NCBI GenBank assembly: GCA_046533775.1 | Contig: JAWDOO010000001.1 | Location: 30,001-62,000 of the forward strand | Direction: 5' to 3' | DNA length: 32,000 bases | DNA from: Candidatus Nanopusillus sp. | GTDB taxonomy: Archaea; Nanobdellota; Nanobdellia; Nanobdellales; Nanobdellaceae | Shown here: positions 1 to 32,000 of the stretch, piece by piece | Numbering within the stretch: position 1 is the stretch's first letter | Layout: every line of letters starts with the position of its first letter | Translations under genes and position numbers: made by a program | Notes under the pieces: model-generated | Seen by the model: only the letters and a program-made list of their open reading frames with translations | The model's database searches: none | Told to the model about the DNA's origin: nothing

Positions 1-204
1 GAAATTACTGGATATGATATTGGTGGAGTTCCTCCAATTGGTTTAAAACAAAAGATAAAAACAATTGTTGATAAAAGTATAATTGATCTAAATGATGATC
101 AAATAATATATTGTGGAGGTGGATCACATTATCATTTATTAAGAATTTCAAAAAAAGATTTACTTAAAGTTATGGAATATGAAGTATATGATATTAAGGT
201 TTAA
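1..204 (+). CDS. YbaK/ProX-type aminoacyl-tRNA editing (deacylase) domain protein, C-terminal fragment; the 5' end lies outside the window
   Basis: Frame +1 is open from base 1 to TAA at 202-204. My translation is EITGYDIGGVPPIGLKQKIKTIVDKSIIDLNDDQIIYCGGGSHYHLLRISKKDLLKVMEYEVYDIKV. The GGVxPxG ... GGG pattern is typical of the C-terminal end of YbaK-like editing domains. It is absent from the ORF track because it has no in-window start. Confidence 0.5.
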   Translation, partial: EITGYDIGGVPPIGLKQKIKTIVDKSIIDLNDDQIIYCGGGSHYHLLRISKKDLLKVMEYEVYDIKV

Positions 205-394
205 TTTTCTTAAAAACTGCTTTCAATGGTAAAACACCCTTTTCATATTCTATTTCTGCAATTTTTACTGGATTATATCTTATTCTTTCCATATCTTCTT
301 TAGATAATTTTACCATCATTGGAGCCCCCATTGCAATTTGTATTGCCCTTGCACCAACTAATCTAGCTAGAGCAAATTTAGAAATATCATTCAT
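194..394 (-). CDS. rpoK: DNA-directed RNA polymerase subunit K (Rpo6/omega-like)
   Basis: 66 aa. The motif ALARLVGARAIQIAMGAPMMV matches the conserved RpoK/Rpb6 core (ELARxIGxRAxQIxxGAP). It overlaps the rrp42 stop by 4 nt. Confidence 0.8.
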   Translation of the reverse strand: MNDISKFALARLVGARAIQIAMGAPMMVKLSKEDMERIRYNPVKIAEIEYEKGVLPLKAVFKKIKP

Positions 395-1182
395 TGTATT
401 TTCTTTAATAAATAATCTTTAAACTTTTCTGCTTCTGATAATAAATTATTGAATTCTTCTAAAGATATTGGACCTGATTTTCTTGTTTGTAATGCATTTA
501 TTTTATCTGATAATCCAATATGTATAATCATATCTGCAGCTTCTTCTTCATATTTATTTGGATCTACAATAAACTTATCATCAATTTTTGCAAATGAAAC
601 CATTACTGGAATATTTTTATTTAATGGTAATTTTTTATTTGTTTTATTTTTTGGATCTATCTTATATTCACCATTTTCTTTAATTAATTCTGGAAAATAT
701 GTATTCATTAATGCACATACAGATGCTAAAGTTGACGCATCAATTATATTTCCATCATTATTTAATACATATATATCTAATAATACAGACCAAACATATT
801 TACCTGATTCTATTACCAATTCTTTATCATTAATAAATCTAGATTCCCTTAATACTCTATCTACAACTCTTGAATATTCTATAGATTCCTCTGAAGTTCC
901 TAGATCAACATTAATATCAGAAACTGGAGATAAATTTACTGTTGTTACTAGAATACCTGAGTCTTCATTATCTTGAAATGGTTCTGCTATTTCCAATTTT
1001 ACCCCTGCTAAAACTTTTGTTTTTCCAAGTTCTAAATAACAAGATCCCTCCGCATTCTTTACATAATTTTTTATTATTTTTATATCTCTATATTCTAATA
1101 AACTCCTTTTATCAATCCTATAATTTTCTTTTATAATTTTTCTAATATAATCTGTAATATTCTCTTCAAAATCAATATCCAT
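391..1182 (-). CDS. rrp42: Exosome complex component Rrp42 (RNase PH-like, non-catalytic subunit)
   Basis: 263 aa. It shows the RNase PH domain pattern NAEGSCYLELGKTKVLAGVKLEIAEPFQD...SRVVDRVLRES...VWSVLLDIYVLNNDGNIIDAS. Length and motifs fit Rrp42 better than Rrp41. Confidence 0.8.
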   Translation of the reverse strand: MDIDFEENITDYIRKIIKENYRIDKRSLLEYRDIKIIKNYVKNAEGSCYLELGKTKVLAGVKLEIAEPFQDNEDSGILVTTVNLSPVSDINVDLGTSEESIEYSRVVDRVLRESRFINDKELVIESGKYVWSVLLDIYVLNNDGNIIDASTLASVCALMNTYFPELIKENGEYKIDPKNKTNKKLPLNKNIPVMVSFAKIDDKFIVDPNKYEEEAADMIIHIGLSDKINALQTRKSGPISLEEFNNLLSEAEKFKDYLLKKIQ

Positions 1183-1350
1183 TTATAAATGATTTATAAG
1201 ATAATATTTATAAAAGTGATAACCAATATGCAAAAATTATTAACCCTATTGATATGATTAATATTATAAGATCTTTAACAGCTTCTTTTATATCTTCATC
1301 CATAAATAAAATATAAAATTTTGAAAAATAAAAAGTTTAAGAAAAAGCTT

Positions 1351-4206
1351 TTACTGAATTTGTGTTGCTTGTGGATATCCGTTTACTGTTTGTGTGTCAT
1401 TTACTTCTACTATTGTTGCATTATTGAATACATTTGCATCTACATTATTTACTAAGTAGTTTGCGAATAATTCTGTTGCTTGTGTTGTATCATTTCCATA
1501 CCATCCAAATATTACTAATGTGTTTGGATATAGTGTTGATGTCATTATTAATGCTGTACCTGGTCCGAAGTTTATTCCTAATTGTTGTAATACTGGTTGT
1601 AATTCTGAACCATATATATATCCATTATACATATTTGCATATGCTTGTAATTCTTGTCCTAATGTTGCATTCATATCTGATACATATTGTATTACTGCTT
1701 GTGCTGCTAATAGGTTTACTGCTGGACCTCCTACAACTATTAAATTACTCATTGATGGTGTTACTTGTGTATCTAATATTACTTTTCCAACTAATGATGT
1801 TGGAGTTGGTACTGATACTGTTGTTGTTACCGATTCTGATACTGGTACGGATACTGTTTCTGTTACGTTTTCTGATACTGGTACTGTCATTGTTGTTGAT
1901 GATGTTTCGGATGTTGTTGAAGATGGCAATGTAGAACCTGTTGGTACTAGTCCTGCATTAATTGTTAATGGTTGTGATGGTGCATATAATTGTACTGTTG
2001 GATTAGATGATGAAGATGTACTTTCTACTAAATATACACCATTTTTATCTAAGTATGCATATGTATTACTTCCAATTGTTATCAAGTTAACTGGTTCGTA
2101 AGCATATACTGGTGTTTCACTTACGCTTCCTGATAATGATCCACTTGTTACATTTATTGATTGAGCAGAATTAGTTCCAGACAATGCTGCATTTGCAGTT
2201 CCAGATAATGTTGTTGATAAAGTTCCTGTTATATTTTCATTTAGACTTACCGTACCATTTGCTGTTGCATTAATATTTGCACTTCCCGACAAACTTCCAC
2301 TTACATTATATTCTGTCAAAGCTTGTTGTAATATGCTTACAGAGCTACTAAATCCTGAAGCATTGTATGGTAATTCTATAACTTCATTAGACCATCCTGT
2401 AGGTTCATAATCCTTGGCAAATTTTATATATAATGTACCTGATGTTGTATAGTTTAATTCTACATAATTATCGTATCCTTCATATAATGTTAAACCTGAT
2501 GTTGAAGAATACAATCCAGAACCTGAGAATGATACACTATTTCCGTTTATAGATGGTACTAATGTTATTGATCCAACTGTAAATGGTGTATTATTGTATA
2601 CTGTTAATGTTTGTCCAGTGACGTAATTGTATAACGTTGCTGATGCACCACTTGTTGTTGTACTTATTGATTGTACTTGGAATATATATGTTTGTTGTAA
2701 GTTTGCATCTACTACTGCAAAGTATCCTCCTTGTGATACTGTTAATAAAGATGAACCTGAAGATGGTGCAGTTGCACCTGGTACAGCACTTTGACTGTTT
2801 GTAATTGTTCCTACAAATCCGGAGGATGATGAAGTTATTAGTTGTAAGGTACCGTTTGTTACATATATTGGTATTGATACACTATTTCCAGTTGCAGCAT
2901 CAACATATTGTAATGTGTATTGATTATTTCCATTTGGAGCTAATTGTAATGCTAATGGACCTGTTGGTAATTGAACTGGTGCAACATATAAATTATATCC
3001 ATTAAATATTGGTAATTGATAAGATTGTCCTGCTAATAATGCATATTGTCCATTAGGTTGTGTAGAATTTAAACTAAATGTAAATTGTAATTGTGATAAA
3101 GTTTGTGCGCTAGAGTTATAATTTGTTGTAACAGTTACTCCATTAACTGCAGTACCACTAGATGTATATACACTAGTTCCACTTGTTGAAGAACTTAGTG
3201 AAAATTGATATCCACCTTGTGATATGACAATTGTTGCATAACCTGCACTAACATTGGAGGATGTTAAAACAGATGCAAATGCATTAACTACATATACATT
3301 TACTCCGTTAACATTTTGTGATGTACCTACCTGTATTGTATATTGTTGTCCATCAATATTTAATACAGCATACCAATTACCTTGTTGATCTCTTACAACA
3401 TTATTTAATTGAATTGTTAATCCATCAACTGTTTGTGTTTGTCCAACATTTAATGTTATAGAATTTGCAGCTGGTACCAAATACATATTACCATTGTTGC
3501 TATTATATGATAAATAATATGATGTACCTAATACTGTTATTTGCTGTGGATTAGAAGCCAAAGATGATACATTTACAGATGGTGAGAAATATATTGTTAA
3601 ATTTAGTAATTGACCGTTTGATGATACTACTCCTACTGATGGTACATAGTTTGAACCAGATCCAAAGTTATTAAATGTTATTTGAGCTGATGATGGTTGT
3701 ACAAGTGCTTGATATGTATAAGTTTGTCCATTAATTTGGAATGATCCTGAACCTACTTGCAATATTGGGTATACACTATTTATATTACTACCTAAGTAAA
3801 GAGGTGCTTGTGAAGAATAAAATATATATGCACCTGATGGAACCTGAGATACAGTTGATGAGCTTACATTAACTGGAACAGTCAAATTAACCGGGACTGT
3901 TACATTTTGAGTAACACTTAAATTAACTGGTACTGTTACATTTTGTGTTGATGGTACCGTAAATGTTTCTAAAGCTGCAATTATGTTTGAGGCCCCTACA
4001 ACATCTGCTGCGTTGGCATTTGCTCCTACTACTACTGTCCATGATGATGGCTGTGATTTCATAGATTGTGCTAATTGACCTATCGTAGGTGCTCCTTGAG
4101 AATATGCAGCTACTCCCAATACTCCTAATGCTCCCAAAACTGCTAAGGTCTTACCTCTCATCATAAAATATCTATATGGATTCTTTCCTTTATATCCTTT
4201 TTCCAT
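1351..4206 (-). CDS. S-layer / major surface glycoprotein candidate (secreted; Ser/Thr/Asn/Gln/Val-rich)
   Basis: 951 aa. The N-terminus looks like a signal peptide (MMRGKTLAVLGALGVLGVAAYSQGAP). An S-layer-type motif, VVVGANANAADVVGASNIIAAL, sits near the N-terminus, and LIVVGGPAVNLLAAQA sits near the C-terminus. There are dozens of N-x-S/T sequons and almost no charged residues. The gene is visibly more GC-rich than its neighbours. The true start may be the internal Met-Met (about 4164) rather than 4206. Confidence 0.7.
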   Translation of the reverse strand: MEKGYKGKNPYRYFMMRGKTLAVLGALGVLGVAAYSQGAPTIGQLAQSMKSQPSSWTVVVGANANAADVVGASNIIAALETFTVPSTQNVTVPVNLSVTQNVTVPVNLTVPVNVSSSTVSQVPSGAYIFYSSQAPLYLGSNINSVYPILQVGSGSFQINGQTYTYQALVQPSSAQITFNNFGSGSNYVPSVGVVSSNGQLLNLTIYFSPSVNVSSLASNPQQITVLGTSYYLSYNSNNGNMYLVPAANSITLNVGQTQTVDGLTIQLNNVVRDQQGNWYAVLNIDGQQYTIQVGTSQNVNGVNVYVVNAFASVLTSSNVSAGYATIVISQGGYQFSLSSSTSGTSVYTSSGTAVNGVTVTTNYNSSAQTLSQLQFTFSLNSTQPNGQYALLAGQSYQLPIFNGYNLYVAPVQLPTGPLALQLAPNGNNQYTLQYVDAATGNSVSIPIYVTNGTLQLITSSSSGFVGTITNSQSAVPGATAPSSGSSLLTVSQGGYFAVVDANLQQTYIFQVQSISTTTSGASATLYNYVTGQTLTVYNNTPFTVGSITLVPSINGNSVSFSGSGLYSSTSGLTLYEGYDNYVELNYTTSGTLYIKFAKDYEPTGWSNEVIELPYNASGFSSSVSILQQALTEYNVSGSLSGSANINATANGTVSLNENITGTLSTTLSGTANAALSGTNSAQSINVTSGSLSGSVSETPVYAYEPVNLITIGSNTYAYLDKNGVYLVESTSSSSNPTVQLYAPSQPLTINAGLVPTGSTLPSSTTSETSSTTMTVPVSENVTETVSVPVSESVTTTVSVPTPTSLVGKVILDTQVTPSMSNLIVVGGPAVNLLAAQAVIQYVSDMNATLGQELQAYANMYNGYIYGSELQPVLQQLGINFGPGTALIMTSTLYPNTLVIFGWYGNDTTQATELFANYLVNNVDANVFNNATIVEVNDTQTVNGYPQATQIQ
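3860..3955 (-). repeat. Imperfect tandem 36-nt (12-codon) repeat inside the S-layer gene
   Basis: Unit 3884-3919 (aaattaaccgggactgttacattttgag...) and unit 3920-3955 (aaattaactggtactgttacattttgtg...) are near-identical over about 27 nt. A partial third copy lies at about 3860-3883. Together they encode TQNVTVPVNLSV / TQNVTVPVNLTV / PVNVS. Confidence 0.7.
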
Positions 4207-4315
4207 GATTTATTTAATTATAATAGAATTTAAAAGATTTTCGATTTTTGATTAAAATTAATTATAACCAACAAGTAATAACTCTATTATCAAATTAAAA
4301 TATCAAAAAATAATT

Positions 4316-4984
4316 TTATAATTCTTTAGCCTTTAATAATGCTATTAATGTTACTGTTGGTACAAAAAATATCGTTAATAAAATTAAAAACATTAGTATT
4401 CCATAACTTATTGAAATTGCTAACGCATATATTAAATATATAATAGCAAATATTACGGATGCAATTATTGTGTATAATAGTATATATACGAGTAATATCA
4501 ATGATTTTTCAGGATATATTGATAATTTATTTACTTTTCCTAAAATAGATCCATAAAATGTATACAGAAGTAATACACTCAATATCATTGATACTGTAAT
4601 AATTAGCCAACCAACAATCATTAATGTTGGATTATATAATATGTACTGATAGCTTGTTAATCTAAATAAATCTATATATTCAATTGGTACTATAGTACAA
4701 TATAAACTATATAAAATAGTTATCATTCCTATAGATGCTAATAGATTTGGTATTAATAATGATAAGAATGCTGTTTTATAATCTGGATTAATATTATCTC
4801 CTGTAACTTTTGTATAATACCAAGATACTAGATTTGGATAGAAATATGAATATATTATTGCTCCCAGTATTGGTAATGCTATAGATAAAAACCCTAACAC
4901 TGAGGATGAAATAACAAACAATATACTATCTGCAAAATTTTTTCTCATATAATCAAATACTCTTTTATATATATCTACTACCAT
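4316..4984 (-). CDS. Polytopic membrane protein, paralog A of a tandem pair (function unknown)
   Basis: 222 aa with multiple hydrophobic spans. It shares the identical peptide blocks YYTKVTGDNINPDYKTAFLSLLIPNLLASIG and YGSILGKVNKLSI with the neighbouring 5017-5724 ORF. Confidence 0.6.
   Translation of the reverse strand: MVVDIYKRVFDYMRKNFADSILFVISSSVLGFLSIALPILGAIIYSYFYPNLVSWYYTKVTGDNINPDYKTAFLSLLIPNLLASIGMITILYSLYCTIVPIEYIDLFRLTSYQYILYNPTLMIVGWLIITVSMILSVLLLYTFYGSILGKVNKLSIYPEKSLILLVYILLYTIIASVIFAIIYLIYALAISISYGILMFLILLTIFFVPTVTLIALLKAKEL
4731..4822. repeat. Dispersed repeat copy 1: 92 nt with one mismatch to 5468-5559
   Basis: Direct comparison: atagatgctaata[g/a]atttggtattaataatgataagaatgctgttttataatctggattaatattatctcctgtaacttttgtataatacca. 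A second identical 41-nt patch pairs 4517-4557 with 5215-5255. Confidence 0.85.
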
Positions 4985-5016
4985 AAATAATAGATCTTAA
5001 AAAAGATATAAAAAAT

Positions 5017-5724
5017 TTACAATTCATTAGCTTTTAGTAATAATATTAGATTTAATGCTGGATATACAACTATTATATTTAAAATTGCTACAATTATATT
5101 TCCCAATAAAGGAAATATTAATGAAAATATTCCACCAATTATTGATAATATTATACTAGCAACAATATAAAATACAAGCCAATATGCAAATAATATTAAA
5201 GATTTTTCAAAATCTATTGATAATTTATTTACTTTTCCTAAAATAGATCCATAAATACTATATAATAATAATAACCAAACTATTCCACTAACTAATATTA
5301 TAATCATACCAATAACTATTCCTAAAAGAAAATATGAAGGAATACTGAAATTGGATAAATTCATCAATATTAATTGATTAAGATTACTAATATTCAATAT
5401 ATTTGTAAGGGATAATCCTGACTGTATTAAAACACTAACTAATACTGCCAATATTATAGTTATACCAATAGATGCTAATAAATTTGGTATTAATAATGAT
5501 AAGAATGCTGTTTTATAATCTGGATTAATATTATCTCCTGTAACTTTTGTATAATACCATTTAGTTAATCTAGGATAAAGATATGAAAATATAAATGCTC
5601 CTATTATTGGTAATAAAAATAATAAATCCTGTAATATATAAAATATTATACCATATATTATACTCTCTATTATATGACTCTTTACTAAATTAAAAGATTT
5701 TTTATATGTTTCTACAAGATCCAT
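5017..5724 (-). CDS. Polytopic membrane protein, paralog B of a tandem pair (function unknown)
   Basis: 235 aa and hydrophobic. See paralog A for the shared peptide blocks. The N-terminal architecture (short polar head, then TM helices) also resembles ORF 11443-12198. Confidence 0.6.
   Translation of the reverse strand: MDLVETYKKSFNLVKSHIIESIIYGIIFYILQDLLFLLPIIGAFIFSYLYPRLTKWYYTKVTGDNINPDYKTAFLSLLIPNLLASIGITIILAVLVSVLIQSGLSLTNILNISNLNQLILMNLSNFSIPSYFLLGIVIGMIIILVSGIVWLLLLYSIYGSILGKVNKLSIDFEKSLILFAYWLVFYIVASIILSIIGGIFSLIFPLLGNIIVAILNIIVVYPALNLILLLKANEL
5468..5559. repeat. Dispersed repeat copy 2 (pairs with 4731-4822)
   Basis: Same 92-nt block at an offset of 737 nt. The flanking coding sequence is much more diverged. 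Confidence 0.85.
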
Positions 5725-5754
5725 AAAAATTGATTCTTAATAAAATTTAAAATG

Positions 5755-7278
5755 TTATCTTTTTGCAAACTTTATACCTTTCTTTTCATATTCAATGAGA
5801 TTAATTAATAATTCCTCCTCACTTTTATATTCCTTCTTTAATAAAAATTTTGCAGATAAATAACTTATACCTTTACCAGCATAAACAAATACAAATTTTT
5901 TACCATAATTCCTTAATAATTCAGCAGTTATATTTAACTTTTTCTCATCTTCCAAATCTTTTTCACTTTTTGCAACACCAAAATATTGACCTCCACATTT
6001 TTTACATTTAAATTTTTCATCATAATCCTTTACTTTTATTTTATATTTTGTTCCACATGCCATACAAACAAATATTAATTCTGTATTTTCAATTCTTTCC
6101 TTTACCAATTTTAATACTTCTCTCCATTTATCAGAAATTAATACATCTGATACATATTCTTCCAATCCTAAAATTGCTAAGGGTGATATATTTTCTTTAT
6201 CAATAATATTTACCTTTATTTTTCTTTCTTTTATTTTCTTTAATATCATCTTTAAATTTTTTACATCCAATTTTTCAATAAATAATTCATTTAATGTTTC
6301 CTTATATACTGGTGTACCAATTAAATGATCTAAAATTCTTCTTAGAGTAGATTTTGAATAATCTGCATCCTTTCTAATTACTCCAAATCTTTTTGCAACA
6401 TGAGAAAATTTCCATAAAAACAAATCTGTATTAACTATTGCTTTTTCCAATATATTTTCAACATTATCTAAATCAATATTTTCAATTACTTCCTTAATAT
6501 TTTCCTTTGTAATATATCCGGCTTTTAACATTATCCTATAAGGATCTGTTTTTATACCAACAACAATCCCATATTTTTCGGACAATATTTGAGAAATTAA
6601 TCTTGATAATGCATCATTTATTTTACTTCCGAATGGAGAATGAATAATAAACCAATCCCTATATTGTTCAATATAAATATTATCTTTACTTGGATAAAAA
6701 TATAATTCTTGATTTTTTAATTCATCAAAATTTAATAAATCTCTTTTTATTTCTTGTGCTTCCTGTGCAACTTCTAATGGAACTGGTAATAATTCACCTT
6801 CCCAGGAAGGTATTGCAGATTCAAAATCTTTTTCCAGTCCAACCAAAATTTTCTTTTTTTCAATCTTTTCAATTTTCCATGGTAAACCTCTTAATATAAA
6901 TATTGTACCAGGATTTCCATGTTTTGCAACAAATTCTTCATGTAATATACCAATTTTTTGTCCTGTTGTTATATCATATACATCATATGATTTTTCATCT
7001 GGTATCATTGAAATATTATCTAAAAAATAAAATAATCCTTTTCTTGTCTTAATTAATTTCTTATTTTCTTTATCATATATTAAAATCTTTATTGAATCTA
7101 AGAAATTTATTATATTTAAAAATTCTTCATATGTTAAATCTTTATATATATATGATCTTTTTATTGTATTCCAAACAAGATCAATATTAACTTCTCCATA
7201 TTCTAAGGTCATCCCAACAATTTGATTAGATAATACATCTAGAGCATTATAATGTATTTCTGGTTTTTCAATTTTCAT
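5755..7278 (-). CDS. Lhr-type helicase C-terminal half (winged-helix and DEAD/H-associated domain plus Zn-ribbon); no RecA helicase core
   Basis: 507 aa. It starts with YNALDVLSNQIVGMTLEY...IDLVWNTIKRSYIYKDLTYEEFLNIINFLDS, the pattern that directly follows the helicase core in Lhr proteins. It also has FILRGLPWKIEKIEKKKILV and a C-terminal CxxC...CxxC element (CMACGTKYKIKVKDYDEKFKCKKCGG). Upstream is a divergent promoter region, not a helicase-core gene. Confidence 0.6.
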   Translation of the reverse strand: MKIEKPEIHYNALDVLSNQIVGMTLEYGEVNIDLVWNTIKRSYIYKDLTYEEFLNIINFLDSIKILIYDKENKKLIKTRKGLFYFLDNISMIPDEKSYDVYDITTGQKIGILHEEFVAKHGNPGTIFILRGLPWKIEKIEKKKILVGLEKDFESAIPSWEGELLPVPLEVAQEAQEIKRDLLNFDELKNQELYFYPSKDNIYIEQYRDWFIIHSPFGSKINDALSRLISQILSEKYGIVVGIKTDPYRIMLKAGYITKENIKEVIENIDLDNVENILEKAIVNTDLFLWKFSHVAKRFGVIRKDADYSKSTLRRILDHLIGTPVYKETLNELFIEKLDVKNLKMILKKIKERKIKVNIIDKENISPLAILGLEEYVSDVLISDKWREVLKLVKERIENTELIFVCMACGTKYKIKVKDYDEKFKCKKCGGQYFGVAKSEKDLEDEKKLNITAELLRNYGKKFVFVYAGKGISYLSAKFLLKKEYKSEEELLINLIEYEKKGIKFAKR

Positions 7279-7472
7279 TATTTATATTACTATAAAATTA
7301 TTTTATATAATATTCTAAGCATATATATTTATAAAATTTTTCAAAAATATTATTACTATTTGAAATATATAAATATAAACTAAATAAAAAATTTTATAAA
7401 ACGCATTTGGAGGATCTAATAATGCATATTTATAATCTAAAAATTTTAAAAGAATTATAATAATAATCCTTC

Positions 7473-8786
7473 ATGAAAAATGATTATATTTACATATTTC
7501 TTATATCATTTATACCACAAATAATTATTTTATTATTATCTCCTCCAATATTGTTTTGGGATGAATATTCATATTTAGATAATGTAAAACACGTATTATT
7601 AAATACCCCATATTTTGAATATTATAGATTCCCATTATTATGGTGGATATTAATTCCAATTTCTTATATTACAAATTTTAATATATTTTTTATAAAATTA
7701 TTTTTAATTTTCATTTTTTCTTTATCTACAGTATTTTTATATAAAATATTAGAAGATTATAATAATAAATATATAAACTATATTTTGATTTTATTTTATT
7801 CATTAAATGGTTTATTTTTAATTTGGGCATCAAGAATTTATCCAGATGTTTTAGCATCTTCTCTATTAATTTTTTCAATATATTTCTATATAAAATATTT
7901 TAAAGATAATAGAGAAAGAAATTTAATTTTATATTCATTATTTTCAATTTTATCAATTCTTTCAAAATATGAATATGGTTTATGGTTAATTTCTTCAATA
8001 ATTTTTTTAAAAAATAAGGATAAATTAAAAACAATATTATATTCTTTTCTATTTTCAATCCCATATTTTTTATATAACTTAATATTATATCATAATCCAA
8101 TATTTATATTTATTAAACAGGCTGAAGTTGTTTATACATATACATCTTATCAACCTATTTCATTATTTTTATTCAATTTATTTATATTTTCCTCCGCATA
8201 TTTATTTTCTTTATTACAAAACCCAAAGAAAATTGAAAACTATAATAAGTCTATATATTTATATATAATATTATCAATAGTATTTCTTGCATTTTTTGTT
8301 AAATCAAAAGATGCAAGATATATTTTAATGATATTACCTTCATTTTTAATATTAACAAGAATATTTATTAATAAAATAAAAGGTTTACAATTTCCGTATT
8401 TATTTTTATTCTCATTATTAAATATTATATCAATATATTATGGTATAATATTTTTAATAAATTATAATACAAACCTTGGAAACACATATTTAAATTATAT
8501 ATATAAAGCTTCAGAATACTTAAATCAATATCATCCAAAAGTAATATTAACAAATGTTAATTGGCCAATGATTGCATATTACACAAATTCTCAGGTTTAT
8601 ATAATGTATAATGCTACATATTTAATCCCAAGAGTTTATCCTCAATTTATTATATATTCTCCAAATTGCGGAACACCTTTTCCATTTAATCCAAATGATT
8701 ATAATATATCATTAATATATTATTATATAGATCCAAATGATTGCCAAATATATATTTATAAAGTAAATAGCTATTCTGTTAAATAG
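7473..8786 (+). CDS. GT-C fold glycosyltransferase (PMT_2 / ArnT-like, GT39/GT83-type), polytopic membrane protein
   Basis: 437 aa with about 10 or more hydrophobic spans. The first-loop motif LFWDEYSYLDNVKH followed by YRFPLLWW resembles the DE...Y / KPPL-xW signature of ArnT/PMT_2 enzymes. Confidence 0.55.
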   Translation: MKNDYIYIFLISFIPQIIILLLSPPILFWDEYSYLDNVKHVLLNTPYFEYYRFPLLWWILIPISYITNFNIFFIKLFLIFIFSLSTVFLYKILEDYNNKYINYILILFYSLNGLFLIWASRIYPDVLASSLLIFSIYFYIKYFKDNRERNLILYSLFSILSILSKYEYGLWLISSIIFLKNKDKLKTILYSFLFSIPYFLYNLILYHNPIFIFIKQAEVVYTYTSYQPISLFLFNLFIFSSAYLFSLLQNPKKIENYNKSIYLYIILSIVFLAFFVKSKDARYILMILPSFLILTRIFINKIKGLQFPYLFLFSLLNIISIYYGIIFLINYNTNLGNTYLNYIYKASEYLNQYHPKVILTNVNWPMIAYYTNSQVYIMYNATYLIPRVYPQFIIYSPNCGTPFPFNPNDYNISLIYYYIDPNDCQIYIYKVNSYSVK

Positions 8787-9430
8787 CTTTCCAATTCATT
8801 CAAGCTTGCAAATCCTCTAATAATATACGTCTCATTATATTTATATATAATAATAAATGGCCAGGTAGTAATATTATACTTTAAATCATAATAACTTATA
8901 AAGTAATTTGGATAGCTTGAATCAAATGAATATATATACAAATTATTTTGATTCTGTGCATATAGATAAGTTAAAATATTACCTTCTTGATCACATGCAC
9001 TTCCACAATATTGATTATTATAGAAATATAATATCAATGTGAAATTTGTTATATTACAATCTTCTATATATTTTCTAGTTAATAAAAAGTGTAAATATTC
9101 CATATTAAAATATTGAGATTTTAAATATTCTATTTCTTCTTTATTATAATATATATTTTCCTTTGATTCTAAATATGTTAACTCCAATCCAACCTGAGCA
9201 ATTTGAGATTTTAAATATTCCAAAAAAGATAAATAATTATTACTACATTCTAAACTTTGAGAACTTGCTAAATATTGAGCTGAAATTACCAATGAATTTA
9301 TTTCATCAATTTGTAATATACTCTGTTGAAATGAATATTGATATAATAAATAACCTAAAATTATTCCTAAGAAAAAGGATAATATAGATATTATTATTGC
9401 TATTGTTATTATATTCTTAGGCTTATCCAT
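8771..9430 (-). CDS. N-terminally membrane-anchored Cys-containing protein, possibly thioredoxin-like; co-transcribed with the GT2 synthase
   Basis: 219 aa with a single N-terminal TM helix (IITIAIIISILSFFLGIILGYLLY). The extracytoplasmic part has 4 Cys, including YCGSAC. The C-terminal pattern TLILYFY..C...C......TWPFIIIY...IIRGF..L.ELESYL loosely resembles a Trx fold. It overlaps the GT2 stop by 8 nt. Confidence 0.4.
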   Translation of the reverse strand: MDKPKNIITIAIIISILSFFLGIILGYLLYQYSFQQSILQIDEINSLVISAQYLASSQSLECSNNYLSFLEYLKSQIAQVGLELTYLESKENIYYNKEEIEYLKSQYFNMEYLHFLLTRKYIEDCNITNFTLILYFYNNQYCGSACDQEGNILTYLYAQNQNNLYIYSFDSSYPNYFISYYDLKYNITTWPFIIIYKYNETYIIRGFASLNELESYLTE

Positions 9431-10730
9431 ATTTTTTATTTAACAGTTTATTTATTAAACTATTATTCCATACAGTTCCTCCCCATTTTAGATTTCTACC
9501 AAACAATTTATAATATACTGCTACAATTATAAAAATTGCATTAAAATATATTGAAAAAATTAGATATATAATTGAATAATAAATTATTGATAGCCATGAT
9601 TTTGATTTATCATATCTTTTATATATACTAATAAAAAGAAAGAAATCTATTAATAATATAATTGAAAATATAATTAAAATCAATTGGGATGTAGATAATA
9701 ATTGAAAGATATATGTATTAATATTGAAAGAAAAGGAATTTTTTATAAAATAAGATATATCATAATTTATGGAAGATAAATATATTAGAAAGTTATATAA
9801 TTGATATCCGTATGTATATAATATTACTGAAAATGTTAATGGTATTAAAATATATAAAATTATATTAATACCAAAAACAACTTCTCTCAAATATTCATTT
9901 TCTATATTTCTATATTTCATATAATTTTCAATGAATCCTAATGTCCATCTTACTCTTTGTTTTAATAATGATTTAAAATTATCTGGAGGAACTGTTTTTA
10001 TAATAACTTCTGGACAAAATTTTATTTTAAAATTATTTTTCTGTGCCCTCAATGCAATTTCCATATCTTCGCTTATATTTTCTTCATCAAATAATCCAAT
10101 CTTATCAAATACAGATCTTTTAAATACAGAAAATGGACCAGATGCTATAAATACAGAATTCATTGTATCAACAACAATATCAGAAAAATTATGTATTGCA
10201 TAATCAATATATTGATATTTTTCAATAAATTTTTTTGTATTGATTGTTTGGATTGCTGGAACAACAATATCAGCATTATAATAGTACATGTATTTTAACA
10301 TTTTTATTAAAGAATCCTTTTCCGGAATAGAATCTGCATCTAATGTAACAATTATTTCTCCACTAGATTTCTTTATTCCATAATTTAATGCTGAAGATTT
10401 TCCACCATTTTCCTTTTTATATACCTTTACAAAATTATATTTTTCTTCATATTCTTTTGCTATTTCATATGTATTATCATTTGATCCATCATCCACAACA
10501 ATTATTTCCAATTTATCTTTTGGATATTCTAGATCTATTAATTTTTCCAATGTGTTTTTTATATTTTTACCTTCATTATATGCAGGTACAATTATTGATA
10601 CCTTTGGATAATATTTTATCTCATAATTAATCTCTTCTTTATCATATGATAATAGAAATAATAGAGTATATATAGATAATAACAATTCTACAAATATTAT
10701 CATTAATACTATATAAGAGATTATAAACAT
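9423..10730 (-). CDS. Processive family-2 glycosyltransferase (membrane-embedded polysaccharide synthase; PgaC/IcaA/BcsA/chitin-synthase-like)
   Basis: 435 aa. An N-terminal TM helix is followed by a GT-A domain with VSIIVPAYNE, VVDDGSND, TLDADS, SEDME and the processivity motif QRVRW. Several C-terminal TM helices follow. Confidence 0.8.
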   Translation of the reverse strand: MFIISYIVLMIIFVELLLSIYTLLFLLSYDKEEINYEIKYYPKVSIIVPAYNEGKNIKNTLEKLIDLEYPKDKLEIIVVDDGSNDNTYEIAKEYEEKYNFVKVYKKENGGKSSALNYGIKKSSGEIIVTLDADSIPEKDSLIKMLKYMYYYNADIVVPAIQTINTKKFIEKYQYIDYAIHNFSDIVVDTMNSVFIASGPFSVFKRSVFDKIGLFDEENISEDMEIALRAQKNNFKIKFCPEVIIKTVPPDNFKSLLKQRVRWTLGFIENYMKYRNIENEYLREVVFGINIILYILIPLTFSVILYTYGYQLYNFLIYLSSINYDISYFIKNSFSFNINTYIFQLLSTSQLILIIFSIILLIDFFLFISIYKRYDKSKSWLSIIYYSIIYLIFSIYFNAIFIIVAVYYKLFGRNLKWGGTVWNNSLINKLLNKKYG

Positions 10731-10772
10731 ATTATAAAAATATTCTAAAAATATAATAAATATATTTTATCT

Positions 10773-11462
10773 ATGGTATATATAAAATGGATAGGACATG
10801 CATGTTTTTTAATTAAGAGTACATACGGAAATATATTAATAGATCCATTTATTAAACAAAATCCAAAGGCAAAGTATGAACAATCTGATTTAGAAGATAT
10901 AGATATAATATTAGTAACACATGCTCATTTTGATCATTTAGGCGATACAATAGAATTGGCTCAAGATAATGATATAAAAGTAATTTCTATTTTTGAAATA
11001 GCTAGATATTTGGAAAAATTTGAAATAAAAACAATTGGATTAAATTTTGGTGGTAGAACAGTTCATAACAATATAGAAATATATTTATTCCCTGCAGTAC
11101 ATACTTCAAGCATAATTGATGATAAAGATAATATATTATGGTTGGGAAATCCTGGTAGTTTTGTAATAAAGGTTGATAATAGGATAATATATCATGCTGG
11201 TGATACTATGGTATTTGAAGATATGAAACTAATACCAAAAATTGTTGGGGATATTGATCTAGCTTTATTACCAATTGGAGGACATTATACAATGGATATT
11301 AATCAGGCTTTAATTGCAATAGAATATTTAAAACCAAAGAATGTTATACCAATGCATTATAATACATTCAATGTTATTGAAACAAAACCGGAAATTCTAA
11401 AGGAAAAAGCAAAAAATACAAATGTAATAATATTAAATCCTGGTGACTCAATTGAAATATAA
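10773..11462 (+). CDS. UPF0173-family metallo-beta-lactamase-fold hydrolase
   Basis: 229 aa. It has the WIGHACFLIK start, the metal motif VTHAHFDHLGD, and later HAGDT and PMHYNTF. This is the typical UPF0173 layout. Confidence 0.75.
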   Translation: MVYIKWIGHACFLIKSTYGNILIDPFIKQNPKAKYEQSDLEDIDIILVTHAHFDHLGDTIELAQDNDIKVISIFEIARYLEKFEIKTIGLNFGGRTVHNNIEIYLFPAVHTSSIIDDKDNILWLGNPGSFVIKVDNRIIYHAGDTMVFEDMKLIPKIVGDIDLALLPIGGHYTMDINQALIAIEYLKPKNVIPMHYNTFNVIETKPEILKEKAKNTNVIILNPGDSIEI

Positions 11463-12198
11463 AGAAGCATTAAAAGAATCTTTTTCTTTTTATATTAATA
11501 ATTTTAGGAATATATTTTTTATATATTTAATTTTATTTATATCATCAATACCTTTATATTATACTAAGATTGAATTTTATAGAAATTTAGAATATTTCTT
11601 AACTTATTTATTTTTATCTATTATAGTTTTTATAATATTTTATACATTTACAAGATTAACAATATATTTTTATTATGAAGAAGAAAAAATTATATTAAAA
11701 TCAATAAAAAAATCAATAAAGAATTATTTTCCCTTCTTATTAACATATTTAATAACCCTTATTGCTATATTTGCTTCTATTATAATTTCTTTATTTATAT
11801 CTATATTTATTTCAATTCCTTTTTTTATTATAAGTATGCAATTGTCCGAAATAATATATATAACATCATTTATTATTTTTTCTTTACTTTTAATAATATT
11901 ATTTAATAAAATATTTTTCTCTCCAATGATAGTTATATTTAAGAAAAAAAGTATATATAATTCTTTATATGAATCATGGAAGAATATAAAAATAAGAGAT
12001 TCTGCATTAATATTGCTTTACAATCTTCTTATAGATTCTATATTAATAATAACTTATATGCTTCAAATATATTATAATAATTTTGCATTCTCTCTATTAA
12101 ATTCCTTTATATCTTCGGAATTTGTAACACCAATAGGAAATTTATTTTCTATAATATTGTATAAACAATATTCAAAAAAAATAAAATTATTTTTCTAG
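11443..12198 (+). CDS. Polytopic membrane protein (function unknown)
   Basis: 251 aa and very hydrophobic. It overlaps the upstream hydrolase gene by 20 nt. It has no catalytic motifs, and its N-terminal layout is similar to the 4316/5017 paralogs. Confidence 0.5.
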   Translation: MTQLKYKEALKESFSFYINNFRNIFFIYLILFISSIPLYYTKIEFYRNLEYFLTYLFLSIIVFIIFYTFTRLTIYFYYEEEKIILKSIKKSIKNYFPFLLTYLITLIAIFASIIISLFISIFISIPFFIISMQLSEIIYITSFIIFSLLLIILFNKIFFSPMIVIFKKKSIYNSLYESWKNIKIRDSALILLYNLLIDSILIITYMLQIYYNNFAFSLLNSFISSEFVTPIGNLFSIILYKQYSKKIKLFF

Positions 12199-12500
12199 CT
12201 CTAAATATATGTTAATTATATTTTTGTTCTTAGATATTTTTCTAATATATTGAATATCTTATCTATAAATAATCTTTTATATCCTAATAAATTATAATTT
12301 AATTCAACTGTAAATTTTTTATTATATCAATCTTTATTATCTTTTTGATTCTTTTTCTAACAGAAGCTTCCTATATATTTAATAATTTTGCTATTTTGAT
12401 GTTTGGTATACGAGAATTATTTATTAATATCTTAATTTATTTTATTATTATCTATATAGCTCTTCGTACTATTAATAAAGTTTTTTATTTATTATTATAT

Positions 12501-12950
12501 ATGGAGTCTATAGATTTTGAAGCTGAAAGTACAAATGGAAAAATAAAGTTGAGTGATATATTAAAGGAAAAAGATTTTGTAGTTGTATATTTTTATCCAA
12601 AGGCATTTACTAGTGGATGTACACAAGAATTAAAGAGGTTTGTAGAATTATATGAAGAATTTAAAAAATATAATACAGAAATAATTGGAATAAGTAATGA
12701 TAAATTAGATACACAGAAAAAGTTTGCTGAAAAATATGGTGCAAAATTTCCTTTAGTTGCAGATCCTGAATTAAAGGTAATAAAATTATTTAATGCGAAA
12801 AGTGATAGGGGAAAAGGAGCAAGTAGAATTACTTTCATAATAGATAAAAATTTAAAGATTGTTGAAACATTAAAATCATTAAAAAATGCTGCAGAACATG
12901 CTGATAAAGCTCTAGAAAAAATTAAGGAATTACATAGTAAAGGCCTTTAA
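12501..12950 (+). CDS. bcp: Peroxiredoxin, Bcp-type (thiol peroxidase, AhpC/TSA family)
   Basis: The motif VVVYFYPKAFTSGCTQELKRF carries the peroxidatic Cys. I place the start at ATG 12501 (MESIDFEAES...), which gives a normal Bcp N-terminus. The ORF-track start at 12345 is a TTG that adds 52 hydrophobic residues. Confidence 0.8.
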   Translation: MESIDFEAESTNGKIKLSDILKEKDFVVVYFYPKAFTSGCTQELKRFVELYEEFKKYNTEIIGISNDKLDTQKKFAEKYGAKFPLVADPELKVIKLFNAKSDRGKGASRITFIIDKNLKIVETLKSLKNAAEHADKALEKIKELHSKGL

Positions 12951-13057
12951 ATCTAATTATTTTTCTTATTTCTTATTATTTCTTTTTCTAGTTCTAGCAC
13001 AACCCATATTTAATTATAAATTTTGGATAATATAAACTTTTCTAATAATATCTGATA

Positions 13058-13543
13058 ATGATAAAAATATTTGATTATGATCTATATTCTGGATATATAA
13101 TGTTAAATGGAAAAATTGTTGCTTATTCTTTACATAATAGTAAAGATATACTAATAAAAAATTTAGTAAAGATTGCTAAATTTCATAATTTGAATGGAGA
13201 TCTTATTTTTGATGAAAATTTAGATAAATTTTTTCAAGAAAAGATAAATAAGGTATTAAATAATAAAGAAACATTTAAATTAGATCTAAGTAAATATAGA
13301 TATAAAGATATATATGAAAAAATACTGGAAATACCTTTTGGAAAAACTATAACATATAAAGAATTATATAATAGGCTAAATAAAAAGTATAATATGTTAC
13401 AAATATTAAATGCTATAAAAAATAATCCATTTATTATTTTAATTCCATGTCATAGAATTATTAAAGAAGATAATATTTCTGGTTATACACCTTTGGGAAT
13501 TGAATTTAAAAGAAAATTATTAGAATATGAGCGTAATTTATAA
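13058..13543 (+). CDS. ogt: Methylated-DNA--protein-cysteine methyltransferase (Ogt/MGMT)
   Basis: 161 aa. It has the active-site motif IPCHRII (PCHR), the upstream IPFGKTITYKELY, and the downstream GYTPLGIEFKRKLLEYE. Confidence 0.75.
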   Translation: MIKIFDYDLYSGYIMLNGKIVAYSLHNSKDILIKNLVKIAKFHNLNGDLIFDENLDKFFQEKINKVLNNKETFKLDLSKYRYKDIYEKILEIPFGKTITYKELYNRLNKKYNMLQILNAIKNNPFIILIPCHRIIKEDNISGYTPLGIEFKRKLLEYERNL

Positions 13544-13655
13544 TTACTTAATTCCTTATAAAGCCCATGTAAAGGATTTTGAATAAAAATATAATAATAC
13601 AAAGTTTTTCGCTTAATATTTCTCATAATTTTTTATTAAAAATTTTAAAAATATT

Positions 13656-14489
13656 TTACCTATATCTTTTATAATTCTTATGATTTCCTAAACCCAGTAA
13701 ATATGAAATAATACCTCTTTTTTCCATACTATATTCAAACTCATCTTTACTATAATCTGCATATTTTTTCATTTCTAGTCCATTTAAGGGAATCTGATAT
13801 TCTATACTTTTATCTTTATTGTTAACATAATATGCATAAAGATTTCTATTTTTATATACGAAGAAATAAACAATTCTATACCAATATGTTGAATAGAGGA
13901 TACTAAAAGTATAAAATTCAGAATCTTTACTAATTATTCCTGTTTCTAATAAAGCATTTATTAAAACATCAGTAGATCTAAATAATTGCAAATGAGCTTT
14001 TTTATATCTTTCATCATTTTTATTTTTCCTCAAACCTCTTTTAAGTTCAATATTATATAAAAATAATTTACCATTGTATCCTCTTGCTATAACAAGAGCA
14101 TCTATTTCCGCCTCTCTTATAGTATGATCTTCTAATCTTTGTGGCAGATAGAGTTCTCCATTTTTTGAATATATATCTATTGAATCTTCTATCTCTTTAT
14201 ATCTAGGTGAATCTCCAAATATTATCTTTATCTTTTCTTTGTTTATTATTTTTTCTACTGGAGAATATAACAAATATTCTCCATTATAATTTATAGTACG
14301 CTTAATTTGAAGATTTCCTAATAATATATATGCTTGATATTCATAACTTCCATAACTTTCTAATAATTTATCTAACCTTTCTTGAAAAGACCTCTCATCT
14401 AAAGGGTATTTACTTTTAAATTTTAATTTTGATAAATCTAGAGAGTGTGAAAAAATTATCTCAGATAAGGATTTTGAATCTAATGACAT
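13656..14489 (-). CDS. Orphan protein with a PD-(D/E)xK nuclease signature
   Basis: 277 aa. The core EAEID(130)ALVIARGYNGKLFLYNIE(148)LK(150)RG is the classic D...ExK beta-hairpin of restriction-endonuclease-fold enzymes. I verified the codons at 14100-14102 (gat), 14046-14048 (gaa) and 14040-14042 (aaa). An N-terminal helix, ERSFQERLDKLLESYG, resembles the Glu-containing alpha-1 of Hjc-like nucleases. The C-terminal 120 aa are Tyr-rich with no recognisable motif. Confidence 0.5.
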   Translation of the reverse strand: MSLDSKSLSEIIFSHSLDLSKLKFKSKYPLDERSFQERLDKLLESYGSYEYQAYILLGNLQIKRTINYNGEYLLYSPVEKIINKEKIKIIFGDSPRYKEIEDSIDIYSKNGELYLPQRLEDHTIREAEIDALVIARGYNGKLFLYNIELKRGLRKNKNDERYKKAHLQLFRSTDVLINALLETGIISKDSEFYTFSILYSTYWYRIVYFFVYKNRNLYAYYVNNKDKSIEYQIPLNGLEMKKYADYSKDEFEYSMEKRGIISYLLGLGNHKNYKRYR

Positions 14490-15148
14490 TATCTAATTCT
14501 TTCAATTATTTCTTCGCGTAATTCTCTTATATTATACTCTATATTTTCAGATATTATTTTTCCATTTATGTCTTCTAAAATTTCATATTTATTTATTTTA
14601 TTGTTATAAAATATTAAAAGGTCTCCTAAAAATTTATCGTTTTTATAGATCTTTATTATTGTAGTAATATTAGGATCTTTAGATATATAAGAAGATATCT
14701 CCATAGAAATCTTTTTTAATAAAAATTTATATACATTCGGTATATATATTTCATTGTTTTTTATATTAATAATAATAACATATTCATAATTTGACTTATT
14801 TTTCTTTAATAAAGATAAAAATGGAAAATTATAATCTGTCTCATTATTATATTTATAAAATTTATTAAATAGGTTATCAAAAAATTTTGAAGGATCTTCT
14901 TCTATTTTTTTATATATTCTATATATTTTATATGATTCTTCTTCTTTAAAATCTACTAGATATATAATTTTCTTATAGGATACATTTTCTTTCCATTCAT
15001 TTATATTAAATATATAATATTTGTCATAACATTTCATTCCATAATATTTTTGTCTCCCTTTTATATTTAATTTTATATTTAATTTTAAAAAATCACATTC
15101 ATTATTTAATTTATTTAATTCATATTTTACTATAGAGTCTAAAAACAC
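14489..15148 (-). CDS. Orphan protein, no recognisable domain; translationally coupled to the downstream nuclease-like gene
   Basis: 219 aa, Lys/Asn/Tyr/Ile-rich. The start is GTG at 15148, only 9 nt after the sod stop. The first ATG is codon 38 (about 15037), so the start is uncertain. Its stop TAA overlaps the ATG of the next gene by 1 nt (TAATG at 14487-14491). Confidence 0.45.
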   Translation of the reverse strand: MFLDSIVKYELNKLNNECDFLKLNIKLNIKGRQKYYGMKCYDKYYIFNINEWKENVSYKKIIYLVDFKEEESYKIYRIYKKIEEDPSKFFDNLFNKFYKYNNETDYNFPFLSLLKKNKSNYEYVIIINIKNNEIYIPNVYKFLLKKISMEISSYISKDPNITTIIKIYKNDKFLGDLLIFYNNKINKYEILEDINGKIISENIEYNIRELREEIIERIR

Positions 15149-15157
15149 ATTAAAAAT

Positions 15158-15775
15158 TTATACTTTCAATGCCTCAAATCTTTTTTCCACTACTAACCAA
15201 TCTATATTATCAAAGAATACATCTACATATCCTTTTCTATTATTTCCATAATCCAAATAATATGCATGTTCAAATACATCTAATGCTAATATTAATTTTG
15301 AATTTTGTACCATATATGTATTTTGTTCATCGGATATACTAATTACCAGTCTATTTAAATCATCAGACCATAACAACCAAGCCCATCCCCTTGCACCCAT
15401 TGCAGTTGCTTTCATTTCTTTAACAAATTTTTCAAATGATCCAAAATCTTTATCTATTTGTGATCCTAATGATGATCCTGGCTTTCCACCTTCTCCACCC
15501 AAATGACCGAAGTATATTTCATGATTAATCATTCCTCCAAATGCTCTAGTCCATTCAACTTTTAATTCTCTTATCAATGAATATGTTACATTTGCTGAAT
15601 TGTAATCTTCATCTGTCAAATTATTTAGCTTTTGTGTTATCTCATTAAATTTCTTTACATATCCTTCATATATCTTCAAATGCTCTTCTATTGTTTTTGC
15701 TGAAATACCCTTCATTTTAAACAATTGTGGCCTCTCCTTTTTAAAATCTATTGGTTTTCTTTCTGAATATTCCAT
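15158..15775 (-). CDS. sod: Fe/Mn superoxide dismutase
   Basis: 205 aa. The C-terminal signature DVFEHAYYLDYGNNRKGYVDVFFDNIDW matches DxWEHAYYLxYxNxR. The internal INHEIYFGHL and N-terminal EEHLKIYEGYV supply the other metal-ligand His residues. Confidence 0.85.
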   Translation of the reverse strand: MEYSERKPIDFKKERPQLFKMKGISAKTIEEHLKIYEGYVKKFNEITQKLNNLTDEDYNSANVTYSLIRELKVEWTRAFGGMINHEIYFGHLGGEGGKPGSSLGSQIDKDFGSFEKFVKEMKATAMGARGWAWLLWSDDLNRLVISISDEQNTYMVQNSKLILALDVFEHAYYLDYGNNRKGYVDVFFDNIDWLVVEKRFEALKV

Positions 15776-15830
15776 TAATATATATTATAACAATGTTTTA
15801 TAAAAATTAATAAAGGCAAAAAATATATTT

Positions 15831-16058
15831 TTATAGGCCTCTGAGTTCCCTAATTGCTAACCTTATATCATCTTCATGTACAGTTTTCCTTCCTGCATGT
15901 TTTGCTAATTCTACTGCCCTTGATGATATTGCCTCTGCTACTTGCAATACTGATTCCACCATTGCTAATTTTGCATCTTGTCCTACCCTTGATGCACCGG
16001 CCTTTCTTAATATTCTATATAGTGGTGCCACTGGAATTGGTGTTGTTCTCTTTGCCAT
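15831..16058 (-). CDS. Archaeal histone (HMf-like histone fold)
   Basis: 75 aa. The sequence PIPVAPLYRILRKAGASRVGQDAKLAMVESVLQVAEAISSRAVELAKHAGRKTVHEDDIRLAI matches the archaeal histone fold end to end. Confidence 0.9.
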   Translation of the reverse strand: MAKRTTPIPVAPLYRILRKAGASRVGQDAKLAMVESVLQVAEAISSRAVELAKHAGRKTVHEDDIRLAIRELRGL

Positions 16059-16151
16059 AATAATATTATTTACTAACTAATATAAAAATCTTTTGTTTTA
16101 ACATTTGTTTAAGTCAATTTAACAAGACCATAATATAATATCCCTTAAATT

Positions 16152-17033
16152 TTAATCCATCATGTCATAAACTCTATCATAAATATAAAAAGTTGTTTCG
16201 AATTGAGTTACTATCCCATTGGACTGTTCTACTAATATTGGATACTCATAAATATTTCCATTCTTTTTTAGATATTCTATAAATAATTTTAAATTTATTT
16301 TATTATTATAATCCTTATATAACCATCTATATGCAAAAGGAAGGGTTTTATATTTATTGTATATTTCTTGGAAGAATTTCTTAATATTTGGATCTCTAAT
16401 TGGTTTATCGGAAATTATTGAATATATTCCAGATGGTTTACCTTCTTTTACAAACCCTACACCATTTGTAGCAAATGGTTCAATTGCATATATTCCTTCA
16501 TTTAATTTTATTTTTGATTTATTATCATAATTTGGTATTGTAATTTTAGAATGTAAAATATATTGTTCTATCTTATGACCAGATAAATTATATATTGGAT
16601 TATAATTATAGGATTTGATTGTATTTTCTATTACTTTTCCAATTTCAGATATTTCTATATCTTTTCTTAATATTTTTTTAACATTCTCTAATGCATTTCT
16701 AGAAGCTTCAATTAGATCTTTATATTTATTATCATTTATTTCTACTGTAAATGCTGTATCCATACAATATCCATTAACCTGTGCACCAAAATCAAACTTT
16801 ACAACATCTCCATCTTTTAATATTGTATTATCATTTATTGTTGGTGTATAATGTGCCGCTATATTATTTATAGATATATTCACCGGAAATGATGGAAAAC
16901 CTCCCAAATCTATTATTTTTTGCTCAATAGTTTCTGCAATATTATATATACTTTCTCCAGGTTTCAATAATTTCTCAGCATCTCTTTTTACTTTTTTTGT
17001 AATTTCAGAAGCTTTTTTTAAATCTTCAAGCAT
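16152..17033 (-). CDS. map: Methionine aminopeptidase, type 2 (archaeal)
   Basis: 293 aa. It carries the pita-bread fold metal ligands: AAHYTP, DFGAQVNGYCMDTAFTV, SGHKIEQYILH, YAIEPFAT and QFETTF. Confidence 0.85.
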   Translation of the reverse strand: MLEDLKKASEITKKVKRDAEKLLKPGESIYNIAETIEQKIIDLGGFPSFPVNISINNIAAHYTPTINDNTILKDGDVVKFDFGAQVNGYCMDTAFTVEINDNKYKDLIEASRNALENVKKILRKDIEISEIGKVIENTIKSYNYNPIYNLSGHKIEQYILHSKITIPNYDNKSKIKLNEGIYAIEPFATNGVGFVKEGKPSGIYSIISDKPIRDPNIKKFFQEIYNKYKTLPFAYRWLYKDYNNKINLKLFIEYLKKNGNIYEYPILVEQSNGIVTQFETTFYIYDRVYDMMD

Positions 17034-17349
17034 TTTTTATTTTCTTTATAGATGTTTCTTTCTCTAATAAATCTAGGAAATCTTTATTTGCATCTTCAAC
17101 ATTTATTGAATACATTTCAATTATATTATCCTTATATATCTCTTTTATTAATTCCTCTATTTTATCAAATAATTCTTCTCTAGTTTTTATTATTAATAAT
17201 TCTCTATCTTCCTCTTTAATATTATCTTTTTCTAAATATAATGTTTCAACTTTCTTTATATCTATTGATATTGCATATTTTCTTTCTAATATTCTTTTAG
17301 AAATATTTATTCCATCCCCATTTTTTACTGATAGAAATATTACAATCAT
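17026..17349 (-). CDS. Small acidic protein, divergent CutA-like (tentative)
   Basis: 107 aa. The pattern MIVIFLSV...ISKRILERKYAISIDIKKVETLYLEKDNIKEEDRELLIIKTREELFDKIEELIKEIY...IEMYSINV...DFLDLL parallels the CutA layout (beta-alpha-beta, xxxYxWxGxIxxxxExxLxxKT, xYxxPEI), but the key residues are diverged. It overlaps the map start by 8 nt. Confidence 0.35.
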   Translation of the reverse strand: MIVIFLSVKNGDGINISKRILERKYAISIDIKKVETLYLEKDNIKEEDRELLIIKTREELFDKIEELIKEIYKDNIIEMYSINVEDANKDFLDLLEKETSIKKIKNA

Positions 17350-17379
17350 AACAATATTATTATAGAAATATTAAAAACA

Positions 17380-18144
17380 TTATATTTCAATAATATCTTC
17401 AATATATTTATATAATTCTTTCCAATCCAAATAAACCTTTTTTAATGTTAAATATTTTGGATCTGAAGGAAATGGTTTTGGTTCTAAATTATATATAAAA
17501 ACTTTTTCAATTAAATCTAAAGGAAATAAATTATAACCTACAGAGATTAAAAATGTAATAATTCTTCTTATCATTTCATATAAAAACTTATTTCCTTCAA
17601 TATAATTTATATAAAAATCTTTATCTTCAATTATTTCAAATTTTTTTATATTACATATTGGATCTTTTACTTTACCTTTTGCAAAATTATGAAAACTTTT
17701 TATTCCTATAAAATGTTTTGATGCTTCTATATATTTATTTATATCAAATTCTTTTTCTTCAGATTTTATTAATATTTTTTCATTATTTATTAAATATTTT
17801 GGTATATATTTTTTCTCAAACAACTTTTTTGGTAATTTATATTCATATAATTTACCTCTAGAAAATTTTCTAATATTAATAAATTCTTTTAATTTATACA
17901 CATTCAATATTTTTATATTATTATTTTGAAAATTTGAAAAATCAATATTTTTATCTGAAGATATAACAATATAATTTTCCTCTGCATTTACCCCCTTATC
18001 TGTTCTTGAAACAATTGATAATTTAAATTCTTTTATATCAAAATAATTTAAAATTTCTCCTGAAATTGTTTTTACATTTTTTTGATATGCAATTCCATGA
18101 TAATTCTCTCCATTATATTTTATTCTTAATAAATAATTATACAT
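17380..18144 (-). CDS. truA: tRNA pseudouridine synthase A (TruA/Pus1-like)
   Basis: 254 aa. It has the N-terminal IKYNGENYHGIAYQ and the catalytic-Asp motif SRTDKGVNA (canonical GRTDxGVHA). The sequence is diverged and the protein is short. Confidence 0.65.
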   Translation of the reverse strand: MYNYLLRIKYNGENYHGIAYQKNVKTISGEILNYFDIKEFKLSIVSRTDKGVNAEENYIVISSDKNIDFSNFQNNNIKILNVYKLKEFINIRKFSRGKLYEYKLPKKLFEKKYIPKYLINNEKILIKSEEKEFDINKYIEASKHFIGIKSFHNFAKGKVKDPICNIKKFEIIEDKDFYINYIEGNKFLYEMIRRIITFLISVGYNLFPLDLIEKVFIYNLEPKPFPSDPKYLTLKKVYLDWKELYKYIEDIIEI

Positions 18145-18868
18145 TTTTTATTAATTCTATAAATTCTTTAGCATTTTTATACATCATTGAATTATTAAAC
18201 ATTACATAACTATCTTTTTTATTATATTTTAATACTTTTTCCTTTATTCTATTTAATTCTTCCTTTGAATAATCATAATTATATATTAACCTATTTCCCT
18301 CATGTAATCCATGTAATCTATAATATTTTATATCAGAATCATATACTGGTTCCTCAACATTTATATCTACAATATCTATTAAATCAAATTCTCTACATAT
18401 CTTTTCCCTATTTTCTTTACTCCATCCCCTTAGTTCTATTGCTATTTTATATTTTTTACCAATCGAATTAAAGAAATTATATGCATTTTCAATATTTTCT
18501 TTTGTATCTTTAAATGAATTTGGTAATTGAATAATAATTATATTTGCTCTTAATATATTTGAAATTTCTTCCTGTTTTTCCCAAAATTCAAATACTTCCT
18601 TTGTATTTCTTAAATATCCAACCTTTCCCTTTAATTCTTTATAATCTTTTATTTTTGATCTTCTCCATGTAAAAGAATTTACATCATGAGTAATACCTTG
18701 GAATGCTTTAAATGTAAATTCAAAATTTTCAGGCGCTTCATTTCTTATTTTTCTAACCCATTCAATATCTGGTATTGAATAAAAAGTACTATTTATTTCT
18801 ATTACATTGAATTCTTCATAATATTTTTTCCTTGATATAGGAAATCCACAGGTTCCTACTTTTATCAT
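18137..18868 (-). CDS. DUF72 (UPF0759) family protein
   Basis: 243 aa. The stretch IKVGTCGFPISRKKYYEEFNVIEINSTFYSIP...FEFTFKAFQGITH matches the DUF72 N-terminal signature (GtsGW...vEiNstFY...F.F.vK...iTH). Confidence 0.7.
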   Translation of the reverse strand: MIKVGTCGFPISRKKYYEEFNVIEINSTFYSIPDIEWVRKIRNEAPENFEFTFKAFQGITHDVNSFTWRRSKIKDYKELKGKVGYLRNTKEVFEFWEKQEEISNILRANIIIIQLPNSFKDTKENIENAYNFFNSIGKKYKIAIELRGWSKENREKICREFDLIDIVDINVEEPVYDSDIKYYRLHGLHEGNRLIYNYDYSKEELNRIKEKVLKYNKKDSYVMFNNSMMYKNAKEFIELIKNV

Positions 18869-18901
18869 AAATATTATTTTATAATTATGTATAAAAGAAC
18901 C

Positions 18902-18974
18902 CGGGCCCGGGGGGATTCGAACCCCCGATCTTCGGGTTAAGAGCCCGACGCTTTACCAACTAAGCTACGGGCCC
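18902..18974 (-). tRNA. tRNA-Lys (anticodon CUU), 73 nt, no encoded CCA
   Basis: Minus strand: GGGCCCG-TA-GCTT-AGTTGGTA-AAGC-G-TCGGG-CTCTTAA-CCCGA-AGATC-GGGGG-TTCGAAT-CCCCC-CGGGCCC-G. This is a perfect cloverleaf with a 7-bp all-GC acceptor stem, a TTCGAAT T-loop and anticodon loop C-T-CTT-A-A. The 3' flank is GG, not CCA. Confidence 0.95.
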
Positions 18975-19007
18975 AATATAAATTTTATGATAAAAAGAAA
19001 TTATAAA

Positions 19008-19586
19008 TTATTCTATATTATAATCTTTTATTTCTGGTATAAAATTTTTTATGATTTCTTTTTGTTCTTTACTTAAATTCAAATCTTTAACATTTATTGA
19101 TATTTTCTTATTATTCTCATCAATATTTACATCAATATTATTTTTAGAAATATTATATGTTATACTTAATATTCCCAAAATTTTTTCTTTTAAATCTATA
19201 ACTTCTCTATTTAATTTTATTACATATAATAGATCTTTACCAGCATATGGATGGTTAAAATCTACAATAACCCTTCCACTATTTACAGATCTTATAATAC
19301 CAACCATATTATCTACATTTACAACCAAATTTGGTATTGGATTTATATTTCTTTTATAAAATTCACTAATAGGTATTATTTTAATTAAACTTGGATCTCT
19401 TTCTCCAAAAGGTCTTTTTAATAAAAAGGTATATTCTTTCCCATATTCTGCATTAACCAACTTTTCTTCAATTTCTTTATTCAATATATTATATCCTAAA
19501 GGGATTATTACTGGTTCATTTGTTTTTTCCAATAATCTATTATCTTGATCATATATTGAATACTCAATCTCAACCCATTTTACCAT
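19008..19586 (-). CDS. FKBP-type peptidyl-prolyl cis-trans isomerase (archaeal short SlyD-like type)
   Basis: 192 aa. It has the IEYSIYDQDNRLLEKT start, an IF-domain-like insert, and the signature VDFNHPYAGKDLLYVIKL (DFNHPLAGK). Confidence 0.75.
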   Translation of the reverse strand: MVKWVEIEYSIYDQDNRLLEKTNEPVIIPLGYNILNKEIEEKLVNAEYGKEYTFLLKRPFGERDPSLIKIIPISEFYKRNINPIPNLVVNVDNMVGIIRSVNSGRVIVDFNHPYAGKDLLYVIKLNREVIDLKEKILGILSITYNISKNNIDVNIDENNKKISINVKDLNLSKEQKEIIKNFIPEIKDYNIE

Positions 19587-19681
19587 TGATGAAAAATCTA
19601 AATAAAGTTTATATAAATTATTTAAAGTTTTTGATTATCTAAAAAAGATAGTTTTATTAATTTTATTTTCAAAAAAATTTA

Positions 19682-20755
19682 ATGGTTAATGATACGGAGA
19701 TTTTTGATAAAGAGCTGGAAGAATATCTAGCACAAGCAACAAAGAGAATAAAAGTTATTGGATGTGGCGGTGGTGGAAGTAATACAATTTCTACATTATA
19801 TAGTATGGGAATTGAGGGTCCAGAATTAATAGCAGTAAATACTGATGTTAGACATTTGTTAATAACAAAAGCACATAAAAAAATATTAGTAGGAAAACAA
19901 TTAACAAAAGGTTTAGGTGCAGGAAAAGATCCTAAAGTTGGAGAAGAAGCTGCAAAAGAATCAGAACAAGAATTAAAAAAAGCAATAGAAGGTTCTGATG
20001 TTGTATTTTTAACTTGTGGTCTTGGTGGGGGATCTGGAGGTGGTGGATGTCCGGTTATTGCTGAAATTGCAAAAAAGATGGGAGCATTGGTAATTGCAAT
20101 ATGTACATGGCCTTTCTCTGTAGAAGGTGCAAATATATGGGATAATGCTTTATATTCTTTGGAAAAATTAGAAAACAATGTTGATTTATTAGTAATTATT
20201 CCAAATGATAAACTACAAGCTTTATATCCAAATATTCCATTAATTCAAGCATTTAAAGTTGCAGATTCATTATTGGCAAATGCATTAAAAGATCTAACAG
20301 AATTATTAACAAAACCAGGATATATAAATGTAGATTTTGCAGATTTTAGATCAATTGTAGCTGGCTCAGGATATGGTGTATTTGGAGTTGGAGAATCAAA
20401 TTCAGAAAATAAAGCTACAGAAGCTGTTCAAAGAGCATTAAACAATCCATTAGTTGATGTAGATGCTACAGGAGCAAAAGCTGCATTAGTAAGAATTGTT
20501 GCATCACCAGATGTAACACCTACTGATATAAATAAAATATTGGATACAGTAAAATCTGTATTAGATCCAAAAGCAAAAATAATACAAGGTATTACATTTG
20601 AAGAAGATAAAAAGAACTATGTAAGAGTATCATTAACAATTACAAAATTAAAGGCTCCTCCATCATTTATATTAGGAATAAAATCTGGAGAGAAAGAAAT
20701 AAAACCTGAGGAACAGAAAAAGCTAGAAAGTGATCTTGGAATTGAAGTTATTTAG
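19682..20755 (+). CDS. ftsZ: Cell division GTPase FtsZ
   Basis: 357 aa. Motifs are IKVIGCGGGGSNTI, AVNTDVRHL, the G-box region VFLTCGLGGGSGGGGCPVIAEIAKKMGALVIAICTWPFSVEG, and NDKL. Confidence 0.9.
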   Translation: MVNDTEIFDKELEEYLAQATKRIKVIGCGGGGSNTISTLYSMGIEGPELIAVNTDVRHLLITKAHKKILVGKQLTKGLGAGKDPKVGEEAAKESEQELKKAIEGSDVVFLTCGLGGGSGGGGCPVIAEIAKKMGALVIAICTWPFSVEGANIWDNALYSLEKLENNVDLLVIIPNDKLQALYPNIPLIQAFKVADSLLANALKDLTELLTKPGYINVDFADFRSIVAGSGYGVFGVGESNSENKATEAVQRALNNPLVDVDATGAKAALVRIVASPDVTPTDINKILDTVKSVLDPKAKIIQGITFEEDKKNYVRVSLTITKLKAPPSFILGIKSGEKEIKPEEQKKLESDLGIEVI

Positions 20756-21185
20756 ATTTTTCTATTAATTTTAAACTATTTATAGGTACATTTAATTGTA
20801 AAGGAACTGGAACATCAATTAATTCTATTGTTACTTCCTTTTTCTTTTCATCTATATTTATTATTTTTCCTCTAGTTCCTTTAAATGCTCCAGATAATAC
20901 TTCTACTATATCATTTATATCATATTTAACTTTTTCTTCTTCAAAGTATTTCAATAAATCTTCTATTGGAATTTCTTGAGGTATTACTCTTCTAACATGT
21001 CTTATTCCTAATACAGCTCTCTGTAATTCTAAAGAATTTGTTGTTTCAACAAATAGATATCCTTTTACACCTGGTATTTGCATTATAGAATATATAGCAT
21101 ACTTTCCATTTTTTCCCTCATTTGCTAAAATATCTGCTACAAGTTCTTCCCTTCCAGATGTTACAACTATGGCATATATTGGCAT
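20748..21185 (-). CDS. spt5: Transcription elongation factor Spt5 (archaeal NusG)
   Basis: 145 aa. It has an NGN domain (IYAIVVTSGREELVADIL...KGYLFVE) and a KOW motif (GAFKGTRGKIINIDEKKKEVTIEL). Its 3' end overlaps the ftsZ 3' end by 8 nt, with the genes convergent. Confidence 0.85.
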   Translation of the reverse strand: MPIYAIVVTSGREELVADILANEGKNGKYAIYSIMQIPGVKGYLFVETTNSLELQRAVLGIRHVRRVIPQEIPIEDLLKYFEEEKVKYDINDIVEVLSGAFKGTRGKIINIDEKKKEVTIELIDVPVPLQLNVPINSLKLIEKSK

Positions 21186-21352
21186 ATCATTATACTATAC
21201 TGTAAACTTATAAATATAGGCAATACAATAGCTGAAACCAATGCAAAGAATAATAATGTAATATAAACCAATTTCTTTACTTCATTCCAACTAGGTTTAT
21301 TAGCTGTTTCATATACTTCTTTCATTTCCTTTATACTATCAATAATACTCAT
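21167..21352 (-). CDS. secE: Preprotein translocase subunit SecE (Sec61-gamma)
   Basis: 61 aa with a single C-terminal TM helix. It has the canonical position immediately upstream of spt5 and overlaps it by 19 nt. The KPSWNEVKK segment precedes the TM helix as in SecE. Confidence 0.65.
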   Translation of the reverse strand: MSIIDSIKEMKEVYETANKPSWNEVKKLVYITLLFFALVSAIVLPIFISLQYSIMICQYMP

Positions 21353-21362
21353 TATAATAATC

Positions 21363-21380
21363 TTTAAAATATATTTTAAA
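21363..21380. promoter_or_regulatory. 18-nt perfect A/T palindrome; candidate bidirectional TATA element for secE (-) and rpl11 (+)
   Basis: TTTAAAATATATTTTAAA is its own reverse complement. The half-site TTTAAAAT lies at -30..-23 from the rpl11 ATG (21393). The mirrored half-site lies at -28..-21 from the secE ATG (21352). Both fit leaderless transcription from a 40-nt divergent spacer. Confidence 0.4.
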
Positions 21381-21392
21381 AAACAAATCTAT

Positions 21393-21872
21393 ATGGGAAA
21401 AGAAGTTATAGAATTATTAGTAGAAGGTGGAAATGCTAAACCAGGACCAAATATAGGACCAAAATTGAGTCAATTAAAATTAAACGTTGGAGAAGTAATA
21501 AGTAAGATAAATGAAGCAACGAAAGAATTTAAAGGTCTACAAGTACCTGTAAAAATAATAGTAGATACAGAAACAAGAAAATATGAAATAGAAGTAGGAT
21601 TACCACCAACATCATCATTATTAAAAAGAGAAGCAAATATAGAAGTTGCAAAGAGAACAAAACCAGATGAAGTGGTTGGAAATGTTAAAATGGAACAAAT
21701 AATAAAGGTAGCAAAAATGAAAATGAAAGATTTAAATACTAATAATTTAAAATCTGCAGTAAAAATGGTTCTAGGGACAGCATTATCTTTAGGATTAACA
21801 GTAGATAATAAAAATCCAAAAGAATTAATAAAAGAAGTAGATCAAGGTTTATATGATAATTTATTAAAATGA
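21393..21872 (+). CDS. rpl11: 50S ribosomal protein L11 (uL11)
   Basis: 159 aa. Matching segments are GGNAKPGPNIGPKLSQLKLNVGEVISKINEATKEFKGLQVPVKIIVD and LPPTSSLLKRE. Confidence 0.9.
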   Translation: MGKEVIELLVEGGNAKPGPNIGPKLSQLKLNVGEVISKINEATKEFKGLQVPVKIIVDTETRKYEIEVGLPPTSSLLKREANIEVAKRTKPDEVVGNVKMEQIIKVAKMKMKDLNTNNLKSAVKMVLGTALSLGLTVDNKNPKELIKEVDQGLYDNLLK

Positions 21873-22024
21873 TATTTGATATTTTAAGTTTTTTTATCGG
21901 TCTAATATCTGGGATAATTATATCATTTATTATAATCTTTTTAATTATAAGACATTATATAAAGAAATACTTCTCATCTAAAAAATCAATAAGAGATATA
22001 ATAGAGCTATTTTCTAAAAAATAA
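21869..22024 (+). CDS. Candidate small single-pass membrane protein (51 aa), unannotated in the ORF track
   Basis: Its ATG at 21869 overlaps the rpl11 stop (ATGA). My translation is MIFDILSFFIGLISGIIISFIIIFLIIRHYIKKYFSSKKSIRDIIELFSKK, with stop TAA at 22022-22024. It is a TM helix followed by a basic tail. It fills most of an otherwise unexplained 183-nt gap between rpl11 and rpl1. Confidence 0.35.
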   Translation: MIFDILSFFIGLISGIIISFIIIFLIIRHYIKKYFSSKKSIRDIIELFSKK

Positions 22025-22055
22025 TTTTTAAATATATTCCATATTTCATTTTTCT

Positions 22056-22709
22056 ATGGATGTTAAAAATATACAATCTCTCATAGAAAAATCAAAAAAG
22101 AGAAGATTTAAACAAACAGTAGAATTAATAATTAATTTAAAGAAAGAATATGATTTGAACAAAAGTGAAAATAGATTTACAGAATATGTTGAATTACCTA
22201 AAGGTAGAGGAAAGAAAATAAAAATTGCTGTAGTTGTTGGACCAGAATTAGAAAAGCCAGCAAAAGAAATATTTGATTTTGTATTGGTTAAAGATAAAAT
22301 AAAGGAAATTGCTGAAAATAAGAGAGAAGCAAAAAAATTGGTTAGGAGATATTATATTTTTGTAGCACAAGCATCAACTATGGCAGATTTAGGAAGATAT
22401 TTAGGTAAATATCTATCTACAAAAAATAAAATGCCAAATCCAAAATATGGAATGATAATTCCAGATAATGCAAATCAAGATTTCTTAAGATCAATTTATA
22501 ATAGATTACAAAATATGGTTAGAGTTGTTGTAAAGAATCATAAAACTATTGGTATACCAATTGGAACTGAAGATATGAATTATGAAGATATATTAGAAAA
22601 TGCTAATCATGTACTAGAATATTTTATTAATAGAGTTCCTGGAAATAAAAATAGCATAAAGAGTGTTTATATAAAGCTAACAATGAGTAATTCTATAAGA
22701 ATAATTTAA
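22056..22709 (+). CDS. rpl1: 50S ribosomal protein L1 (uL1)
   Basis: 217 aa. It has RRFKQTVELIINLK, the order L11-L1-P0, and typical length. Confidence 0.85.
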   Translation: MDVKNIQSLIEKSKKRRFKQTVELIINLKKEYDLNKSENRFTEYVELPKGRGKKIKIAVVVGPELEKPAKEIFDFVLVKDKIKEIAENKREAKKLVRRYYIFVAQASTMADLGRYLGKYLSTKNKMPNPKYGMIIPDNANQDFLRSIYNRLQNMVRVVVKNHKTIGIPIGTEDMNYEDILENANHVLEYFINRVPGNKNSIKSVYIKLTMSNSIRII

Positions 22710-22710
22710 A

Positions 22711-23574
22711 ATGGTATCCCAACAAAAAGTATTATATGTAAATGACTTATATTCTAAATTATCAAGTTCTAAGATAATTGGAATAGCAAATATAATGGAT
22801 ATTCCTGCGAATTCTTTACAAGTAATTAGAAAAAAGCTAAAGGAAATGGATATTGATGTAAAAGTTGTTAAAAAGAACCTTTTTGTTAGAGCTTTAGAAA
22901 AAATTAATGATCCAAATATTAAAAAGATGATAGATATAATTGAAGAAAATAAAAGAATTACAGTTCTATTAATATTACCAAAAGAGGAAATAAATCCATT
23001 CTTATTAAACAAAATATTAGAAGAAAATAAAAGCTATAGATCAGCTAAAGAAGGAGATATATTGGAAGAGGATGTAATAATAAGAGCTGGACCCACAAAT
23101 TTAACACCTGGTCCTGTATTAACTGAATTAAAGAAATACAATATAAAAACAAAGGTTGAAAATGGAAAAATTGTTATAACTGAAGATGCATTGGTAGCAA
23201 AGAAAGGCCAAAAAGTTGATATTGGATTGGTATCATTATTACAGAAATTTAATATAACTCCAATACCTGTAAAAATAAAATTATTATTAGTATATGACGG
23301 AAAAACATTATATACATATGATATATTATCAACACCTTTAGAAGAATATATAAATCAATTAAGATCTGGATTTAGAAAAGCTATATCATTGACAGTAGAA
23401 ATTTCATTCCCAACAAAAGAAAATATAAGGATATTATTAACCAAAGCATATCAAAACTTAGTAAAATTATCATTAAATACTGGAGTACCAACAAAAGACA
23501 CAATAAAAGATCTATTGAAAATTACAAATAGAAGATCTATAACATTAAAAGAAAAGCTAAATATTAAAGAATAG
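22711..23574 (+). CDS. rpl10: 50S ribosomal stalk protein P0 (uL10), short form lacking the acidic C-terminal tail
   Basis: 287 aa, starting 2 nt after the rpl1 stop. The N-terminal uL10 domain pattern and the operon position support the call. It ends ...ITNRRSITLKEKLNIKE, with no Glu/Asp-rich linker and no GLxxLF-type terminal peptide. Confidence 0.75.
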   Translation: MVSQQKVLYVNDLYSKLSSSKIIGIANIMDIPANSLQVIRKKLKEMDIDVKVVKKNLFVRALEKINDPNIKKMIDIIEENKRITVLLILPKEEINPFLLNKILEENKSYRSAKEGDILEEDVIIRAGPTNLTPGPVLTELKKYNIKTKVENGKIVITEDALVAKKGQKVDIGLVSLLQKFNITPIPVKIKLLLVYDGKTLYTYDILSTPLEEYINQLRSGFRKAISLTVEISFPTKENIRILLTKAYQNLVKLSLNTGVPTKDTIKDLLKITNRRSITLKEKLNIKE

Positions 23575-23634
23575 ACTAATTTTATGTTTTACATAGATAA
23601 TTTTATCCAAAGCTTTGGAATATTTAGAGATTAG

Positions 23635-23645
23635 TTTTATTTTTT
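23635..23645 (+). terminator. Oligo-T tract downstream of rpl10 (candidate archaeal termination signal)
   Basis: TTTTATTTTTT lies about 60 nt after the rpl10 stop and is preceded by the 12-nt palindrome CCAAAGCTTTGG (23607-23618). T-tracts are common by chance in this AT-rich DNA. Confidence 0.25.
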
Positions 23646-23696
23646 AGTAGGTACATTATTAATAATATTTATAAATATTTCTTTAATTTTTTATAC

Positions 23697-24299
23697 ATGT
23701 CACCACAAAATAATTATAAATTAACTGATAAGGCTACAATAAGAAATCTTGAAAGTATATTAAAAATACTTGATAATGAAAAACCAGTATTAATAGGTGG
23801 AATAGCTGTAGCTGCATATGCAAATTATTATAATATAAATTATGATAGAAAAACTGGAGATATAGATTTTATAATAAATGAAAATAAAAAGATAGATACA
23901 AAAGAAATAATATATAAAGAATTATCAAACATATCTATTAAAGAAGGACAAATATTTGGATATGATGGAATTGAAATTAAATATAGAGATGGTCCTAGCA
24001 TAAGTATATTATTTAAAGATAAAAAAGTTCCATATAATAAAATAGAACTAAAAATAGGAAAAAGGAAAATAAAATTATATATTGCTAAGATGGAATATCT
24101 TTTAGTAGATAAAATATTTACTTATTTAGATAGAAGAGAAGAAAAAGACCTTAGAGATATAGAAATACTATCTTATTTAATGAAAAAATATGGCTATAAT
24201 AAAGAATTACTTTATGAAATATTTGATGAATATTCTAAAAAATATAGAAAATATTCTTTCGAAGCTAAGGGTATTATAGAAAACAAATTATCAGCGTAG
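23697..24299 (+). CDS. Minimal nucleotidyltransferase-fold protein, AbiEii/MNT-like (orphan)
   Basis: 200 aa. The segment VLIGGIAVAAYANYYNINYDRKTGDIDFII has the GG...(R)xxGDxD layout of pol-beta-superfamily NTases, as seen in AbiEii-type toxins. The C-terminal LLVDKIFTYLDRREEKDLRDIEILSYL resembles the AbiEii C-terminal K..a...R....D.yD motif. Confidence 0.5.
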   Translation: MSPQNNYKLTDKATIRNLESILKILDNEKPVLIGGIAVAAYANYYNINYDRKTGDIDFIINENKKIDTKEIIYKELSNISIKEGQIFGYDGIEIKYRDGPSISILFKDKKVPYNKIELKIGKRKIKLYIAKMEYLLVDKIFTYLDRREEKDLRDIEILSYLMKKYGYNKELLYEIFDEYSKKYRKYSFEAKGIIENKLSA

Positions 24300-24340
24300 C
24301 CGTATTCATCATTTTTCAGTTTCAAGCCAACCACATCATT
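24291..24340 (-). ncRNA. Archaeal C/D box sRNA (2'-O-methylation guide)
   Basis: Minus strand: A-AUGAUGU (C, 24339-24333) GGUUGGCUUGAAA (13-nt guide) CUGA (D', 24319-24316) AAA AUGAUGA (C', 24312-24306) AUACGGCUACG (11-nt guide) CUGA (D, 24294-24291). Box order, box sequences, the 3-nt D'-C' linker, the roughly 12-nt guides and the roughly 50-nt size all fit the archaeal consensus. Confidence 0.8.
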
Positions 24341-24345
24341 ATTCT

Positions 24346-24397
24346 CCCCTACCTGGAGGAACTGGTTCATATATCCCCAGTGCATGGCAGGTAGGGA
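24346..24397 (-). ncRNA. GC-rich bipartite hairpin of unknown function (H/ACA-like geometry); strand assignment tentative
   Basis: The lower stem pairs 24347-24355 (ccctacctg) with 24388-24396 (caggtaggg), 9 bp, plus a U-G pair on the minus strand. There is an internal loop of 5 and 6 nt. The upper stem pairs 24361-24365 (actgg) with 24377-24381 (ccagt) around an 11-nt loop. On the minus strand the stem is followed by AGA-AUA and then box C of the sRNA. Confidence 0.45.
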
Positions 24398-24456
24398 TAA
24401 AATTATAATATTTTTATGATTTAAAATTTTTATATCACAAAGTTTTTGAAATATAA

Positions 24457-25287
24457 ATGAATGATATTATTGAGGAATATAAAGTATGGTTAGAAATACA
24501 GGGAAAATCTAAAAATACAATAAAAACATATTTTGGTATAGTAAAGAAATTTTTAGAATTTCTAATAAATAATGGAATAATTATTGTAGATACAAAATCT
24601 ATTAATGATTCATTAGATAAAAATCTAATTCTAAAATTTTTAGCTGAAATAAAGGTTAAGAAAAAACTAGATTCTAATTCGTTAAGGTTATACGTTAGAG
24701 CTATATCTTCATTCTTAAAATTTTTAGATAATGAAAATCTAGCAAAGCAAATAAAAGCTCCAAAAGTAGATAAAAGATTGCCAAAATTTATTACATATGA
24801 TGAATTAAATAAATTATTAGAAAATGCAGATAATTATAGAGATAAACTAATTATTAAATTTCTATTTTATACTGGGGTAAGGGTTTCTGAATTAATAAAA
24901 ATAAAAAAGAATGATATAATTTTTGAAGAGGGTTTTGTAAAAGTATATGGAAAGGGTGGAAAAGAAAGGATAGTACCAATACCAAAAGAATTACTAAATG
25001 AATTGAAAGATTATATAAATAAAATAAATACTGAAAATATATTTCCATTATCATCAAGACAGGTAGAAAGAATTATAAAAAATATTGCAGAAAAGGCTGG
25101 AATAAATAAAAAAGTAACTCCACATGTATTAAGACATTCTCTTGCAACAACATTATTATCAAAAGGTGTTGATATAAGATATATACAAGAAATACTTGGA
25201 CATAGTTCATTAAATATTACACAAATATATACTCATGTTGTTCCAAACCAATTAAAAGAAATATATAATAAAGTTTTTGAAAGCTAA
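24457..25287 (+). CDS. xerA: Tyrosine recombinase XerA (XerC/D-like)
   Basis: 276 aa. An N-terminal SAM-like core-binding domain is followed by the catalytic residues: YTGVRVSEL (Arg), HVLRHSLAT (HxxR) and LGHSSLNITQIYTHV (His, Tyr). Confidence 0.8.
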   Translation: MNDIIEEYKVWLEIQGKSKNTIKTYFGIVKKFLEFLINNGIIIVDTKSINDSLDKNLILKFLAEIKVKKKLDSNSLRLYVRAISSFLKFLDNENLAKQIKAPKVDKRLPKFITYDELNKLLENADNYRDKLIIKFLFYTGVRVSELIKIKKNDIIFEEGFVKVYGKGGKERIVPIPKELLNELKDYINKINTENIFPLSSRQVERIIKNIAEKAGINKKVTPHVLRHSLATTLLSKGVDIRYIQEILGHSSLNITQIYTHVVPNQLKEIYNKVFES

Positions 25288-26180
25288 CTTAAAATTGTTT
25301 TTATTTCAAAATAATATATTCCAATTACTACTATTGTTATTATAATTGATACTATAAATTCTGCAGATAATAATGGCAAACTTTGGGATAATAATGAATT
25401 TATATTAATTGTTCCAAATATATATGGAAATAACAATGTTTCTAATATTATTGCATTTAAATAATGAGAAATTATGAATAATATTCTTTGTATAATATTC
25501 TTTAAATTCAAAAATGTTAATATTATTAATATTGTTAGTGGAAAAAAGAATAAATAAGGTATTGTATTTTCATATAAATATATATCTAATAATACTAATA
25601 AATATCCTATTAATCCATATATCTTAAACTTCTTTACATTAAATATATATCCAAGAATACCTAAAACAAATAATATTGTTGATAACAATAATAATAATGT
25701 AAAGTAATTAAATATAATGGAAAGTCCCCAAACAATATTTCCATTTACAATTTTAATACCATAGCCAGTAATAGCTGTAGATAATATAGAAACAAATAAT
25801 ATTGCCATTATCAAGGTTCCAAATAAATATATTAATATATCTCTTTTACTATATTCCTTATTTATACTTTTCCCTTCGAAAAATCCTATTCCAATATTTC
25901 TAAATATAAATAAAAACAATATAATAAATATTAGTGGATAAAATGAATATGCAATTGGGATTAATAATGATGGTAATAAAGCTTCATATTGTACTACAAA
26001 GAAAACAATTGATGTACCTGTTATTTCCCACATTGATAAAAACAAATTTTCATATTTTTTATATAAATCCTTATTTATAAAGAATGATAATGCCAAGGCT
26101 ATTTCTATTCCTATAAATAATAAAATTGTTGTTGCAATTAAAAATATATATGTATAAAAGTAAAATGAATAGTTTATCAT
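25284..26180 (-). CDS. cydB: Cytochrome bd-type oxidase subunit II (CydB-like, short)
   Basis: 298 aa and polytopic. It overlaps the cydA stop by 4 nt. The segments SMWEITGTSIVFF and LFIFRNIGIGFFEG parallel the CydB W-D/E-xNE-W and RG-xxxEFR regions. Confidence 0.65.
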   Translation of the reverse strand: MINYSFYFYTYIFLIATTILLFIGIEIALALSFFINKDLYKKYENLFLSMWEITGTSIVFFVVQYEALLPSLLIPIAYSFYPLIFIILFLFIFRNIGIGFFEGKSINKEYSKRDILIYLFGTLIMAILFVSILSTAITGYGIKIVNGNIVWGLSIIFNYFTLLLLLSTILFVLGILGYIFNVKKFKIYGLIGYLLVLLDIYLYENTIPYLFFFPLTILIILTFLNLKNIIQRILFIISHYLNAIILETLLFPYIFGTININSLLSQSLPLLSAEFIVSIIITIVVIGIYYFEIKTILS

Positions 26181-27538
26181 AATTTATTAATAAAATATCT
26201 TTTTATAGCCCATATAGATAAAACAAATAATGATATATATATTAATTCAAAAGCTATTGCGATAGGAACAACCCCTGGATTTAAATTTGCAGCATCCATT
26301 GTTAATAGTATTCCATATATTGTCCATGGTTGTCTTCCAACTTCTGCAGCAACCCATCCAGTTTCCAAAGAAATTAAAGATAATACTGATAATAATATTA
26401 ATCCATATAATAATAATTTATTCATATAAAATGTATATTTTGGATTTAAAGTAAATTTTTTATCTTTTTTATCTTCTTTTGAAAATATTAAAGAGATCAA
26501 TCCATATAATGATATAAAGAATATTAAGAATCCAAATATTGCCATTATATCAAAAGAATTGTGTGCTATAGTAATATTTTTTGGTGAAGGTATATAAGAT
26601 TCATTTATATATATTCCAGGAACAATTGTATTTGGATTAAATCTCTCATATAATAATAAACTTTGCAAATTTGGAATTTGTATTGAATCAATTAATGTAT
26701 AATTATTTGTAACAATTCCAAATAAATTTTCGGGTGCATTAGAAATATTTCCATTCAAATTAGCCTCTAATGTTGCATACTTAACTGGTTGATATTTTGC
26801 TAATGTATCTATCGAATTTATTCCAAATATTCCTAATAATAATATTGATAAGAATAATATGGGAATTGTTAATTTCAAAGCTTTTCCATATATTTTTATA
26901 TTCTCAATATCCCTTTCTTTCAATATTTTATAGGAAATAATCAATACAAATATTGATAAACCAAATTCTAATGATGCCAAAACTCCATGAGATACCTCAA
27001 TAAATTCTATTGGAGTAAAAAATATGGAATATGGATTTATATCAATATATTGACCATCTAAATATTCAATTCCCACAGGATAATTCATAAAAGCATTTAA
27101 TGTTATTATTAAAAAACCAGACATCGCCGCAAATGTTCCGATTAAATACATAAATATTGGATGCAATACAGAATTATTATATTTTTTAAATGAGTAGAAA
27201 TATATACCCATAAATAAAGATTCCATAAAGAATGCTAAAATTTCTATATATAAGGATATAATTGCTGTATTACTCACTATTTGCATAAATTTTGGGAATA
27301 ATGTATACATTTCAACAGCAACAATTGTACCAGACAATGTTCCTATTGCAAATAAAACTAATATTAATGTAGATATTCTTTGAGCTAAATTTTTTATATT
27401 TTCATCTTTCTTTAATATTCCATATAATTCTAATGTTCCAATTGCAAAAGGCATTCCAATTGTAATTGATGCTATTATAATATGTATAGCGAGAGAAGAT
27501 GCAAAAACAACCCTATCAATATCATATACAGATAACAT
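26177..27538 (-). CDS. cydA: Cytochrome bd-type oxidase subunit I (CydA)
   Basis: 453 aa. His19 lies in SSLAIHIIIASITIG and an internal His in EVSHGVLASLEFG. The near-invariant motif GWVAAEVGRQPWTIYG (GWxxxExGRQPW) is present. Confidence 0.85.
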   Translation of the reverse strand: MLSVYDIDRVVFASSLAIHIIIASITIGMPFAIGTLELYGILKKDENIKNLAQRISTLILVLFAIGTLSGTIVAVEMYTLFPKFMQIVSNTAIISLYIEILAFFMESLFMGIYFYSFKKYNNSVLHPIFMYLIGTFAAMSGFLIITLNAFMNYPVGIEYLDGQYIDINPYSIFFTPIEFIEVSHGVLASLEFGLSIFVLIISYKILKERDIENIKIYGKALKLTIPILFLSILLLGIFGINSIDTLAKYQPVKYATLEANLNGNISNAPENLFGIVTNNYTLIDSIQIPNLQSLLLYERFNPNTIVPGIYINESYIPSPKNITIAHNSFDIMAIFGFLIFFISLYGLISLIFSKEDKKDKKFTLNPKYTFYMNKLLLYGLILLSVLSLISLETGWVAAEVGRQPWTIYGILLTMDAANLNPGVVPIAIAFELIYISLFVLSIWAIKRYFINKL

Positions 27539-27575
27539 AAAATATTTATAGTTTATGTATTTAAAAAATTTTTAT

Positions 27576-28061
27576 TTAAAGAACAAATACTGCTGCTGAT
27601 ATAACAGTACTATATTTTTCTACCTTTGTTTTTCTAAATATTTCAAATTCCTTATCTATTTCTATATTATACATAGACTTTAGCATATTTTTTGCCATAT
27701 TTTTTGCATATCCTTCCTCTTTTCCAGTATAATATCCATAGTATTCTGTAAAATATCCATTATATTTTTTATCCTTTGGTAATGCTACCCCAATTGATGA
27801 AAATATTTCTTTACCTTCTTCATTTGAAGTAAATCTAGATAAAACACAAAATACAATCTGACCTGCTTTTAAATATTTTAATCCTTCATCTATGTCTATA
27901 ATTTTTACATTTGGTGGTGCTATACTAGATACCGGAACTAAATTAAACCTCTCTATTTTTGCATCTCTCAATGCATATTCAAAACTTAACAATGGATCAT
28001 CTGCTACACCTATACCAGAAGTAAAGAAAACTCTTTTTGGTACCAAACTCCATAAGTTCAT
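27576..28061 (-). CDS. pdaD: Pyruvoyl-dependent arginine decarboxylase (PdaD)
   Basis: 161 aa. The stretch FFTSGIGVADDPLLSFEYALRDAKIERFNLVPVSSIAPP matches the PdaD signature, including the Ser-Ser self-cleavage site context (NLVxVSSIxPP). Confidence 0.8.
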   Translation of the reverse strand: MNLWSLVPKRVFFTSGIGVADDPLLSFEYALRDAKIERFNLVPVSSIAPPNVKIIDIDEGLKYLKAGQIVFCVLSRFTSNEEGKEIFSSIGVALPKDKKYNGYFTEYYGYYTGKEEGYAKNMAKNMLKSMYNIEIDKEFEIFRKTKVEKYSTVISAAVFVL

Positions 28062-28091
28062 AAAATAAAAAATTAATTTATAATTTATAAG

Positions 28092-28697
28092 TCATCTAGA
28101 AGATGAAGCCAATCTTTCTAACTCTAATTTTTTCTGTATTGCAAATGATTCTACAGAATTTTTATATGCATTTATTATTTCTTTTGCTAATGCACTTGCC
28201 ATATCCTTTTTATTCCTAGAACTATGATATGCTCCCCAAACAATATGTCTTATAGCCAAATCAATTCTTCTTAAAGGTGAAATATCCACTGCTTTTGGAT
28301 ATCTTGCACCACCCATTTCTATATTTGTTATTTCTTCTCTTGGAGCAGCATTTTCTATTGCCTTTGTCAATACTTTTATTGGATTTTGCTTTGTTTCTTT
28401 TTCAATTATTTCAAATGCTTTTATCAATATTTTTAGTACTTTATGATATTCTCCAGAAGCATAATATGATGTAAATTTATGCTTTCCACCATAATGACCT
28501 GGTGTCATTAATCTACCAATTAATCTCTCTATAATTGGTATATTTCTTCTCCCAAATCTTCTATTTTGATATCTACCATTTGTTTTTGGAACAATATATG
28601 GCTTCAAATTCATAAATGCCCTTAATGTTTCATCTTCTACATCTATTTCATATTTCCATTTTCCAAGAAATTTCAAATCATTAATATTATTCACCAT
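28092..28697 (-). CDS. rps7: 30S ribosomal protein S7 (uS7)
   Basis: 201 aa. Matching segments are IIERLIGRLMTPGH, NPIKVLTKAIENAAPREE, ARYPKAVDISPLRRIDLAIRHI and AIQKKLELERLA. Confidence 0.9.
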   Translation of the reverse strand: MVNNINDLKFLGKWKYEIDVEDETLRAFMNLKPYIVPKTNGRYQNRRFGRRNIPIIERLIGRLMTPGHYGGKHKFTSYYASGEYHKVLKILIKAFEIIEKETKQNPIKVLTKAIENAAPREEITNIEMGGARYPKAVDISPLRRIDLAIRHIVWGAYHSSRNKKDMASALAKEIINAYKNSVESFAIQKKLELERLASSSR

Positions 28698-28728
28698 TAA
28701 AAATAATATTAAAAGATAAATTAAAAAA

Positions 28729-29544
28729 TTATTCTGATTCTCTTATTGCCTTAACTAAAACTGGTATTAATGTTAATACAAATAATATTACAAATCCCCA
28801 TGCAAATATATTTTCTACACTTGCTGAAATATTTGAATATCCAACAGTTAATACTGATAATGATGATATAACAAATATTGAATATATAAATACTTGGATA
28901 AATGGTTTTACATTTTTATAATATGTATTTTCACTTATATTTTCTGTTATATACTTCATTACAATTAGTCCAATTGATAATATTACAAATACACCTATTA
29001 TATTATCAAACAATGTAGATTGAAATCCTAACAATTTTAAAGAATAACATGTTATTATCCATACAAATCCTAGAAATAATAGTAGTTTCAACAATTCTGC
29101 TACATATGAATTATATCCTTCAATTAGTATATATAGATATGATGTAAAGAATATTGAAAATATTACACCAGCTGCTATTATTAATACAACTATCGATATT
29201 AATAATAATGTTGAAGAAACCATCATTGTCAATTGCAATATATTTGATACATAATAATATTGTGTCACTGTTAATACATTTGGAATCAATGATAATACAC
29301 TATTAAATACTAATATTCCCAATATTACTCCAACCAAATATGATAATAAGATTGCTACATTTATTTCTGGCATTTTGCTAAATGTTGACTTTAATTTCTC
29401 ATATAAATTCTCTATCTTTATATATTTTGCAAATAGCCAGTTCAATACTTTATATACTATCCATCCAACAAAATAACCTATTATAACACCCAATACTAAA
29501 AAACCAATAAAATAACCTATAGATATCAATAAGTCATATACCAT
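28729..29544 (-). CDS. Polytopic membrane protein (function unknown) inserted between rps12 and rps7
   Basis: 271 aa with about 7-8 hydrophobic spans and no recognisable motif. It is on the same strand as the flanking ribosomal protein genes. Confidence 0.5.
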   Translation of the reverse strand: MVYDLLISIGYFIGFLVLGVIIGYFVGWIVYKVLNWLFAKYIKIENLYEKLKSTFSKMPEINVAILLSYLVGVILGILVFNSVLSLIPNVLTVTQYYYVSNILQLTMMVSSTLLLISIVVLIIAAGVIFSIFFTSYLYILIEGYNSYVAELLKLLLFLGFVWIITCYSLKLLGFQSTLFDNIIGVFVILSIGLIVMKYITENISENTYYKNVKPFIQVFIYSIFVISSLSVLTVGYSNISASVENIFAWGFVILFVLTLIPVLVKAIRESE

Positions 29545-29627
29545 CTATTTTTTATGTATTAAAATTATATAAATATTGTTTTCGTTATCGAAAAATAACA
29601 AATATTTCTTTATGATCTATCTTAAAA

Positions 29628-30056
29628 CTATCTTCTAGCTTTTTCTATCTTACCCTTTCTTAATAATTCTAAAGGTTGTCCATTTACTAGTATTACTTTA
29701 TATCTTACTCCTGGTATTGAACCTATAGTTCTTCCCTTTGGTCCACCTATTCCAACTATTAATACATCATCATGTTCATCAATATATTTTATTGCCTTAT
29801 CACCTGGAGCAAAGGCTGTAACAATTTTTCCATTTTTCTTTAATTGAACTTTTACACATTTTATCATTCCAGAATATGGCTGTCTTTTTTCAATCTGTAC
29901 TTTTTCTAATACAATTCCAGATGCCATTGGACTTCCTTCTAAAGGATCATATTTCTCTTTTAATTTTAATATCCTTCTTTTCCATTCCTTTTTACTCCAT
30001 CTAAATTTTTTTCTATTTTCAATTAATTTCTTAGCAGCAAACAATCCATTAGCCAT
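29628..30056 (-). CDS. rps12: 30S ribosomal protein S12 (uS12)
   Basis: 142 aa. Matching segments are [49 protein letters not shown] and IPGVRYKV. Confidence 0.9.
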
Positions 30057-30321
30057 TCTTTAATATAGATATAACAGAAATTTTAAATGGCTTTTTCAAT
30101 AGAAGACCTACTTCTTCATTTGAATAATTTAATATCTCTACTTCAAAATTTCCCAATTTCTGATAGTACTCTATATCTTTTTTTATATTTTCTGGAACGT
30201 TTTTTGCTAAAAATATCTTTTCTACTTTCCCCCTTTTAATCATTTTCAAAGTTCTATTATACCCAATAATTATTTTTTTCTCATCAACAATTTTCTTTCT
30301 TAAATCATCAAATGTTACCAT
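30049..30321 (-). CDS. rpl30e: 50S ribosomal protein L30e
   Basis: 90 aa. The L7Ae/L30e-fold pattern is present ([27 protein letters not shown]...[10 protein letters not shown]...[17 protein letters not shown]). It has the canonical position directly after rpoA2. Confidence 0.75.
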
Positions 30322-30347
30322 AAAATCTATCTATATAAAAAATATTT

Positions 30348-31442
30348 TTATTCTTTATCTTCCTTCTTATTTCCTACAAAATATATATCATATAAACCAG
30401 TACCTAAATATATTGGTTGATTAATTATAACATTATCTATTCCACTTAATACTTTATCAGATTGTCCCATTATTGAAGATCTAACAAATATAGAAACTGG
30501 AGTTTCAAATGCTGCCTTTGATAATGTGGATTCTTTTTCTGCATGTAGTCCATATCTATTTATACCTAAATATATTCCATACCATGTCAACATATCTGCT
30601 ACTAACATAAAATGCCTTACATCTACACTAAGACCTTGTTGTTCATATAATTTAACTAATTCTTGTAATATTGCAGCTCTGGTAGCTTCTATTCCAAATA
30701 CCCTTTCTATTTCTCTTAGATCATTTGTATATACTTTTGTATAATCTACCTCTGGTATTTTCATGACTTCCAATAAATTAGATCCAATGGTATATATTAC
30801 ATATTCATTGTCTTCTTTATATATACTTACATCCTTAATTCCTTTTATTCCTTTTATTAATATTTTCTTTATCATTTCTTTAAGCAAATATAATTCTTTT
30901 GCAGATAATTTAGGAGCAATTACATATATATTTTGCTTATCATTCTCAACCTTATACTTCTTTATTTTCTTTTTTATTATTCTAAATACTTCATCAAATG
31001 TTAATTCTTCTTTTTTCAATTTTTCCTTGTCTAAAATAATTATTATCTTATTTTCAAATACATCTATTGTTATTGATGATAATAAATCCTCTAATAATAA
31101 TTCCTTTATCTTTTTTGCAACATTTTGAGCTACATTTAAATCATTTTTATATTCATCCAATAACCTTATTATCATATATTTTCTTTTCATTTTCTTTTTT
31201 GCATCAGTTATCTCTGTAAGTCTGGGTAAACCTAAAGAAACCTGCTGAGCAGATATACCTACAAAGTGAAATGATTTTAATATCATCTGTGTTGTTGGTT
31301 CTGCAATTGATTGAGCAGCAACTATACCAACAGGTTCACCTGGATCTACTATAAATTTATATGAAAAATCTTCTACTATTTTTCTTAATTTTTCATCTTC
31401 TATTTTTTCCAGATCCTTTTTTATTTTTTCTGGTAGTTCCAT
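30348..31442 (-). CDS. rpoA2: DNA-directed RNA polymerase subunit A'' (Rpo1C)
   Basis: 364 aa. It has DPGEPVGIVAAQSIAEPTTQM near the N-terminus and YGIEATRAAILQEL...VDVRHFMLVADMLT and the PxSxAAFE-type SKAAFETPV near the C-terminus. Confidence 0.9.
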   Translation of the reverse strand: MELPEKIKKDLEKIEDEKLRKIVEDFSYKFIVDPGEPVGIVAAQSIAEPTTQMILKSFHFVGISAQQVSLGLPRLTEITDAKKKMKRKYMIIRLLDEYKNDLNVAQNVAKKIKELLLEDLLSSITIDVFENKIIIILDKEKLKKEELTFDEVFRIIKKKIKKYKVENDKQNIYVIAPKLSAKELYLLKEMIKKILIKGIKGIKDVSIYKEDNEYVIYTIGSNLLEVMKIPEVDYTKVYTNDLREIERVFGIEATRAAILQELVKLYEQQGLSVDVRHFMLVADMLTWYGIYLGINRYGLHAEKESTLSKAAFETPVSIFVRSSIMGQSDKVLSGIDNVIINQPIYLGTGLYDIYFVGNKKEDKE

Positions 31443-32000
31443 TTTTATTATTTTCTACATAAGGTTTTAAAATTTGGGCCAGTAAATTTACGTCTAATTT
31501 TCCATTTATTGATTTATGTACTGCAACTCCATCCCCCCCATATATGAATTGTATAATCCTATTATATGCATCTCTAACAGTTAAATCATCATTTACATGA
31601 AGATCATATAAACTTAGTACCAATCTTCTATAGAAGTATCCAGATTGAGCAGTTCTTATTGCAGTATCCATTAAAGAGTCTCTACCAGGTAATGCATGGA
31701 AGAACATTTCCCATGGTTTTAATCCATCTCTAAAAGAACTTATTACCCAACCATGATATTTTGGATGGTATATATTTCTCTCAAATATTGATAAATTTCT
31801 TCCCCTATAACCAAAATCTATAAATCTTCCTCTAAATGCTTGAAATCCTAAAGATCCAGCCATTCTAACAGCATTTTGCCAATCACCTCTTGCACCAGTT
31901 ATAGACATAATATATGTACCTGTATCTTTTTTCATATATTTTCTAAGGACATCCTGTATTTTTGTAACACTTTCAGATATTGTCTGCATAGATTTTAATT
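31393..32000 (-). CDS. rpoA1: DNA-directed RNA polymerase subunit A' (Rpo1N), C-terminal part; the gene continues beyond the window
   Basis: Matching segments are ITGARGDWQNAVRMAGSLGFQ, HGWVISSFRDGLKPWEMFFHALPGRDSLMDTAIRTAQSGYFYRRL and TVRD. The reading frame stays open to base 32000, so the Met at 31989 is internal. It overlaps rpoA2 by 50 nt. Confidence 0.9.
   Translation of the reverse strand, partial: LKSMQTISESVTKIQDVLRKYMKKDTGTYIMSITGARGDWQNAVRMAGSLGFQAFRGRFIDFGYRGRNLSIFERNIYHPKYHGWVISSFRDGLKPWEMFFHALPGRDSLMDTAIRTAQSGYFYRRLVLSLYDLHVNDDLTVRDAYNRIIQFIYGGDGVAVHKSINGKLDVNLLAQILKPYVENNKNGTTRKNKKGSGKNRR

Follow-up and report, generated by a model that had tools for sequence, protein, structure and literature searches.

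A probable box H/ACA guide hairpin joined to a box C/D sRNA in Candidatus Nanopusillus sp.

On the minus strand of the window, a stretch of 32,000 nucleotides from Candidatus Nanopusillus sp., a tiny symbiont of hot springs, a GC-rich two-tier hairpin lies immediately upstream of a box C/D sRNA, which raises the question of what the hairpin does and whether both elements belong to one RNA. The source genome (0.59 Mb, 20 contigs, completeness 90%) has a GC content of 23.6% and its rRNAs one of 57-60%, so that GC-rich islands mark structured RNAs in this genome; the hairpin region forms an island of 45% GC. As far as sequence comparison can tell, it is highly probable that the hairpin is an H/ACA guide for U1013 of 16S rRNA, transcribed together with a C/D sRNA aimed at the decoding region. 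This reading would add an unannotated H/ACA guide to the Nanopusillaceae, for which we found no H/ACA guide described in the literature; a search of the literature returned no usable small-RNA or transcript data for Nanopusillus.

Structure and conservation of the hairpin

On the minus strand, RNAfold returned the two-tier hairpin (-22.9 kcal/mol, z = -2.1 for the hairpin alone), and this fold matches base for base the layout described in the earlier note, namely a lower stem of nine base pairs plus one U-G pair, a 6/5 internal loop, a 5-bp upper stem, and an 11-nt apical loop (Table 1). The lower stem and the pocket agree with the dimensions of archaeal H/ACA guides, whose lower stem has about 8-10 bp and whose pocket has 5-11 nt per strand, and the pocket belongs to the common '65' type. 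The distance of 15 nt from the upper-stem closing pair to the ANA box, on which the H/ACA dimensions were originally proposed, was recovered; assigning the C.U layer to the upper stem reduces it to 14 nt, and both spacings satisfy the 14-15 nt rule for archaeal H/ACA guides. Judged by its sequence features, the minus strand at 24343-24397 has everything that characterizes an archaeal box H/ACA guide. The main structural deviation is the short stack between the pocket and the second G.A pair, which comprises 8 layers (5 Watson-Crick and 3 G.A pairs), or 9 with the C.U mismatch. This lies within the natural range of 8-11 and below the 10 layers found in all crystal structures and in nearly all productive Pyrococcus abyssi folds (PMC4652768).

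Table 1. Coordinates of the putative composite guide RNA locus, numbered along the window
Feature	Position	Strand	Remarks
Putative H/ACA guide hairpin	24346-24397	minus	sequence, fold, covariation, rRNA target
Lower stem UCCCUACCUG / CAGGUAGGGG	24388-24397 with 24346-24355	minus	9 Watson-Crick pairs and one U-G
5' pocket strand CCAUGC	24382-24387	minus	
3' pocket strand UCCUC	24356-24360	minus	
Upper stem ACUGG / CCAGU	24377-24381 with 24361-24365	minus	5 bp
Apical K-loop GGAUAUAUGAA	24366-24376	minus	11 nt, GGA-N5-UGAA
ANA box AGA	24343-24345	minus	abuts the 3' end of the 10-bp lower stem
Spacer AUA	24340-24342	minus	3 nt, ANA box to box C
TTTAAA box-A/TATA-like promoter element	24420-24425	minus	about 20-21 nt upstream of the hairpin; conserved in most relatives
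Box C/D sRNA	24291-24339	minus	antisense overlap with the NTase stop codon
Box C AUGAUGU	24333-24339	minus	
D' guide	24320-24332	minus	13 nt
Box D' CUGA	24316-24319	minus	
Box C' AUGAUGA	24306-24312	minus	AAA between D' and C'
D guide	24295-24305	minus	11 nt
Box D CUGA	24291-24294	minus	
T-rich trailer UAAUUUGUUUUC	24279-24290	minus	likely archaeal oligo-T terminator; weak evidence in an AT-rich genome

The entire 120-nt unit is present in 17 related genomes with 75-100% identity, and an exact-pattern scan located it in 49 metagenome contigs and in the genomes of 17 GTDB species. The named relatives are Nanopusillus, Nanobsidianus, Nanoclepta, and Nanobdella. In a run over 151 Nanoarchaeia genomes, matches to a covariance model of the hairpin were confined to the order Nanoarchaeales.

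Covariation statistics were computed on an alignment of 16 sequences, with 500 shuffles and slid controls. In the proposed structure, 97.1% of the cells are paired, against 28-61% in the slid controls, and five pairs display compensatory changes (UA/CG, AU/GC, CG/AU/UA, GC/AU, and UA/AU). The observed covariation score was reached by 0/500 shuffles, and RNAalifold recovered both helices unguided. The hairpin structure, for which the earlier note had named compensatory changes as a check, is far beyond chance. G-U pairs, which can form on the minus-strand RNA only, occupy 10 cells of the alignment.

Both pocket strands are invariant in this alignment. Across 50 distinct sequences, the apical loop follows the pattern G-GA-N4-6-(A)U-GA-A, in which the core GGA...AUGAA is invariant and the filler varies in sequence and length; the K-loop proposed in the earlier note thus has, at the sequence level, a GGA...UGAA core that never varies. 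An invariant pocket and K-loop core combined with a variable filler is the pattern expected for guide sequences and a K-loop bound by L7Ae. The triplet following the lower stem reads AGA, ACA, or AUA at one position in the 50 distinct homologues and always abuts the stem, and it was therefore assigned as an ANA box with ACA as the usual form. AGA is found in most Nanopusillus, AUA in Nanobdella, and ACA in 4-5 other lineages, in some Nanopusillus-like contigs, and in Nanoarchaeum equitans. The assignment of AGA, which the earlier note had listed together with AUA as ANA-type triplets, is supported by the ACA that other genera carry in the same column. A loose H/ACA descriptor alone gave about one match per locally shuffled genome, so that conservation, covariation, and the rRNA match, rather than shape, carry the case.

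Linkage to the box C/D sRNA

An Rfam search at the gathering threshold and then at E values up to 10 returned no H/ACA family at the locus, and only C/D families below their gathering scores; snoPyro_CD matched the C/D part with 33.8 bits (E 1.9e-5, gathering score 45). Position 5 of box C and position 2 of box D covary as U.U, A.A, or G-C (AUGAUGU with CUGA, AUGAAGA with CAGA, and AUGGGGA with CCGA), which supports a real C/D K-turn. The D' guide forms 12 bp with 16S rRNA and places A1376 (E. coli A1408, helix 44) at its fifth position. The D guide forms 9 bp around 16S G1461 (E. coli 1508, helix 45); a second possible site, at G546, offers 8 bp.

The C/D unit begins 2-6 nt past the ANA box in all 65 complete homologous loci (65/65, representing 50 distinct sequences). 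The putative promoter lies upstream of the hairpin only, and every Nanopusillaceae genome and metagenome contig examined carries the two guides joined under one promoter. The TTTAAA element stands 20 nt ahead of UAUCCC; since box A lies 26 nt upstream of the start in N. equitans (PMC3491384), we infer by analogy that transcription starts at about A24398, at the foot of the hairpin. This element is palindromic and could serve the divergent xerA gene as well. T runs follow box D in most relatives. Given the single upstream TTTAAA, the lack of space for a second promoter, and the T run past box D, the H/ACA hairpin and the C/D sRNA are predicted with good confidence to be co-transcribed from a single promoter. 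One transcript for both elements had been put forward in the earlier note as a possibility, and the one promoter and one T-rich terminator argue for it. The AUAUAU of the K-loop was considered as an internal promoter and rejected, as this motif is not conserved in relatives. Inspection of the aligned relatives by eye revealed no conserved pairing of the spacer with the 3' trailer into a terminal stem.

Predicted target and guide proteins

A strict target search, flush to the upper stem and with two unpaired bases, gave nothing convincing. With a 1-nt offset or a 1-nt spacer permitted, a site emerged in 16S rRNA, 5'-GGAGG-U-GCAUGGC-3', which is the best match of the pocket in 16S and 23S rRNA. 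It forms 12 contiguous Watson-Crick pairs (5 + 7), or 11 (5 + 6) if the standard U and N are left unpaired. Shuffled pockets of the same composition reached at least 12 pairs in 4/1000 trials. The suggestion that the pocket strands flank an unpaired rRNA uridine thereby gained a specific candidate, U1013, with 11-12 Watson-Crick pairs. The pairing register departs from the textbook: either a single target base is left unpaired, or the guide keeps one base unpaired at both flanks of the upper stem. Five Nanoarchaeales share an invariant target stretch, and alignment places U1013, the first base of the triplet U1013-G1014-C1015, at E. coli U1052 in helix 34, adjoining the A site.

To judge from the shared target sequence, the Pyrococcus guide Pab19 very probably targets this same uridine. 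In P. abyssi, Pab19 guides a pseudouridine at 16S U1017, within a 5'-UGC-3' of the A-site segment, and is active in vitro; at the equivalent site in P. abyssi, the pseudouridine was unreadable owing to a reverse transcription pause (PMC2377435). Like the hairpin described here, Pab19 (Pfu19 / Pho19) is a single-hairpin guide for the U of GGAGG-U-GC-AUGG in helix 34, pairs with this site in an odd register, and stacks three G.A pairs; its GA stem is short in the original model (PMC2377435, PMC4652768). It differs by a very large pocket with a 15-nt 5' strand, compared with the compact 6/5 pocket here, and by an extra 5' stem-loop; moreover, no C/D partner has been reported for Pab19, whereas a C/D sRNA adjoins the Nanopusillus hairpin. 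The likeness, taken from descriptions of Pab19, may reflect homology or convergence. It suggests that guided pseudouridylation of 16S helix 34 by the A site is common to Thermococcales and Nanoarchaeota.

The genome encodes Cbf5, with DKCLD, TruB_N, TruB_C_2, and PUA domains, together with Nop10 and L7Ae on the H/ACA side, and fibrillarin and Nop5. Of the proteins that the earlier note had listed as a check, Cbf5 and Nop10 were therefore found, but Gar1 was not: the Gar1 Pfam model had no match in 41 Nanoarchaeia (this genome and 40 relatives, including N. equitans). As this model also missed the Sulfolobus control, the result says little. RNase P RNA was found in the genome.

In the proposed mechanism, L7Ae would bind the apical K-loop, Cbf5-Nop10 would clamp the lower stem with the PUA domain of Cbf5 on the AGA box, and the pocket strands would pair with 16S rRNA on both sides of U1013, which Cbf5 would then isomerize to pseudouridine. 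The primary transcript would be about 110 nt long and carry three guides, all aimed at the small-subunit decoding region, the C/D guides directing 2'-O-methylation of 16S A1376 and probably of G1461. By analogy with Sso1 and Pab21, the mature state would probably include the long H/ACA plus C/D form alongside trimmed single guides.

Related guides and alternative readings

A weak match of the covariance model in N. equitans (490885 bp) corresponds to a stand-alone hairpin at 427538-427599. Its stem sequences are unrelated to those described here, while the pocket is shared (UGCCAUGG / UCCUCC). It has a K-loop of the form GA-N8-GA and an ACA box, is flanked by a TTTAAA box (18 nt upstream) and a UUUGUUU terminator, and, counting a G.U pair, adopts the canonical 10/5/9 geometry with 10 layers. 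No C/D unit accompanies it. On the basis of these sequence features, the N. equitans hairpin provides strong independent support for the H/ACA reading. The only H/ACA sRNA named for N. equitans in PMC3491384 is a 159-nt RNA with two hairpins, and the 427538-427599 hairpin was not found in the accessible part of the supplement text of that study.

The C/D unit, for its part, is the orthologue of N. equitans sRNA13, with which it shares the D' guide. The predicted target of sRNA13 is 16S Am1373, and this RNA is highly expressed (45100 reads; PMC3491384 and supplement), with its own promoter and terminator reported (PMC3491384). The hairpin and sRNA13 are thus two genes about 109 kb apart in N. 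equitans, in contrast to their junction here, and the fusion of H/ACA and C/D guides arose after the split from N. equitans. The locus provides a dated example of the origin of a composite guide RNA, from separate genes with their own promoters to guides lying 2-6 nt apart in Nanopusillaceae.

The earlier note had considered that the locus might encode an unusual composite guide RNA. Composite it appears to be, but less unusual than that word suggests, since precedents exist in Thermococcales and Sulfolobales: the design is already known, and the guides at this locus differ from those of published composites. The snoR9 family (RF00065; Pab21/Pf1 and sR9, Thermococcales) shares the layout of an H/ACA motif 5' and a complete C/D motif 3' on one strand, and Pab21 occurs in vivo in forms with and without the C/D motif (PMC2241582, PMC2377435). 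Pab21 targets 16S U891, as opposed to the predicted U1013 here, and RF00065 gave no match at E values up to 10 over 24150-24550. Because the guides differ and this family has no match, the fusion described here is analogous to snoR9 and arose independently. In the Sulfolobales, Sso1 / Sto1 / Sac1 share the layout as well, their 3' flank being a C/D sRNA (Sso-159 / sR4 / sR39), and Northern blots revealed a joint transcript of about 120 nt alongside a short form with the H/ACA motif (PMC2651775). Their H/ACA motifs contain a K-turn and target U35 of pre-tRNA-Tyr, whereas a K-loop and a 16S target are predicted here, and their C/D guides target 23S rRNA, whereas all three guides at this locus aim at 16S rRNA.

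The form in which the RNA works bears on how the locus is read. That it is a single, stable RNA of about 110 nt with both functions, which holds H/ACA and C/D RNPs side by side and is not normally cut, has a probability only a little short of even. The 2-6 nt between ANA box and box C leave scant room for an endonuclease between the RNPs, and the second composite of this genome, described below, is likewise tight (2-3 nt). Northern blots have detected long H/ACA plus C/D forms in S. solfataricus (PMC2651775) and P. abyssi (PMC2377435), but the same blots show short H/ACA-only forms too; the guides are separate genes in N. equitans, and the spacer and 3' trailer are without conserved pairing. 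A different role, in which the hairpin would be an L7Ae-binding stabilizing or processing module capping the 5' side of the C/D sRNA, its capacity to guide pseudouridylation having been lost, appears very unlikely. It would fit the K-loop being the best conserved part, a GA stem shorter than the productive 10 layers (PMC4652768), and AGA in place of ACA in this genus, yet it leaves unexplained the invariant pocket strands complementary to an invariant rRNA site around a U, the exact position of the ANA box, and a stand-alone N. equitans hairpin that has a promoter and a terminator to itself and lacks a C/D unit.

Least probable is that the palindrome acts as DNA or on the plus strand, serving the NTase mRNA as a 3' structure or terminator, or XerA as a binding site, two alternatives raised in the earlier note. 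The plus strand is predicted to fold into a mirror hairpin of -24.2 kcal/mol, and xerA is the divergent neighbor in all Nanopusillaceae loci examined. However, the 10 G-U cells would turn into C.A mismatches if the structure formed on the plus strand or as a cruciform, five relatives keep the hairpin without the NTase gene, and the N. equitans copy has no xerA within the surrounding 3 kb. The five relatives refute the mRNA 3' structure. A site acting as DNA or bound by the XerA recombinase is unlikely in view of the G-U cells, specific to the minus strand, the ANA box, the rRNA match, and the xerA-free N. equitans copy; in addition, the 9-bp arms lie 34 nt apart, unlike archaeal dif sites, whose layout is 11-6-11. 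The AbiEii-like NTase gene is duplicated or decayed in further relatives.

Returning to the H/ACA guide reading, a more tentative proposal, held to be somewhat less likely than its negation, is that Nanopusillaceae perhaps no longer keep H/ACA guides as independent genes, and that a stable RNA of about 110 nt would carry Cbf5 and fibrillarin RNPs 3 nt apart and install one pseudouridine and two 2'-O-methyls (E. coli positions 1052, 1408, and 1508) as a single particle. If true, this particle would be the archaeal tandem counterpart of the eukaryotic composite scaRNAs. In the latter, exemplified by U85, C/D and H/ACA domains also reside on one RNA, with the H/ACA domain nested inside the C/D termini and not in tandem as here; no homology is implied.

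Applied to the whole genome, the H/ACA descriptor retained three hairpins outside tRNAs and rRNAs, including the one at 24346-24397. All three are 5' modules, two of them fused to C/D sRNAs and one to a tRNA-Ser. The second hairpin (contig C9, 12895-12949) is followed by another C/D sRNA 2 nt (2-3 nt) past its ACA, is conserved with compensatory changes, and has a flush match of 11 pairs to 23S UAACUC-UG-ACCCU, in which U1986 corresponds to E. coli 1917 in helix 69. The third (contig C4, 44135-44193) lies 5 nt ahead, counted from its ACA, of a tRNA read as tRNA-Ser(GGA). Strict rules gave it no clean target in rRNA or tRNA, and the best match obtained, at 23S U2559 (E. coli 2504), is imperfect. 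The second and third hairpins thus appear to aim at classic pseudouridine sites, less cleanly for 2504. Together, the A site (16S 1052), helix 69 (23S 1917) and, less cleanly, the peptidyl-transferase center (23S 2504) would form a minimal set of guided pseudouridines. The third hairpin is conserved, and stands alone in Nanobdella and another genus.

Further H/ACA hairpins in the genome of the window and a candidate in N. equitans

Two further H/ACA hairpins were found in the genome of the window (G000), on contigs C9 and C4. The second hairpin, on C9, reads GCCCCUACUA...UAGUAGGGGU, with the K-loop AGAUAGAUGAAA and an ACA, and is followed 2 nt downstream by a complete C/D sRNA. Its pocket matches 23S UAACUC-UG-ACCCU at U1986, which corresponds to E. 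coli 1917 in helix 69. This hairpin is kept within the genus, with compensatory changes. In one other genus (G015) the C/D sRNA of the locus is present without the hairpin.

The third hairpin, on C4, displays a canonical geometry (8 bp + 2 G.A), and a tRNA, read as tRNA-Ser(GGA), begins 5 nt after its ACA. Its best rRNA match, which is imperfect, is 23S U2559 (E. coli 2504). The counterparts in Nanobdella (L094) and G015 (L095) stand alone. RNase P, if kept, would allow the release of this H/ACA unit fused 5′ of the tRNA. G000 seems to keep the enzyme: its candidate RNase P RNA covers the full model, although it scores less than the 84 bits that Rfam sets for gathering. N. equitans, by contrast, is not known to have RNase P.

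In N. equitans, a candidate single-hairpin H/ACA RNA stands alone. It has a TTTAAA box and a UUUGUUU terminator of its own, and it shares its 16S helix-34 pocket with the guide of the window. This candidate is absent from the consulted text of Additional file 2 of Randau 2012 (PMC3491384), the sole H/ACA sRNA named in that study being one of 159 nt.

Features of the sRNA loci and their surroundings
Feature	Location	Strand	Remarks
Second H/ACA hairpin + C/D sRNA	G000 contig C9:12895-12999 = L056:296-400	+	
Third H/ACA hairpin	G000 contig C4:44135-44193 = L057:336-394	-	
RNase P RNA match	G000 contig C13:11995-12232	+	68.7 bits (gathering score 84), full model covered
Stand-alone single-hairpin H/ACA candidate	L114:1501-1562 = N. 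equitans G020:C1:427538-427599	+	
Inverted partial C/D sRNA copy	L024:14-49 (G019 contig C35 start)		just upstream of hairpin
Palindromic AAAATTTTAAAT	within window 24420-24457		between sRNA start and xerA ATG (24457)
AbiEii-like nucleotidyltransferase gene	window 23697-24299	+	Pfam PF08843, 26.6 bits

Box covariation and variants of the C/D unit

Analysis of the C/D sRNA of the window (24291-24339) and of a set of C/D candidates revealed that box C position 5 covaries with box D position 2: AUGAUGN occurred together with CUGA in 7/7 C/D candidates, and AUGAAGA with CAGA in 4/7. Across genera, the pairs at the window's locus are U.U, A.A and G-C. This covariation is a K-turn 3b.3n signature, which could improve the detection of C/D sRNAs in these genomes.

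The D guide AGGAGGUGAGUG is common to two relatives, G013 and G019 (L024), and to sRNA13, the N. equitans orthologue, while the Nanopusillus D guide is AUACGGCUACG. In G013 (L025:1136-1209), box D of the C/D unit is followed by a third module, UGAUGAG-AUACGGCUACG-CAGA. Given this module and the sRNA13-type D guide of G013 and G019, AUACGGCUACG seems to have replaced AGGAGGUGAGUG in Nanopusillus by loss of the middle module. The inverted copy in G019 sits at the extreme beginning of a short contig and may be an artefact of the assembly.

Neighbouring genes

On the xerA side, the palindromic AAAATTTTAAAT could act as a shared bidirectional TATA element, which would give xerA a leader of about 10 nt. 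On the other side, the interval from P0 to the sRNA locus holds the nucleotidyltransferase gene, whose state varies among the relatives: one (L013) has it in duplicate, two (L009, L018) carry fragments of it, and five lack it. In the window, box D of the sRNA lies antisense to the stop codon of this gene and overlaps it.
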